Source of the DNA: Alphaproteobacteria bacterium
GTDB taxonomy: Bacteria; Pseudomonadota; Alphaproteobacteria; MPNO01; UBA830
Direction of reading: 5' to 3'
NCBI GenBank assembly: GCA_964291215.2
Contig: OZ219791.1
Location: forward strand, 992,001-1,056,000
Length of the DNA: 64,000 nucleotides
The notes under the pieces were generated by a model. That model was not told where the DNA came from. It did not search any database and saw nothing but the letters and a program-made list of their open reading frames with translations. Positions within the stretch are counted from its first letter, which is position 1; every line of letters starts with the position of its first letter. Below, piece after piece: positions 1 to 64,000 of this stretch. The position numbers and the translations under genes were made by a program.

Positions 1-112
1 CAAGCGACGACCGACAAGAGACCGGTTGCGACCGCTTCGAACATCACGCTGTGCCCTGCGTCCCGAAGCCGTCAGGCCTGGGACGCAGGGAATGCGGTTT
101 TCCGCGTTCCGG

Positions 113-1192
113 TTACTTCTTCTTGCCGGCCGCGGAGAACTCCTTCAGATAGGCGACGATCTTTGGATCGACGGTTTTGAGGGAGTCGATGTGCTTGCGC
201 GCGCCTTCGGAGAGGATGATCTTCGGCGGCGCCTTGAAGGCCTTGGTGTATTCGGCGGCGAAATCCTTGTCGCTCGGTAGCGCCGCCCAGGCCATGCGCA
301 GTTCTGCCAGCGCAGCTGCAGGCACGCCCTTCGGCACGTAGGATCCGCGCAGTATGTAGGTCGTCAGGTTGTTGACGAACCTCAAGACGTCCCACTTGAT
401 GCCGGACGGCTTGCCTCCCTTTGTCTTGGCGTAGAATTCCTGGAAGGTCATGATCCCCTCAAGGTCGGCGAACTTGATGTCGTTGCCGTCATCGCCGACC
501 GGCGCGTAGTAGTAGGTGGCAGATGCGATTCCGGGCTTGATCAGCGTCGGCTCGACTTTGCCCCGGAAGTTGGGCACGGATCCGCAGGAATACTGGGTCT
601 CGTTCTGAAGGACCGCGGCCGAAACCTTTGCGAGCCCCCGATAGCCGGTCACGTAGGTGTATTTCGCGCCGAGGAGGTCGAGGGCAAGGCGAAGCCGGAG
701 GTCATGGCTCGACGTGTTGCGCATGCCCGCGGCCTTGAAGCCGGAGATCTTGGTAACGTCCGCCGCCGACTTGATGCCGCCGCCTGCATCCTTTCGGACA
801 TAGCACACCTGCGGCTGTCCGACGCCGGCGAGCCATTCGAATTCCGAGAAATCGGCCTTGAGGCCGGGATCGCCCAGGACTTGGGACATCACCGGTGGAG
901 TATGGATGGCCACGGTCAACCCGTCGGGCTTGGCGACCTCGGCCATGAAGTTGGTGCCGACGATCCCCCCGGCTCCGGGCCGGTTCTTGACCACCACCCG
1001 TGGCTTGCCGGCAATATGCTTGGCGAGATGCTTCGCGATCAGCCGGCCTTCCACGTCGGTCGGGCCGCCAGCGCCGTAGTTGATGATCACGGTGATGCTC
1101 TTGTCCTTGTAGAACTGGGCTCCAGCCGGTGCCGCGGCTAGCACGAGCAGGGGCGTTATGGCGAGCAGGCCGTTTCTGAGAACGTTCTTCAC
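113..1192 (-). CDS. Bug/TctC-family tripartite tricarboxylate transporter substrate-binding protein
   Basis: Signal peptide (AAAPAGAQ) followed by FYKDKSITVIINYGAGGPTD and VVKNRPGAGG motifs typical of Bug proteins. Confidence 0.9.
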   Translation of the reverse strand: MKNVLRNGLLAITPLLVLAAAPAGAQFYKDKSITVIINYGAGGPTDVEGRLIAKHLAKHIAGKPRVVVKNRPGAGGIVGTNFMAEVAKPDGLTVAIHTPPVMSQVLGDPGLKADFSEFEWLAGVGQPQVCYVRKDAGGGIKSAADVTKISGFKAAGMRNTSSHDLRLRLALDLLGAKYTYVTGYRGLAKVSAAVLQNETQYSCGSVPNFRGKVEPTLIKPGIASATYYYAPVGDDGNDIKFADLEGIMTFQEFYAKTKGGKPSGIKWDVLRFVNNLTTYILRGSYVPKGVPAAALAELRMAWAALPSDKDFAAEYTKAFKAPPKIILSEGARKHIDSLKTVDPKIVAYLKEFSAAGKKK

Positions 1193-1245
1193 TGTCTTTC
1201 TCCTTTGTCCCGGTTACCAGTCTTGCCGTCGTTAGGGCGTTTCCG

Positions 1246-2088
1246 TCAGTTGTCCTTCCCTTCTTCGGAGCCGAGCTTGAAGGGCTCGAAGGTCGGCTTG
1301 TAGCTCTTTTCGTCGAGGAACTGGCTGAGTCCGGTATTGTAGGAATCCTCGGTGTCGCCGACCTTGATGGCCATGCCCTTCTCTGCCAGGTAGTCGTAGG
1401 ACTGACCGAAATCCATCGACCGGACGTTGCGCACGGCCTGCTTGGTCGCCCGCAGCACGCGCGGGCTCTTGGCCATGAGCTTGTTGGCAAGTTCGGTGAC
1501 CTTGTCCTTGACCTCGGCAGGCGGTACGGCGAAATTGACCATGCCGATGCGTTCCGCTTCCTTGCCGTCGAAGGGCTCCCCGAGGCAGCAGTAGTAGAGC
1601 GCATGCCGCGGCAGCACTGTGTCGGCGACAACCTTGCTCACGAGCGCGCCCGGCAGGATGCCCCAATTGACCTCCGAAAGGCTGAAGGTCGCGTCCTCGG
1701 CCGCGACCGCAAAGTCGGTTGCGAGCAACTGCATGAACGCGCCGCCGACGCAGTACCCTTCGACCATCGCGATCGTCGGCTTGTCGTAGTTGTAGAGGAG
1801 TTCCCAGCGCCAGCGATTGGCAGCGCGCTGGGCCTTCTTGCGGCCGAGCGGATTGTTCTCGTTGGCGCGGAAGAAGAGTTTGAGGTCCTGCCCGGCGGAA
1901 AAGTTGCCCCCGGCGCCGGTCACCACCACCACCTTGGCCTCCGGATCGACCTCAAGCGCGGTAAGCGCTGCTTCCATCTCCTCGTGGAGCTGGGGGCTCA
2001 TGGCGTTGCGCTTCTCGGGCCGGTTGAGCCGGACCCAGGCTATACCGTCGGCTAGTTTAACGTCTACGCATTCAAAGTTGTCGTACAT
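1246..2088 (-). CDS. p-hydroxycinnamoyl/feruloyl-CoA hydratase-lyase (crotonase family)
   Basis: LNRPEKRNAMSP, FSAGQDLK, LSEVNWGILPG and C-terminal QFLDEKSYKP characteristic of HCHL; ATG at 2088 follows GGAGAAG. Confidence 0.85.
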   Translation of the reverse strand: MYDNFECVDVKLADGIAWVRLNRPEKRNAMSPQLHEEMEAALTALEVDPEAKVVVVTGAGGNFSAGQDLKLFFRANENNPLGRKKAQRAANRWRWELLYNYDKPTIAMVEGYCVGGAFMQLLATDFAVAAEDATFSLSEVNWGILPGALVSKVVADTVLPRHALYYCCLGEPFDGKEAERIGMVNFAVPPAEVKDKVTELANKLMAKSPRVLRATKQAVRNVRSMDFGQSYDYLAEKGMAIKVGDTEDSYNTGLSQFLDEKSYKPTFEPFKLGSEEGKDN

Positions 2089-2351
2089 GGGCTTCTCCTG
2101 CTCCTGTTCCGCACCGGGCGCGCCCCAGAACACATGTCCCGTCCGTGCAGCCGAGGCCTACGGGCCGGCGACGCCTGCCCGATCACGGCAATCGGGAGCG
2201 TCCGACCCGTTGCGTGCTTCTCTGCTGATGGCCAAGGCGCTGCCTCGGGCACCGTCACCGTCGACGATAACGAACTTGAGTGCAGTTTGCTCCAATAGCT
2301 GCGAACCGTGCAAGCAATATCTTGGCGGCCGTACGCCGTCCGGCTGCGGAT

Positions 2352-3509
2352 TCAGGACCCGTACCGGCGCAGGACATGGCGTGCGAGCGCCATCTTGAGG
2401 ATTTCCGTCGGACCTTCGGTGATGATGAAGCTCCTTTGGTCGCGCCACATGCGCTCGATCGGCAGGTCCGTCGTTAGGCCGAGCCCGCCATGGATCTGCA
2501 TGCATCTGTCCGCCGCTTCGAACGACTTTGTGTCGCCGAAATACTTCACGATGTAGGAATCGTAGCGGACATCCTCGCCCGCGTCGTGCCGGGCGGCCGC
2601 GTCGTAGACCATGAGGCGCAGCATGTGCAGGTCGGCATGGGAATCGACCAGCATCCACTGCACCGCTTGGCGCTCGGCAAGCTTGCGGCCGAATGTGAGC
2701 CGCTGCTGCGCATACGAAACACCGAGCTCCAGGCAACGTTCGATCACGCCGATGCCGCGGGCGCCGTGGCGTATGCGCCCGGCCGTGATCCAGTTCTGCG
2801 CGAACCGGAAACCATCGCCCTCCTCGCCGATGCGGTTCTCGGCCGGCACCCGCACGTCCTCGAACGCGATTTCCCATGGGCGATCGTGCATCATCGTTTC
2901 CTGCTGGCGCAGGAGCCTGACGCCGGGGGTGTCCATGTCCACGAGGAATGCCGAAATGCCGCCGCGCGACCCCTTTTCCCGGTCGGTGGCCGCAAACACC
3001 TGGGCAAAATGCGCGTCGCTGGCGCCGGTGATGAACCGCTTGGTGCCGTTGATCACGTAGTGGTTGCCGTCGCGGACAGCGGTCGTCCGCATGGCACCGG
3101 GATCGCCGCCGGCGTCCGGTTCGGTCTGTGCGAAGCAATGGCGGAGCTTTCCTTCCAAGACCGGGTAGAGATAGCGTTGCTTCTGTTCGTCGTTGAGGAA
3201 GTAGAGTATCGGGCTGACGTTCGGGCCGAAGACATACGCCGCGCGCGAGGGCAACGCCACCGTGCGCGCCAGCTCGGCCCACACCACTGCCCGGGCGAGC
3301 AGCTCCAGGCCCTGGCCGCCATACTCGGTCGGGACGTCGTAGAGCCAGAGCCCGACAGCCTTGGCCTTTTCCTCAAGATCGGCCTGGAGATCGGCCCGCA
3401 GCTTCGGCCCGTCAAGGCTTCCGTTCTCGACCGGAATGAGCTCGCGATCGACGAAACGCCGCACCGTCTCCTTGAGCATGCGCAGTTCTTCGGGGAGTTG
3501 GTAGTCCAT
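2352..3509 (-). CDS. acyl-CoA dehydrogenase
   Basis: FAQTEPDAGGD, INGTKRFIT, QIHGGLG and ITEGPTEI motifs. Confidence 0.92.
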   Translation of the reverse strand: MDYQLPEELRMLKETVRRFVDRELIPVENGSLDGPKLRADLQADLEEKAKAVGLWLYDVPTEYGGQGLELLARAVVWAELARTVALPSRAAYVFGPNVSPILYFLNDEQKQRYLYPVLEGKLRHCFAQTEPDAGGDPGAMRTTAVRDGNHYVINGTKRFITGASDAHFAQVFAATDREKGSRGGISAFLVDMDTPGVRLLRQQETMMHDRPWEIAFEDVRVPAENRIGEEGDGFRFAQNWITAGRIRHGARGIGVIERCLELGVSYAQQRLTFGRKLAERQAVQWMLVDSHADLHMLRLMVYDAAARHDAGEDVRYDSYIVKYFGDTKSFEAADRCMQIHGGLGLTTDLPIERMWRDQRSFIITEGPTEILKMALARHVLRRYGS

Positions 3510-3530
3510 TGGCGGCCTTTCTTGCGGGTC

Positions 3531-5615
3531 TCAGGCGTCCGGGGTTCGCGCGGCAATGCGGAGATCGATGGCGCACACGCCCTCTCCCCGGCCGAACACG
3601 ACCAGCGGATTGATCTCGATGCCGTCGAGGCAGTGGCAGAACTCGGTGTAGGTTTCGCACAGCGCCGTGGCAGCGGCAACGAAGGCATCGACATCGCGTT
3701 CCGGCGCTCCGCGGACGCTGCTAAACAGGGCGCTGCATTGCAGTTCGCCGATCATGGCGGCAACATCGCCGGCGGTGGCGGGAAGCTGTCGGAACACGAT
3801 GTCGTTGATCGCCTCGACGAGAATGCCCCCGAAGCCAAGCGCCAGCACGGGCCCGAACTGCCGGTCGGCATGTATGCCGATGATGGTCTCGAGCCCGATC
3901 ACCATTTCCTGGATGACGAAGCCGTCGATCCGGGCTTCGGGATGCGCGGCCTTCAGCCGGGCCTCCATCTCGCTGGCGGCGTCGATTGCCTCGTCTGGCC
4001 CGGTGACGCCGAGCGCCACGCCGCCGACCTCGGTCTTGTGTACGGCTTGCGGCGACACGACCTTGACGGCCACGGGAAAGCCGATCTTGGCCGCGGCATC
4101 GCCGACGGCGGCCGCGGATGCGGCCTGCGCCGACCGTGGCGGCTTGATCCCCCGCGCGGCAAGCAGTTTCCCGATTTCGGTGGGCTCCGCGATCTGCGCC
4201 GGCGGCGCTGCGAACGGTGCTGCGCCGCGCTTCCGTGCCTCGGCGCAGGCCGACATAGCGCGGAGTGTCCGCCCGACTTCGGGCAGGCGCTGCAGGAACG
4301 GGATGCCCGCGGCTTTCTGGAAGGCGCGTCCGGCGTCAGTCACGGTCTGTGACATGCGGTTGTGAGCGATGACAGGTTTCTCCGTCGACTCCCTGACCGC
4401 TCGGAACAGTTCGGGGTCGCCTTCCGCACCCTCCACGAGCGGCAGCTGCCCCTGCATCGAGACCATGTCTATGTTGGGATCGGCGGCGACGATCTTGCAT
4501 ATCTCGGCAAAGTCCGCGAAACGGCGGGCCAACCCGGCTCCGGTGTCGAGCGGATTGCTCGGCGGCACGCCGGCATCGATGCGTTCTGCGAGCTTTGCCT
4601 TGGTATCGGGCGTGAATTCGGGTAGGTCGAGCCCGATCTCGTCGGCATAGTCGCTGAAGAGGCCCTTGGCACCACCGGAATATCCAACCATCGCGATGCG
4701 CGGTCCGGCAGGCAGGCGGCCGTTCGCGAACGCCAGCGACGCCTCGATGAGTTCGTCGAGGGTCTCGACACGGGCAATGCCGTACTTGCGGCAGAAGGCG
4801 TCGAAGACCCTGTCGTCGCTCGCCAGCGCGCCGGTATGGCTGACCGCTGCGGCCTCACCCGCGGCCGAACGCCCGATCTTGAGCATGACAATGGGCTTGC
4901 CGGCCTCGAGTGCACGCGCGGCGGCGGCCATCAGTGCGTCGGCGCAGCGCACACCTTCCATCATGCAGGCGATGACCCGGGTATGGGGATCGTCGACGAG
5001 GAAGTTGATGTAGTCAGCGGCGTTGAGGTCGAGCTCGTTGCCGCTCGATACGGCGTAGGAGTAGCCGAGCCCCCGCGCCGCGCCCTGCTCCAGCCAGAAC
5101 TGAAAGGTCCCCCCCGACTGGAAGATCACGCCGACCGGGCCGGCGCTGATCCCGCGCACGCGGGCCGTGGGGTAGAGCAGGAGCCGTTCGGGCAGCGACA
5201 GCGAGCCCATGCAGTTAGGTCCGGCGATCCTAAGGCCGGTCTCGGCCGAGAGCGAACGCAGCCGCTTGGCCCGGCGCGCGCCGACGGGGTCGCCGCCTTC
5301 GCCGAAGCGCGCCGCATAGACGAGCGCGCAGCCGAGACCCGCTTGGGCGGCTTCGGCGAGCACGTCGGGTACCGCCTCGGCCGGGATGATCACGATCGCG
5401 AGATCAATACGTTCGGGCAGTGAGGCGAAATCGGGGTAGACCGGGCGGCCCCAGAGTTCGTTGCGGTGCGGATTGACGAGATGAACGCGCGCCGGGAAGT
5501 CGTGATGGGCAAGATTTTCGTATACCCCCCGGGGCCAGCCACCGCCGCTCCGGTCCGAGGCGCCGACGATGGCAACGGTCCTGGGGCGAAAGAGGAACTC
5601 CGCCGATCTGAACAT
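3531..5615 (-). CDS. NDP-forming acyl-CoA synthetase (acetate--CoA ligase family, CoA-binding plus ATP-grasp)
   Basis: VAIVGAS, GPNCMG, SSGNELD, SHTGALA, NPLD, HKTEVGGV and EINPL; start trimmed to ATG 5615. Confidence 0.9.
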   Translation of the reverse strand: MFRSAEFLFRPRTVAIVGASDRSGGGWPRGVYENLAHHDFPARVHLVNPHRNELWGRPVYPDFASLPERIDLAIVIIPAEAVPDVLAEAAQAGLGCALVYAARFGEGGDPVGARRAKRLRSLSAETGLRIAGPNCMGSLSLPERLLLYPTARVRGISAGPVGVIFQSGGTFQFWLEQGAARGLGYSYAVSSGNELDLNAADYINFLVDDPHTRVIACMMEGVRCADALMAAAARALEAGKPIVMLKIGRSAAGEAAAVSHTGALASDDRVFDAFCRKYGIARVETLDELIEASLAFANGRLPAGPRIAMVGYSGGAKGLFSDYADEIGLDLPEFTPDTKAKLAERIDAGVPPSNPLDTGAGLARRFADFAEICKIVAADPNIDMVSMQGQLPLVEGAEGDPELFRAVRESTEKPVIAHNRMSQTVTDAGRAFQKAAGIPFLQRLPEVGRTLRAMSACAEARKRGAAPFAAPPAQIAEPTEIGKLLAARGIKPPRSAQAASAAAVGDAAAKIGFPVAVKVVSPQAVHKTEVGGVALGVTGPDEAIDAASEMEARLKAAHPEARIDGFVIQEMVIGLETIIGIHADRQFGPVLALGFGGILVEAINDIVFRQLPATAGDVAAMIGELQCSALFSSVRGAPERDVDAFVAAATALCETYTEFCHCLDGIEINPLVVFGRGEGVCAIDLRIAARTPDA

Positions 5616-5709
5616 TCGCGTCTCCGCGTGGCCGGGCGTTCCCCCCGGGTTCGGGTTTCCCTGAGCGGCCAGTATTTCGGGCCCGCCGGGTCCGGTCAAA
5701 TGCGTTGCG

Positions 5710-5892
5710 CAGGACCATTCTGTTGTCGCGATCGGCGGCGGACAACCGTGTCAGAGTAGCCGTTCTTGAAGTTGGTGGCACCGTCTCAAGGTCGGAACCG
5801 GCATATCGACAACGAAATCCGCTCCCGAATGGACCTCCAGATCTGCCTACAACGCCCCTCGTCGGACGAAACATGACAAAAGAAGAGCCCTG
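5710..5892. mobile_element. MITE family A (183 bp, ISAs1-like ends), copy 1
   Basis: Ends CAGGACCATTC...GAAGAGCCCTG; 10-bp flanking duplication ATGCGTTGCG/ATGCGCTGCG; near-identical copy at 32946-33128. Confidence 0.8.
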
Positions 5893-5983
5893 ATGCGCTG
5901 CGGCGGCTTCGGAGGAACCGGAATGGACAGGATGTCCGCTCGACAGGTCGATAAATGCGCCTATTGCCCATGGAATGCCCTTC

Positions 5984-8403
5984 GTATCTGCTCACCCCTC
6001 CGTAGAGGTGGGTTTGGCGTTGTGCATTCTCGATATGGCCGTGATATTCAGCCAGGATCAGGATTTGGCGGAGCTAGCCCTGCCGAGCAATGACAATTAC
6101 GACGTGACGTCGCGGGTCTGAATGTGTTGCAAGGCCTGCCGCTGTCCGGCTTGGAAGCCGACTTGATGGCCAAGAACGGCGCTGGGTTGCGCCACATGAT
6201 CTGGTGTCCGGGCTCGGGTTGCGATCCCGGTACCCGCCAGGATGGGCCACCAGGCGGACGGCATCCCCGAGGCGGTCGGCATGCGCTTCTCGGCCGCGTA
6301 GTCGCGCAGGAAGCTCGGCTCCTGATCGGTGAACATCAGTTCGGGCTCACAGTCGGGTACCTGCCGCAGGGTCATGACCATGATGCGCGATGACGGCGTT
6401 GATGGCGATGGCCCGCTGCAGTCGTTCTGCGGTCCGGAACAGCAGGAACTCGGTGCGACAGCCTGACTTGAGGACGCGGAAGAAGTCTTCGACCTTCCAC
6501 CTCTGAAGATAGAAGCCGACCATCCTGGCGGCGTCCTCGGCGCTGCGCACCTTGAGCGTGGTGAGCAGGAACCACTGCACCGGGTTCTCGGGGGGATCGG
6601 TTTCGATGACGTGGACACCGGAAAGGGCGAGCGGCCTTCGAGGGTAGAGGACAAGGTCACGCGGCGGAACCGCAGTGTGCACTGAGCCACGCGTTTGCGT
6701 CGGGCGCCTTCGTTCGGCTCGCCTTCGGACGCTCGCCGTCGACCTCGACGGTGATGCCGCCTGCGCTCAAGGTTGCAAACAGCGCGCCCCTTGCCGAGAA
6801 CCCGGTCATGCAGGAGCCCGACCCGTGGGTTGAGACGTTGATGACAGCTCGAAGAAGTCCGCTTCCCGATCACGGACCGAGATCACGCGCGTCGTGACGT
6901 CGCGAACCGCTTCGTCGATGTCCTTGAAGCCTTCCATCCAGCGCCGGCTCTTCAACCGCTCCTCGGCCGCCGGGGAGCGCTGCTTCACCGCATCGAAGCC
7001 CGGACGCAGAACCTCGAGCGGCAACCCCGTCTCGCTCATCGCCAGCGTCGCATGCAGGCCCCGGGCCGACGAGGAGGTCTGGTTCTTGCCGATGACCTGA
7101 AGACCGTCGCATCCCGGCCGCCGGGAGAAATCGAGGTCGCTGGATCGCCAGCACGGTCGTTTGACCCCGGATGCGCCGGATCGTGCGCTCCCGATGCGGA
7201 GCAAGAATGTTCGCCACCGCACTCTCCACCGGCTTCTCGATCAGGCGGCAGAAAGCACTGATCGCCGTGTTGTCGGCATCCGTGCTCGCGGAATCCCGGA
7301 CAGGACGCCAGAAGAGCCGCACTCTTCACCAGACGTGCCGACAGTCGCTTGTCACCCAAGGGAGCACCTCCGAATTCGTTCGCCGCCCACACCGCAGCAT
7401 CCAGACCGTCTCCGGACCCCGGCAGGATCGACCGGACCCACTCCCAGCTTGCGTCGCCGATCCAGACCGCGCATCCATTGACGGTCTTGGCAGCGCGATG
7501 GTGACGATCCTGACGACCCTTCGTCCGCCCCGCACACACGAAGTTCGCAGCTCGCAGGCAGGTCCCGGCCCTCGTCCGCACAGGTTTCCACCACCAGGGG
7601 ACGGAATTCATACCGGGCCTCGAAATCCCTCGGCAGACGCCGGAGAAGCCACCCCGGAACATGGCTCCCGGCACCGCACCCGAAGCAGAAACCGACTCAG
7701 ACAGACCACCCGCTGGAGATGATCCCGCCCGGCGTCCATGCCATCCAGCGGTCGCGGGCCCGTCAACGCCGCCGCCGATATCCCGGCCGCACCCAGGATC
7801 CCGTGCTCCAAAGTCACAAGATAGCGCACCTGACAGCCGGCAAACGTCGTCATGCCATGAGGCTGCTCGCGCACCGTGTTCCACACCGTTCGCTCCGAAA
7901 CCTCGGTCACCACCGACAACCGCACCTGCGCCATCCCGGACAGACGGGACGGCACCCCGACCGGCACTTCTCCGTCAAGAAGACGCGGAGAGTTGTCCAC
8001 GGCAGCAGCCTGCGCCGCCGGAAGCCGGATATCACGACGATGCCAACGTGGTCAGGGCCTTCAGACAACTCGACAGCTACCAACGCCCCGCCGCGTCCCG
8101 GAACGAAAACTCCTCGCAAACGGCTCGCAGCCCGACGGCCAGAGTGCTGCTCCTGCGACAGGATGGCAGCAACGCGCGCCCGGGCCCGTCCTCGCGCAGA
8201 GTGTGAAGAATGCTGGATCGTGCCATCATGGCTGCAAGCTGGCGCAGGCCAAGCGGCACGTCCAGACCTAATTTATCATGACATGGCAGAGCTAGCCCAA
8301 AAAGCTCACACTAACCGAATCGACCTACGGTGTCAAATCTCCACGAAAACCCGTTCGTTGCTCTACCCCGACATCAAGCCGAAACCAAGGGGTGAGCAGT
8401 TAT
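5984..8403 (-). mobile_element. IS66 (ISBst12-like) end remnants bracketing an IS4 relic
   Basis: GTATCTGCTCACCCC at 5984 and GGGGTGAGCAGTTAT ending 8403; 8310-8403 matches the left end of the IS66 copies at 30043 and 38360. Confidence 0.6.
6130..8110 (-). pseudogene. DUF4338 plus IS4-family (IS50/Tn5-like) transposase, fragmented
   Basis: Frame fragments WAANEFGGAPLGDKRLSARL, GLHATLA, DREADFFEL, WFLLTT...YLQRWKVEDFFRVLKSGC and upstream FAGCQVRYLV; boundaries approximate. Confidence 0.8.
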
Positions 8404-8495
8404 AGCAAATCTGAAAATCGCAGGCTCGAACGCGTCGACCTGCGCCGCGATCAAGACTCCGATCACATCACATCAACAGGCATGGGATCATCGTG
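8404..8495. repeat. IS end fragment terminating in GCATGGGATCATCGTG
   Basis: Inverted homolog of about 31787-31875; same terminal motif as MITE family B. Confidence 0.6.
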
Positions 8496-8551
8496 CTCTC
8501 GATTCGGTTGCTCTTGACGTTTCGTCTGATATCCTGCGTGCCTGCGCCATC

Positions 8552-9931
8552 ATGTTTTCCACGAATGATCCAAAAGACCAGACAGAACAGTTGATGCACG
8601 ACATTGCCCGGCACCGGCAGGCCCGATTTCCTGCCGCGCGCACCGTGTGCGCGGCGGCCCTCCATCTTGCGTGCCCGGTGGTCGCCATTGCCTGCGTTCT
8701 CATGGTCCTGTTGTCGGGAGGCCCGCTTGCTGCAGCATCCGGCACTGGAGCTCAGCCGCGCCAGGCCGGTCCCAGCCCGCAGCAGGCTTCCGCCGTCGCC
8801 GCATTGTTGTCGTCGTCTGACAAGACCGCGGTTCGCGAGTTCCGGGTCCGGCGCGGCGACACCCTGGCCAGGATCTTGCGCCGTGCCAGCATAGATCGCA
8901 CCCAGGCTCACGACGCAGCCGTGGCGTTTGGCAAGGTCTTCGATCTGCGCACGCTCAGGCTCGGCGAGGTGATCCGGATCACCCTGTCGGGGGACAGGCA
9001 CCTTCGGGAAATTCGCATTGATCGGGGGCCGGAAGAGTACGTTTTGACGCGCGGAGACCAGGCTGGCGTCTCCTTTGCCGCCGTTAGGACGGAAAAGGCG
9101 CTCACGAAGGAGCTTGTGCTTGCTGGGGGCAGAATCCGCACCAGCCTCTACGTCTCCGCCAAGAGGGCCAAGGTGCCCTACAATGTCCTCGCGCAGATGA
9201 TCAGGCTCTACAGCTGGTCGGTGGATTTCCAGCGCGAGATACAGCCGGGCGACACCTTCGAGATCGCCTATGAGCGGTTCTTGGATTTGGCCGGAAACGT
9301 CCTGGTCGATGGCGAAATCGTTTATGCGCAAATGGTCCTGTCAGGCGACGACATGCCGCTGTTCCGCTTCGAGACCAAGCCCGGGAGGGTCGAGTATTTC
9401 GACGACAAGGGCCGTGGCGCCCGCCGCACCCTGATGCGCACACCGATTGACGGTGCGCGGTTGTCATCGGGTTACGGCAAGCGCCAACATCCCATCCTCG
9501 GCTTTACCAGAATGCACCGTGGGGTTGATTTTGCGGCGCCGCGCGGCACGCCGATCTACGCCGCCGGCGACGGCGTTGTCAGGTTTCGAGGATGGAAGGG
9601 CGGATACGGGCGATACATCCAGATCCGCCACAACAGCACCTATTCGACGGCATACGGGCACCTGAGCAGGTTCCGGCGTGGCGTGACCAGGGGGTCGCGG
9701 GTTCGGCAGGGCCAGGTCATAGGCTATGTCGGCAGCAGCGGGCTTTCGACCGGTCCCCATCTCCACTACGAAGTTCTCGTGAACAACCGCAAGGTCAACC
9801 CCCTGTCGCTCACGCTGTCCACGGGCACGCGGCTGAAGGGACCGGCGCTTGTGCGTTTTCACGCCGAGCGCCGGCGAATAGCCCGCGAGGCTGCGTCACT
9901 GCGTCTGCTCGACACTGCCGGACTTCTGTAG
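8552..9931 (+). CDS. M23-family peptidoglycan DD-endopeptidase (MepM-like, LysM/OapA plus M23)
   Basis: VRRGDTL, HRGVDFAAPRGTPIYAAGDG, YGHLS and STGPHLHYE; start uncertain. Confidence 0.9.
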   Translation: MFSTNDPKDQTEQLMHDIARHRQARFPAARTVCAAALHLACPVVAIACVLMVLLSGGPLAAASGTGAQPRQAGPSPQQASAVAALLSSSDKTAVREFRVRRGDTLARILRRASIDRTQAHDAAVAFGKVFDLRTLRLGEVIRITLSGDRHLREIRIDRGPEEYVLTRGDQAGVSFAAVRTEKALTKELVLAGGRIRTSLYVSAKRAKVPYNVLAQMIRLYSWSVDFQREIQPGDTFEIAYERFLDLAGNVLVDGEIVYAQMVLSGDDMPLFRFETKPGRVEYFDDKGRGARRTLMRTPIDGARLSSGYGKRQHPILGFTRMHRGVDFAAPRGTPIYAAGDGVVRFRGWKGGYGRYIQIRHNSTYSTAYGHLSRFRRGVTRGSRVRQGQVIGYVGSSGLSTGPHLHYEVLVNNRKVNPLSLTLSTGTRLKGPALVRFHAERRRIAREAASLRLLDTAGLL

Positions 9932-9948
9932 GCCGCAAAGGGCCTTCG

Positions 9949-12546
9949 TCACGCTGCCTCCAGGCTCGTCTCTTCCTTCCCTGCAATCACGAGGCCGGTT
10001 GCGTCGGCGCCGACCGTAACGGTTTCGCCGTCGCAGATGCTGCCGTCGAGAATCCTGGCTGCAAGCGCGTTCTGCAGGCTGGTCTGGATGACCCGCTTCA
10101 GCGGTCGCGCGCCGTAGGCGGGGTCGAATCCCTTTTTGGCCAGCCAGGCCAACGCCGCGTCGTCGACCTCGAGCGTGATCTTGCGGTCGGCCAGCATCTC
10201 CCTGAGGCGGTCGATCTGGATGGCGACGATATCGGCCATCTGCTCGCGGCCGAGACGACTGAACAGCAGCAGTTCGTCGAGTCGGTTGAGAAACTCCGGC
10301 CGGAAGGCAGCGCGTACGATATCCATGACCCGGTCGCGAACGGCGTCGACCTCCTCTCCCTCTTCCTGGCCGGCGAGGATCTCGCTGCCGAGGTTCGAGG
10401 TCAGGATGATCAGCGTGTTGCGGAAGTCGACGGTCCGTCCCTGGCCGTCAGTCAGCCGTCCCTCGTCGAGAACCTGGAGCAGGATGTTGAAGATGTCGGG
10501 ATGGGCTTTCTCGATCTCGTCGAACAGGACCACCTGGTAGGGGCGTCTGCGCACGGCCTCGGTCAGCGCGCCTCCTTCCTCGTACCCGACATAGCCGGGC
10601 GGCGCCCCGATCAGCCGCGCCACGGCATGCTTTTCCATGTATTCCGACATGTCGAGGCGCTGCAGGGCGGTTTCGTCGTCGAACAGGAAGGCGGCGAGCG
10701 CCTTGGTCATTTCGGTCTTGCCGACGCCGGTCGGACCGAGAAACAGGAACGAGCCAAGAGGACGATGGGGGTCCTGCAGCCCGGCGCGCGCGCGGCGCAC
10801 GGCGTTGCTGACGGCAGCTAGGGCGGTCTCCTGGCCGACCACCCGCTGCCCGAGGACCTCCTCCATCCGCAGGAGCTTCTCGCGTTCGCCTTCCAGCATC
10901 CGGTCCACCGGAATACCGGTCCAGCGCGAGACGACTGAGGCGATGTGGCTGTCTGCCACTTCCTCGTCCAGCATCCGCTGTCCGTTGCCGGATTCGACAT
11001 TCAGATTCCGTTCCAGTTCCGGGATGATGCCGTAGGCGAGTTCGCCGGCCCGCGTCAGATCGCCGTCGCGCTGCGCCCGTTCCAGGTCGCTGCGCGCGGT
11101 GTCCAGCTCCTCCTTGACCCTCTGCGACGCCGCCAGCAGGCTTTTCTCCGACTGCCAGACATCGGTCAGTTCCCTCGACTTCTCTTCCAGCTCGTCGAGG
11201 TCCTCCTCAAGCTTCTCAAGGCGCTCTCTTGACGCCCTGTCCGGTTCCTTCCTCAGCGCCTCGCGTTCGATCTTGAGCTGAATGATGCGCCTGTCGAGCT
11301 CGTCGATCTCCTCGGGTTTGGAGTCGACCTCCATGCGCAGCCGCGACGCCGCCTCGTCCATCAGGTCGATCGCCTTGTCCGGCAGAAACCGGTCAGTGAT
11401 GTAGCGGTCGGACAGGGTTGCGGCGGCGACCAGCGCTCCGTCGGTGATCCGCACGCCGTGGAAGACCTCGTATTTTTCCTTCAGTCCGCGCAGGATGGAA
11501 ATCGTGTCCTCGACCGACGGCTCGGCAACGAAGACGGTCTGGAAGCGCCGCGCAAGGGCCGCATCCTTCTCGATATGCCGTCGGTGTTCGTCGAGCGTGG
11601 TGGCGCCAATGCAGTGGAGTTCGCCGCGTGCGAGCATCGGCTTTAGCATGTTCGAGGCGTCCATCGAGCCCTCGGCGGCGCCGGCGCCGACAAGCGTGTG
11701 CAGTTCGTCGATGAACAGGACGATGTTGCCGTCGTCGGCCTGAATCTCCTGGAGCACGGCCTTCAGCCGTTCCTCGAATTCGCCACGGAACTTGGCGCCG
11801 GCGACGAGCGCGCCGAGGTCGAGTGACATCAGGCGCTTGCTGCGCAGGCTCTCGGGAACGTCGCCGTTGACGATGCGTTGTGCGAGGCCCTCGACAATCG
11901 CGGTCTTGCCGACGCCGGGTTCTCCGATCAGCACAGGGTTGTTCTTGGTCCGGCGCGACAGGACCTGCATGGTCCGGCGGATCTCGTCATCCCGCCCCGT
12001 GACCGGGTCGACATCGCCCTTTCGCGCGCGCTCGGTCAGGTCGACCGCGTACTTCTTCAGCGCATCGTAGCTGTCTTCGGCCGTGGCGTTGTCCGCCTTG
12101 CGCCCCTTGCGCAACTCCTCGACGACCCGGTTGAGCGATTGCGGGGTGACCCCGGCACCCGTCAGGGAGTCGGCCGCCGGCGTGCCGGTGGCCAGCGCCA
12201 GCGCGATCAGGAGACGCTCGACGGTGACGAAACGGTCTTCGGCCTTGTCTGCGAGCTGGCGCACGCTCTCGAAAAGCCGCGCCATCTCGGGTGCGAGATA
12301 GAGCTGTGTCGCGCCCGTGCCCTCCACCTTCGGCAGCCGGTCGAGGGCCTCCTGCACGAGTTGTCGGGCCTTCTCCGGGCTGCCGCCGGCGGCGGCGATG
12401 AGGTTCGAAGAAAGGCCCTCGCTGTCGTCGAGAAGGACCTTGAGCAGATGTTCGGGCTTGAAGTGCTGGTGTCCGGCGGTCTGTGCTGCCATCTGGGCAG
12501 CCTGCACGAAACCGCGCGCTTTCTCCGTATAGGAATCGAAATCCAT
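9949..12546 (-). CDS. clpB: ATP-dependent chaperone ClpB
   Basis: Two AAA+ modules ([16 protein letters not shown]), [11 protein letters not shown] and a coiled-coil middle domain. Confidence 0.97.
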
Positions 12547-12724
12547 GGTTGGCAACTCCGCTGTCAGACGTTGCGATACTGCCCCCGCAGAGCGGCAGGC
12601 AAAGGTGACGGACCCGCCAAGCGGCGTCCGTTACTTGATATGGGAGAGTGCGCCCGAATTGCAAGGGCGACATCGGCACCGGCTGTCGCGCACGGCCGGT
12701 TCCGGTGGCGGAGGAAGGGCCGGG

Positions 12725-13234
12725 TCAGGCGCCGGCGGTCTTATCCGCCTCGTCGTTCTTGGCCTCGGCAGCGTCGCCCTTGTCCTCGGCGACGGAGACC
12801 CGCGGTTGGGGTTCGTTTGCAGGATCCCGGGCGGGCTTGGGCGGAGCCGGATTGCGATGGCCGCCACCACCCTTTGCCATGGCCTCGGGCTGTCCGCCGT
12901 TGAGGTCGGCGGGCGCCGGGGATGGAACTGGAGCGTTCTGTGCCTGTCCGGATTCGCTTGCACCGCCATAGCGCCGGTTGTTCGGCACGTTGGCGGAATT
13001 GAGTATGCGAAAATAGTGTTCGGCGTGTTGGTAATAGCTCTCTGCGGCGATACGGTCGCCGGACGACGAGGCATCGCGGGCCAGCGCGAGATACTTGTCA
13101 ACGACCTGCTGTGCGTTGCCGCGAACCTTCACGTCGGGACCGTTGCTGTCAAAGGATTGGTTGCGCGGATTGGGCAGTCTCCTGCCATTGCCCCGCCCCC
13201 TCATGCGCTTGTTATTGTGCGGACCCTGTTTCAT
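12725..13234 (-). CDS. DUF4167 domain protein
   Basis: FDSNGPDVKVRGNAQQVVDKYLALARDA...YYQHAEHYFR; usual position upstream of clpB in Alphaproteobacteria. Confidence 0.9.
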   Translation of the reverse strand: MKQGPHNNKRMRGRGNGRRLPNPRNQSFDSNGPDVKVRGNAQQVVDKYLALARDASSSGDRIAAESYYQHAEHYFRILNSANVPNNRRYGGASESGQAQNAPVPSPAPADLNGGQPEAMAKGGGGHRNPAPPKPARDPANEPQPRVSVAEDKGDAAEAKNDEADKTAGA

Positions 13235-14022
13235 CGTGTCTTCCGTATGGTTATTGGTCTGGTCAGTGTTTGTGCGTTGCCATCGGCCGCCGCCGTCCTG
13301 TTCCGAGTGGGCGGCATCGCCACCCCGTTATCTGGCGCAGCGCCGGAACTGAAATTGGCACCGCGACCACGAGCCTGCCGTCGGGTTGCGCGCGGTCCGG
13401 CCGATGGCCTGCCCATCCCGGAGATCCGGATCGGCGTGGTCGCGCGCGGTTTTCGAGCCCTTTTCCTCACCCCGGTTGTCAACTGGCGTTTGCTTTCCGA
13501 ACAGGTCTTCGAGCGGCTCGTCCCGGCGGTTCTATGCCCTTTCAGCCCGCCGCTAACCCGTCCTGTCCGTCTGCCAACGCCACGCATGGCTACCCGTTCC
13601 TTCGATTTCAGCAGCAATGCCGAACCGGTTCGTCCGCGGCCGGTCGTCTCTTCCGGTTTCGGCAGTTCTTCTTCGCGGCCTGCTTCCGTCGCGCCATCCC
13701 CGCTGGCGGATCACTAGCCGGCACCGGGGCGTCTTGCCAGCCGATCATGATTTGAACACGGCAGCGAGGGCCTTTCGGCGACGCGAGGCAAAAGCGCATG
13801 GACCGGGTGTCCGGATCACCGGAACCGTTCACATGCCTGTCCGGGAACCGGTCCATCGTACCGGCACCATAGCCCGAGCAGGTGCGGTCCATTCCGTTGC
13901 CGCAATCCTAGAAGGAATCCCGCGCCGAGGCAACCATCCGCAGCGGGAAATTCTCAAGGCGGCGGAATCCTAGCATCCTGCGGCGGCATGTCAAAGGCCG
14001 GTGAAAGGGCGCGGACCGGAGT

Positions 14023-15807
14023 TCAGCGCGGCAGGTCGATACGGACCGACAGCTCCTTCAGGCGGTCCTCCGGAACCGGCGCCGGCGCGTTCATCATCAG
14101 GTCCTGGGCCTGCTGGTTCATCGGAAACAGCGTTACTTCCCGGATGTTGGGTTCGTCGGCAAGGAGCATGACGATGCGATCGACGCCGGGTGCCGATCCG
14201 CCGTGCGGCGGGGCTCCGAACCTGAAGGCGTTGAGCATCCCGCCGAACTGCTCCTCGACCTCGTCTTTCGCATAACCGGCTATCTCGAACGCCTTGTACA
14301 TTATCTCGGGCCGGTGATTCCGTATCGCGCCGCTCGACAGCTCGACCCCGTTGCACACGATGTCGTACTGATAGGCGAGAATGTCGAGGGGATCCCGGGT
14401 CTCGAGCGCTTCCAGCCCGCCCTGGGGCATGGAGAAGGGGTTGTGGCTGAATTCGATGCGACCGGTGCTCTCGTCGCGCTCGTACATCGGGTAGTCCACC
14501 ACCCAGCAGAACCGGAAACTGTCGCTCTCGATCAGTTCGAGACGCTCTCCGATCTCGCTTCGCGCGCGCGCCGCAAAGGCGGCGAACTCCGCCGGCTTGC
14601 CGCACACGAAGAACACCGCGTCGCCGTGCTCCGGTATGTGGTCGGGCGGAAAGGCCTTGCGCAGCAGCCGGAGTCTGTCTTTCCCGAGATTGCGCGCGAT
14701 CGGTCCCGCCGCCTCGTCGTCGCGATAGAAGATGTAGCCGAGCCCCGGTTGCCCCTCGCTCTGGGCCCAGCTGTTCATGCGGTCGCAGAAGGCCCGCGAT
14801 CCGCCGCCGGGCGCCGGAATCGCACATACCCGAACGTCGCCGTCACCGGCGACCATGTCGGCGAAGATGCGGAAATCGGAACCCCGAAAGACATCGGTAA
14901 CGTCGCGCATCTCGATCGGGTTGCGCAGGTCCGGCTTATCCGTGCCGTAGCGCGCCATCGCGTCCGTATAGCTGATCCTCGGAAACGGGCAGCCGGAGAC
15001 CGTGCGTCCCGCGGCGAACTCTCCGAAAAGGCCGTGAAGCAGCGTTTCGACGACATGGAGGACATCATCCTGGGTCGCAAACGACATCTCTATATCTAGC
15101 TGGTAGAACTCGCCCGGAGAACGGTCGGCTCGCGCGTCCTCGTCGCGAAAACAGGGCGCGATCTGGAAGTACCGGTCGAAGCCGGCGACCATGATCAGCT
15201 GCTTGAACTGCTGCGGTGCCTGCGGCAGGGCATAGAACCGTCCCGCGTGGAGCCTGCTCGGCACTAGGAAGTCCCGCGCGCCCTCGGGGGAGCTCGAGGT
15301 GAGGATCGGGGTCTGGAATTCGGTGAACCCGAGCCCGTTCATCCGCGTCCGGATGCTCGTGATCACCCGCGAGCGCAGCATGATGTGGTCATGGACCCGG
15401 GCGCGGCGGAGGTCGAGGAAACGGTAGCGCAGCCGCACCTCCTCGCCGTAGTCGCGGTCGCTGTTCACTTCCAGGGGAAGGAGGGCGCTCGGGCCCAGTA
15501 CTTCGCAGGCGTCGATGCGGAGCTCGACCTCGCCGGTCGGGAGGCTTTCGTTGCGCGTCTCCTCGGACCGCCTTTCGATCCGTCCGGTGACGCAGATCAC
15601 CGTCTCAAGGCGGAGCGCGGTGATTTCGTCGAAGCCCGGCTCGCTGGCTTCGATCACGCATTGGGTCAGGCCGTAATGGTCTCTCAGGTCCACGAACAGG
15701 AGATTGCCGTGGTCTCGCTTGCGATGGACCCAGCCCGACAGCCGTGCCTCGGTGCCGGCATCGGTGACGCGCAGTTCGCCACATGTATGGGTGCGATAGG
15801 GATGCAC
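14023..15807 (-). CDS. aspS: aspartate--tRNA ligase
   Basis: GTG start, [29 protein letters not shown] and GAPPHGG. Confidence 0.96.
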
Positions 15808-15946
15808 GATTTGGCCCTTTTTCCGGCAGGAGGCGCGGCCGGGCAGGTGATTGCGGGCACCCAGCCTGACCGTGCGGATTTGCAGCGGTTTGTATACCCG
15901 TATTTGTGGCGCTTCAAGTTGCCCTTTCCGGAGTGTATACAAGCGC

Positions 15947-17209
15947 ATGCCCCCAATCATCAGCAACACCCGGGAACTCGCCGCGTTCTGCGTGCGCGCC
16001 GAGGCCTTCCCGTCGGTCGCGGTCGACACGGAGTTCATGCGCGACCGCACGTTCTGGCCGGTGCTCTGCCTTGTCCAGGTCGCCACCCAGGACGAGGCGC
16101 TTGCCATCGACGCGCTTGCCGACGGCATCGACCTCTCGCCGCTTTTCGCGCTGCTATCGAACCGTCTCGTCCTCAAGGTCTTTCACTCCGCCCGCCAGGA
16201 CCTGGAGATCTTCCACATGCTGACGGGCCGCGTTCCGGAACCGGTCTTCGACACACAGCTTGCGGCCATGGTCTGCGGCTATGGCGACTCGATCGGCTAC
16301 GACAAACTCGTCCGCGACATCACCGGCCATTCGGTTGACAAGGCCCTCCAGTTCACCGACTGGGCGAAGCGACCGCTGAGCGGGAAGCAGGTCGCCTACG
16401 CGCTGAGCGACGTGACGCATCTGCGAGAGGTCCATGCCAGCCTTTCGAAACGGCTCGAATCGCGGAACCGTGGCTCATGGCTCGCCGAGGAGATGGCGAT
16501 GCTGGCTGATCCCGCCACCTACCGGAGTGATCCCGAAGACGCCTGGAAACGCCTGAAGGCCAGGATCCGGAAGCCGCTCAACTTGGCGATGCTGCGGGCG
16601 CTCGCCGCGTGGCGCGAACGCGAGGCCCAGGCGCGCGACGTGCCGCGCAACCGGGTTCTCGGCGATCGGATGATCACCGAGATTTCGGCGGCGGCGCCGC
16701 GCACCGTATCCGAGCTCCGGTCGCTGCGCGCCATCGACCGGGGGCGCCTCGGCAAGGATGCCGAGGAGCGGATCGTGGCCGTTCTCGATGAAGTCAGGAA
16801 CGCGGATCCGTCGTCTTGGCCACGGCCGCCCGCCGAGCCGCCGCAGCGGCAAGGCAACGGAGCGGTGGCGGGCCTTGTGAAGCTCCTGCTGCGGATCAGG
16901 TGCGAGGAGCACGGGGTCGCTCCGAAGCTTCTTGCCTCGTCCGCCGATCTTGCCGCGATCGTGCAGAGCGACACGGCCGATGTTCCGGCGCTTCAGGGCT
17001 GGCGTCGCGAGATCTTCGGCGCCGATGCGCTGAGGCTCAAGCACGGCGAGATCGCGATTGTCATACGGAATTCGCGGCCCGCCCTGCTCGAGGTCGGTTC
17101 CGGAGCACCGGGAGGAACGGTCATTCCGGCTCAGGCGGGTGACGCTCCAGAGCTTCCCGCACCACGGACAGGGTCACGCCGCGGCGCGCGGCGAGCGCGG
17201 CGCGGTTGA
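15947..17209 (+). CDS. rnd: ribonuclease D
   Basis: [41 protein letters not shown] and an HRDC region. Confidence 0.93.
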
Positions 17210-17795
17210 TCTCGGCGACCAGCCGTTCCGCTGCCGCAAAGGACAGTTCCATGCGGGTCACGAGATAGGTCAGCACGTTGTCCGCGATGTCGAGATGCAG
17301 GTCGGCAAGCATCTTGACGACGATCGCCGAGATCAGCGCCTCGTCGGGTGAACCGATGCTGGCTGTCGGCGCCGCGGCGAGCCGCGACACCAGATCGGGC
17401 AGGCGCCCCGCCCAGCGCGCCGGCGGCTGCCTTGCCGTGATCAGGACATGGCCGCCGTTCTCGACAACCGCGTTGTAGAGGTGCAGCACCGCGGTGTCGC
17501 TTGCCTGCCTGTCGGCGTCTTCAATGATGACGCTGCTGCTGCCGGTCTCCCCGAGCCCGGGGACCGCTTCCGCCTTGAAGACCTGCGCCTGCGACCTTGT
17601 CCGCCACACCTGTCCGAGATGGGTCTTGCCGCTGCCCGGCGGGCCAACGAGCACCAGGGCGGGGCTGGGCCAGTCGGGCCAGCGGTCGATCCATGCCGCG
17701 GCTTCGGCATTGGATGACGATACCAGGAAGTCTTCGCGCCCCATCGCCGGATGATGGCGCAGGTCGAGTGCGAGTTGCCGTGTCCCGTGGGTCAT
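17121..17795 (-). CDS. hdaA: DnaA regulatory inactivator HdaA
   Basis: QLALDL clamp-binding motif, GPPGSGKTHL and LPDLVSRL; located next to purM. Confidence 0.88.
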   Translation of the reverse strand: MTHGTRQLALDLRHHPAMGREDFLVSSSNAEAAAWIDRWPDWPSPALVLVGPPGSGKTHLGQVWRTRSQAQVFKAEAVPGLGETGSSSVIIEDADRQASDTAVLHLYNAVVENGGHVLITARQPPARWAGRLPDLVSRLAAAPTASIGSPDEALISAIVVKMLADLHLDIADNVLTYLVTRMELSFAAAERLVAEINRAALAARRGVTLSVVREALERHPPEPE

Positions 17796-18352
17796 GGTGC
17801 GGCCGGCGGTCTGTTCTTCCCGTTGCCGGCTGTCTGGCGGGCCCAGTAGACCAGGTAGCTGGCGCCGGAAGCCGCGGTCGTCGCCGCGACGAGATAGATC
17901 ATTGCGCTTTCCAGCAGGCCGACGCGGATGTCCAGGGCCAGTTGTCCGAGAACGAAGGCGGCAAGGCCGATCTGGACGGCCGTGTTCAGCTTGCTGATGG
18001 CCAGCGGTCGGATCCTGACCTCGACCAGGACCAGCGGTGCCAGCACCGCACCGCCAATAATGAGGAGGTCGCGGAAGACCACGAGAACGACAAGCCAGTT
18101 GGGGAGGTCTCCCTGCAGACCGAGCGTCACATAAATGCTGACCAGCAGCGCCTTGTCGGCAAGCGGATCCAGGAGCGCACCGATCCGTGTTGTCTGATTG
18201 TAGCGCTTGGCCAGGTAGCCGTCGAGGGCGTCCGATATCCCGGCCGCGACGAACAGCAGGAACGCGGCCATGTACGCGGTTTGCATCAGCAGGTAGACGG
18301 CGACCGGCACGCTCAGAAGCCGGCCAAGCGTGATGAGATTGGGAAGGTTCAC
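17792..18352 (-). CDS. CDP-alcohol phosphatidyltransferase family protein
   Basis: [10 protein letters not shown] and SDALDGYLAKR...GALLDPLADK; GTG start overlaps the upstream stop. Confidence 0.9.
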   Translation of the reverse strand: MNLPNLITLGRLLSVPVAVYLLMQTAYMAAFLLFVAAGISDALDGYLAKRYNQTTRIGALLDPLADKALLVSIYVTLGLQGDLPNWLVVLVVFRDLLIIGGAVLAPLVLVEVRIRPLAISKLNTAVQIGLAAFVLGQLALDIRVGLLESAMIYLVAATTAASGASYLVYWARQTAGNGKNRPPAAP

Positions 18353-19551
18353 TGCTGGCGTCCGCCGCCGGAGAACCGGGAAGAGGCGGTGGTGAGTGTC
18401 CACGACCCGGCCTTGCCGGCGAGAATTATCCCGTGCTGGGCAAGGGCCAGGCGGAACTGCTCGACGGTGCCATAGAATCCGAGCCGCACCGCCGCGGCGC
18501 GGCGTGAGATAGCGACCAGCTGCATGTCTCGCAGCATGGCGACGGAGCCCAGGGTCCGGCGGACCGTGATCCAGTCTGCAAGGCGGGCAAGTGGCATGCG
18601 GGCAATGATCTCGTCGCGGCGCGCGAAACGGAGCAGCGTCCGGCGTTTCCAGTCCTCTTCGAGCCGCTCCGCCACCTCCTGTGCGGCGCGGGCTATGACG
18701 GTGTCACTGCCCTCGTCCTGCCCGCGAGTCAGACTCACGATCCGCGGTTGTTCCGTCTCGCCGCCGCCGAACCGGCGCAGCGTGACCTCAAGCCCGCGCC
18801 GGCCGGAGCGGAGATCGGCGCGGAAGCGTGCGACCGCGGCGAGCACCGACACGGCGCGATAGCGCGCCGCGAGCGCGGCCATCGGCTGGCGGTCGCCGGC
18901 GACGACTTGCCCGGCGCCGAGATCGCGGATGTCTGCAAGGCTGCCATCGGGCAGGAGTATCGGGAACAGCCCGTCGGACGGCGGCAGCGCCTTCCACGCA
19001 TCGAACCACGGGTTGGGCCGTTCCCAGAGCGTCAGGGCGCCGGCATTGTCGAGGATCGGAAGAACGAGCACCGGCCGCGCTGCGGTCTCGGCGAACTCGA
19101 TGCCGCGCGACCGCAGCAGCCGGCGGACTTCCTGGCGCCGGAAGCGAAAGGTCATGGCGGCCAGATAGCGGATGTCGGAGGTCTTCTCTGAATCAATCGT
19201 GAAGCTCTCGACCAGCGGGGCGATCCGCGCCGCGTCCGGACTCGGCAGCCGCGGCCACTGCGTGCGCAGCACCAGCCGGCGGACCAGCCGGCCGAAGGCG
19301 ATGCGGTGCGCCGTGGAAATGGCCGTCTCGCGGGCGGCAGCGGCGGTCTCGGCTTCCTCGTCGACCCGCACGTCGCTGACCGCGAACACGTCCCCGCTAT
19401 GGGTGTGGGGAGAGGCGCTGGCGGCGCCCGGGGCAAGGACGCAGCCGGCCGCCAGCAGCACCAACAGGCGCGCCGCAGCGGCGGCCGGCCCGTTCCGGAG
19501 GGCAAGGGTTTCGACTATGCTGCGGAGGCGTGATGTCCGGTTCGGCTTCAT
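18349..19551 (-). CDS. DUF2066-family exported protein
   Basis: Signal-like segment, [17 protein letters not shown] and VLVLPIL; conserved position divergent from purM. Confidence 0.75.
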
Positions 19552-20657
19552 GCGTCCATTCTACAATCTTCATTCGGGGCTTGGCAGCCATCAGCGAATC
19601 CGTACCCAGTTACCGGGCCTCCGGAGTGGATATCGACGCCGGGGCGGAACTTGTCGAGCGTATCCGGCCGCTCGCGGACTCGACCGCCCGTCCGGGCGCG
19701 ATGGGCGGGCTCGGGGGGTTCGGCGGCCTGTTCGATCTCCAAGCGGCAAGGTTCTCCGAGCCCGTCCTGGTCGCGGCGACCGACGGCGTCGGTACCAAGC
19801 TCAAGGTTGCGATCGACGCCGGCATGCATGCGTCGGTGGGGGTCGACCTGGTCGCGATGTGCGTCAACGACCTCGTGGTCCAGGGGGCCGAACCCCTGTT
19901 CTTCCTCGACTACCTTGCCGTCGGCAGGCTCGATCTCGGAACGGCGGAAACGATCATTGCCGGGATCGCCGCCGGATGCCGCGAGGCTGGCTGCGCGCTG
20001 ATTGGTGGCGAGACCGCGGAGATGCCCGGCATGTATGGCGGCGCTGACTACGACCTTGCCGGCTTCGCGGTTGGCGCGGCGGAACGGGGCGCACTGTTGC
20101 CGCGCGGCGACATCGGTCCGGGTGACGTCCTGCTCGGACTGCCGTCCAGCGGCCTGCATGCCAACGGATTCTCGCTGGTCCGCCAACTACTTGTCCGCGA
20201 GGGGATCGATTACGGTGCGCCGGCGCCCTTTGCGCCCGCGAGGACATGGGCGGACGAGTTGCTGGTGCCCACCCGCATCTATGTCGGGCCGTGCCTGAAA
20301 CTCCATGCGGCCGGGCTCGTGAAGGGGTTCGCGCACGTCACTGGCGGAGGTCTCGTCGAGAACATCCCTCGCGTGCTGCCCGGGGGGCTTTCGGCTGCGC
20401 TCGATCCGTCGGCGTGGCCGCTGCCCCCGGTCTTGGGCTGGATGGCGGGGCATGCCCGGGTCCCAGACGACGAGATGGCGCGCGTCTTCAATTGCGGGCT
20501 CGGGATGGTTGCCGTCGCCGGCACCGACCATGCCGATCACGTCGTCGCCATGCTGTGCGGAGACGGCGAGGAGGTGTACCGGATTGGTGAAATCCGCGAA
20601 CGGGAAGACGGCCGGCGGGTCGTTCTCGCCGATCCGGAGGCGGCATGGCGCGGCTGA
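19530..20657 (+). CDS. purM: phosphoribosylformylglycinamidine cyclo-ligase
   Basis: [28 protein letters not shown] and AHVTGGG; true start probably slightly downstream. Confidence 0.95.
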
Positions 20658-21349
20658 AGGTTGCGGTGCTGATATCGGGCCGCGGTTCCAATCTCGCGGC
20701 GCTTGTCGATGCCGCGCGCGATCCGTCCTGGCCGGCGGAGATCGTGCTCGTCGTCTCGAATGTCCCGGAAGCTCCCGGACTCGCGCATGCCGTCGAGGCG
20801 GGGATCGCGGCGGTCACGGTTGACCATCGGCGCTACGCGGACCGGGAGCGGTTCGAGGACGCGATCCACGAGCGCCTGGTTGCGGCTGATGTCGGACTCG
20901 TCTGCCTTGCCGGCTTCATGCGGCTGCTGACGGTGGGTTTCGTCGGCCGTTGGACGGACCGGATGATTAACATTCATCCTTCGCTGCTGCCCGCCTACAA
21001 GGGCCTCCGCTGCCACGAGCGCGTGCTCGCGGACGCCGCGCGCATCACCGGGTGCACGGTCCATTTCGTGAGCCCGGGAATGGATGAGGGGCCGATCATC
21101 GTGCAGGCCGCCGTGCCGGTGCTCGACGGCGACGACGCGGCCGGCCTCGCCCGACGCGTGCTGGTGGCCGAACACCGCTGCTATCCCCTTGCTGTCAGGC
21201 TGATTGCCGAGAACCGGGTGCGCGTCGAGAATGGCCGGGTCCGGATCGATTGCGGCGTCGAGGAGGACGCGGTGCTGTTCTCGTCGATGCCGGGACGCCG
21301 CCCTGCCGCGGGGCGCGCTGCTCCCGGGACTTTCCCACGCTGTGGTTGA
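20645..21349 (+). CDS. purN: phosphoribosylglycinamide formyltransferase
   Basis: [25 protein letters not shown] and MDEGPII. Confidence 0.95.
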
Positions 21350-21608
21350 TATTTTCAATAACCGCTGAATGGGGCACAAATTTCTGCATTCTTGTCAGGT
21401 TTTCCGGCTGTGGCGACCCGTGGACGGCCCCGCGGCCAGAAAACCCGGCAGGGTCGGGCCTTTGCAACCTCTCTCCATCAGCAGTCGGCAAGATCGAATG
21501 CAGCGTGGGAAAGTCCTGCACTGCTCCATCCCGTTGTTGAACGGGCCGGATGCGTGCTGTATTTTCGCGCCGTCGAAACCGGCTCGAATGGATCTGGAGA
21601 GTTTGCAG

Positions 21609-21737
21609 ATGGCCTTGGACATGGAGAAGGAGATCGCCCGCCACACCAAGGGGTGGGCAGGTTTTGCGAAGTTCCTGTTCATCTCGACGGCGGCTGTGAT
21701 AGCCGTTCTCGGGCTGATGGCGCTCACGCTTCTCTGA
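21609..21737 (+). CDS. aa3-type cytochrome c oxidase subunit IV
   Basis: 42-aa ORF after a GGAGA RBS; HTKGWAGFAKF plus one transmembrane helix. Confidence 0.7.
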   Translation: MALDMEKEIARHTKGWAGFAKFLFISTAAVIAVLGLMALTLL

Positions 21738-21831
21738 CGGGACGGCGCCCGCCCGACTGGCGTTCCGCAGGGCCTCCGAAGGCTGCCGGGACTGGCAGCC
21801 GGCAGATTTTCCCGTCCGGACCGCTTCCCCG

Positions 21832-22254
21832 TCAGCCGACGATATCGGTTCCGGAAAAGAAGAACGTGATTTCCGTCTCCGCGGTTTCTGGGGCGTCGGA
21901 TCCGTGGACCGAATTCGCCTCGACGGACTCGCCGAATTCCTTGCGGATCGTCCCCTCTTTTGCATTCGCGGGATTGGTGGCGCCCATCACGTCGCGATTC
22001 TTGGAGATCGCGTTGTCGCCCTCGAGGACTTGGACGACGATCGGCCCCGAGGTCATGAAGTCGCAGAGGTCGTCGAAGAACGCCCTGTCCCGGTGCACGG
22101 AATAGAACTGTTCGGCCTGGGCGCGGTCTATGCGCAGCCGCTTCTGCGCGACCACCCGCAGGCCTGCCTCCTCAAGCTGAGCGGTGATCGCTCCGGTGAG
22201 GTTGCGGCGGGTGGCGTCCGGCTTGATGATCGAAAGCGTGCGTTCGACGGCCAT
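21832..22254 (-). CDS. ndk: nucleoside diphosphate kinase
   Basis: [11 protein letters not shown] and NSVHGSD. Confidence 0.97.
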
Positions 22255-22395
22255 GAATGTGCACTCCTGATGCAAAATCGGTGGCCTTATAGACCGTTCC
22301 ATGACACCGGGCAATAGCGGGAGACGGATCGCCCGACGCGTCCGCCCGGCTTGCGGAGGCGAAGATCGGGGGCCGAATTCCAGCGCGCGCCCGCG

Positions 22396-22848
22396 TCAGA
22401 CGGTCTTCTTTTTCCAGCCGCCCTGCGAGGTCTGCTGCCAGTAGGTCAGCGAATGTCCGGCGTCCCTGCACTGCGCCCAGCGTCGGCGCGCGGCCGACAG
22501 CGAGGCCGCGTTGCGGCCGTCGAAGAGGTCGAGACAGCGCTCGAAGCCCGCAAGGTCCGATGCCTCGGCGTCGTCGACCAGAACGAGGATTCCGGCGCCG
22601 TTCGGGTTCTCCTCGTCCGGAGTGATCCAGAGCGGCTGTTCTTCCGCATCGCCGTCGCGCGTCGTGCCGTGGGCCAGGAATGATCCGCCATCGGCGGTCC
22701 ACAGCAGGTTGCTGAGGAACTCCGCGCGCTCGCCCGATTCGGTGCGGATCACGGCGCGCGCGCCATTGTCGAGGACCTTCTGCATTAACTGCGGAAGCGC
22801 CCGTTCAAGCGGCGTGCGCGACAGGTGATAGAAGCCGATGTCGGTCAT
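22396..22848 (-). CDS. holC: DNA polymerase III subunit chi
   Basis: IGFYHL, LWT...SFLAHG, ARRRW and YWQQ...GGW; follows pepA. Confidence 0.92.
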   Translation of the reverse strand: MTDIGFYHLSRTPLERALPQLMQKVLDNGARAVIRTESGERAEFLSNLLWTADGGSFLAHGTTRDGDAEEQPLWITPDEENPNGAGILVLVDDAEASDLAGFERCLDLFDGRNAASLSAARRRWAQCRDAGHSLTYWQQTSQGGWKKKTV

Positions 22849-22861
22849 CGACCCGGGCCGC

Positions 22862-24361
22862 TCAGCTCTCGTAGTGTTCCGATACCAGCCGGTCGAGCAG
22901 GCGCACCCCGAAGGCCGTTCCGCCCTTGGGTACCGTCGCGACGCTCTTATTCGACCACGTCACGCCGGCGATGTCGAGGTGAGCCCACTTGATGTCATCC
23001 TTGACGAAGCGGTTGAGGAACTGGGCCGCGGTGACAGCGCCGCCCCACCGGCTGCCCACGTTCTTCATGTCGGCGATATCCGAATCGATCATCTTGTTGT
23101 AGGCCTCGCCGAGCGGCATGCGCCAGATCGGTTCGCCGACGGCTTCCGCGGCGCCCGCGAGCCGTCCCGCCAGCTCGTCGTCATTGGCGAACAGGCCCGC
23201 GTTGTGATGGCCGAGGGCGACGATGATGGCACCCGTCAGCGTTGCCAGATCGATCATCGTGTGGGGTTTGAACTGTTCCTGACAGTACCACATCGCATCG
23301 GCGAGCACGAGGCGGCCTTCGGCGTCGGTATTGATCACCTCGACGGTCTGGCCGGACATCGTGTGCACGACATCGCCAGGCCGTTGCGCGGTCCCCGACG
23401 GCATGTTTTCGACGAGGCCGACGATCCCGACGGCGTTGACCTTAGCCTTGCGTCCGGCAAGCGCCTTCATCAGCCCGAGGACGACGGCGGAGCCACCCAT
23501 GTCCCACTTCATGTCTTCCATGTTGGCCGAAGGCTTGATCGAGATGCCGCCGGTATCGAATGTCACGCCCTTGCCGACGAAGGCGATCGGCCTTCCGCTC
23601 GGCGCGTTCCCCGTTCCGTCCCAGCGCAGGACGACGAGCCGCGGCCGGTTGGCCGAGCCTTGGGCGACGCCAAGCAGCGCGCCCATCTTGAGGCGCGCCA
23701 TCCGTTTCTCGTCGAAGACCTGAACCTTGACCCCCATCTCGGCCAGAGTTTCCGCTTCTTGGGCAAGCGTTGCGGGGTAGATGACGTTCGCAGGTTCCGA
23801 CACGAGGTCGCGGGTGAAGAAGACGCCGTCAGCAATCTTGTCGAGCGGTCGCCACAGCCGTCTCGCGACGGTGGCGGTACCCGTCGAGATGGTCAGCCCT
23901 TCGAGGCTCGGCTTCGCGTCCGGTTTCTCGCGGGTGCGGTACTTGTCGAAACGGTAGGATGCGAGGCGGGCGCCATAGGCGACATTGGCCGCTATGTCGC
24001 CGTCGCCGAGGTTCACGCCCTCGATCGCGTCGACGGCGATCGTTGCCGTCTTGTTGCCGTGCCCCGACAGATGTCTATAGGCCATGCCGCCGAAGGTCTG
24101 GGCCGCAAGGCGGTTGAACTTCGCCGCGTCGCCGAGACCGATCAGCACGATGCGGCTCGCGCCGGTTCCGGCCGGAGCTAGGATGGTGAGGGCTTGCCCG
24201 CTGTCGCCCCGGAAACGGCTGGCCTTCATGGCCCTGCCGACCGCGCCGCCGGTGATCTTGTCCACCTGCTGCGCCGTATTCAGAAGCTTGCGGTCGGCGA
24301 GTACGCCGACGACGAGCGGGTTGGATTTCGGCAGCGAGGGCGATGCAAACCTGATCTTCAT
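22862..24361 (-). CDS. pepA: leucyl aminopeptidase
   Basis: VGKGVTFDTGG, MKWDMGG and NTDAEGRL. Confidence 0.96.
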   Translation of the reverse strand: MKIRFASPSLPKSNPLVVGVLADRKLLNTAQQVDKITGGAVGRAMKASRFRGDSGQALTILAPAGTGASRIVLIGLGDAAKFNRLAAQTFGGMAYRHLSGHGNKTATIAVDAIEGVNLGDGDIAANVAYGARLASYRFDKYRTREKPDAKPSLEGLTISTGTATVARRLWRPLDKIADGVFFTRDLVSEPANVIYPATLAQEAETLAEMGVKVQVFDEKRMARLKMGALLGVAQGSANRPRLVVLRWDGTGNAPSGRPIAFVGKGVTFDTGGISIKPSANMEDMKWDMGGSAVVLGLMKALAGRKAKVNAVGIVGLVENMPSGTAQRPGDVVHTMSGQTVEVINTDAEGRLVLADAMWYCQEQFKPHTMIDLATLTGAIIVALGHHNAGLFANDDELAGRLAGAAEAVGEPIWRMPLGEAYNKMIDSDIADMKNVGSRWGGAVTAAQFLNRFVKDDIKWAHLDIAGVTWSNKSVATVPKGGTAFGVRLLDRLVSEHYES

Positions 24362-24539
24362 CTTCGAAACTCCATCTGGTCAGGGTCCGGAAGGCGGTCT
24401 CGTGCCTGGGAAGCCGCGACATCCCGGTGCGGCAGGGCCGACCGCGACAGGAGTTGTCAGCACTTCAATCGGGCCGCGGGACAGGCGGTTGAAGGGCGCG
24501 GCTGATGGCAACGCCGGACTGAGCGACTATAATCAGTCG

Positions 24540-25667
24540 ATGGGCAAACTCCAACTGTACATCCTCCAGCAGTTGTTCTGGGCTACGGTGGCCATCATCG
24601 TCGCCCTTGCTTGCATCGTCTGGCTCACCCAGTCCCTGCGTTTCGTCGACATGATCGTGAGCAGGGGCCTTTCGTTGACAGCGTTCATCAGTTTCACGCT
24701 TCTGCTCCTGCCGACCTTTCTCGCGATCATCGGACCGATCGCCCTGTTCGTCGCAACCCTGTTCATCTACAACAAGATGATGCACGACCGCGAGCTCGTC
24801 ATCCTCAGCGCGAGCGGCCTCGGACCCGGCTTCATCTCCCGCCCGGCCATTCTTCTGGCCCTTGTGCTGGTGGTTTTCGGCTATTTCAACACGCTCTATC
24901 TCATGCCGACGGCGTTTCGCGAATTCAAGGATCTCCAGCGGGCCTTTCGCGCCGATCTTTCGCACCTCTTCGTCCAGGAAGGCGTGTTCAACTCGATCAT
25001 CGACGGCGTAACCGTTTTCGTCCGCGAGCGCCACGGCCGCGGCCGCTTCAAGGGCATCGTGGTGCATGATGAGCGCGACCCGGAGATACCGGTCACGATC
25101 ATGGCCGAACAGGGCGCGATTCTCTCCGACAACCGTGGGTCACGGGTAGTGATGACGAAAGGCAACCGCCAGGAAGTCAGCCGCAAGGACGGCCGGCTTA
25201 CATTGCTGCATTTCGACAGCTACACGCTTGATCTCGCGGCGCTGGATTCAGGCGGGGCCATCTATGCGCGAGAACCGCGCGAACGCTTTTTGCACGAGCT
25301 GTTTCTTCCCGAACCCGCGTCGGGTCCGTCCGCCAACTACCAGAGGTTCAGAATGGAGGGGCTGTCGCGCCTGGCGATGCCGCTTCTTTACCCCTGCTTC
25401 GTACTGGTCGCCCTCGGTGCGCTGCTCTCGGGCGGGTTCGATCGCAGGGGACATCTGCGTCGTATCCTGGTGGCCGCATGCGTGGTTGCCGTCGTGCAGC
25501 TCGGGTTCTTCGGCGCCATGAGCGTGGGTACGGTGATGGCCGAACTGGAAACGCTGATACTGGTCCTGCCGGTGGCCGCCATCGCAATCTCTGCGGTCCT
25601 CCTCGCCAGGTCGGGCCGGACAATGAACCGTCGGCGCATGCCGGCCGGGCCGGGAGTCCCGCCGTGA
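24540..25667 (+). CDS. lptF: LPS export ABC permease LptF
   Basis: YjgP/YjgQ topology and DRELVILSASG; divergent from pepA. Confidence 0.88.
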   Translation: MGKLQLYILQQLFWATVAIIVALACIVWLTQSLRFVDMIVSRGLSLTAFISFTLLLLPTFLAIIGPIALFVATLFIYNKMMHDRELVILSASGLGPGFISRPAILLALVLVVFGYFNTLYLMPTAFREFKDLQRAFRADLSHLFVQEGVFNSIIDGVTVFVRERHGRGRFKGIVVHDERDPEIPVTIMAEQGAILSDNRGSRVVMTKGNRQEVSRKDGRLTLLHFDSYTLDLAALDSGGAIYAREPRERFLHELFLPEPASGPSANYQRFRMEGLSRLAMPLLYPCFVLVALGALLSGGFDRRGHLRRILVAACVVAVVQLGFFGAMSVGTVMAELETLILVLPVAAIAISAVLLARSGRTMNRRRMPAGPGVPP

Positions 25668-26761
25668 GGCCGTTCGGATCGCTTTCCGTGTATCTCGGGC
25701 GGCAGTTCCTGTTCTGGTTCCTCTGCTTCGCGTTTGCGCTGCTGGCTGTCATCATGCTTGTCGACATGGTCGAGATCTTCCGGCGGGTGTCTCAGCGCGG
25801 GGAGGGAGGCGGCATCTTCGTGGTTCTCCGAATGGTCCTGCTCAAGGCGCCGTCCATGCTGGAGAAGACAATCCCGTTCGCGGCGCTGCTGGGCACGGCG
25901 GCAATGCTGTGGCGCCTCAATCGTCACCACGAAATCGTGGTGATGCGGGCGTCGGGCATATCGGTCTGGCAGATTCTTGCGCCGGTCGTGGTGCTTGCGA
26001 TCGCCATCGGCATGGTCAAGGTCACGGTGATCAATCCGTTCGCGTCGGCGGCGCTGCTGAGCTATGAAATTCTTGAGGCAAAGCACATCCGTGGCCGGAC
26101 AAACCTCGCTGCTGTCGCAAGAAACGGGCTGTGGTTCAGGCAGTCCCTACCCGAGGGCAGTTACATCCTGCATGCGAGTTCGATCTCGATCGAGGATGTC
26201 CGCCTGAAGGATGTCGTCGTATTCCGGATGCGCGACGGCGACCAATTCGTGGCCCGGATAGACGCTCCTGCGGCGGTCCTCGAAGGCGGGCACTGGCGGA
26301 TCGAGAACCCGACCATCGCCGCGCCGGACTCGCAACCCGCCCGCCCGGGGACGATCCGTCTGTCCACGGACCTGACCCCCGAGAATATCAATGACAGCTT
26401 TGCTCCGCCGGAGACGATCTCGTTCTGGTCTTTGCCGTCCTTCATCCGTGTCCTCGAGAGTGCCGGATTTTCTGGCATTCGCCACAAGCTGCACTGGCAC
26501 GCCGAACTTGCGCTGCCGTTTCTGCTGGCCGCTATCGTCCTGCTGGCGGCCACGTTTTCCCTGAGGCCAGCAAGACAGCGCGGCGGCACCGTCGTCGTGG
26601 CAGCGAGTCTCGGCACAGCGTTCCTGCTCTACTTCCTGACCGACATTGCCCATGCGCTGGGTTCGTCAACCAGAATCCCGATCCTGATGGCGGTGTGGGC
26701 GCCGGTGCTGGTCGGTTTCTTTGCTGGCATCGGCGTCCTGTTGCATCTCGAGGACGGTTGA
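25664..26761 (+). CDS. lptG: LPS export ABC permease LptG
   Basis: HHEIVVMRASGISVWQ, SFWSLP and LLHLEDG C-terminus. Confidence 0.9.
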   Translation: MRPFGSLSVYLGRQFLFWFLCFAFALLAVIMLVDMVEIFRRVSQRGEGGGIFVVLRMVLLKAPSMLEKTIPFAALLGTAAMLWRLNRHHEIVVMRASGISVWQILAPVVVLAIAIGMVKVTVINPFASAALLSYEILEAKHIRGRTNLAAVARNGLWFRQSLPEGSYILHASSISIEDVRLKDVVVFRMRDGDQFVARIDAPAAVLEGGHWRIENPTIAAPDSQPARPGTIRLSTDLTPENINDSFAPPETISFWSLPSFIRVLESAGFSGIRHKLHWHAELALPFLLAAIVLLAATFSLRPARQRGGTVVVAASLGTAFLLYFLTDIAHALGSSTRIPILMAVWAPVLVGFFAGIGVLLHLEDG

Positions 26762-26762
26762 A

Positions 26763-28958
26763 ATGCGATCTGCTGCCAGGCTGGCCGCGGCGGCTGCGAT
26801 GCTGGTTGCGCTGCAGGTAATGGTCGCGGCGCCGGCAAACGCCCAGGTTGCGGATCCGTCCGGCGATCACGGGCCTGTGCTGTTCGAGGCCGAAGATGTC
26901 CGCCATGACCGTGAGACCGGCATCGTGGTGGCGACGGGACATGTCCGCTTCAGCCGCGGCGACAGGACCCTGCTCGCCGACCGTATCGCCTACGATCAGC
27001 GCGCGGGCACTGTCACGGCTTCGGGCAATGTCCGGCTGCATGAACCGACAGGGGAGGTCGTGTTCGCCGACGAGATGGTCCTGGACGACCCGCTCAAGGA
27101 GGCAGTCGCGGAGAATATCGCGCTGCGGTTCACCGACGACTCCCGCGTCGCCGCGGCCAGCGGACGCCGAACGGGCGACGGGATCACGGAATTCCGGAAG
27201 ATGGTGTATTCGCCGTGCAAGCTTTGCGAGGACGATCCCGACAGCGAGCCCATATGGCAGCTCAAGGCCTACAAGGCGATCCACGACCAGAACAGGAACG
27301 ACATCATCTATGAGGGAGCCTTTCTCGAGTTCTTCGGACTCCCGGTATTCTATGTGCCATGGTTTTCCCATCCTGATCCCACCGTGGAAAGGCGATCCGG
27401 TTTCCTGCTGCCGTCATACATCAGCGACGACGATCTCGGTGTGGTCGTCAAGACGCCGTACTACCTCGATCTGGCGCCGAACATCGATTTGACTTTGACG
27501 CCGGTGCTCACGACGCGCGAGGGTGTCGGCGCCGAGATGCGGTTCCGGCATCTCCTCGACAATGCGGAGTACGACATCTTGGGCAGCGCTTATTACGAAT
27601 CCGATGTCGACAGCGCGGAGGTGAATACACTGCGGGGCGCGGTACGTTCCCGTTTCCGCCTTCATATCGACGATACCTGGCGCGCGGGCGCCGACCTGCG
27701 TCTGGCATCGGATGATACCTACATGCGCAAATACGAGTTCGTTGCCGAGGACACGCTGGAGAACCGGTTGCGCCTTGAGGGCTTCATGGGCACGGACTAC
27801 GCCGCAGCTACCGGCTATTATTTTCAAAGCCTGAGGCCCGACGACCGCTCCGGAGAGATTCCGGTTGTACTGCCGATGCTCGATTACAGCTTCGTGGGCG
27901 ATCCGGGGCCGCGAGGCCAGTTGTGGAAGGTGGACGCCAACATCCTCAACCTGTACCGGAGGGCCGGCACGGATACCCGCCGCGCTTCGGTCAGGACCTG
28001 GTGGGAGGTTCCCGGCGCAACCGGGGGCGGAGACATCTACCGCCTGTTCGGATCGCTTCAGGCGGATGCCTACTGGACCAACTACGGAGATTCGGACGGG
28101 GCCAGCGAGCGGGGCCGGCTGTTTCCGCAGGTCGGCATCGATTGGCGCAGGCCGCTGTTCCGGGTGTCGCGGAGCCACACCGAGATCCTGGAACCGGCGG
28201 CAACTCTGATTCTCGCGCCTGACGCGCAGAACACGAAGGACATTCCCAACGAAGACAGCATCGGCGTGGAGTTCGACGACGCGAATCTGTTTGCCACGAA
28301 CCGCAATACCGGAATCGATCGGGTCGAGGGCAATCCGCGCATCAGCTACGGGCTCCACGGCGGCGTCTACGGCAAGCGGGGTGGCCTCAGCACGTTCTTC
28401 GTCGGACAGAGCTATCGCTTCAGCGGCGACAACGATTTCGGCGCGCGTACGGGGCTCAAGAGAAAACTGTCGGATGTCGTGGGCAGCGTCCGGGTGTCTC
28501 CTGGCGACAGATTCGATCTCCTCTACCGGTTCCGCATCGACAATGCGAGCTGGTCGATGCGCCACAGCGAGCTTCAGGGCTCGGCCGGAGGGGCTCGGCT
28601 CCGTCTTGACGTTAGCCACCTGCTGATCAAGGAGCAGGATGCCGGAGTTTCGGTCGACCCGGACTATCCTTTTGACGAGCGCGAGGAGATCAGGGCGGAA
28701 ATTTCATCGAGTTTTGCAAGGTACTGGCGCTCGGGGATCAATCTTCATCGCGATCTCACCGGCGGGGGCCGCTCGCTCCGCCACGGCGCGTACCTGATGT
28801 ATGACGACGAGTGCTTTCATTTTCGCATCGACTATTCGCGGAGGTTCACCCGCAGCCGACTGCTGCGGCCGCAGGACACGATTTTCCTTCGCATCGGCCT
28901 GAAGACGTTGGGTGAGTCCGGTTTTTCAGGGTTCCAGAAGCCGGCCCGCGACCGCTGA
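26763..28958 (+). CDS. lptD: LPS assembly protein LptD
   Basis: YSPCKLC, RRSGFLLP, PNEDS and YDDECF. Confidence 0.93.
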   Translation: MRSAARLAAAAAMLVALQVMVAAPANAQVADPSGDHGPVLFEAEDVRHDRETGIVVATGHVRFSRGDRTLLADRIAYDQRAGTVTASGNVRLHEPTGEVVFADEMVLDDPLKEAVAENIALRFTDDSRVAAASGRRTGDGITEFRKMVYSPCKLCEDDPDSEPIWQLKAYKAIHDQNRNDIIYEGAFLEFFGLPVFYVPWFSHPDPTVERRSGFLLPSYISDDDLGVVVKTPYYLDLAPNIDLTLTPVLTTREGVGAEMRFRHLLDNAEYDILGSAYYESDVDSAEVNTLRGAVRSRFRLHIDDTWRAGADLRLASDDTYMRKYEFVAEDTLENRLRLEGFMGTDYAAATGYYFQSLRPDDRSGEIPVVLPMLDYSFVGDPGPRGQLWKVDANILNLYRRAGTDTRRASVRTWWEVPGATGGGDIYRLFGSLQADAYWTNYGDSDGASERGRLFPQVGIDWRRPLFRVSRSHTEILEPAATLILAPDAQNTKDIPNEDSIGVEFDDANLFATNRNTGIDRVEGNPRISYGLHGGVYGKRGGLSTFFVGQSYRFSGDNDFGARTGLKRKLSDVVGSVRVSPGDRFDLLYRFRIDNASWSMRHSELQGSAGGARLRLDVSHLLIKEQDAGVSVDPDYPFDEREEIRAEISSSFARYWRSGINLHRDLTGGGRSLRHGAYLMYDDECFHFRIDYSRRFTRSRLLRPQDTIFLRIGLKTLGESGFSGFQKPARDR

Positions 28959-29075
28959 CGCGGGACGGTCGGCAGAACCCGGAGATTCCCGTTCCCTGAT
29001 CCGGTTGCTTCGAAGGCGGTCTCGCGTGTTCGCCGATCCCCTGCTACACGATCCTTTCCGGGAGGCACCCGGGGC

Positions 29076-29440
29076 GTAACTGATCAAACACGGACGTTCG
29101 GTAGTGTAACTGCTCAAGCCTGATTTTGTCGAGCGCTCACAGGCCGTGGATTGATGGTTCCGATGTGGTGGCGCCGAGGGAGGATTTCGCAAGCGCAGTT
29201 TCGGGATCAGCTGGATGGGGCCGGGCCAGCGTTTTTAGGACATTCAAGCCTTGCTTTCGGGGGAATTACGGATCGCAGGTTGGCGAAGTCGCAGGCGCCT
29301 TGCATGGAGCGGAAGCCACCCGAGATATTCTGTCGCAGCTTGCCGATCCGGAGACCGCGCTCGGCCTCGTTGAGAGTGCGTCGGCGTCGGCGCAATCAGC
29401 ACCTGGCTCAGACCCGTCGTTGCCTTCGATCCGAAATACC
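29076..29440 (-). pseudogene. IS66 terminal fragments with 3' transposase remnant and methyltransferase 5' fragment
   Basis: GTAACTGATCAAAC at 29076 and GTAACTGCTCA at 29106; NEAERGLRIGKLRQNISGGFRS; GYFGSKATTGL. Confidence 0.65.
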
Positions 29441-29442
29441 CC

Positions 29443-31769
29443 AACCGCCGCCCTTCTGTGCTGGATGCCCGAACTCGGTAGCGTCGGCAGCCTTGATCGG
29501 GGTGGCGCCGATGGCTGACGACCACGGTGCCCGGCACATCCGCGGCGGGCGCAGAAGGCCACGCGATCTCCTGTTCATAGCCGCAATCTCGGCGGCACGC
29601 TTCAACGCAGATCTGGTGTTCGAACGCCTCGAGACCGCCGGCAAGCAAGGTCGCGATTGTCGCCGTGATGCGCAACGTGCTGGCGAACACCTTAGATGCG
29701 ACAGCAGCGTTGCTGGTCGCCCGAAGCACCGATGAGTGAGCGAAGGAGACCCCCTCATGGCTCTCACCCCTGCCGAGAAGCAGCGCCGTTATCGGGAACG
29801 CTGCAAATACCCGCCCACGGAAAGCCCTGTCGTTCCCGTGCGCAACGCTGGCGCGACGCGGTGGCTCGGTGCATTGCAGGAGCACTGTTGGGGCAGTCTC
29901 GACAATCTCCCCGCGCGACACGGCTTGCGGAGAATGTCTGCAGATCATTGTCGAGGCCGGCATCGAGGCTCTCGAGGAGATCGAACCGCCGCGCGGCTAC
30001 GGACGGGACACCCGGAACTCCATTGAACATGGTAACGTTATCGTAACTGCTCACCCCCTGGTTCCGGCTTGATGTCGGGGTAGAGCAACGAACGGGTTTT
30101 CGTGGAGGTTTGACACTGCAGGCCGATTCGTTTAGTGGTGGTTATCGAGAACGACGGGGACCGGCAGTGAGCTACTTTGGATCGAAGGCGACGAGCGGGC
30201 TGTGCCATCGGAGGCGGCGCGCTGATGAAGCGCAAGGCCGGGCAGCGGAGTACCGGAAGATGCCGCCGGGCGAGCGCCAGGCGATGCTCGCGACGATCAT
30301 GACCGTCGAGGCCGGGTGATGGCGACGGGCGGCGCGCGAGGAGTTCGAAGCGGCCAAGACTGCGGCGCTGCCGGCAAGGTGGCGGAAGAGGCCGTCATCC
30401 GCGTCCTCGTCATCCTGCTCGACATCCTCATCGTCGTCCTTCTGGAGAAGACCACGCACGAGCCGAAACTCCGGTCTGCCGCCGTCACAGACGGACAAGA
30501 GCGTGCCGGAAGCAACGGTAAGGGCCCGAAGCCGAACCGGCAGATGGGCGACAACCTGCGCAAGATCATCGTCGAGGAGACGGTCGCGGCCTGCGACGCC
30601 TGCGGCGCCGACGGCCCCGTCGATCGGGAGCGCCGCACGACATCGTGTTCGAGGTCGTCGAGCGCCGCGCCGAGATCAAGGAATGCCCGAAGTGCAAGGC
30701 CCGGTTCCCCGACAACATCCCGTGCAGTACGGCATCGGCATTCAGGCCCTCGTCATCAACCTGCTGGTCGCCCAAATGCTGTCCCTGCGCCGTCGCGCTC
30801 GTGCAGGCGATCTCCGGCATCAAGCTCTCCGAGGCCTCGGCTATGCTTTCACGATGCGTCATGGGAGGAGGCTGCCGTGGCGCACCTCCTGCAACGCCCG
30901 ATGTCGACGATTTCGGATCAACGGCAAGTGGCTTCATGTCGTGGGACCCTGACGTGCAAGTTCCCGCACCGCAAGCGCGGGCAAGAGATCGGCCCGTGCT
31001 ACAAGGGCGTCCTGGGCCTCGTACATGGGCCAGTGTAGCCACCAGCTGTGCGGAGCCACCTACTGCGCGAACTGACCTTTGTCGTCGAGGCTACCGCGCG
31101 ACTGATGAAGAGCCTGCTCCGCGAAGTCTGCCACAAGATCAACAAGAGCGCATCCAAGACCCTGAACGGGGCCGACCGCCGGGCCGTGCACAAGCGCTAC
31201 CGCACCATCAGGGCGCCAAGGAACTGCCCGACATCCCGCCGAAAGGAAAACGTGGACGCAAGTCCGACGCGCACAACCTGCACGAACGTCTCGTGAAACA
31301 CGAAAACCTGCGCTTCATAGACGACCCCGATGTCAGCTTCACCAACAATGCCGGAGAACAGAAGATCAGGATGGCAAAGGTCAAGGTGTCCGGATGCTTC
31401 CGCTCCACGCAAAAGCATGGTGCCGGGGCTCGAGCTACCTCACCTCCATGGCCGCACTCGGCTACAACCCACTCGTCGCCACCCAGATCGCCCTCGACGG
31501 AAAAGCCGCAGACATCATCAACGAGCACCACGACCAATCAGAACCCAACTAGGGGTGAGTAGATACACGTTATCATGCCCGGGGACGCTGGGCGGCAAGG
31601 TGGCCGCGCTCACGTGACCAATGGACGGCAACCCGCCGCCGGGACCACAAGCTGCATGTCGCCTCGCTCGCAGGACATCGACAAGGCGGAACCCCGGACC
31701 GTCTGTGGACAACCACGGAAAACATCGCCGCGGACACCCGCAAAAACCTTGCCAGGAAACATGGATGCT
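29443..31769 (+). mobile_element. IS110 element copy C, 5'-truncated and interrupted by IS66
   Basis: WMPELG and RHIRGGRRRPRDLL fragments, accessory ORF, and right end ATGGATGCT followed by CG, as in copies A and B. Confidence 0.8.
30043..31566 (+). mobile_element. IS66 (ISBst12-like) degenerate element with MTase passenger, copy 1
   Basis: TIRs GTAACTGCTCACCCC/GGGGTGAGTAGATAC; 8-bp TSD ACGTTATC (30035-30042, 31567-31574); FTNNAGEQKIRMAKVK.SGCFR. Confidence 0.9.
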
Positions 31770-31786
31770 CGTTCAGGGTCTTTGAT

Positions 31787-33443
31787 CAAGGTGATCTCAT
31801 GCTTGTTGATGTGATCGGAGTCCTGATCGCGGCGCGGGTCGACGCGTTCGAGGCTGCGATTTTGAGATTTGCTGACGCGCTGTTGCGGCGCGGGGCACGA
31901 TTGGTCGGCGTATCCGGAGCGAGCGAGAGGCCTGCCGGGCTCGAAAGCCTGCGGTTTCTGTCGGGGAGAGAGGCGCGGTCAGCCGGGTCTTGTGATTGCG
32001 TGCAGGACCTGCTTGCGCTTGTCGCCATGGTGGCGTCGACGAAGCTGTTGAAGGGTTTGCGCAGCTTGCGCTTGTTGTGGATGATGACGGCGATTGCGAG
32101 GGTGATCGCGTTGTTTGCGGGCGCGTTGCCCTTGACCATCAGTCCGCGCGACGGGTCTCGACGATCAGCCTCGCGGGTGGTGTGGAGCGCATCGAGGGTG
32201 AGCAGACGGCCGGCAACCGGTGCCGTCTCGAGCGCGGCGTGGACGGCAGCGATCTCCCCGTCGTGACAGTTGAGGACCGAATACCGGCCAGCGAGACCGT
32301 CTCGTAATGATCCTCGCCGGTGCGCTTGCCGTCGACCGCGTTGCCGACCTGCGGCTGCGCGCCGCATCCTCGATCCATCCCGGGTCGGTGTTCTGCAGCA
32401 CCCGGTGCACGGTCGATCTGGAGACCGGCTTGTTCCTGTTCTTCCACGCTGCTCCAGCTCCTTCTGCGTCGTAGTGCGCCACCGCGCCGGTTCGCAAGCC
32501 GCGCCATCACGCACAGCACCGAGGCGATGCCCCTGCGCGCGTCGGAAAGCGCCCCGAAGTGCTAAATCGAGCGCAACTCCTGCGCCGACCAGCGTCGCCC
32601 GCAACTCCCACGCCGCAGGAAGCGGCGAACGATCCCGCGTCACGACGCAGCGGAAACACGTAAGGATCCTTCGCCTCCCCGGTCGGCGCCCGCTGGCGCG
32701 CGCATGGCTCCTGCCAACGCACTCCCGGTTCGCCGCCTTGTACATGGTGCCGCTGAACTTCGTCGGCAAGACAAACTTCTCCGCAACAAGCAACGGCAGC
32801 CTTCCGGTCGCCGCCGCACCATCCGCGACAACGCAAACGAGGCCCGGAAACGACCACCAGGAACAACAAACCTCGTGTTGTTCCCGGCAACCGCCTGAAC
32901 TGTTCCTCGCGGCGCCAGCCAATCCAACGGTCCCGCGGTGCGCAGCAGGACCATTCTGTTGTCGCGATCGGCGGCGGACAACCGTGTCAGAGTGGCCGTT
33001 CTTGAAGTTGGTGGCACCGTCTCAAGGTCGGAACCGACATATTGACAACGAAATCCGCCCCCGAATGGACTTCCAGATCTGCCTACAACGCCCCTCGTCG
33101 GACGAAACCGGAAAAAAGAAGAGCCCTGCGGTGCGTAGCCGAGGGCGCCCGTCTGCCAGCCCGCAGCGCCAATCCACCGCCCGCGCCAGGTGAACACGCA
33201 GACCTCGACCGGCAAACTGCTTGAAACCAGGATACCGTCAACCGCACGATTCCAGCGACATCAGGCCGCGCAAGGCGCACAACCACATCCCGGAGCGCAA
33301 AACCCTCCGGAGTCGTCTCAAAAAAATCCGCTGCCGCCACGACAACGGATACTGCGCCGCTTCACAAAAAGTCAGCGAAAATGCGAATCATCCTGAACAA
33401 GCAAAACCGCCCCTTCCAACAAACCTGGCGTGGGATCGTCGTG
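31787..33443 (-). mobile_element. DUF4338 plus ISAs1-type transposase remnant
   Basis: LLTLDALHT, AVDGKR and FSGTMYKAAN; ends CAAGGTGATCTCATGC and GCGTGGGATCGTCGTG. Confidence 0.7.
32946..33128. mobile_element. MITE family A, copy 2
   Basis: Homologous to 5710-5892; 10-bp duplication CGGTGCGCAG/CGGTGCGTAG; absent from the homologous segment near 62500. Confidence 0.85.
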
Positions 33444-33456
33444 CACTAGTTATCAT

Positions 33457-33490
33457 TAGTGTTGACAGGTCAACACTATAGGGTTAGCGT
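33457..33490 (+). promoter_or_regulatory. Putative sigma70 promoter with palindromic operator upstream of tctC
   Basis: Perfect IR TAGTGTTGAC-AG-GTCAACACTA overlapping TTGACA-N17-TAGCGT. Confidence 0.6.
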
Positions 33491-33551
33491 TAGCGCCTAA
33501 ATTAATGAAAAGCGCCGGATTTGGTTCAATACGACAGGGAGTTACTCCTAA

Positions 33552-34502
33552 ATGAAATATAAATTCAAACTGTTGGTCAGCGTCTTTGCCCTGACCCTTA
33601 TGGCAACGGAAGCGTTGGCGGCGGACTGGACACCGCCCGGTTCGATTAAAATGCTGATTGCCTTTCGGGCCGGTGGCGGCGCCGATACGCAAGCGCGCCT
33701 TATCGCCGAAGCCCTTGAAAGTAAGATGGGCTGGAAGTTCATCCCTGAGCAAGTCACCGGCAAGGGCGGCGTCAACATGCTCAACGCCCTTTCCAAGCAG
33801 CCCAATGACGGAACCGCCATCGGCATGGCCGTCACGGAATCCCTCGGCTACAACTTGGCGACGTCTAAATCCCTGCTCAAAGCGTCCAGTTTTACCGGCC
33901 TCTCGACCACGGCCGGTTTCCAGTTGGGCATCATCGGCCGGACCAAGGATGGCTGGAAAACCATGCGCGACGTGATCGCGTCGGCGAAGGCGGGAAAGAA
34001 AATCCGGCTTGGCACGATGAGCCCCCGGCTGGCCGATCTGACGTTTCTGCTGGAGAAGGCCAACGGCGTTAAATTCAATATCGTGTCCTACCGGGGCGGA
34101 ATAGCGGTCTTGAACGCCATCAACGCGGGTGATGTGGATGTCGGCTATGTTGCCGGTCCGCAGGCCAAAGGCGTCAAGGCCGGGGATTTGGTCGAGCTGG
34201 CATCGGCCCTCTCCAAACCGTTGAACGCCACGCCGAGTGCGCCGACGCTCAGCGACTTGGGCGTTAATTTCAACGCGGACGGCCAGTTCGTCTTTGTCGG
34301 CCCCGGCGGAATGCCGGCCGCGGTGCAGGACGCCTTGGGTAAAGCCATCGCCGGGGTTGTGACCGACCCGGATCAACAGGTCGCGAAGATCATCAAGCGG
34401 GTCTTCGGCGGGGCAATTACGATTACGGGCAAGGAGCTGGACGCCCACTTGCAGCAAGGATACGCCGACGCCGGCAAACTTGCGAAGGCCGTCAACCAGT
34501 AG
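33552..34502 (+). CDS. TctC-family substrate-binding protein
   Basis: Signal peptide, IAFRAGGGADT, GKGG, SYRGG and AINAGDVD. Confidence 0.88.
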   Translation: MKYKFKLLVSVFALTLMATEALAADWTPPGSIKMLIAFRAGGGADTQARLIAEALESKMGWKFIPEQVTGKGGVNMLNALSKQPNDGTAIGMAVTESLGYNLATSKSLLKASSFTGLSTTAGFQLGIIGRTKDGWKTMRDVIASAKAGKKIRLGTMSPRLADLTFLLEKANGVKFNIVSYRGGIAVLNAINAGDVDVGYVAGPQAKGVKAGDLVELASALSKPLNATPSAPTLSDLGVNFNADGQFVFVGPGGMPAAVQDALGKAIAGVVTDPDQQVAKIIKRVFGGAITITGKELDAHLQQGYADAGKLAKAVNQ

Positions 34503-34513
34503 AACGCTGTGAT

Positions 34514-34706
34514 CACGATGATCCCACGCTGCTAATTCGGCGACGACTGGCGAGATTTTTTCAGTTTGCGTCGCGCTGCAATCTTGCCGCCAAGGCTCGA
34601 TAGGACCTTCTCGGCACGAAAATTGCGATCAAGGGGGCGATCTGTGATGACGCGAGCCCCAACGCATTCCGATTTCGCGTCTCCGAATTAGCATGGGATC
34701 ATTGTG
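34514..34706. mobile_element. MITE family B (193 bp), copy 1
   Basis: TIRs CACGATGATCCCA/TGGGATCATTGTG; 9-bp TSD CGCTGTGAT (34505-34513, 34707-34715). Confidence 0.85.
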
Positions 34707-34770
34707 CGCTGTGATCGAGGGTCCGGACGGCATCCGGACCCTAGAACCCTCAAACATCGGAGCATCGCTG

Positions 34771-35337
34771 GTGGATAACCGCTCCAACAGCAACGCCGTC
34801 TTGGGCGGGCTTTGCGTTTTGGCGGCTGCGCTGGTTGCTTTCGTCTGGGTTCCTCTGGACGTTGATTCAGGAGTAATTGAACAAGTCCGCCGGCGTGTTC
34901 AGATCGGCGACAGCCTCGCACCTGTCACTGCGGCCGTCTTTATCGCCCTTGGCGGTTTGGTGCTGCTGTTCGTGGAACGCCGCGCTCCGGACCAGCCCGC
35001 ATTCACCCTGCGAAATCTTCGTTTCGTTGCGCTTTCGGCGGCCATAATCGTAGTCGGATTTCTGATCATGCGGTTTGCCGGCCCGCTCACCGTCGATGTC
35101 GTTAGTCTGCTGACCGGCGGCGAACTGCAATACCGGCTTCTCCGGGATTCGGCGCCTTGGAAGTTCATCGGGTATTTTATCGGCGGTATATTCGTCGTCG
35201 CCGGTTTAATGGCTCAGGCGGAGGGCGGAATAACCCGGAAAAACCTCGGCATAGCCACCGCCGTCGTCATCGCCCTGGTTCTAATCGTCGACGTTCCGTT
35301 CGATGATCTGCTGTTGCCGCCAAACGGTGACGTCTGA
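34771..35337 (+). CDS. TctB-like small membrane subunit
   Basis: Multi-TM protein between tctC and tctA; GTG start after GGAG; C-terminal LLLPPNGDV. Confidence 0.7.
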   Translation: MDNRSNSNAVLGGLCVLAAALVAFVWVPLDVDSGVIEQVRRRVQIGDSLAPVTAAVFIALGGLVLLFVERRAPDQPAFTLRNLRFVALSAAIIVVGFLIMRFAGPLTVDVVSLLTGGELQYRLLRDSAPWKFIGYFIGGIFVVAGLMAQAEGGITRKNLGIATAVVIALVLIVDVPFDDLLLPPNGDV

Positions 35338-36932
35338 TGAGTGTTGGCGACTACATTCTTGAGGGAATCCTGGCATTCTTTCTGGGATCCGAGCTGTTTT
35401 CCATATTCGGCATACCTGTCTCCATCAACATCGCCATGGTGATCGCCGGATTTCTGCTCGGCATCATGGTGGGGGCAACGCCGGGATTGGCGGGACCGGT
35501 CGCTATGGCGATCTCTTTGCCGCTTCTGCTCTCAAGCTTCGGGTACCACGCGTCGGCATTGTTGCCGGTACTGGGATTTCTGATCGGGATCATGAAAGGG
35601 GCGACTGTCGGGGGTGCTGTGCCGGCAATTTTGTTCAATACGCCGGGCACGCCGGATGCCTACATGACCACCCTGGATGGTTTTCCGATGGCGCAGAACG
35701 GGCAGGCCAAGAAGGCGCTGCGCATTGCCCATTTCTCCTCGGCATCCGGCGATACATTCTCGGATCTGGTCCTGTTTGTCTGTGCGCCTTTTTTGGCCAT
35801 CATCATCGAGGCTCATTTGGACCTCCCGGAGAAAACAGCCCTTCTAATCCTCTCCCTCAGTTTTATCGCTGCCGTGATCGGGGGATCACCGGCAAAGGGT
35901 TTGATTTCCACCGGGCTTGGTCTTCTTGCCGTCTTCATCGGGACCGGAGAAGATTTTTATCCCCGCTTATCCTTGGGTACGGATCAACTTGCACGCGGGT
36001 TTCCAATCACCACCGCCGTGCTGGGCGTGCTCATCCTAGGCGCGATCTTCGAAGGGATCGAGGAACTTCTAAAGGAAAACCGGGAAACCGGATTGTTCTC
36101 CGCAGTCCCGGAAAGCGGTGATCAAGTCTTGCGCTGGGCTGATATCCACCGGCTGATGCCCTATATTTCGCGCTCCGCCCTGATCGGGACGGTCATCGGC
36201 GCCTTGCCCGGCATCGGCTCGACCCTGGCGGCGACGCTCGGCTACACCTTCGGCAAATCGCGGCATCAGAAACGTAAGGGTACGGACGATCTGGACTTCG
36301 GTGGAGGCGCCCCTCAAGGCATCGCCGCCACGGAAGCCGCCAACTCCTCCGTGTCGGGCGCGAACCTGATCCCCGTACTGTCCCTCGGCATTCCCGGAAA
36401 TGCGGCTGCTGTTTTTTTGATTTTGGCCGCCGAGAGCATCGGCGGTTTTGTGCCTGGTCCCGCCGTGTTCAAATTTACCACGGATACGGTCAACCCGGAG
36501 CTGGTGATCGCCTTTGGTCTGTTCACGGCCATGGCGTTTGCAAATGTATTGAACTGGACTATCGGCGGGCTCTTCATGCGCTCGATGGGGGTCATGATCC
36601 GCATCCCCAAGCAATTGTTGCTACCGTCCGTCTTGCTGCTTACGCTGACGGCGATCTACATCCAGGAAACCCGGTTGGAAGCAATATGGTTCGCGCTCGG
36701 GTTCGGGGTCTTGGGCTACGCCATGCGGAAACTCGAGATTTCGCCCCTCCCCTTTGTCATCGCCTTTATTCTCGGCGAGAAGCTGGAGCTAGGTGCCCGC
36801 CGGGCCTTTAGCGCAAGCGGAAACGACCCCTTCTTTCTGTTCAGTACGCCGATTGCCACGTTCTTGATGATCCTGGCAATAGGTGTCCTTGTGTATACCG
36901 CCCGGAAGCGGCGCCTTGAGGCTTCGGCATGA
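35337..36932 (+). CDS. TctA-family permease
   Basis: GATPGL, ILFNTPGTP, TTLDGFPMA, GALPGIG, EAANS and LSLGIPG. Confidence 0.9.
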   Translation: MSVGDYILEGILAFFLGSELFSIFGIPVSINIAMVIAGFLLGIMVGATPGLAGPVAMAISLPLLLSSFGYHASALLPVLGFLIGIMKGATVGGAVPAILFNTPGTPDAYMTTLDGFPMAQNGQAKKALRIAHFSSASGDTFSDLVLFVCAPFLAIIIEAHLDLPEKTALLILSLSFIAAVIGGSPAKGLISTGLGLLAVFIGTGEDFYPRLSLGTDQLARGFPITTAVLGVLILGAIFEGIEELLKENRETGLFSAVPESGDQVLRWADIHRLMPYISRSALIGTVIGALPGIGSTLAATLGYTFGKSRHQKRKGTDDLDFGGGAPQGIAATEAANSSVSGANLIPVLSLGIPGNAAAVFLILAAESIGGFVPGPAVFKFTTDTVNPELVIAFGLFTAMAFANVLNWTIGGLFMRSMGVMIRIPKQLLLPSVLLLTLTAIYIQETRLEAIWFALGFGVLGYAMRKLEISPLPFVIAFILGEKLELGARRAFSASGNDPFFLFSTPIATFLMILAIGVLVYTARKRRLEASA

Positions 36933-37993
36933 CGTCCCGGAAACTCCGCATGTGGGCTTCCGGCTGTTCCCATGTTTCATATGACAAAGCAAACGGCCGC
37001 GAGAGTCTGGGCAATGCCATCCGCCAGGTGGAGCGGGATATCGACTGGGATTTCGGAATCAATGTCGGCGATTTTTCAGCCGCTTTCGGCTTGCCGACGG
37101 ACGAGGAGGGAGAAGAAATCGTTCGGCAGTTTCGCACCCTCAGCAAACATCCGCGGGAAGCAATCTACTCCCTGTGCGGCAACCACGACCGTAACGCTCC
37201 GGACCAAGAGGAAGCCGTTTGGTTCCGCAAATATATAGATCCCGTCGGCGAAAACACCGAGACTTCGGGAGTCGATGCCGCCCGCATGCCCTACCCCGTC
37301 ACCGGCACGTTCGAGCGATACCACTTCGATGTCGGCAACATCCGGATTCTGATGATGAGCGACGTCAACGAAATGACCCAGGAGAAGGGGCGCGGAGAAC
37401 TCGGCGGCAACCCCGGCGGCAGCGTTACCCAAGATACCTTCGACTGGTGGGTGGACCAAATCGAATCCAATCACCAGGACAAAATCATTATTGCCGCGCA
37501 TCATTACCTTCTCCACGAAACCACCGTCGCGACGGGTGACTGGGAAGGCATGAAAAAGAACGCCGACGAAGAGTGGACCGCCGACTATCACGGCTATTAC
37601 GCCGAGGGCACGCCCCGGGAAGCGAGCTACCTCTGCTGGGTCGGCGGCAAATTTCGCTCCGGAGTCTTCGAGACGTGGCTTGAGGACAATCCCGGCAAAC
37701 TGGATTTCTGGCTGGGAGGGCATACCCATACCAACCCCGATGACACCCACGGCAACAAAAGCCATATCGAAACCCGGTACGGCGACACCACCTTTGTCAA
37801 CGTGGCGGCATTAACTCGCTGGTTCGTCAAGGATCATGCCATGCCGCATTCCCGAATTTTCACCTTCGAGGATGGCTCGGACCGGGCCTCGATCGAATGC
37901 TATATGCACACGGACGAATACAAACCGCAGGGATTCTACGAGGAGAAAAAAATTGAGATCAGTCTGACCAAACCGTTCTTGTACGATGGTTGA
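36929..37993 (+). CDS. calcineurin-like metallophosphoesterase
   Basis: VGD, GNHD, AAHH and GGHTH motifs; ATGA overlap with tctA. Confidence 0.8.
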   Translation: MTSRKLRMWASGCSHVSYDKANGRESLGNAIRQVERDIDWDFGINVGDFSAAFGLPTDEEGEEIVRQFRTLSKHPREAIYSLCGNHDRNAPDQEEAVWFRKYIDPVGENTETSGVDAARMPYPVTGTFERYHFDVGNIRILMMSDVNEMTQEKGRGELGGNPGGSVTQDTFDWWVDQIESNHQDKIIIAAHHYLLHETTVATGDWEGMKKNADEEWTADYHGYYAEGTPREASYLCWVGGKFRSGVFETWLEDNPGKLDFWLGGHTHTNPDDTHGNKSHIETRYGDTTFVNVAALTRWFVKDHAMPHSRIFTFEDGSDRASIECYMHTDEYKPQGFYEEKKIEISLTKPFLYDG

Positions 37994-38359
37994 TGCTGGA
38001 ACCGCTCGCCCCCAAGCGGAGCATGGAAGCAAATGGTATCTGCTCACCCCTCCGTAGAGGCGGGTTTGGTGTGTTTGTGTTGTGCATTTTGATCATGTCA
38101 GCGGCGTTTCCGGCGAGTGCGATCTGGATGGCGACGAGTGGGTTGTAGCCGAGTGCGGTCATGGAGGTGAGATAGCTTGAGATTCGGCACCAGGCCTCGG
38201 CGTGGAGTCGGGTTCGGAAGCATCCAGACCCCTTGACCTTTGCCATCCGGATTTTCTGCTTGCCGGGGTTGTTGTCGATCATGAAGCGCAGGACGTGTTG
38301 TCGGTTGGATAAAGCGGCGGGATTTCGGCGATTCGCCGCGCTTTTCAGGATCGTGTTTC

Positions 38360-39841
38360 GTAACTGCTCACCCCCTGGTTCCGGCTTGATGTCGGGGTAG
38401 AGTAACGAACGGGTTTTCGTGGAGATTTGACACTGCAGGCCGATTCGTTTAGTGGTGGTAATCGAGAACGACGGGGACCGCCAGTGGGCTACTTTGGATC
38501 GAAGGCGACGAGCGGGCTGTGCCAGCTGCTTCCGGGGCTCCAGCCCCCGCATGATCTGTATGTGGAAACGCATCTCGGAAGCGGCGCGCTGATGAAGCGC
38601 AAGGCCGGGTGATGACGACGGGCGGCGCGCGAGGAGTTCGAAGCGGCCAAGACCGCAACGCTGCGTGCGGCCGGCAAGGTGGCGGAAGAGGCCGTGATCC
38701 GCGTCTTCGTCATCCTCATCGTCGTCCTTCTGGAGAAGACCACGCACGAGCCGGAACTCCGGTCTGCCGCCGTCACAGACGGACAAGAGCGTGCCGGGAG
38801 CAAGGGCCCGAAGCCGAACCGGCAGATGGGCGACAACCTGCGCAAGACCATCGTCGAGGAGACGGTCGCGGCCTGCGACGCCTGCGGCGCTGACATCGAC
38901 GGCCCCGTCGATCGGGAGCGCCGCACGACATCGTGTTCGAGGTCGTCGAGCGCCGCGCCGAGATCAAGGAATGCCCGAAGTGCAAGGGCCGGTTCCCCGA
39001 CAACATCCCGTGCAGTACGGCATCGGCATTCAGGCCCTCGTCATCAACCTGCTGGTCGCCCAGATGCTGTCCCTGCGCCGTGCCGTTGCGTTCGTGCAGG
39101 CGATCTCCGGCATCAAGCTCTCCGAGGCCTCGGCTATGCTTTCACGATGCGTCATGGGAGGAGGCCGCCGTGGCGCACCTCCTGCAACGCCCGATGTCGA
39201 TGATTTCGGATCAACAGTAAGTGGCTCCATGTCGTGGGACCCTGACGTGCAAGTTCCCGCACCGCAAGCGCGGGCAAGAGATCGGCCCGTGCTACAAGGG
39301 CGTCCTGGGCCTCGTACATGGCAGTGTAGCTACCAGCGGCAGCCACCTGCTGCGCGAACTGACCTTTGTCGTCGAGGCTACCGCGCGACTGATGAAGAGC
39401 CTGCTCCGCGAGGTCTGCCACAAGGTCAACAAGAGCGCATCCAAAACCCTGAACGACGTCGGGCGCAAGCGCTACCGCACCATCAGGGCGCCAGGGAACT
39501 GCCCGACATCCCGACGAAAGGAAAACGTGGACGCAAGTTCGATGCGCACAACCTGCACGAACGTCTCGTGAAACACGAAAACCTGCGCTTCACAGACGAC
39601 CCCGACGTCAGCTTCACCAACAATGCCGGAGAACAGAAGATCAGGATGGCAAAGGTCAAGGTGTCCGGATGCTTCCGCTCCACGCAAAAGCATGGTGCCG
39701 GGGCTCAAGCTACCTCACCTCCATGGCCGCACTCGGCTACAATCATCACGTCGCCACCCAGATCGCCCTCGACGGAAAAGCCGCAGACATCATCAACGAG
39801 CACTATGGCCAATCAGAACCCAACAAGGGGTGAGTAGATAC
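38360..39841 (+). mobile_element. IS66 (ISBst12-like) degenerate element with MTase passenger, copy 2
   Basis: Same TIRs as copy 1; 8-bp TSD CGTGTTTC (38352-38359, 39842-39849). Confidence 0.9.
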
Positions 39842-40327
39842 CGTGTTTCTTTACTGTTGTCAGGTCCTGTTGTCGCGGTTTCAGTGTTTGTCTGTTTGTT
39901 TCTGTGGATGCCGCCCGTTTTCTTCCCTGTTGTCATTTCGGTCCGGTTCCGGTTTTTCTGCCGGCATGTGATCCGGGCTCCTGAGGGTTGTCGGGAGGGT
40001 TCTGGTGTTTCGCGGGATCGTCTGCCTTCCCTGTCGCCCGGGTCCTGTTGTCCGGGCCCGGGCGCCCTCGCGACGCCAGCACGAACAGATCAGCCTCGCC
40101 GCAAGGAGCCTTTCCAACGTCAGGACCATCGTCCTCGCAGGACCACGACGAGGCCGGAGAACGTCAGGTCGAAACCCTGCGCACAAGGCTGAAGGTTCCC
40201 CCTTGCCTTTGAGTACCCCCTTGGGTGGCCCCTTGTGGGGTCAGGGTGGTTCGGTAGCGCTTGCGCACGGCCAGGCGGTCAGCCTCGTTCAGGGTCCTGG
40301 ATGCGCTCTTGTTAACCCTGTGGCAGG

Positions 40328-40500
40328 CAGGATGATCCCACGCTGCTAATCCGGCGACGACTGGCGAGATTTTCTCAGTTTGCGTCACGCTGCAATCGTG
40401 CCACCAAGGCTTGATGGAGCCTTCAAGGAGGCGATCTGTGATGATCCGAGCCCCAACGCATTCGGATTTCGCGTCTCCGAATTAGCATGGGATCGTCGTG
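40328..40500. mobile_element. MITE family B, copy 2
   Basis: CAGGATGATCCCA...TGGGATCGTCGTG with 8-bp TSD GTGGCAGG. Confidence 0.8.
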
Positions 40501-41352
40501 GTGGCAGGTCTCGCGCAGCAGTTTCTTCATCAGGCGTGCTCAGCGGTAGCCTCGGCGATGAAGGTCAGTTCCCTGAGCAGGCGGGACCCGCACAGCTGGC
40601 GGGTGCATGGATCGCAGGCCAGCCATGCGGCCCAGCAGTCGTGGGCCAGCGTGCCGGTGTAGCTGATGCCGATCTCCTCGATCGCCTGCCTGCCGCGCCT
40701 GCGATGCAGGAACCTGCACGTCAGGGATCTGGTGTGCCAGGCGAACTGGCAGAAGGCAGGGGGTGGAAGTCCCCCGGAACGAAGGAGTAACCAAACCGCG
40801 TTTCTCCGCGAGCCGTGCGTCGGTTCCCGCGAGGGGGCAGGCGAAGCGTCGGTAGCGGGGCTGATGGGCACCGAAAAGACGATGATCCGGGGTGCCGAGG
40901 TTTTCGGATCGGTCGAAGGCAACATCGCAGGCATCGATTTGGTGAGATGCCGGCGCGCCTCGCGGTGTCAGAGAACCCGTCCGTACGTCTTCTGTCGGGA
41001 CCCTGGGAGATCTTCAAGCTGTCCCGCCTGTCGGGACCGCGCAGGGAAAGGAGAAAGCCGAAGCCTGTGATGAACGGTTTGAAGAAGGGGCCCTGTGAAG
41101 GCGGCGAACAAGGGAGCTTCTGCGGAGTTGCCGGAGGAAAGGGCCTCGAGCTCGTCCCGGGACAACGACCGCGCAAACTGCGCAGCTGCGAGGCAGCCTT
41201 TCATGTTCGCAAGCTCGGCGAGGACATGGATCTCGTCCTCGTGAACGATCGTGCGCGCCGGCATGTCCGGTGCGCTCCGCGCCATGACCGTTCATCGGGC
41301 AGAAAGTTCACATCTGGAGCTCGGCTCCTCTCTTGAGAAGAATACAAAAAAA

Positions 41353-41371
41353 CGTTACCTTGGCGGTAACG
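41353..41371. promoter_or_regulatory. Putative autoregulatory operator of the TA operon
   Basis: IR CGTTACC-TTGGC-GGTAACG just upstream of the toxin ATG. Confidence 0.5.
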
Positions 41372-41388
41372 ATTACCGTTGATCTATC

Positions 41389-41724
41389 ATGGAAATCACC
41401 TTCCGGACTCGCAAGCTCGAAAAGGCGTTCAACTCGGCGGATGCCCTGAGGAAAACCTATGGAGCGAGGATGGCGAGGGTCATGATGACGCGGATGGCTG
41501 TGCTCAGGGCGGCGCGCAGTCTGGTGCTGGTGCCGACTACACCACCGGACAGGCGGCATCAACTTAGCGGAGATCGGCACGAGCAATTTGCTGTGGATCT
41601 CGTCCATCCTTATCGGCTCGTGTTTGAGGCCAACCACGAGCCGGTTCCACGCAGTGAAGATGGCGGGATAGACACAGAGCGGGTGGCGGCGATCACAATT
41701 CTCGATGTGGTTGACTATCATTGA
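41389..41724 (+). CDS. HigB/RelE-like toxin (killer suppression protein type)
   Basis: MEITFRTRKLEK, PPDRRHQLSGDR...FAVDLVHPYRLVF and VVDYH C-terminus. Confidence 0.85.
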   Translation: MEITFRTRKLEKAFNSADALRKTYGARMARVMMTRMAVLRAARSLVLVPTTPPDRRHQLSGDRHEQFAVDLVHPYRLVFEANHEPVPRSEDGGIDTERVAAITILDVVDYH

Positions 41725-41738
41725 CCGAGGAGGGGCAG

Positions 41739-42824
41739 ATGGCGACAGCGACCAACCAATACAGCCCGGACTATGCGGTTCCGCCCGGATGGATTCTCGA
41801 GGAGCGCCTTGATGTCGAGGGGATTTCGCAGGCAGAATTCGCGCGTCGATGCGGTCGTTCTCCAAAGCTGATCAGCGAGATCATCTCGGGTCAGGCTCCG
41901 CTGGAACCGGAAACCGCGCTGCAATTTGAAAAGGTACTTGGCGTCGATGCCGGCGTCTGGCTCGGGATCGAGGCCGACTACCGGCTTCACCGGGCTCGGG
42001 AGGCCGAAGCCGGTGACGCCGCGGCTTCAGCAGAATGGGTCAAGGCTTTCCCCGTCCGGGACCTGGTAAAGCGAGGCTGCTTCCAGCGTCCGGAATCCGA
42101 TGTCGACGCCGTAGCGAAGTTGCTTGCGTTCTTCCGTGTGGGTTCAGTCGATGCCTGGACTGCTCGCTACGGCCTCGCCAATATTGCCTATCGCCACTCC
42201 CGGACCTTCAGGAGCGACGAGGCTGCACTGGCTACTTGGCTCCGACTCGGTGAGATCGAAGCCGAACTGCAGGAGTGCGCGGACTACGGCGAAAGCCGCT
42301 TCAGGCGCGCGGTTCGGACTATCCGCGGCCTGACGCGTGAAGAGATCGTTGAGGCGTTGCCGCAGACTGCAAGGCTATGCAATGAGGCAGGCGTTGCGCT
42401 GGCGCTGGTGAAGCCTTTGCCAAAAACGGCGCTCAGCGGTGCGGCCTGGTGGCTGTCCCCCAGGAAGGCCGTCATCCAACTGACTGCCCGGCACAAGACC
42501 GATGACCATCTGTGGTTCAGCTTCTTCCATGAAGCGGCGCATCTTCTGCTTCACAGCAAGAAAGGAGTTTTTGTCGACGAATCCAACGAAAACGGATCCG
42601 GGCTTGAAACGGAGGCCAATGATTGGGCATCCAATACGCTGATTCCCCAGCGCGCGTGGCAACAGTTTGTCGGGACTTCACCCTGCAGCGCGCATGCCGT
42701 AAGGGCATTCGCCGAGGAACAGGGCATAGCTCCCGGCATTGTCGTCGGCATGCTCCAGCACAAAGGGCTCCTTCCCTGGACGCATCTGAACGCTCTCAAA
42801 GTCCGGTTGGCCTGGAAGTCGTAG
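41739..42824 (+). CDS. HigA-like Xre HTH antitoxin fused to an ImmA/IrrE-type metallopeptidase domain
   Basis: PDYAVPPGWIL...SQAEFARR HTH; WFSFFHEAAH (HExxH) and E..AN. Confidence 0.85.
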   Translation: MATATNQYSPDYAVPPGWILEERLDVEGISQAEFARRCGRSPKLISEIISGQAPLEPETALQFEKVLGVDAGVWLGIEADYRLHRAREAEAGDAAASAEWVKAFPVRDLVKRGCFQRPESDVDAVAKLLAFFRVGSVDAWTARYGLANIAYRHSRTFRSDEAALATWLRLGEIEAELQECADYGESRFRRAVRTIRGLTREEIVEALPQTARLCNEAGVALALVKPLPKTALSGAAWWLSPRKAVIQLTARHKTDDHLWFSFFHEAAHLLLHSKKGVFVDESNENGSGLETEANDWASNTLIPQRAWQQFVGTSPCSAHAVRAFAEEQGIAPGIVVGMLQHKGLLPWTHLNALKVRLAWKS

Positions 42825-43089
42825 CTGTGAGCGTCTCGGCACCGCCGCTTCGCTCCGGAAACCGCAGGCCCGGACTCGATCAGCACACACGAGGCGGCAA
42901 AACCGTCTTGGCCGGGTCGACCACCGCGGTTGCGGTCAGTGCGTGCCTGAAAAGGGCCTGCTGAACGTCGAGGTTCATCAAGTCGTGCGCCACGTTGATG
43001 CAGCGCAGCCCGGGACGCATGGACTCGCACTCCGTCAACACCACGAAATCCGCCGTGTCCCGGGTCACCGCCCCGTATCGGTTTCACCT

Positions 43090-43436
43090 GTAAGCGTTCG
43101 TTCGTGCGGTGAGGTGTTGTTGTTTTCGTCCGTTTGACGGGCTTTTGTCAGGGAGTTCCAGCGTCACCCGGAGCGGTTTCGTGCACCGGGATGCGCGGTG
43201 AGGGGCACTGGCGCCATGCCGTGTTTTCCGCATTGGTTGCGGTTTTGTCCCGGCGCTGCGGAGGAGGAGCTGAGCGCCATCCTGTGCCGGTTGCAGGGGT
43301 CTGAGGGTCCGCTCCTTGCGGAGCGGGCCAGATGTCCTTCTTCGGCTTCTGTCATGTCGGTCGTAGCGGCCGCACCCCCCCTGGTTGTTCCGACGCGGAT
43401 CCGGCCCGCGGCCCGGCAGACGCCGCGGCGCGGGAC
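43090..43436 (-). mobile_element. IS66 end remnant
   Basis: Canonical GTAAGCGTTC terminus at 43090; interior not interpretable. Confidence 0.4.
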
Positions 43437-45134
43437 CTAGATCGAAGTTCCAAAAAATTCCGGTTGAAATTCACGTCAACTCATTGATGCAGCGTGGTTT
43501 ATCGGATTTTTCGTGCGTCAGAGTGTACCCATGTAATATTATGTTGGATGCTTGACATCCATGGATCTACCGCCTATAGCCATGTATATCGAATCCATCC
43601 CCAACCGCTCGTCCCCGCCCGCCATCCTGCTCCGCGAGTCCTGTCGCGAAGCCGGAACGGTCAAGAAGCGCACCCTCGCCAACCTTTCCAAGCCCGCTCT
43701 CATCGAGGGATTGCGCATTCTGCTCAAGGGAGGAACCGCAGGTCTCGACGACGCCTCGTCCGCTCTCTTCCCCATGTCGCCGCGGTGCTGGGAACCCTGA
43801 AGAAACTGGACCGGCGGATCGACCCGAAGCCTTCTCCCGAGCGCGATCAGGTTCTCGCCATGATCGTGGCACGCATCCTTGAGCCCGCCTCGAAGCTGGC
43901 CAGGGGGCTGGCGACAGCGGTCAGCGCCTTGGGTGAGATGCGGAGTTGGACGAGAATGCCCTCTACGGCTCCTGGAACGTCAGGAGAGGATCCCCTGGCG
44001 GCACCTCGAAGAGGGCTGCCTGGTGCTCCTGACTTCCGTGTGGATGGAGGGGAGGGCAGCCCCTTGGCCCAACGGGGTCATTCCCGGGATGGCAAGAAGG
44101 GCAAGCTGCAGATCGAGTTTGGCCTTCTGTGCGACCGGGACGGGTGTCGGTGCGGGTGTTCCCCGGCAACACCCGGCCACGGTGTCCTCACAGATCGCCA
44201 CGCTGCGGGAGCGGTTCTCCTTTGCGAAGGTGGTGGGGGACCGAGGCCCGCGAGGAGGTCAAGCCTGCGGGCCAGCGCCTTGAGGGGCATCCGTTCACTG
44301 GTGGAGGCGGGTGACGATGTCGCTCTTCGACGAGAGAGACCTGGTGGAGATCACCAGCGATGTGTATCCCGGCGAACGCCTCTGCCACAACCCGTTGCTG
44401 GCCGAGGACCGGGCCCGCGGGACCTGCTCGAGGCCACCGAGGCTCGCACCGATTGCCGCAGCGACGCGACAAGCGCCGGGAAGATCGGGGAGCGGAAGGT
44501 CATCGGCAGGATGGCGAAGCACTTCACGTGGTCCATCGACGATGACGGTGTCTTCACCTATGGGCGCGATGAGGCTGCGATCGCTGCCGAGGCTCCTCTA
44601 CGTGGTCCGCCTGCCGCAGAGCGAGCTCGACGGTCCCGGCACGGTGCACGCCTGCAAGCGGCTGAACTCCGTGGAACGAGCCTTCCGCAGCCTCAAGGAC
44701 CTCAAGGCCCCCGTCCCGTCTACCCGAGCCCCGGGCCCACGTCTTCCTGTGCATGCTCGCCTACTACATGGCACATGCGCCAAAAACTGAAGCCCCTGCT
44801 GTTCGACGACGAGGATGCCGGAGGCGGCCGTCCGTCGTGGCGCCGGCAGAGGTCTCGGCGAGCGCCCGGGCCAAGGCGGCAACCAGGAGAACGCCCGGGG
44901 TGGCACAGCTTCCGTACCCTCATCGATGATCTCGCGACCATCACCCGCAACACCGTGGCGCCCCGCCTTGCGGGCGCCGAACCCTTCCAGGTCACCACAC
45001 GGCCCACGCCGCTCCAGAGAAGGGCATTTCAAGCTCCTGGGCGTGAAGCCATAGTGTACCGAGACCGCTGAAATGTATCGAATGTCATTTCTATCAGATA
45101 CTTAGGTCTGATCGTCTCTGGAACTTCGGATTAG
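43437..45134 (+). mobile_element. IS1634-family element, fragmented transposase
   Basis: TIRs CTAGATCGAAGTTCCA/TGGAACTTCGGATTAG; MYIESIPNRSSPPAILLRES, GHSRDGK and VERAFRSLK. Confidence 0.85.
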
Positions 45135-45467
45135 CTAATCGGAGCCCGCACATCCGGTCATCGGCAGCGAGCGAGGGAAGGTGGCAAGAGAAGATGCCTG
45201 ATCCGAACGCCGTCAGGAAAAACGATTCGTGATCAGTAAGGGTGAGTAGATACCTCGCTACTTGAGTTTGGCTGCGCAAGGACGGCGCATTGTGCATCAT
45301 CAGCCAGAGACATATGAACTTCTCCCGATACAAGCTGGCGTGCCCAAGCGCGCAAAGATGTTCTCCTCGCAGTACCGGGCAAGCGCGCCGTCCGACTTTG
45401 GATGGCAAGTCTTCTGCGCTATATTCGGCCCTGATGCCCTTACCGAATTTTTCTGGCACCTGGTCCC

Positions 45468-46745
45468 ATGTCGTATAGCCGAATTCTGCTGCAAATGTTC
45501 CTTGGTTGCGCGCTTGCGACACTCGCTGTGGTTTCCGGGTCGGCCCAGACGAGCCACCGTATTGCTGCCGTTGTCAATGACGACATGATTTCCGCCTATG
45601 ACCTCGATGCCCGCACTGGTCTCGTCATCTTCTTCGCGCGCATCGAAGACAGCTCCGATGTCCGCAGGCGCATCAGGGGTTCGGTTCTGCGCTCGCTGAT
45701 CGACGAGCGCCTGAAACTCCAGGAGGCTCGGCGGAGCGACATTTTCGTGAGCCAGGAGGAACTCGATCAGGAGTTGGCGGATTTTGCGCGGCGACAGAAT
45801 TTCTCGCGGGGTGCGCTGGAGAGAGTTCTCAAGGATCGGGGCATATCAGTGAACACGCTGCTGGCACAGTTAAGGGCCGAAATCGCATGGGCCAGGTTCG
45901 TCGGGCGCCGCTTTGCTCCGCGTGTCCAGATCGGCAACGAGGAAGTCCAGGACGAACTCGATCAACTCAAGGCTCGACAGGGCCAGACCGAGTATCGTCT
46001 GGCCGAAATCGTCCTCGCGGTCGACCGGCCTCGCGACGAGACGAGAATTCGCGAGGGAGCGGCCCGGCTTGGCGCCCAGATCCGGCGCGGTGCGCGGTTT
46101 CCTGCGCTTGCGCGGCAGTTCTCGCAGAGCGCTACCGCCGCTGTGGGTGGCGACCTTGGCTGGGTTAACCGGTCGGCGCTCGACGAAGAACTGCGCGTCA
46201 TCGTTCCGCGGATGGAGAGGGGCACGGTCTCGGATCCGATCAGGACCGCTGACGGCTACCGTATTGTTCGCCTGGTCGACAGAAGGAAGGTCGCCCAATC
46301 GGACGAGGATGACGTCGTCGTTTCGTTGCGCCGCCTGCTTCTGCCGTTGTCGGACGAACCCGGCGACGATGCCGCGCGCAAGCTGGCGGCACGGGCGCGG
46401 AACGTTTTCGAAGGCACGAACGGCTGCGACGATTTCGCCGGCCGGGCACAGGCGGCGGGGGCCCCTACGCCGTCCGGCGTCGCAAAGCTGACGTTGCGGG
46501 AACTGGCGGCCCCCATCCGCAGGATCGTCCGCGGCCTCAAAGTCGGCGCGGCGAGCGCGCCGCTGCCGGTACGCGAGGGTGTAGTCATTCTCGTGGTCTG
46601 CGCGCGCGAGACGACAGGACCAGACCGCGGCCTGCCCGATCGCGAAGCGGTTGCCGACCGCCTGCTTGAGCGGCGCCTCGCGCTTCTGGCCCGGCGGCAC
46701 CTGCGCGACGCCAGATTGTCGGCGGTCATCGACGTGCGCGGATGA
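45468..46745 (+). CDS. surA: SurA-family peptidyl-prolyl isomerase/chaperone
   Basis: IAAVVNDDMIS, LIDERLKLQEA, FSQSATA..GGDLGW and IDVR; precedes pdxA. Confidence 0.88.
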   Translation: MSYSRILLQMFLGCALATLAVVSGSAQTSHRIAAVVNDDMISAYDLDARTGLVIFFARIEDSSDVRRRIRGSVLRSLIDERLKLQEARRSDIFVSQEELDQELADFARRQNFSRGALERVLKDRGISVNTLLAQLRAEIAWARFVGRRFAPRVQIGNEEVQDELDQLKARQGQTEYRLAEIVLAVDRPRDETRIREGAARLGAQIRRGARFPALARQFSQSATAAVGGDLGWVNRSALDEELRVIVPRMERGTVSDPIRTADGYRIVRLVDRRKVAQSDEDDVVVSLRRLLLPLSDEPGDDAARKLAARARNVFEGTNGCDDFAGRAQAAGAPTPSGVAKLTLRELAAPIRRIVRGLKVGAASAPLPVREGVVILVVCARETTGPDRGLPDREAVADRLLERRLALLARRHLRDARLSAVIDVRG

Positions 46746-46749
46746 TCCG

Positions 46750-47808
46750 GTGCCGGCCGATCTTCCACTGGCCGTCACCATGGGGGACCCGGCGGGAATC
46801 GGCGGCGAGATAGCGCTGAAGGCGTGGCGGGACCGGCGAGCCGACTTGCCATGCTTCTTCATGCTCGACGATGCGCGGCGTCTTCACCGCCTGGCCCGAC
46901 GGACCGGTCTCGATTGCCCCGTCGAGACGATCGGCTCGGCAGCCGAATCGGGCGGCGTCTTCGGCGACGCGCTGCCGGTCCTGCAGCTCAGCGGGGAGGT
47001 GAACTGCGAACCCGGTGGGGACAGCACATCCTGTGGCGCCCTGACGATCGAAGCAATCGACCGGGCCGTCGACGAGGTGATGGCGGGTCGCGCGGCAGGC
47101 ATGGTGACCAATCCAGTCACCAAGAGCAGTCTTTACGCGGCTGGTTTCCGATCTCCGGGCCACACCGAATATCTCGGAGAACGCGCCGGCCTCGATGGGC
47201 CGCCGGTGATGCTTCTCGCCGGACCCCGTCTGAGGGTCGTGCCGGTGACCGTCCACCTCGCGCTGTCGCAGGCAATCGAGGCGCTGACGGCGGAGGCGAT
47301 CGTCCATGCGCTTCGAACGACATGGCAGGCGATGAGTGAGGATTTCGGGATTGCGGATCCGCGAATCGCGGTTGCCGGTCTCAACCCCCATGCCGGCGAA
47401 GGCGGTCATCTGGGCCGTGAGGAAGCCGAGGTGATCGGGCCCGCGATCGCCAGCCTGCGCGCCGAAGGCGCCCGCGTCTTGGGCCCGCTGGCGAGCGATT
47501 CGATGTTCCACGAGGCGGCGCGGGATAGTTATGACGTCGCGGTGTGCATGTATCACGACCAAGCGCTGATCCCGCTCAAAACTCTGGATTTCGATGAAGG
47601 GGTGAACATCACGCTTGGGCTCCCGTTCGTGCGCACCTCCCCCGATCATGGCACCGCCTACAACATCGCCGGCACCGGAACCGCGAACCCGTCGAGCCTC
47701 GTGGCCGCGATACGGGCCGCTGCCGAAATCGCAGGATGCCGCCGCCGGCTTTCCCGACCGCGTGCGGGATCCGGGGCGGCAACCCGATGCCCTTCGGCGG
47801 CGTCCTGA
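46750..47808 (+). CDS. pdxA: 4-hydroxythreonine-4-phosphate dehydrogenase
   Basis: TMGDPAGIGGE, GHTEYL, LNPHAGE, MYHDQ and RTSPDHGTA. Confidence 0.95.
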   Translation: MPADLPLAVTMGDPAGIGGEIALKAWRDRRADLPCFFMLDDARRLHRLARRTGLDCPVETIGSAAESGGVFGDALPVLQLSGEVNCEPGGDSTSCGALTIEAIDRAVDEVMAGRAAGMVTNPVTKSSLYAAGFRSPGHTEYLGERAGLDGPPVMLLAGPRLRVVPVTVHLALSQAIEALTAEAIVHALRTTWQAMSEDFGIADPRIAVAGLNPHAGEGGHLGREEAEVIGPAIASLRAEGARVLGPLASDSMFHEAARDSYDVAVCMYHDQALIPLKTLDFDEGVNITLGLPFVRTSPDHGTAYNIAGTGTANPSSLVAAIRAAAEIAGCRRRLSRPRAGSGAATRCPSAAS

Positions 47809-47861
47809 CTGGCAGGCCAGCGGCGCGCGATGCCGCTGGTCTGCCCTGACGGAACACGCCG

Positions 47862-48722
47862 TTGGCCGAGTTCCCGGCGATCATCGCCCTTCCGCCGCTA
47901 CGCGAAACCATCGCCGCGCACGGGCTCTCGGCGCGGAAGTCCCTTGGCCAGAATTTTCTCCTCGATCTTAATGTTGCCCGCCGCATTGCGCGCGCTGCGG
48001 GGCCCTTCGACGGGGTTTCGGTACTTGAGATCGGTCCGGGTCCGGGCGGGCTCACGCGGGCCCTGCTTGCTGAAGGCGTAGGACATGTCATCGCCGTCGA
48101 GAAAGACCGGCGCTGCATTGCCGCGCTCGCCGAGCTTGTTGCTGTGGCGGACGGCCGGCTCAAGATTGTCGAGGCCGACGCGCTCGCCGTTGATCCCGCG
48201 CAATGGGCCGGGGATTCGGGACGGCTGCGCGTTGTTGCCAATCTGCCCTACAACATTGCTACCGCTCTGCTTGTCCATTGGCTCGACATTGTCGGCATCT
48301 TCGACCGTCTGGTCCTGATGTTCCAGAAGGAGGTTGCCGACCGGATGGCCGCCGGGCCCGGGAGCCGGCGCTACGGGCGCCTTTCGGTCGCTGTGCAGTG
48401 GCGGTGTGATGTGCAGCGCCTGTTTGACCTGCCTCCGCAGGTCTTCGTGCCGCAGCCCGCGGTCCGCTCCTCGGTCGTGATGCTGACGCCGAGAAGCGCC
48501 GCGCTCGGCGCCGCTGATCCCGGGCTGTTCGGAGAGGTCGCCTCGGCAGCCTTCGGACAACGGCGGAAGATGTTGAGGTCCGCCCTCGGCGGCCTCTTTG
48601 CGTGTCCGGATGCGGCCCTGGAACGTTGCAGAATAGTTCGGGATGCCAGAGCTGAGAATCTCGAGGTGGAGGCGTTCAGCGCCCTGGCGCGGGTGCTCGA
48701 GGAGGAAAGGGCGGCGCGGTGA
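47862..48722 (+). CDS. rsmA: 16S rRNA m6,2A dimethyltransferase
   Basis: KSLGQNFL, LEIGPGPGGLT, ANLPYNI and FQKEVA. Confidence 0.95.
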   Translation: MAEFPAIIALPPLRETIAAHGLSARKSLGQNFLLDLNVARRIARAAGPFDGVSVLEIGPGPGGLTRALLAEGVGHVIAVEKDRRCIAALAELVAVADGRLKIVEADALAVDPAQWAGDSGRLRVVANLPYNIATALLVHWLDIVGIFDRLVLMFQKEVADRMAAGPGSRRYGRLSVAVQWRCDVQRLFDLPPQVFVPQPAVRSSVVMLTPRSAALGAADPGLFGEVASAAFGQRRKMLRSALGGLFACPDAALERCRIVRDARAENLEVEAFSALARVLEEERAAR

Positions 48723-48795
48723 TCCGAGTGGGAAGCGGTTTGACCTCGGTAATGGCCGCTGTCAGGTTCCGCCGCATGGAAAACGGGAAACGACC

Positions 48796-49854
48796 ATGAG
48801 CATTCTGCTGCTGAAACCCTCCGACCTCCAGGGACTCGTCGGGATGAAAGAAGCGATAGATGCGATCGAGCAGGGCTATCGCGAATCGACGGAGTTTCCG
48901 GTGATCAACGCGCCGCGGCGGCGGGTCCATTCGCCGGCCGGCGTACGCGTCTCGAACTTTCCCGGCGGCGTTCACGGACTTGGCGTCATGGGAGCGCAGG
49001 TACGCGCCGAGCTCGTCGTGCAAGAAGGGGCGAACCAGCGATATGCTCATCGCGAACGCCCGGTACACATCCTCCACGACTCGTCGACCGGGCGGATGCT
49101 TGCCATTCTATTTGGCGAGATCGACGAGAAGACCATTGGGCCGACGAGCCTGATGGCATTCCGCACGGCTGCGACCAGCGGCCTCGGATTCCGCCATCTT
49201 GTGCGCGAGGATGTGGAAACCGTAGGGCTCTTCGGAACCGCGGGTCAGGCGGCGAACCAGCTTTGGGCGCTGAAGACCGAGCGCGCAGGCATCCGGTCGG
49301 TAAAGGTCTACGGGCGCGATGCCGGCAGGCGGAACAAATTCGCCGAGACCTGGAGCGAGAAATTTGGCCTCAGCATCACCCCCATCGACGATCCTGACGA
49401 GGTCATCAAGGATGTTGACGTGGTGCTGTGCGCCACCAATACCAATGTCGAGCTGTTCGACGGCAACCGTCTCGTCGCGGGCCAGCACGTGACCGGAATT
49501 ATAGGTGGCAACAAGCAGCTCGTCCAGGGCGGATTCCTGCCCCGGCCGCGGCGCGAGATAGATGACAACACGGCAGTCCGGGCCGACATCATCGTGACCA
49601 ATCTCAAGGAGTCCATGGTTTCCGAGGAGCAGGGCGACCTCTACGGGCCGATCCACGCCGGCCTCATCGGAATCGACGACGTGTTCGAACTCGGCGATCT
49701 CGCGACCGGACGGCATCCGGGCCGGACTTCGGCGGATCAGATCACCTTTCACAAGAACAACAACGGGACCGGGTCGTCCGAGATGGCAATCGCCATGACA
49801 GCCTACCGGGCGGCCCTTGAACACGGGCGCGGCATCGAGATCGATCTCGACTGA
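48796..49854 (+). CDS. ornithine cyclodeaminase/mu-crystallin family protein
   Basis: RTAATS, GLFGTAGQA, VLCATN and HPGRTSADQIT. Confidence 0.85.
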   Translation: MSILLLKPSDLQGLVGMKEAIDAIEQGYRESTEFPVINAPRRRVHSPAGVRVSNFPGGVHGLGVMGAQVRAELVVQEGANQRYAHRERPVHILHDSSTGRMLAILFGEIDEKTIGPTSLMAFRTAATSGLGFRHLVREDVETVGLFGTAGQAANQLWALKTERAGIRSVKVYGRDAGRRNKFAETWSEKFGLSITPIDDPDEVIKDVDVVLCATNTNVELFDGNRLVAGQHVTGIIGGNKQLVQGGFLPRPRREIDDNTAVRADIIVTNLKESMVSEEQGDLYGPIHAGLIGIDDVFELGDLATGRHPGRTSADQITFHKNNNGTGSSEMAIAMTAYRAALEHGRGIEIDLD

Positions 49855-49960
49855 TTGTTCCGTTCGGAAACCTCCCGGGATGTCCTCGGTCCGGCCGGCC
49901 GCGGCGCCGGCACGGATGAAGCCAGGCCCGGCGCGCGGGTGCTGATCCAAGGGGCTCGAC

Positions 49961-50701
49961 ATGACGATCGATCTCGATATCACTTGGGCTGAGGCAGCCA
50001 TCATTGCCGCGACGGCCTTCGTCGCTGGCGTGATGCGAGGGTTTTCCGGTTTCGGGTCGGCCCTGACCATCGTTCCGGTCACTGCTGCCGTGGTCGGGCC
50101 TCTGGTTGCGGTGCCGGCGGTGGTGGTGATGCACATCGCGACCAGCGGCCAGCTGCTTCCAAGTGCCCTTCGCGCTGCCGATTGGGGCCGTGTCTGGCCG
50201 TTGTCGATATCCGGCGTAATTGGGGTCCCTGCGGGCGCGTGGCTCCTGGTATCGCAGGATCCGGAACACCTGCGGCGCGGCATATCGCTGCTGATTATCG
50301 TGTTTGCGCTCCTGATGCTGCGGGGCTGGCGTTACCGGGGCCGGATCACCTACTGGGTCACGACCGCGGTAGGTGGCTTCGGAGGCGTGGTTTCTGGCGC
50401 GGCCATGATCGGCGGGCCGCCGGTGATTATGTTTCTGCTCGCGGGCCCCCACCAAGCGGCGCAGAACCGCGGTACCATCATCCTGTATTTTCAGTTTACC
50501 CAACTCGCCGCCTTCGCCATATACTGGTACGAGGGCCTTCTGCTGTGGGTGGTCCTGTGGGTCGCCCTGCTCACCGCCCCGACGCTGATGGTCGGCATGT
50601 GGTTCGGCCAGTGGCTGTTCAGCCGGGCTTCGGAGGCCGTGTTCAGGCGCGTCGCGCTGTTTTTCCTCCTGGCGGTCGGCGTGACCACGTTCTTCGCTTA
50701 G
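49961..50701 (+). CDS. TauE/SafE-family permease
   Basis: AGVMRGFSGFGSAL and IGGPPVI; multiple TM helices. Confidence 0.85.
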   Translation: MTIDLDITWAEAAIIAATAFVAGVMRGFSGFGSALTIVPVTAAVVGPLVAVPAVVVMHIATSGQLLPSALRAADWGRVWPLSISGVIGVPAGAWLLVSQDPEHLRRGISLLIIVFALLMLRGWRYRGRITYWVTTAVGGFGGVVSGAAMIGGPPVIMFLLAGPHQAAQNRGTIILYFQFTQLAAFAIYWYEGLLLWVVLWVALLTAPTLMVGMWFGQWLFSRASEAVFRRVALFFLLAVGVTTFFA

Positions 50702-51151
50702 CCGGCGGCTGATCGTGGAAACCGGCGGTCGGGTCCGCCTGCCGGAGTGGTTTCACCGGGAGATCGAGTGCGATCATGTGGTGCTGATCCCGCGGTAGCG
50801 TTGAATCTCGGTGACCGGGGTGGTCCGGACGGCAGGTTTGCAACTGTCGGGACAGTTTCATGATGCGAATCAGCTGTTCGTAAAGGCAACGGGGATCGCT
50901 GGCGCCAGCGCAATGGCGACAAGGCTCCCGGTTTCTTCCAAATGGGCAGAGGAGTCTCACGCTAAATTCTGTTTGTTTTTTTCAAGGCAGTACCTAGGTG
51001 TTGCGGGGGCGCGGGTTGGTGCGAGGAGATTTTTTACAGTTTTCGCTGGCTTTCCTGCACTGGAGTTGTCATAGTGCGGGGATGTCGGTTCACAAGCACA
51101 TCGCGTCCTGTCCGATACACGTCGCAGCTCCGGAAGGGTTTCGCCTGTCCG

Positions 51152-52444
51152 AGCATCCATGTTTCTTGGCAAGGTTTTTGCGGGTGTCTGTGGTGATGTT
51201 TTCTGTGGTTGTCCACAAGCGGTGTGGGATTTGCTCTGCGAGCGAGGCGACATGAAGCTTGTGGTCCCGGCGGCGGGTTGTCGTCCATTGGTCACGTGAA
51301 CGCGGCTACCTTGCCGTCCCCGGGCATGGTAACGTGACCGTCGTCAAGACAGTCCCGATCGCGGCGCTGCCTCTCGGCAGGGGTGAGGGCCATGAGGGTG
51401 GTCTCCTTCGCTCACTCACCGTGCCGGTGCTTCAGGCGCCCAGCAACGCTGCTGTCGCAGCAAGGTGTTCGCCAGAGCTTGCGCATCACGGCGACAATCG
51501 CGACCTTGCTTGCCGGCAGTCTTGAGGCGCACCAGGTCCGCGTTGAAGCGTGCCGGTTGCGGCCATGAACAGGAGATCGCGTGGCCTTCGGCGCCCGCCA
51601 CGGATGTGCCGAGCACCGTGGTCGTTGGCGCCACCCAGATCAAGGCTGCCGACGCTGCCGAGTTCGGGCATCCAGCAAAGAAAAGCCGCGGCGGTCACCG
51701 GATCGAGGTCAGGATGGCGTACCTCTGCTCGGGATCACCGGCGATCACCGCTTTGATCGCCGCGCCGGCAATGCGGTCATCGAGATCGGCCGCCGAGGCC
51801 CTTGTGACGGTCTCGCCATCCACCTCATCTGCCACCTGCTTGGCGTCGACAAGCGCGGCACCAAGAGATCCTCCAGGCTCTTGAGGAAGGCATCCTGAGG
51901 GGCCACAGGCTCGAGATCGCCCAGCCGATCTTGGCGTCGACGCGGTTGGCCCTTCGCCTCGGCGAAGCCCGCAACGGGTTGACGAGAATAACCTCGAAGC
52001 CCCGGTCATGAAGACACTGGTGAACCTTGCGGTGATAGCGGCCTGTCGCCCACCACCCGGCTCACCCCGAGGCCGCGAAGCCACTTGCCCGCCAGCTCGT
52101 GGCGTCGTTCGCAAAACAATGCGCCAGATGTCCAGACTGGCTGACCCCTGCTACTACCTTGACCATCGTCCCTTGTTCCTCGCCTTACGATGATACGGGT
52201 TCAAACCCAGGCATCCCCACAGCGAGGGACGTCAAGGGAGGTTGGCCGACCAAACTCGGTCGCGGCTCTGTCAAGGTCGAAACGGCAACCTCCGCGGAGA
52301 TCGTTTGATCCCCTGTGCGTGTTCGCTCAGGGGAGCGGAATCTCTCTGCAACCATAAACCGGACGCTCTCCCACAGATCCACATTTTCCCGCCCCAACTG
52401 CTGTGGATGATTTCATCATCAAGGGGACAAAACCTAGTCATATA
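51152..52444 (-). mobile_element. IS110 element copy A
   Basis: On the minus strand CAACCT|TATATGACTAGG...ATGGATGCT|CGGAC; inverted homolog of 53624-55013. Confidence 0.9.
52176..52351 (-). ncRNA. putative IS110 bridge RNA (copy A)
   Basis: Same stems as copy B; left target guide TTTCGACCT, right target guide CCGAG; boundaries approximate. Confidence 0.65.
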
Positions 52445-53623
52445 AGGTTGAGGTTCGCGAAGCCTGAGGAGATACCGCTGCGTTGATGGACGACTATCTC
52501 GGGTTTCGCCGTCTGGCGGGGCTGCGCCATGTTGCGTCCTTCAGGGGGCAGTGGTCTGGCCGGGGCCTTCAAGTGCCGCGACCGGTGGCTGGAAGCCGGA
52601 GCAGCAGGGCTTGATCTGACAACACGCGACTGCTTGCGGCGCCGGGAACGTTTCCGAACCTTGCCTCCTTCTTTCTTGCGACGCGGCGGCTGGCCGACAA
52701 TTGGGCCTACGGCCACCAGGTGGCGGAGACGTTCTGCGATCCGGCGCGTTTTGCGGGCACAAGGCGGCGGGCTGGCGTGCCAGGGGGTTTGCCCGCGCCA
52801 ACGGGCGCTGCACCGACCCCCATGGCAAGGAGATTTTCGTTGTGCGGCGCGACGGCTACTGTCGCAGGCGCTGCGGTGGCGCCGCCTGCCTCCTCGCTCC
52901 CCGGGGTTCCGAGGTGATGCGTTCGCTGCACGACGAGTTGGCGGTGATCGAGGACTTCCGCCGCGCAGGAAGCACACGGTGTGCTCACGTTCTCGCCGAG
53001 CTTGCGAACATGAAGGGCTGCCTCGCAGCTGCGCAGTTCGCACAGTCGCTGTCCCGGGACGAGCTCAAGGCCATCGGCGGAACCCGAGGACGGAGCTGCG
53101 CGAGCCGCCCTCCGGGGCGACCCTCCACCGGGTCATCCGGTCGATCGATCCCGAGGCGCTCGAGGATGTGCTCGGCCGCGGGCTCGCCCGGGCGCTTGCC
53201 GCCGACGGCAAGCGCATCCGCGGCGCCAACCGCAACGGCCACCACGAGACCGTGGCCCTCACGCCTCCGGCGCACCCTTCGCGCTGTTGAACTTCGACGA
53301 CGGCGAGCTGGCGGCCACCTCCTCGAGCGCACCGATGTCCGCGGCAAGGTGATCACCCGCACGATGTCGGCGACGCTGATCACCCGGTGCTGCGGCGCAG
53401 ACCACGTCTTCCCGGTCAAGGGCGCCCGAAACCTTCGACGGCATCGACCGGGAGACGGATGGTCGCTTCAAGGAGGCAAGGCCCGCCTCGAGCAGCGCGT
53501 GCCGCTCGAGGATCTGATCAACTACTCCGGCAGATCGCCCGCATCAAGCGCTACCGCGAGCCGCCGGGAAAGAGCGCCAGCGGCGCAGCGAGCGGCAACG
53601 ACTGCACCGGTACATCATCACCT

Positions 53624-55013
53624 TATATGACTAGGTTTTGTCCCCTTGATGATGAAATCATCCACAGCAGTTGGGGGCGGGAAAATGTGGATCTGTGGGA
53701 GAGCTATGGTTGCAGAGAGATTCCGCTCCCCTGAGCGAACACGCACAGGGGAGCGGGGATCAAACGATCTCCGCGGAGGTTGCCGTTTTGACCTTGACAG
53801 GGCCGCGACCGAGTGTGGTCGGCCAACCTCCCTTGACGTCCCTCGCTGGATGCTTGGGTTTGAACCCGTATCATCGTAAGGCGAGGAGCAAGGGACGATG
53901 GTCAAGATAGTAGCAGGGGTCAGCAAGGCCAGTCTGGACATCTGGCGCATTGTTTTGCGAACGACGCCACGAGCTGGCGGGCAAGTGGCTTCGCGGCCTC
54001 GGGGTGAGCCGGGTGGTGGGCGACAGGCCGCTATCACCGCAAGGTTCACCAGTGTCTTCATGACCGGGGCTTCGAGGTTATTCTCGTCAACCCGTTGCGG
54101 GCTTCGCCGAGGCGATGGGCCATCTGGCGAAGACCGACCGCGTCGACGCCAAGATCGGCTGGGCGATCTTGAGCCTGTGGCTCCGCCTTCCTCAAAAGCC
54201 TGTAGGATCTCCTGGTGCCGCGCTTGTCGACGCCAAGCAGGTGGCAGATGAGGTGGATGGCGAGACCGTCACAAGGGCCTCGGCGGCCGATCTCGATGAT
54301 CGCATTGCCGGCGCGGCGATCAAAGCGGTGATCGCCGGTGATCCCGAGCAGAGGTACGCCATCCTGACCTCGATCCGGTGACCGCCGCGGCCCTTCTTTG
54401 CTGGATGCCCGAACTCGGCAGCGTCGGCAGCCTTGATCGGGGTGGCGCCGATGGCCAGCGACAGCGGCCAGCACCACGGTGCTCGGCACATCCGTGGCGG
54501 GCGCCGAAGGCCACGCGATCTCCTGTTCATGGCCGCAACCGGCACGCTTCGACGCGGACCTGGTGCGCCTCAAGACTGCCGGCAAGGCCCACAAAGTCGC
54601 GATTGTCGCCGTGATGCGCAAGCTCTGGCGAACACCTTGCTGCGACAGCAGCGTTGCCTGAAGCACCGGTGAGTGAGCGAAGGAGACACGGCCCTCACCC
54701 CTGCCGAGAGCGCGATCGGGACTGTCTCGACAGTCTCCCTCTACGACACGACTTGGGGAGAATGTCTGCAGATCATCGTCGAGGTCGACATCAAGGAGAT
54801 CGAACCGCCTTGGGACACCTGGAACCCGGACGGTCACGTGCCCGGGGACGGCAAGGTAGCCGCGTTCACGTGACCAATGGACGGCAACCCGCCGCCGGGA
54901 CCACAAGCTTCATGTCGCCTCGCTCGCAGAGCAAACCCCACACCGCTTGTGGACAACCACAGAAAACATCACCACAGACACCCGCAAAAACCTTGCCAAG
55001 AAACATGGATGCT
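53624..55013 (+). mobile_element. IS110 element copy B
   Basis: ATCACCT|TATATG...ATGGATGCT|CGCTC; recombinase remnant from ATG 53898 (MVKIVAGV.SKASLD, VNP, LAKTDRVDAK, RHIRGGR). Confidence 0.9.
53710..53890 (+). ncRNA. putative IS110 bridge RNA (copy B)
   Basis: 11-bp 5' hairpin, then two internal-loop domains whose loops match the target and donor sequences; boundaries approximate. Confidence 0.72.
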
Positions 55014-55486
55014 CGCTCGATGCGCAACACGCGTCGCCAGAGGAACTGCTGCGGCCGCGGGCCGTGGAAAACGTGAACCACCGAGACTGCGTCTTCGGTG
55101 AGGACGCCTGGCTGACCCGCAAACCGCGCCAGCCTCGACAACATCGCGCTCGCGGTGATCTTCCCGACGCGAGAGCCTCGCCGAAACACGGCGGCGGCTC
55201 GACCGCCGGGAAGCCGTCGCAGCCCTGAGCACCAATGGTGTCCGGCCGATTCCCGGACGCCGCCCACATCCCGAAAACAACCCGCCCACGCGCCGATAAC
55301 GCCGCCGGCGACGACCGCGGACGGCCCCGAAGCCGGAAAACCCGGCACGCTGTGAAACCTCCAGACAGCAGAAGACAGCAAAATTGAATGCAGCATGAGA
55401 AACGCCTGTCCAAATGGGTAAACGGCGTTGATCGCGGACGGATGAGGCTCCACAATGCTTGGTATTCAATGTGCCGGGAGCAGAAA

Positions 55487-56482
55487 ATGTACATCGACAT
55501 CTACACTCATATCTTTCCGGCCGAATTCTACCAGCGAATGGGCCAGATCGCGCCCAGACTCGATAACATCGGCAAGCGGATGCAGTCGGTGACCGAGGTC
55601 CACGATCTCGACGCTCGTTTCCGTGCCATGGATCCGTTCGGCGACTACCGCCAGATCGTCTCGCTCCCCAACCCGCCAATCGAGGATATCACCACGCCCG
55701 GCCAGGGCATCGAGCTCGCCCGCATCGGCAACGACGCCATGGCTGAGCTTGTGGAACGGAATTACGACCGCTTCCCCGGCTTCGTTGCCGCGTTGGCGAT
55801 GCATGCCATGGACGAGACGATGGAGGAACTCCACCGCGCCATTCGCGACCTTGGCGCCGTCGGTGTCCAGATATTCACCAACATCGCCGGGCGGCCGCTC
55901 GACCATGACGACTTCGAGCCGGTGTTTGCGGCGATGGCCGAATACGACCTGCCGATCTGGATGCATCCGGCACGGTCGGCCACGATGACCGATTATGCAG
56001 CCGAGGAGAAGTCGCGCTACGAGATCTGGTGGGCGCTCGGCTGGCCCTACGAGACCTCGGCGGCGATGATCCGCCTCGTGCTGTGGGGCCTATTCGACCG
56101 CTATCCGGACATCAAGATCATCACCCACCACCTCGGCGGTATGATCCCGTATTTCGAGGGGCGCGTCGGGCCCGGGCTGGATGTCCTCGGTGCGCGGACC
56201 TCGGACGAGGACTATTCGCAGGTCCTGCCGTCGCTCAAGAGGCCGCATGCGGAGTATTTCCGGTTGTTCTACGGCGATACCGCGATGTTCGGATCGCACT
56301 TGGCATTCCAGGCCGGCATGGAGTTCTTCGGTCCCGAACGGGTGGTCTTTTCGACCGACGCACCGTTTGCGCCGGTGCGCGAGACCTTTGAGTCGCTCAA
56401 GGTTATGGAGTTCGACGACGAGGTCAGCAGGAATCTCTACAGTGAGAATGCCGAGCGCCTGATGAAGCGCAGTTTCGCCTGA
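55487..56482 (+). CDS. amidohydrolase_2 family protein (ACMSD/decarboxylase-like)
   Basis: IDIYTHIFP, PIWMHP, THHLGGMIPYF and FSTDAPF. Confidence 0.88.
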   Translation: MYIDIYTHIFPAEFYQRMGQIAPRLDNIGKRMQSVTEVHDLDARFRAMDPFGDYRQIVSLPNPPIEDITTPGQGIELARIGNDAMAELVERNYDRFPGFVAALAMHAMDETMEELHRAIRDLGAVGVQIFTNIAGRPLDHDDFEPVFAAMAEYDLPIWMHPARSATMTDYAAEEKSRYEIWWALGWPYETSAAMIRLVLWGLFDRYPDIKIITHHLGGMIPYFEGRVGPGLDVLGARTSDEDYSQVLPSLKRPHAEYFRLFYGDTAMFGSHLAFQAGMEFFGPERVVFSTDAPFAPVRETFESLKVMEFDDEVSRNLYSENAERLMKRSFA

Positions 56483-56555
56483 CCCCGACCGCTTTCCGAA
56501 TTTCCGTTCCCGGAAGCCGCGGCGCGAAGACCGCGCCGCAGCACGCCTGGAGAGC

Positions 56556-59500
56556 CTATTCCGCGGCCTGGGGCACGGCCTTGGCTTTCCGCATCCGCCT
56601 CTGTTCAACGATTCCCACGGTCATCGACATCATCGGTGGCACTATCGCCATGGTGAGAACCGCCGAGAGTGCCAGTCCGCCAAGGACCACGGATCCGAGA
56701 CCGCGGTAGAGTTCGGAGCCGGCTCCCGGGAACAACACCAGTGGCAGCATGCCGACGACCGAAGTCAGGGTTGACATAAAGATCGGACGGATCCGGTTGG
56801 CCGTCGCTGTTTCGATGGCCGAGATCACGCTGTGGCCGTCGACCCGTATGTGGTACAATGTCTGGTGAACGAGCAGTATGGCGTTGTTGACCACAATGCC
56901 GACCAGAATGACGAATCCCAGCATGGTCAGCATGTCGAGGGGCTGGTTGACGTAGATGTTGAGCAGCGCGAGTCCGCCCAGCCCGCCCGCGGCGGCAACC
57001 GGGACGGAAAGCATCACAACCCAAGGGTACAGGAAGCTCTCGAACAGTACCGCCATCACCAGATAGACGATCACCAGAGCGAGTAGCAGGTCCATCACTA
57101 TGTGATTCCAAGTCGTCAGCAGCTTGTCGGCGCTGCCTGACATGCGAACCCGTACCCCCTCGGGCAGGCCGCCGACGCGATCCGGCGTGAGCACCTTTTC
57201 CTCGATCAGGTTCATCGCTTCCTGAAGCGGCATCGTGCGTTCCGGACTAACTCGGATGGTCATGGTCCGCGCCCGGTCAATCCTCTGGATCTCGGTCGGT
57301 CCCGTGGTCACGGCAACGTCTGCCAGGTTGCCGACGGACACTATTCGGCCGTCCGATGCGACCACCGGCAGTGCGCGGATCGCCTGGGTGGACTCCCTGT
57401 CGATGTCGGGACCCTTGAGAGTGAGGTCAATTCGCTTACCGTCGACGGTGATCTTGGCGACGCGGACTCCATCGTTGAAGGCGTCGACCGAATCGCCGAG
57501 TTCCCGGGCCGACAGGCCGTTGTCCGAGAGCCGCACGCGGTCCGGGGTGATCCTGACCTCCGGTTCACCAAGCGTCAGCGCTGGACGCGGGCGCACGCGA
57601 TGCCCCTTGTTCGGGGGCATGGCGCTGCGGGTCGCGAAGAAGATGTCGCGACCGGCACTGTAGACGGTCTCGAGATCCGGTCCGGCGATCTCGATGTCTA
57701 TGGAGCGGCCCGAACCTATCGATCGGCCGAATAACGAGGGTTGGAACACGAAAGCCATCACGCCCGGCTCGCGCCGCGCGGGAGTTTGCAGGATTGGTAT
57801 CAGCTCATGCGCCTTGCGTGGGTCCACATGGGTGGCAGCGATGAACATGCGGCCGAGACGGGCAACGTAGAAGAAGCGGTCGATCTTGCGGTCTTCGGGC
57901 GGATTGGCCTTTGCTTCGGCGCCGCGTGACCAGTATTTCCTTGTGGCATCCGAGACGTTCTCGGCGATCGCGTGATTGGTGTCGATGTTGTAGCCGGCAG
58001 GGGGAAGGATGAAACCGATCGCGAAATTGCGGTTGCCGGTCGGCAGGTAGTCGAGCTTGGGCATGATCGCGATGGTGATGATGGACGCACCGGCAACGAT
58101 GGCGGCGACGAGCACGAGCGCGACGGGCTTGTTCTGGGTCACGAAGCGCGCGTAACGAGCCCAGAACCTGACGAACCACTTCCCGAAACCGTCGATGACG
58201 GGAAGCCGCACCCGGAAGTCCTCGTGGTCTATTCGGGCGCCGAACAGGCTCTTGGACAGGGCTGGGATAAGGGTGACGGCGACGAGCAGAGACAGCATCA
58301 CCGAGACCGAAATCGCGACCGCTATGTCGCGGAACAACTGGCCCACCTCAAGATCCATGATTAGAATGGGAATGAATACCATGACCGTGGTCAGCGCCGA
58401 GACGAGGACGGCCGGCCACACCTGCTGCGCTCCGTCATAGGCCGCCTCGGCGGCCGACCGGCCCTGCTGGCGCATCCGGAAGATGTTCTCGAGAACCACG
58501 ATCGCAGCATCGACAACCATCCCGACCGCGAATGCTATTCCGGCAAGGCTGATCACGTTGAGCGACCGGCCGAGGACGGCCATGGCGACGAAGGAGCCAA
58601 TGACCGATACCGGGATCGCCATTGCAACCACCACTGTCGGCCGCCACGAACGCAGGAAGATCATCAGTATGATGATCGCCAGGATGCCCCCGACATAGAT
58701 GTTCTGGATGACGAGATCGATCGAGGAGTTGATGTAGTCGGTCTCGTCGTAGACCTGCTCGACGTTCAGTTGCTGCCTCTTCAGCGGTCCGTCCGCCAGT
58801 TCGGCCACGACTTGGCGGACCTCGGCCATCGTCTTGATGACGTTGGCGCCCTGCTCGCGCGTGACGTTGAAACCGAGCGCCGGCTCGCCAAGCTGGCGCA
58901 GGCGCGCCTGCGCCAGCTTGTAGCCGAGCGAAACCGTGCCGATGTCGCGCAACTCGACGCGGCCGATGCCGCGGCGGTTTGAATCGGACCGCAGGACCAC
59001 GGACTCGACCATCTGCGTGGTGGTAAGCTCGCCGTCGGTCCTGACCACGTAGCGCCGCTTGCCTTCCTCGACATCGCCGCCGGTGATCGACGCGTTCGCA
59101 GCCCGGAGGCGGCGCAGGACATCGCTCACCGTCATGCCGTAGCGCGCGAGCGCGTGGGGGGTGACGGTGACGCTCATCTCGCGGTCGGTGTCGCCGAAGA
59201 TGTTGACGCCGGCCACGCCCTCGACCCGTTCGAGCCGTTCCTGGACAACGTTGATCAGGAAGTCGCCGTAGGACGTCATGTCCCGGGTGTTGTCGTCCGC
59301 CCGCGTGAGCACGAACCAGGCGATGGCGTTGTCCTCGGTTCCCGAGGTGGACAGCACCGGTTCGTCAGCCTCGGCCGGATAGCCCGATATACGGTCGAGG
59401 CGATTGGCGACGAGCAGCAGGGCGCGCTCGAAATTCACTCCCGGGGAAAACTCTAGGGTGATCGTGGCGCGACTGCGCTGCGCACGCGAGATCATCTTGT

Positions 59501-59732
59501 TCACGCCCTCGATGCCCTTGAGTTCGTCCTCTTGCGGATTGACGATCTCGCGCTCGATTTCGGCCGGCGCCGCACCGCGCCAGTTGGTCTTGACGATGAT
59601 TACCGGCTGGCGAACATCCGGTGCCATCTGGATGGGAATTCTTTGCAGGGCGACATAGCCGAACAGGATGATCATCAACACCAGCGCAACGACGGCGATC
59701 GGGCGTTGAATCGAAAGGCGGATGATGTTCAT
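56556..59732 (-). CDS. RND efflux permease (AcrB/AcrD/AcrF family)
   Basis: 1058 aa; GMVVDAAIVVLENI, GIVVNNAILLV and RIRPIFMSTLT. Confidence 0.95.
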   Translation of the reverse strand: MNIIRLSIQRPIAVVALVLMIILFGYVALQRIPIQMAPDVRQPVIIVKTNWRGAAPAEIEREIVNPQEDELKGIEGVNKMISRAQRSRATITLEFSPGVNFERALLLVANRLDRISGYPAEADEPVLSTSGTEDNAIAWFVLTRADDNTRDMTSYGDFLINVVQERLERVEGVAGVNIFGDTDREMSVTVTPHALARYGMTVSDVLRRLRAANASITGGDVEEGKRRYVVRTDGELTTTQMVESVVLRSDSNRRGIGRVELRDIGTVSLGYKLAQARLRQLGEPALGFNVTREQGANVIKTMAEVRQVVAELADGPLKRQQLNVEQVYDETDYINSSIDLVIQNIYVGGILAIIILMIFLRSWRPTVVVAMAIPVSVIGSFVAMAVLGRSLNVISLAGIAFAVGMVVDAAIVVLENIFRMRQQGRSAAEAAYDGAQQVWPAVLVSALTTVMVFIPILIMDLEVGQLFRDIAVAISVSVMLSLLVAVTLIPALSKSLFGARIDHEDFRVRLPVIDGFGKWFVRFWARYARFVTQNKPVALVLVAAIVAGASIITIAIMPKLDYLPTGNRNFAIGFILPPAGYNIDTNHAIAENVSDATRKYWSRGAEAKANPPEDRKIDRFFYVARLGRMFIAATHVDPRKAHELIPILQTPARREPGVMAFVFQPSLFGRSIGSGRSIDIEIAGPDLETVYSAGRDIFFATRSAMPPNKGHRVRPRPALTLGEPEVRITPDRVRLSDNGLSARELGDSVDAFNDGVRVAKITVDGKRIDLTLKGPDIDRESTQAIRALPVVASDGRIVSVGNLADVAVTTGPTEIQRIDRARTMTIRVSPERTMPLQEAMNLIEEKVLTPDRVGGLPEGVRVRMSGSADKLLTTWNHIVMDLLLALVIVYLVMAVLFESFLYPWVVMLSVPVAAAGGLGGLALLNIYVNQPLDMLTMLGFVILVGIVVNNAILLVHQTLYHIRVDGHSVISAIETATANRIRPIFMSTLTSVVGMLPLVLFPGAGSELYRGLGSVVLGGLALSAVLTMAIVPPMMSMTVGIVEQRRMRKAKAVPQAAE

Positions 59733-61495
59733 GGTCGCCCGGTCTCCGTCGGGGCAAGCCTGTTGGCGATGACGTTCACATCAGCGCCCGGAGGCAGGGC
59801 TTCGTTTCCATAGGTAATGACCTTGTCGCCCGCCTTAAGGCCCGAGAGCACGATGAAGCGGTTGCCGATGGCGTCGCCAAGCCTGATCTGCCTCGGAAAC
59901 GCCTTGCCGCGCTGCGCGATATAGACGCTTCGGTTGTCGCCGCGATGGACGATTGCGTCCTTGTGGACCGTGGTAACCTCCCTGATCTCGCCGATCGGAA
60001 CCATCACGGTGACGCTCTGGTTCACGGCAAACCGCGCCGAGGCGTCGGCGAACTTCGGGATGAAACGGACCGGTCGGGTTCGCGTACGTGGATTCTCGTT
60101 GGGGATCACGGCGCGGACCGCGCCGCGCAGCCAGGTTCCGTTGTCAAGCTGAAGGCGGACCCGGACGCCCTTCCTCAGCGCGGCGACCCGATCGGACGGC
60201 ACTTCGGCTTCGACTTCGATCTCCTTGTCGTTGATCAACCTGACCACCGGCGTCCCGGTGCCGACATAGGCGCCGATCTCGACGTGCCGTTCGATGACGG
60301 TTCCGTCGTAGGGTGCGCGTATTTCGGTGTTGTCGAGATCGATCTCGATGCGCTTGAGATCGGCCCGCGCTTCACGCTCGAGCGAGCGCCGTTCCTCGAC
60401 CACCGCGCGGCGCGTCCGCACATCGCTCTCAAGGTCCTCGAAGCGTGCGCGCGAGAACGACGATGATTTCCTGAGCCCCTTCATGCGTTCGAATTCCCGC
60501 TTCTTCTTGGCGAGTTCCGCCTCGGCCGTCTTGACCATATTGCGCCTAGTGGTAAGCGCGGCGGCGAACTTGTCGCGGAGCGCGGTCAAGGATTCCCGAT
60601 GCAGGGTCGCGATGACGTCGCCCCTGCTCACGCGGTCGCCGACTTCAACATCCATCTTCTGCACGGCACCGCTGACGAGGGCCGCGACACTGCCGGCGCG
60701 GCGCGCGACCAGACGCCCGATCACGGGATCTGTCTGCGACTGCGATTCAACGATCACCTCATCGACGCGGACAGGACGCGGCGGATGTCCGCCCGATCGC
60801 GGCGCGGCTCCGGTCCTGCCGGCGGATCGGGCCGGCCCGCTGGCGGCGGGTTTCGGGGCGGGGGCTGCGGTGGTCTTCGGGCATCCCTGTCCGGTGAAGA
60901 AACTGCGGATTTCAGCTCCGTCGAGGGTTCCGGACTTGTTGCAGTCTATGTCGTTGAAGTTTGCGGCAAGCGGCCCGCCGGCCTCGCTGCGATCGATGAC
61001 GCCGTTTCCGTTCGTGTCGCGCTCCTTGGCGCGGCCGCCGAGCGGCGGGGGCTGTGCGACGGCGGGTTTCGGGGCGGGGGCTGCGGTGGTCTTCGGGCAC
61101 TCCTGTCCGATGAAGAAACCGCGGATTTCAGCTCCGTCGAGGGTTCCGGACTTGTTGCAGTCCATGTCGTCGAAGTTTGCGGCAAGCGGCCCGCCGGCCT
61201 CGCTGCGGTCGATGACACCGTTTCCGTTCGTGTCACGCTCCTTGGCGCGGTGGGAAAGCGCCGTGTCCTGGGCGGCCGCCAAACCTGCAGCGGCAACCAG
61301 CAGGATTGCGGCGCAGAAAACGACCGGTCCCGGGCCGGCCGTGCGGCCCGCGGGCCTCGCGACAGGGTTTGTGGTCGGGGTCGCGCCGCTGCGCTGTCCA
61401 TCGGGCCGGCGATCTTGGATTGTCGCCGAAGCGTGGTTCGCGGGTGCGCTGTCCGGATGCCGCGCCGACTTGGATGCCTGCAATGTTTCGCTCAT
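59729..61495 (-). CDS. RND periplasmic adaptor (MFP) with N-terminal tandem EF-hand domains
   Basis: VEVGDRVSRGDVIA, IRAPYDG, TRTRPVR and GLKAGDKVI; four EF-hand loops upstream; start uncertain (open to 61618). Confidence 0.85.
   Translation of the reverse strand: MSETLQASKSARHPDSAPANHASATIQDRRPDGQRSGATPTTNPVARPAGRTAGPGPVVFCAAILLVAAAGLAAAQDTALSHRAKERDTNGNGVIDRSEAGGPLAANFDDMDCNKSGTLDGAEIRGFFIGQECPKTTAAPAPKPAVAQPPPLGGRAKERDTNGNGVIDRSEAGGPLAANFNDIDCNKSGTLDGAEIRSFFTGQGCPKTTAAPAPKPAASGPARSAGRTGAAPRSGGHPPRPVRVDEVIVESQSQTDPVIGRLVARRAGSVAALVSGAVQKMDVEVGDRVSRGDVIATLHRESLTALRDKFAAALTTRRNMVKTAEAELAKKKREFERMKGLRKSSSFSRARFEDLESDVRTRRAVVEERRSLEREARADLKRIEIDLDNTEIRAPYDGTVIERHVEIGAYVGTGTPVVRLINDKEIEVEAEVPSDRVAALRKGVRVRLQLDNGTWLRGAVRAVIPNENPRTRTRPVRFIPKFADASARFAVNQSVTVMVPIGEIREVTTVHKDAIVHRGDNRSVYIAQRGKAFPRQIRLGDAIGNRFIVLSGLKAGDKVITYGNEALPPGADVNVIANRLAPTETGRP
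60844..61250. repeat. Intragenic tandem duplication, 216-bp period, encoding EF-hand pairs
   Basis: 60844-61034 and 61060-61250 are near identical. Confidence 0.9.
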
Positions 61496-61832
61496 CTGCG
61501 ATATTCCCGTCACTGGAGCGTCGGACCTGTCTTGTCGCGCGAACGGATTCCCAGTATGCATTATGGTCCCGAACAACAGGAGCCTCTTTCCGGCAACGCC
61601 ACCGACATCGTTTGCCACGGATGAGGCGAAACCGCCGTTCTTCGGGCTCCGCCAAGTTTGTGGTCATCCGCTGCCGAAACCGTCATCTCACCAGCTTAGA
61701 GCATATTATATGGTGGAGTTCCCGTATACGGACAATTCCTCATGTTAAATTTTGTTACATTCGGGATCTGGAGAACATTACTGAGCCCCCGAAGATCGAT
61801 ACACGACAGCGAAGTTCCGGCGTCGTCGGATC

Positions 61833-62197
61833 GTAACCGATCAAACCCGGACGTTCGGTAGATTTGCTGGTTGGCGATGACACCGGCTGCGTTTCGCGTG
61901 CGCGAGGGCAGGCGGGATAGTGGACAGGATCTGTCAGGGGAGGCGGCGCATGGGCTGTTGGCGCCAGATTTTAGCGTGTGGAGATCGGCGTCGTCGGAGA
62001 GGCGACGGTCGTTCAGGCCGCGATCCGTTGCGCCGGCGCCGCTTTGTCCTTGCCGACATCCGACGTAATGGGATCGGCGGCAAAGCGGTCCTTCCACAGC
62101 CGCGGCGTCAGTTGCGCCATGTCCTTTGCGGGATGGCTCGCCACCCGCTGGGGCACATCGACCAGCCAGGTCCAAGGATCCACATCGTGGAGGCAGC
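61833..62197 (-). pseudogene. IS66 right end with TnpC C-terminal remnant
   Basis: GTAACCGATCAAAC terminus (also near 29076); WLVDVPQRVASHPAKDMAQLTPRLWK. Confidence 0.7.
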
Positions 62198-62931
62198 CAC
62201 GGTGATCCCACGCCAGGTTTGTTGGAAGGGTCGGTTTTGCTTGTTCCAGATGATTCGCATTTTTGTCGGCTTTTTGTGAAGCGGCGCAGTATCCGTTGTC
62301 GTGGAGGCAGCGGATTTTTTGAGACGACTCCGGAGGGTTTTGCGCTCCGGGATGTGGTTGTGCGCCTTGCGCGGCCTGATGTCGCTGGAATCGTGCGGTT
62401 GACCGTCATCCTTGGTTTCAAGCAGTTTGCCGGTCGAGGTCTGCGTGTTCACCTGGCGCGGGCGGTGGATTGGCGCTGCGGGCTGGCAGACGGGCGCCCT
62501 CAGCTGCGCACCCGTTGGATTGGCTGGCGCCGCGAGGAACAGTTCAGGCGGTTGCCGGGAACAACACGAGGTTTGTTGTTCCTAGTGGTCGCCGGGCACG
62601 ACGACCCCACGCTGCTAATCCAGCGGCGACCGGCGAGATTTTTCGGTCTGCGTCGCGCTGCAATCGTGCCGCCAAGGCTCAATGAGACCTTCTCGGCGCG
62701 AAAAATTGTGATCAAGAGGCGATCTGTGATGACGCGAGCCCCAATGCACTCGGATTTCGCGTCTCGGAATCAGCATGGGATCGCCGGGTGTTTCCGGGCC
62801 TCGTTTGCGTTGTCGCGGATGGTGCGGCGGCGACCGGGAGGCTGCCGTTGCTTGTTGCGGAGAAGTTTGTCTCGCCGACGAAGTTCAGCGGCACCATGTA
62901 CAAGGCGGCGAACCGGGAGTGCGTTGGCAGG
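62198..62931 (+). pseudogene. Left end and DUF4338 remnant of ISAs1-type element
   Basis: Inverted homolog of about 32700-33443; LGFKQFAGRGL and RWIGW. Confidence 0.75.
62597..62782. mobile_element. MITE family B, copy 3 (right end eroded)
   Basis: Homologous to 34514-34706; flanked by TCGCCGGG on both sides. Confidence 0.75.
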
Positions 62932-62936
62932 AGCTA

Positions 62937-64000
62937 GTACCCGCCATAAAAAGTGCAATCATTTGACTCTAATACCTGAATCGTGGTATAGGTGAGACGA
63001 AGATTCCCGCTTTGGGGTAGGAATCGGCCGGTTTGACCAAGAATCAACCGGATTTTCAGGAAACTTCGCGAGAATAGCCATGCGAGACGTCATCCACCCT
63101 CAGTTGAAATTGGGACAGGTTGCGATCGAGGAGATCGACCTCAACGAGAACTCGCGGGATGACATTCCGCCGATGCTGCGCGGGATTCAGCACGTGTACG
63201 CCGACCCGGCTGTTTGAGATCCTGGAGGAGGGGATCCTTCCCGGAGTGTCCCACAGGAAAGGGCGTCCTGGCGCTGTGGAAGATCCTGGTGTCCTGAAGC
63301 AGGGCCTGGGATATGACTTCGATCACCTGCACGAGTTGGTGAATGAGCATAAGACGGTTCGCAAGTTCCTGGGTCACATCTGGGACGACACACGCTACGG
63401 GCTTCAGACGGTGGTGGACAACGTGAGCCAGCTAACGCCGGAAGTGCTGGGGAAGGTGTCGCAACTGGTGGCGGAGAGCGGCCATGCGATGGTCCGCAAG
63501 AGCGGCAAGGTCCCTTGCGGGGCCGCTGCGATTCGTTCGTGGTGCACTACCCGACGGACGTCAACCTGCTGTGGGATGCGATGCGTTGTCTGGTGCGCAG
63601 CCGTGCTCGCGGGGGTGACGGCAGTGGCAGCATCGGAGCCGCGGGAAGCGCTTTCAGAAGAGATCTGGCGGGCCTCTTCGGAGGATGGTACCTCGACGAC
63701 AGCCGGGAGTTGGAGCGCAGGAGACGGTTCCGGCACTTGTGGAGAAAGGCGTCGGAGCCTTGAGAATTCTCAAGATCCAGTCGTACCATGCCCGCCGGCA
63801 GATCGACCAAGTAGACCGCCGCCTAAGGCGAGAAGATCCCGCAGGAAGAGAAGGTGTTTTCGATCTTCGAGGAGCGCTGGTGCGTGAAAGGCAAGTGCCG
63901 GTGGAACTCGGCGTGCCGGTGGCCGTGCTGGAGGACCAGCACGGCTTCCTCCTGCACCACCGGATCCTGTGGGAGGGCAGTGACGTGGACCATGCGGTGC
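62937..64000 (+). pseudogene. ISNCY-type transposase remnant, runs off the window
   Basis: ATG 63080 MRDVIHPQLKLGQ...SRDDIPPMLRG, VHYPTDVNLLWDA and KVFSIFE; many frameshifts. Confidence 0.75.

Follow-up and report, generated by a model that had tools for sequence, protein, structure and literature searches.

A small passenger gene and its neighbouring palindrome in an IS110 lineage and in other mobile elements

IS110 insertion sequences are under development as programmable recombinases, and the usual model gives them a single gene and a single RNA. Within a 64,000-nucleotide stretch of an alphaproteobacterial contig (the window, in what follows), a first-pass annotation had described three IS110 copies in which the recombinase is followed, inside the element, by a ribosome-binding site, a small open reading frame (ORF) and a conserved tail, and had read these as a two-gene IS110 subtype whose second product is a regulator, a directionality factor or captured cargo. 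The locus raises the question of what a second gene is doing behind an IS110 recombinase and whether that gene belongs to IS110 in particular.

The window locus and its intact relatives

The features of the best-preserved copy and of the two further copies are as follows (coordinates, strand where there is one, description and, in brackets, the basis of the call).

29445–29735, + strand: IS110 recombinase, 3′ part only (compared with intact element L024 by blastn and tblastn)
29743–29748, + strand: ribosome-binding site AAGGAG (sequence; conserved in intact relatives)
29757–30012, + strand: broken passenger gene, starting at ATG 29757, 96 aa when intact (homologues, model, alignment)
30023–30042: TTGA box and first palindrome, GGTAACGTTATC, a predicted binding site (sequence comparison)
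30035–30042: left copy of the 8-bp target duplication ACGTTATC (sequence)
30043–31566, + strand: inserted IS66-type element, riddled with deletions, outside IS110 proper (Pfam, copy count, short reads)
31567–31574: right copy of the 8-bp target duplication ACGTTATC (sequence)
31575–31748, + strand: non-coding tail (alignment with intact elements)
31749–31769, + strand: ordinary IS110 right end, with -35 box TTGCCA, donor half ATGGATG and core CT
51152–52446, − strand: second IS110 copy, both ends kept, passenger gene mostly deleted
53622–55013, + strand: third IS110 copy, both ends kept, passenger gene without its ATG

Relative to L024, the copy at 29445 has lost its left 918 bp, its bridge RNA and roughly two-thirds of its recombinase. 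Several details of the earlier description were borne out, namely the AAGGAG box (a ribosome-binding site being present in all three window copies), the ATG at 29757, the quoted peptide pieces, which lie in two frames, and the right end, which reads ...ACATGGATG-CT and finishes at 31769. The small ORF is indeed best kept here, with six deletions of 5–8 bp relative to an intact relative and its stop codon lost; its presence in every copy held only in part, as the ATG and ~190 bp are gone from the third copy (whose left non-coding end, with bridge-RNA guides, occupies 53622–53897) and the second retains remnants only. A search of the source genome found no intact copy of the 96-aa passenger. Neither feature is a product of chance, because the right end is common to 57 near-full-length IS110 copies in the source genome and the ORF has 1,250 homologues.

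The interval 29720–31769 had been taken as one continuous long right end, a description that fails at 30043–31566, where an IS66-type remnant accounts for 1,524 of the 2,050 bases and leaves an IS110 share of ~520 bp. This insertion disrupted the first palindrome of the IS110 copy, GGTAACGTTATC, which differs from GGTAACGTTACC by one change. The Pfam match of the remnant to DDE_Tnp_IS66 is weak (E 9e-4, below cut-off); the IS66-type element has 114 full-length copies in the source genome, and the empty site of the insertion is spanned by short-read contigs from two runs. Upstream, 29106–29444 holds fragments with IS66-like ends in place of the IS110 left part, directly after a gene that we take to be lptD-like.

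Alignment identifies the window copies as broken remnants of elements of the L022–L024/L037 type. Intact elements, which the annotation had proposed to look for, were found in other alphaproteobacterial genomes as 1,840-bp relatives with the 96-aa gene (L037 and L098), and Pfam detects both DEDD_Tnp_IS110 and Transposase_20 in L022–L024 and L037. There are no terminal inverted repeats; the elements insert at a CT core, which marks the termini of the genome copies as well as those of 13 relatives. By eye, the donor guide tracks the element end (ATAAG/CTTAT in L024; ACAAG/CTTGT in L023, L030, L037 and L098) and target guides in the left ends of intact relatives match the flanks; bridge-RNA guides could be parsed in 53 of the 57 source-genome copies. 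Joining the ends yields a predicted junction promoter, TTGC(C/A)(A/G)-17-TATGAC, in 7/7 intact elements.

The last 21–26 bp of intact elements match the short right ends of distant IS110 relatives, and relatives with 32–48% recombinase identity mostly stop ~25 bases past the stop codon, with a similar CTTGA...CT end; the gene and tail, which occupy ~550 bp between recombinase stop and right end in intact elements, are therefore an insert before an ordinary right end. The tail itself, annotated as ~200 bp, is 199–255 bp long in intact elements, apart from one with a duplication, where it reaches 383 bp; in the window it is interrupted, and its second palindrome is eroded near 31610–31619. One row, G000_C2_1487, covered the ORF rather than the tail and was left out of the tail alignment.

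The window clade shares its DEDD and Transposase_20 domains, CT core, left-end guides and junction promoter with IS621/ISEc21-type IS110; unlike that type, it carries the ~550 bp of gene and tail behind its recombinase. A left-end bridge (seek) RNA and a promoter formed at the junction of joined ends in IS110 circles have been described (PMC11187229). Judged from its sequence, the window element is a decayed IS621-like IS110, and its lineage departs from the description "one gene, short right end".

Apart from these assignments, repeats in the source genome, including those at 29445–31769 and 51152–55013 of the window and other IS remnants, are full of short deletions. The 57 source-genome IS110 copies show this decay clearly, each carrying 30–53 gaps relative to an intact relative, with mosaic sharing among copies. 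Among 185 distinct gaps, 87 measure 5–7 bp and 26 measure 12–14 bp, and 131 have 0–1 bp of microhomology; IS66-type copies show the same 5–7 bp peak. The neighbouring frames, presumably lptD-like and lptG-like, are open, and short-read contigs align gap-free to parts of the region. Repeats in this genome may be subject to some mutating or converting process, of which the literature searched gave no description. Many of the 57 copies are nested within other insertion sequences. Their target-loop guides vary, forming at least 3 main sets that broadly fit the flanks, and this variation is apparently natural retargeting of the bridge RNA.

Retention, family and spread of the passenger gene

Among loci that share at least 65% recombinase identity with an intact relative, counted only where the recombinase C-terminus and 300 bp of downstream DNA were present, 49/51 carry the gene (19/21 non-redundant); of the two gene-less loci, one keeps the ribosome-binding site and start and the other is cut by an insertion. 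The annotation had reasoned that close IS110 relatives lacking the ORF would imply a one-off capture, and this is not the pattern found. The gene is present at none of 28 loci with recombinases below 60% identity, and a degenerate locus at 62%, counted in neither class, keeps the ribosome-binding site and start. From these comparisons, the capture point would be bracketed between ~48% and 72% recombinase identity.

An in-frame stretch of 70 aa, taken as it occurs naturally in a different copy, served as query and retrieved the 1,250 homologues among 1,263 candidates, the closest being 96 aa long; a profile search recovered 771 clusters at E <= 1e-10, so that the family comprises at least 771 clusters at 50% identity. 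The intact 96-aa protein consists of a basic helix, a linker, a predicted helical hairpin and a PPRGYGRD tail, and the predicted monomer (pLDDT 87) places the helix at residues 5–17 and the hairpin at 34–85, joined by the 16-residue linker. The tail, PPRG[YF]GRD, is invariant in the family, and its role is not accounted for by the binding model set out below. Median dN/dS is 0.25 (55 pairs from 11 genes), with values of 0.10–0.37 among IS110 carriers; the passenger gene is under purifying selection.

Comparison with known families returned no match in Pfam, no meaningful match in NCBIfam, no match in PADLOC for four family members, weak PHROG matches of unknown function only (mostly on the basic helix) and matches to unnamed clusters only in Atlas. 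A sequence and profile search of the PDB gave no relative of the protein, a structure search of the PDB and a viral library gave nothing at E <= 0.001, and a wider structure search gave generic helical hairpins only (best Z 6.5). Nothing was found by tblastn with two queries against plasmid records. The largely open-access literature searched gave no description of the family, its site or a prokaryotic bZIP-like passenger.

Two candidate interpretations were set aside. Gene loss in the source-genome copies is no sign of dispensability, because the recombinase is broken there too and the protein can act in trans. A type II antitoxin would be expected beside a co-transcribed toxin gene; in intact IS110 elements only the tail and right end follow the passenger.

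Neighbouring genes were tabulated, as the annotation had suggested, at 76 loci (the best 75 of 303 confirmed hits, plus L007), many of which are copies of single elements. In this set the gene does lie beside IS110 (15 loci), and IS21 is the commoner neighbour (44 loci); the remainder are four loci with serine recombinases of the large type, two with IS66, one with another transposase and ten others. The IS21 loci divide into 36 behind istB and 8 whose IS21 also has a toprim gene, and the IS110 loci into 12 in the window clade and 3 behind other recombinases. The passenger lies inside the IS21 and IS66 boundaries as placed by multi-copy groups, and inside boundaries that were inferred for the three single IS110 loci outside the window clade. 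A fifth IS110 lineage, in genome G334, has the passenger at 9/12 hits, and seven full-length homologues came from viral contigs. The proposed two-gene IS110 clade exists, but the gene is mostly found elsewhere in the set of 76; the earlier interpretation is partly supported, and the gene does not define an IS110 subtype.

The four intact IS110 recombinase types share only 23–31% identity, and a single clade of IS110-borne passengers was rejected (AU p 3.7e-8; the broken L051, L053, L060 and L087 were excluded from the tree). Furthermore, a starred clade of 16 sequences contains both IS110 and IS21 carriers, and IS21 and IS66 elements within the same host group carry near-identical cassettes. 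These patterns bear on the proposal that the protein is an IS110-specific directionality factor or a second recombinase subunit. Serine recombinases use directionality factors, and the gene lies beside these enzymes and beside five IS110 lineages, always directly behind the recombinase in the window clade; yet its partners (IS21, IS110, IS66 and serine recombinases) are unrelated enzymes, the passengers of the divergent IS110 recombinases do not form one clade, and none of the 28 distant loci has the gene. Because the partners are unrelated, we regard such a role as very unlikely, and of the three options offered by the annotation a regulator is the best.

Cargo-bearing IS110 elements have been described, and their cargo is said to come mostly from plasmids, with an enrichment in resistance genes (Hu et al., bioRxiv 10.64898/2026.08.14.744561). 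The window clade resembles them in being bigger than the minimal model and in having extra genes, and differs in that its cargo is always the one small gene, accompanied by a site of its own and common to other IS families. The words "regulator", "hypothetical" and "DNA-binding" are absent from the main text of the preprint. IS110 cargo is thus already in print, and the new part here is the association of gene and palindrome.

Some settings of the gene are recorded as separate observations. Eight copies of a ~4.7-kb IS21-type element in one genome (L034, L038–L042, L045 and L087) contain istA, istB, a toprim gene and the passenger. Outside insertion sequences, the passenger lies upstream of a ParA-type gene (L046) or of an unnamed 260-aa gene (L056, L061) and downstream of a primase-type gene (L095), an arrangement like that expected of an operon regulator in plasmids or integrative elements. 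At L105, L069 and L080, a similar hairpin-rich GTCAAG...CTTGA segment extends the right end of an unrelated IS110 and of IS21 elements. The IS110 copies of G334 (L152–L163) decay by substitutions, not deletions.

The palindrome beside the gene

The palindrome GTNACGTNAC occurs within 200 bp of the gene at 67 of the 76 loci (best 75 of 303 plus L007), the same loci on which the motif was defined, with an expectation of 0.015 per 400 bp calculated from far flanks. Of the nine remaining loci, eight represent a single element with a spaced form of the site (one of the eight being interrupted), and the ninth is L058. At new loci, the exact site is present at 4/7 viral full-length homologues, with a one-base variant at 2 more, and intact at 1/12 decayed G334 copies; it is absent at L151.

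Among 38 distinct upstream sites, 31 are followed by an in-frame start after 21–28 nt and 31 have T at the -10 end position, and TTACGTAA is the core of the commonest of these sites. Promoter-like boxes enclose the site in L134 (TGGACA-17-TACAAT) and L095 (TTGACG-18-TACAGT). In the 96-aa clade the site instead lies 3′ of the gene, at +27, and IS110 adds a second, inverted copy at +79; in intact IS110 elements the two are 52 bp apart, and the junction -35 box follows ~210 bp after the first and ~160 bp after the second, so both are too distant from the junction promoter for simple blocking. No -10 box was found after the downstream sites of the IS110 clade.

We put at slightly better than even the chance that this IS110 lineage carries a widespread cassette, the gene plus GTNACGTNAC, whose protein likely binds the palindrome and regulates transcription independently of the transposase. 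Under such a scheme, the N-terminal helix, [LM][TS][NPD]AE[RK]Q[AR]R[YH]R, would read GTNAC in the major groove and the helical hairpin would dimerise the protein. Where the site stands 21–28 bases before the start codon and, in clear cases, within the -35/-10 spacer, the protein would act as an autorepressor. In the window clade, protein on the downstream pair would most likely damp transcription through the element, as a roadblock or by forming a loop, which is the weakest step of the scheme. Candidate probe DNAs for the predicted binding by the 96-aa protein are GGTAACGTTACC, CGTTACGTAACG and a single GTNAC. A naturally retained regulator of this kind could serve as a handle on IS110 activity, and a family of such size, hitherto without a Pfam or NCBIfam match, gains a predicted binding site.

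Alternatively, the protein may bind the site and control itself only, the cassette being copied from one element end to another without effect on its carrier. The recent passage of the cassette between unrelated IS families within one host group fits this account, as do the sites on both sides of the gene at L049, L057, L059, L152 and L249, which resemble a unit with its own borders, and the mobility of related IS110 elements that have no gene. Against it stand the retention of the gene at 19/21 non-redundant close loci and the dN/dS of 0.10–0.37 among IS110 carriers, and no mechanism of mobility of the cassette's own was found; on balance we find a passenger without effect on its carrier doubtful.

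The palindromes could also act as RNA, the 20-bp inverted pair forming a hairpin behind the gene while the protein does something else. By eye, the two arms match perfectly as inverted repeats in both L024 and L098, and L098 and L037 each show a matched change; but the arms mismatch in L022, L023 and L043, IS21 and IS66 carriers have one site only, and Rfam returned no match in the intact elements L037 and L098. We regard a role as RNA as extremely unlikely.

The basic helix and GTNAC repeats

For regulation through the palindrome, the preferred reading, the basic helix is the predicted reading surface. Its consensus was drawn from 163 of 268 proteins; the Asn of the bZIP basic region N-x7-R is present in 80/163 helices, with Pro at that position in 45. 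A scan of viral contigs with nothing but the helix motif returned 63 loci, 53 of them distinct, and no gapped 5-mer was more enriched within 150 bp than GTNAC (232 vs 48 expected, the control being the far flanks of the same viral loci; a control peptide scan yielded 2 loci only). At least three GTNAC occur at 36 of the 53 loci, a tandem site at 20 and none at 8, several loci belonging to one phage family, so that the 53 are not independent tests. Since all three frames are used (79/99/31), GTNAC does not solely reflect Val-Thr coding. A second search pattern gave 27 GTNAC vs 3.8 in 8 loci, three of which are passenger family members.

Three of four long phage carriers of the helix match PHROG replication initiators, in which GTNAC repeats spaced 5–8 bp surround the helix. 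The initiators (PHROG 2509, 3926, 9474 and 16167) resemble the passenger in having a T-x-AE[RK]QRRYR helix amid GTNAC; unlike it, they are multi-domain proteins of 260–370 aa with the repeats within their own gene, and they have neither the hairpin nor the PPRGYGRD tail. The arrays in phage initiator genes may be replication origins, and the link between helix and GTNAC points to possible origin positions in many phages.

This link suggests a role in origin interference or phage sensing, in which the protein competes for, or is titrated by, GTNAC origin repeats, so that an invader is hindered or the element released. The helix shared with phage initiators and the ParA, primase and Rep-like genes that adjoin family members are consistent with it. 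However, the four family members compared with PADLOC had no match there, and the view of such repeats as origins is carried over from lambda-type phages; we consider this role rather improbable. A broader proposal, which we judge unlikely, is that the gene founds an undescribed bacterial class of bZIP-like readers, with a short GTNAC helix used by IS passengers, plasmid and phage regulators and phage initiators, and that the copies at IS ends link transposition to invading replicons. If so, the link to invaders would consist in the protein blocking GTNAC origin arrays or being titrated by them.

Among characterised readers, the basic region of Yap1/Pap1 contacts TTACGTAA through the signature NxxAQxxFR (PMC8450079), and in the commonest variant of the passenger helix N, Q, the aromatic residue and R keep this spacing. 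The passenger differs in having Arg/Lys for Ala and often Pro for Asn, and its predicted monomer has no leucine zipper continuous with the basic helix. We treat the likeness as an analogy, homology not being claimed; at most, the protein would work like a bZIP reader. RptR, a 79-aa bZIP-like autorepressor of defence islands with a short palindrome in its own promoter, is likewise a small bacterial regulator that sets a basic helix on a palindrome, and so a published precedent for this mode of binding; unlike the passenger, it recognises TAGCTA, reads with a C-terminal helix and lies beside restriction systems (PMC12255303). In the searches run, RptR gave no sequence or fold match to the passenger. 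The association of helix and GTNAC bears on bZIP-style DNA reading in prokaryotes. In the viral contigs of L164–L235, GTNAC arrays adjoin the basic-helix codons in replication-initiator genes.

Follow-up and report, generated by a model that had tools for sequence, protein, structure and literature searches.

The element and its insertion site

Within the window (the whole stretch of 64,000 nt that was analyzed; features lie on its forward strand unless stated otherwise), a decayed insertion sequence extends from a CT dinucleotide at 53622..53623 to another at 55012..55013. It comprises a non-coding left end with a predicted bridge RNA (53624..53897), a recombinase pseudogene and a right end. 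The element interrupts a multi-copy repeat, part of which occupies 52447..53621 and which resumes past 55013. BLAST comparison of the region with the whole genome (6.15 Mb, 2 contigs) revealed dozens of copies, with a total of 65 left and 71 right ends, each sharply delimited at a CT dinucleotide, instead of the two copies reported in an earlier note on this DNA. All 65 left ends, which define a common boundary, are decayed; in intact relatives the layout of the left end is identical to that of 53624..53897.

The interrupted repeat occurs in 38 copies in the genome, of which 3 are filled and 18 are uninterrupted, reading ATCACCT-CGCTC. The empty alleles carry one CT, which marks the left core as shared with the target, while the right core was placed by end mapping and by a contig joint: position 53621 is joined to 55012 in short-read contigs of two of the four public runs (X1 and X3). 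Together, the empty alleles and the joint indicate that insertion adds one CT and duplicates nothing. A CT core at both ends, without target duplication or long terminal inverted repeats, is characteristic of IS110 elements of the IS621 type; the inverted repeat beside the donor site is only 3-4 nt long (CAT/ATG). The long subterminal inverted repeats and the RNA within a long right end that distinguish the IS1111 group were not found, the guides being located in the left end. The host repeat itself looks like a decayed ISAs1-like element, judging from a weak match to NF033564 (E 0.078, below the cut-off).

A second copy (copy A; 51152..52446, reverse strand; left guide TTTCGACCT) is inserted in the same host repeat, but at another site 1.18 kb from the copy described above, and paired empty sites approx. 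1.14 kb apart exist in other parts of the genome. A third, interrupted remnant (29445..31769) retains the 3' part and the right end, with the right flank CT-CGTTCAG. An Rfam search at the locus returned no family, and close DNA relatives were represented by short, weak matches only, in 6 of 60 related genomes.

The recombinase and its relatives

The IS110 recombinase pseudogene (53898..54672) has, according to an alignment, suffered many deletions of 5-14 nt. The codons of the first Asp and of the Glu of the DEDD motif are gone, and PF02371 (above cut-off on 54433-54672) is the sole detectable domain, accompanied by a piece of NF033542. No intact recombinase of this IS110 family was found anywhere in the genome, the majority consensus of 57 copies did not yield a full ORF, and the two intact PF01548 genes of the genome (L001 and L002) gave no tblastn match to P0001, an intact relative of 315 aa from a genome of the same genus. 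P0001 passes the PF01548, PF02371 and NF033542 models and, when aligned to IS621 (8wt6, E 4e-27), has D9, E51, D93, D96 and S233 aligned with the residues that the available text of PMC11208158 identifies as catalytic; it thus combines a DEDD RuvC domain (PF01548, D/E/D/D) with a Tnp domain (PF02371) carrying the serine. A match to P0001 was present in 1 of 25 other genomes of the family, and a search with this protein retrieved 79 loci from alphaproteobacterial MAGs. We used 66 of them (13 were dropped, mostly matches lacking the N-terminus), and guides were readable in 60 of the 66, originating from 12 genomes.

The substitutions in the coding part of the copies differ according to their distribution. 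Among SNPs found in at least three copies, 30 of 47 fall at third codon positions, compared with 17 of 62 singletons (p=2e-4; 150 residues mapped). This excess in shared SNPs indicates that selection was acting on the recombinase when the sublineages separated and that decay followed; purifying selection between sublineages is, at the level of substitution patterns, shown.

Predicted bridge RNA of the left end

The segment 53712-53897 folds more strongly than 200 of 200 shuffled sequences (z -4.08), and the left end is predicted to form a structured RNA with a 5' hairpin and two internal-loop domains (z -4.08 and -5.01). Folding placed the 5' hairpin at 53723..53756 (arms 53723-53733 and 53746-53756), followed by a second small hairpin (53753-53774). 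By eye, hairpins of similar appearance are recognizable in the relatives.

The target-binding loop domain (53775..53831; arms 53775-53782 and 53824-53831) has an eroded 5' arm and inner hairpin. Its 5' arm lacks 6 nt which, among the target loops listed, only C1_1320147 retains. Covariation defined within it the left target guide TTTTGACCT (53786..53794), whose last 7 nt track the target, and the right target guide GACCGAG (53807..53813). A handshake dinucleotide is predicted after the latter at 53814-53815, from the arrangement given in the available text of PMC11208158.

The donor-binding loop domain (53838..53896) has lost 8 nt in this copy. Its left donor guide TGGATGCT (53847..53854) equals the 8 terminal nt of the right end, core included; it is nearly invariant and shows no covariation. 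The right donor guide (53870..53880) is predicted to pair discontinuously and is followed by a predicted handshake GC (53881-53882). It covaries with the start of the left end, TAAG occurring with CTTA here and CGAG with CTCG in the relatives. Within the genome (40 of 65 left ends readable), ACAAG is present in all 4 copies starting with TGTATG versus 3 of the 36 others (p=4e-4). The donor guides thus match the joined element ends. According to the handshake model (PMC11208158, available text), the G located 3' of the right donor guide would face the near-invariant C at target position -3.

Stem covariation was scored on 26 aligned sequences with a structure drawn from two of them, which favours the structure: in the outer helix and the inner hairpin of the target loop and in the outer helix of the donor loop, 92.8, 95.9 and 97.7% of the cells, respectively, are paired. 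Two-sided changes affect 6 of 15 pairs of the target-loop outer helix and 4 of 10 of that in the donor loop. Taking the stems together, 12 of 34 pairs and 50 cells are changed on both sides, where shuffles gave 14.6 and slid controls no more than 21. The inner donor hairpin, as aligned in the 26 sequences, found no support (48.5% paired).

The hairpin arms, TTTTGACCT, CCGAG, TGGATGCTT, TAAG, CCTCGC and GCGAGG all lie where the earlier note had located them, although two of these assignments need revision. CCGAG is correctly positioned as the right target guide, but pairing extends over 7 nt and not 5. The letters CCTCGC/GCGAGG are present, but they are not the ancestral closing stem of the donor loop: their pairing was created by the 8-nt deletion in this copy, the stem conserved in the relatives being CCCTTGC/GCAAGGG plus TCCT/AGGA.

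Guides change with the insertion sites

Target loops were readable at 64 of 66 loci and comprise 20 distinct 9+9 guide pairs, 18 of which are distinct at the pairing positions. When written as left guide / reverse complement of the right guide, CCGTCCT/CTCGGGA faces the site CCGTCCT-CGGGA, TCGACCT/CTCGGAC faces TCGACCT-CGGAC, and TCCGCCT/CTCGTCC faces TCCGCCT-CGTCC. Likewise, TTGACCT/CTCGATC occurs at ATGACCT-CGATC, TTCACCT/CTCGCTC at ATCACCT-CGCTC, TCCGTCT/CTTGCGC at GCCGTCT-TGCGC, and TCGGCCT/CTCATGA at ACGGCCT-CATGA.

For a permutation test, sites were clustered by flank sequence outside the guide zone and non-core positions were scored; two sites were each split in two by this clustering and one left flank is probably the end of another element, all being kept. 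Own left guides match 62.3 of 85 positions (17 sites) versus 45.6 after shuffling, and own right guides 63.0 of 75 (15 sites) versus 44.1 (both p=1e-5, the permutation floor). With one unit per guide, the values are 39.4 of 55 versus 27.2 for 11 left guides (p=1.7e-4) and 41.8 of 50 versus 29.3 for 10 right guides (p=5e-5). In the 12 other genomes we obtained 72.6 of 100 versus 38.8 (left) and 72.9 of 90 versus 34.2 (right; p=1e-5). All of these p-values are generous, since kin copies are not independent. Both within the genome and across the 12 others, therefore, the left guide matches the target and the right guide complements it. The target is tracked only at -7..-3 and +1..+5, with -9, -8, +6 and +7 at chance level, which is the 14-mer geometry described in the available text of PMC11208158.

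The coupling is nevertheless leaky or has been overwritten in places, as indicated by six copies (C1_1771141, L029, L053, L064, L066 and L070) that fit the guide of another copy much better. Among the 37 copies of this genome that have both flanks, 20 are fitted best, or equally well, by their own guide, compared with 38 of 45 in six related genomes. L019/L007 and L021 match on one side only, and in several copies the left and right flanks derive from different sites. The claim that the guides match their own insertion site holds for 7 of the 10 variable positions of the copy at 53624..55013 and fails for the other 3; its siblings at the same host site match at 8 and 9. Trans action, gene conversion, half-match insertion (as described in the available text of 10.64898/2026.08.31.748434) and inter-copy recombination are possible causes of the leaky fits.

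Taken together, these data leave little room for doubt that this is a bridge-RNA locus. It is a real, eroded locus of the IS621 type, whose kind and basic mechanism are already known. The earlier note was right about the type of locus and the positions of the guides, as guides and stems covary within the genome and across 12 others, and the three targets that it had rebuilt are correct. Its proposal of a separate kind of system is not borne out, the mechanism being the standard bridge mechanism. A single programme centred on ACCTCG proved too narrow: other copies have the left flanks TCCT, GCCT, CCCT and GTCT and the right flanks CGG, CGA, CGC, CGT, CAT and TG, and their guides, which differ, mostly match these flanks. 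Flanks lacking ACCT/CG, which had been expected to count against a bridge RNA, do occur, yet they support the bridge model because the guides change with them.

Predicted junction promoter and DnaA-box-like sites

The left end has, close to its start, a -10-like hexamer, TATGAC (53626..53631; TATGAT in some copies), and the right end contains a -35-like hexamer, TTGCCA (54993..54998). Alphaproteobacterial promoters often lack the last T. If the ends are joined, the two hexamers are separated by 17 nt, and this spacing is kept in all 52 homolog junctions read, each with a hexamer starting with TTG (TTGAnn in 51 of 52) and one starting with TATG or CATG. At the sequence level, the joined ends thus contain a predicted junction promoter; a promoter scan of the linear copy found none. 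End-to-end circle junctions were found neither in the assembly nor among the joints listed for the contigs of the 4 runs; rare forms are lost from contigs and the copies are dead, so circles could have gone unseen. No RNA run turned up among the sequencing runs listed.

Both ends also contain 9-mers resembling the DnaA box, the consensus of which is TTATCCACA. The first, TCATCCACA (53658..53666), has one mismatch to the consensus and is present in 60 of 65 left ends. The second (53686..53694, reverse strand) is cut by an 8-nt deletion here and is perfect in 23 other copies, and a third lies in the right end (54948..54956, reverse strand). Sites with at most one mismatch are placed approx. +38 and +63 after the left core and approx. 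-77 before the right core. Each of the 29 distinct homolog left ends has at least one such 9-mer, the background being 0.065 per kb (230-kb sample), and 23 of the 29 perfect boxes of the genome are located within 150 nt of a left end. The orientation of the first box differs between lineages.

We rejected the idea that DnaA boxes are a general trait of IS110 elements, as paired boxes were found only in L105 (47% identity) among 35 more distant loci, a set that did not include IS621 itself; L116, L117 and L118 each have one single near-match. DnaA-box-like sites at both ends of the element therefore appear restricted to this clade. Host DnaA acting at these putative sites would likely regulate the junction promoter or help to copy the circle, for which precedents exist in the action of DnaA at the ends of IS50 and in hairpin priming that depends on DnaA. 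The sites are relevant to the question of how the copying or timing of IS110 circles is achieved. In the literature searched, with subscription journals thinly covered, DnaA boxes in IS110 ends did not appear in any title or start of an abstract.

Guide diversity within the genome

A tree of 57 copies, built with the guide columns excluded, resolved three SNP clades (8 of the 65 left ends fell outside the alignment because a near right end was lacking or the copy was interrupted). The copies are mosaic, with 23 SNPs segregating in both main clades versus 38 near-fixed differences, so the SNP tree and the step counts are approximate. On this tree the ten variable guide columns required 3.5 parsimony steps each, compared with approx. 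0.74 elsewhere (approx. 4.7-fold faster), and all four bases were present in 3 of the 10 guide columns versus 2 of 1282 other columns. Among the variable 5-mers, all 11 left and 7 of 10 right variants are one step away from another variant.

Most targets are other repeats. One guide is associated with two hosts: in host A, the perfectly matching one, 13 copies are filled and, of 12 empty copies, only 1 is a perfect match, while in host C, which has one mismatch at +5, 2 of 32 are filled. The number of perfect 12-mers left per guide ranges from 0 to 21. Filled hosts do not cluster on four host trees (9 vs 8.7, 3 vs 2.9, 6 vs 6.2 and 8 vs 7.9 changes), all of which are weakly resolved with 3-8 starred branches each, and this distribution favours repeated insertion over amplification of one composite. 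In the host tree of the site at 53622, the starred branches force 3 separate insertion events.

Several guides also coexist in related genomes: CBDCSZ has 5 guide pairs in 10 copies, CBDCSE 4 in 4 and CBDATU 4 in 9, and CAXXWA, CBDCBG and OZ244919 have 2 each, the second guide of CAXXWA being a one-base variant without a better fit. In some intact relatives, half-guides differ in 3-5 of 5 letters while the rest of the RNA is changed by 1-3%, and single steps were not seen there. Guide diversification within one genome did not figure in any title or start of an abstract in the literature searched, in which subscription journals were thinly covered.

Origin of the guide variants

We consider it likely that the guides of the approx. 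65 copies match their landing sites through stepwise mutation and selection for new targets, mostly in cis. Sequence comparison itself establishes the ends, cores and empty sites, the covariation of guides with targets, of guides with donor ends and of stems, the fast evolution of the guides and purifying selection on the recombinase between sublineages. By analogy with IS621, an excised circle would bring the right-end -35 and the left-end -10 together and transcribe the RNA; this junction promoter would boost bridge RNA and recombinase and drive insertion (PMC13626964 and PMC11208160, available text). The recombinase would then pair 7+2+5 positions of the target as well as the donor junction and insert at CT. 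Each circle would mainly use its own RNA, so that a guide mutation stays linked to the copies it has placed. The guide versions and their sites also suggest that guide and cargo are not scrambled by the identical donor loops, so that the RNA would act mostly on its own circle. Once the matching sites in one host repeat were exhausted, mismatch-tolerant insertion and point changes would open other repeats, this shortage rewarding new guides aimed at them. Later recombination, gene conversion, occasional trans action and deletions of 5-8 nt would blur the record and would explain the poor fit of the copy at 53624..55013.

The guides might instead have been rewritten from a template, flank or target DNA entering the guide after an imperfect insertion, through templated repair or through a step linked to the recombinase. 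Half-guides of intact relatives do switch as blocks: L022 and L024 disagree at 8 of 10 guide positions, with changes at 5 of the 188 remaining RNA positions and at 42 of 851 ORF positions (5%), and L030 and L078 differ at 5 of 5 right positions and 3 of 191 elsewhere. One right-guide base that differs between L062 and L067 follows a one-base difference in the same host site, three copies at the host site of our element fit 7, 8 and 9 of 10 positions, and transversions account for 9 of 19 guide alleles versus 120 of 503 background changes (raw counts). However, block switches can also arise by recombination between copies with different guides, and excess transversions and fast change are likewise expected under selection. 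Adjacent non-pairing positions do not follow the target, mismatches persist (T against A at -7 in sites E, F and G and in the single-copy sites B, I and J), and the variants of this genome form a mostly single-step network, all of which makes templated rewriting improbable. We regard as just as improbable a dedicated system of re-aiming, in which the guide loops receive a copy of the target sequence and DnaA, sitting on three boxes around the circle junction, licenses copying of the circle. If it did exist, target copying into guides would be an adaptation step for bridge RNAs, each host repeat having been learned and not found by chance mutation.

Spread of defective copies that carried their own shortened bridge RNA and used recombinase supplied in trans by a copy now lost is a tentative possibility; it is compatible with stepwise mutation and selection and would add to it. 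MITE-like IS110 derivatives are known (PMC12288879, available text), in one clade the stem of the target loop stays continuous because its opposite arms have lost 6 nt and 5 nt, and some frameshifting deletions are near-fixed in one clade across different target sites (5 nt in 18 of 18 versus 5 of 34; 7 nt in 0 of 18 versus 30 of 34). Deletion blocks are, on the other hand, polymorphic inside at least two clades in 30 of 52 cases, which fits recurrent hot spots or post-insertion conversion, and the absence of a third-position excess in singleton SNPs, combined with clade-level SNPs that show selection on the protein, speaks against such spread. Shared descent or separate invasions, by which a few elements with fixed guides arrived horizontally and multiplied with their host repeats without any retargeting here, would account for the three SNP clades, one of which (18 copies) has essentially a single guide; moreover, relatives are found in Paracoccaceae, far from the present host, so horizontal arrival is likely. 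Nevertheless, the largest clade on its own has, within a few percent divergence, several guides that match sites D, E, F, G and H, the repeats targeted are those of this very genome, and neither the unclustered filled hosts nor the 3 forced events agree with this view, which we judge very unlikely. It is more unlikely still that the variants are an assembly artefact caused by mixing of repeat copies. About 65 near-identical, mosaic copies invite such errors, and because a guide and its right flank cannot be phased in short-read contigs, single mosaics may have been joined wrongly. Yet contigs of other public runs (X1-X3, one study) contain the same guide substitutions, the alternative guide block and several of the same indels, and an artefact would not produce matches to flanks 1.2 kb away.

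Comparison with known IS110 systems

That bridge RNAs can be programmed was deduced from thousands of orthologues in different genomes and demonstrated by engineering (PMC11208160 and PMC11208158), and the available text of these studies does not treat how natural guides come to change targets. The present locus stands out from routine cases by the documented guide radiation within a single genome and by DnaA-like boxes restricted to its clade. This radiation is evidence of strong diversifying pressure on guide positions, and the approx. 20 versions of the guide, together with the sites where they inserted and numerous empty alleles, constitute a natural table of mismatch tolerance. Intact copies with several guides exist in related genomes, which permits direct tests of cis preference, of stepwise versus templated change and of DnaA dependence.

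Among other members of the group, ISPpu9 and its MITE-like derivative (PMC12288879, available text) also target multi-copy repeats and are a precedent for non-autonomous derivatives; a separate small-RNA module is not evident in our element. ISCro4/IS622 (PDB 9T56; bioRxiv 10.1101/2025.05.14.653916, available text) was compared at the protein level; it belongs to the same protein family (E 2.8e-25) and would differ from our element in the same respects as IS621. In the copy-out models for CazIS110-1 and IS621 (10.1101/2025.10.25.684509; 10.64898/2026.08.31.748434; available text), donors are retained, and copy-and-paste transposition would explain the high copy number, while copies with a one-sided fit could result from half-match insertion. 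The word DnaA is absent from the main texts of both papers, and guide evolution is not treated in their available text.

As far as the available text of the IS621 studies describes (E. coli; PMC11208160, PMC11208158, PDB 8WT6-9), that element shares with ours the DEDD RuvC domain and Tnp serine of the intact relative and a left-end RNA with a 5' hairpin, a target loop and a donor loop. Also in common are the CT core without target duplication, the circle-junction promoter, the short subterminal inverted repeat (CAT/ATG), the discontinuous right donor guide and the handshake positions. By contrast, the proteins are distant (E 4e-27), the targets here are mostly other mobile repeats, and all copies are dead. 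The left end is longer, with 274 nt in the eroded copy studied here versus approx. 191 nt in IS621, and contains two hairpins and the DnaA-box-like sites, and the native right target guide has 7 nt versus 4 nt. Finally, approx. 20 guide versions coexist in one genome here, whereas the IS621 work (Durrant et al. 2024, Hiraizumi et al. 2024; available text) described covariation across orthologues.

Erosion of the IS110 copies

The analysis of the decayed IS110 copies in the source genome revealed that their erosion is dominated by deletions of 5–8 nt and multiples thereof (68 of 114 gap types fall within 5–8 nt). The same pattern was observed in the host repeat, the decayed, apparently ISAs1-like element around window positions 52447–55380, while the housekeeping ORFs located near the eroded copies are intact. 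For 30 of the 52 deletion blocks, the same positions had been hit in different SNP clades of the IS110 element; short microhomologies are often present at the sites of these recurrent deletions, and several of the deletions within the IS110 copies were also found in short-read contigs. The pattern may have been caused by (i) hot-spot end joining, (ii) deletion-biased conversion, or (iii) non-autonomous spread.

Where the target and the start of the element contain similar words, a short deletion between these has often removed the left junction, an event that would immobilise the affected copy. At host E, left flanks such as CACGCCATATGAC were identified in about eight copies.

Deletions were also detected in the target loop of the predicted bridge RNA. 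In the clade of 18 copies carrying the left guide TTCCGTCCT, the 5′ arm lacks 6 nt and the 3′ arm 5 nt, which leaves a continuous 11-bp stem; the two deletions appear compensatory.

Guides, insertion sites and related genes

In locus L062 of the related genome CBDATU the left core is CC, not CT, and the left guide likewise ends in CC. In many relatives, the last position of the left guide is C or A, and the T of the core is nonetheless kept.

A single host repeat (window 50950–55380) contains two IS110 copies, inserted in opposite orientation into two different target sites and forming 1.3-kb inverted repeats. DnaA-box-like 9-mers occur on both sides of the predicted circle junction (53658–53694 and 54948–54956). 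These 9-mers are clade-restricted (homologous loci L019–L097 and the more distant L105), and the majority of the perfect ones in the whole genome lie within these IS110 elements.

PF01548 is also represented in the genome by the intact genes L001 (C1:480856) and L002 (C1:884303), each encoding about 430 aa; neither gene gave a tblastn match with P0001, the recombinase of a same-genus relative.

Other features of the window

Other mobile elements, decayed and nested, form dense clusters at 29445–34706, 38079–40500 and 62198–62934 (IS66-like by eye), which points to a genome-wide expansion of ISs. A fragment (D1–D4) of a group II intron is present at 40766–40977 on the + strand (Rfam RF02005, 135.8 bits).

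An intact gene, AcrB-like by eye (56556–59732), adjoins an ORF (59729–61618) labelled, also by eye, as an efflux adaptor-like protein. Within this ORF, two tandem 216-nt repeats (60844–61275; 91% alike) code for motifs that resemble EF-hands on visual inspection.
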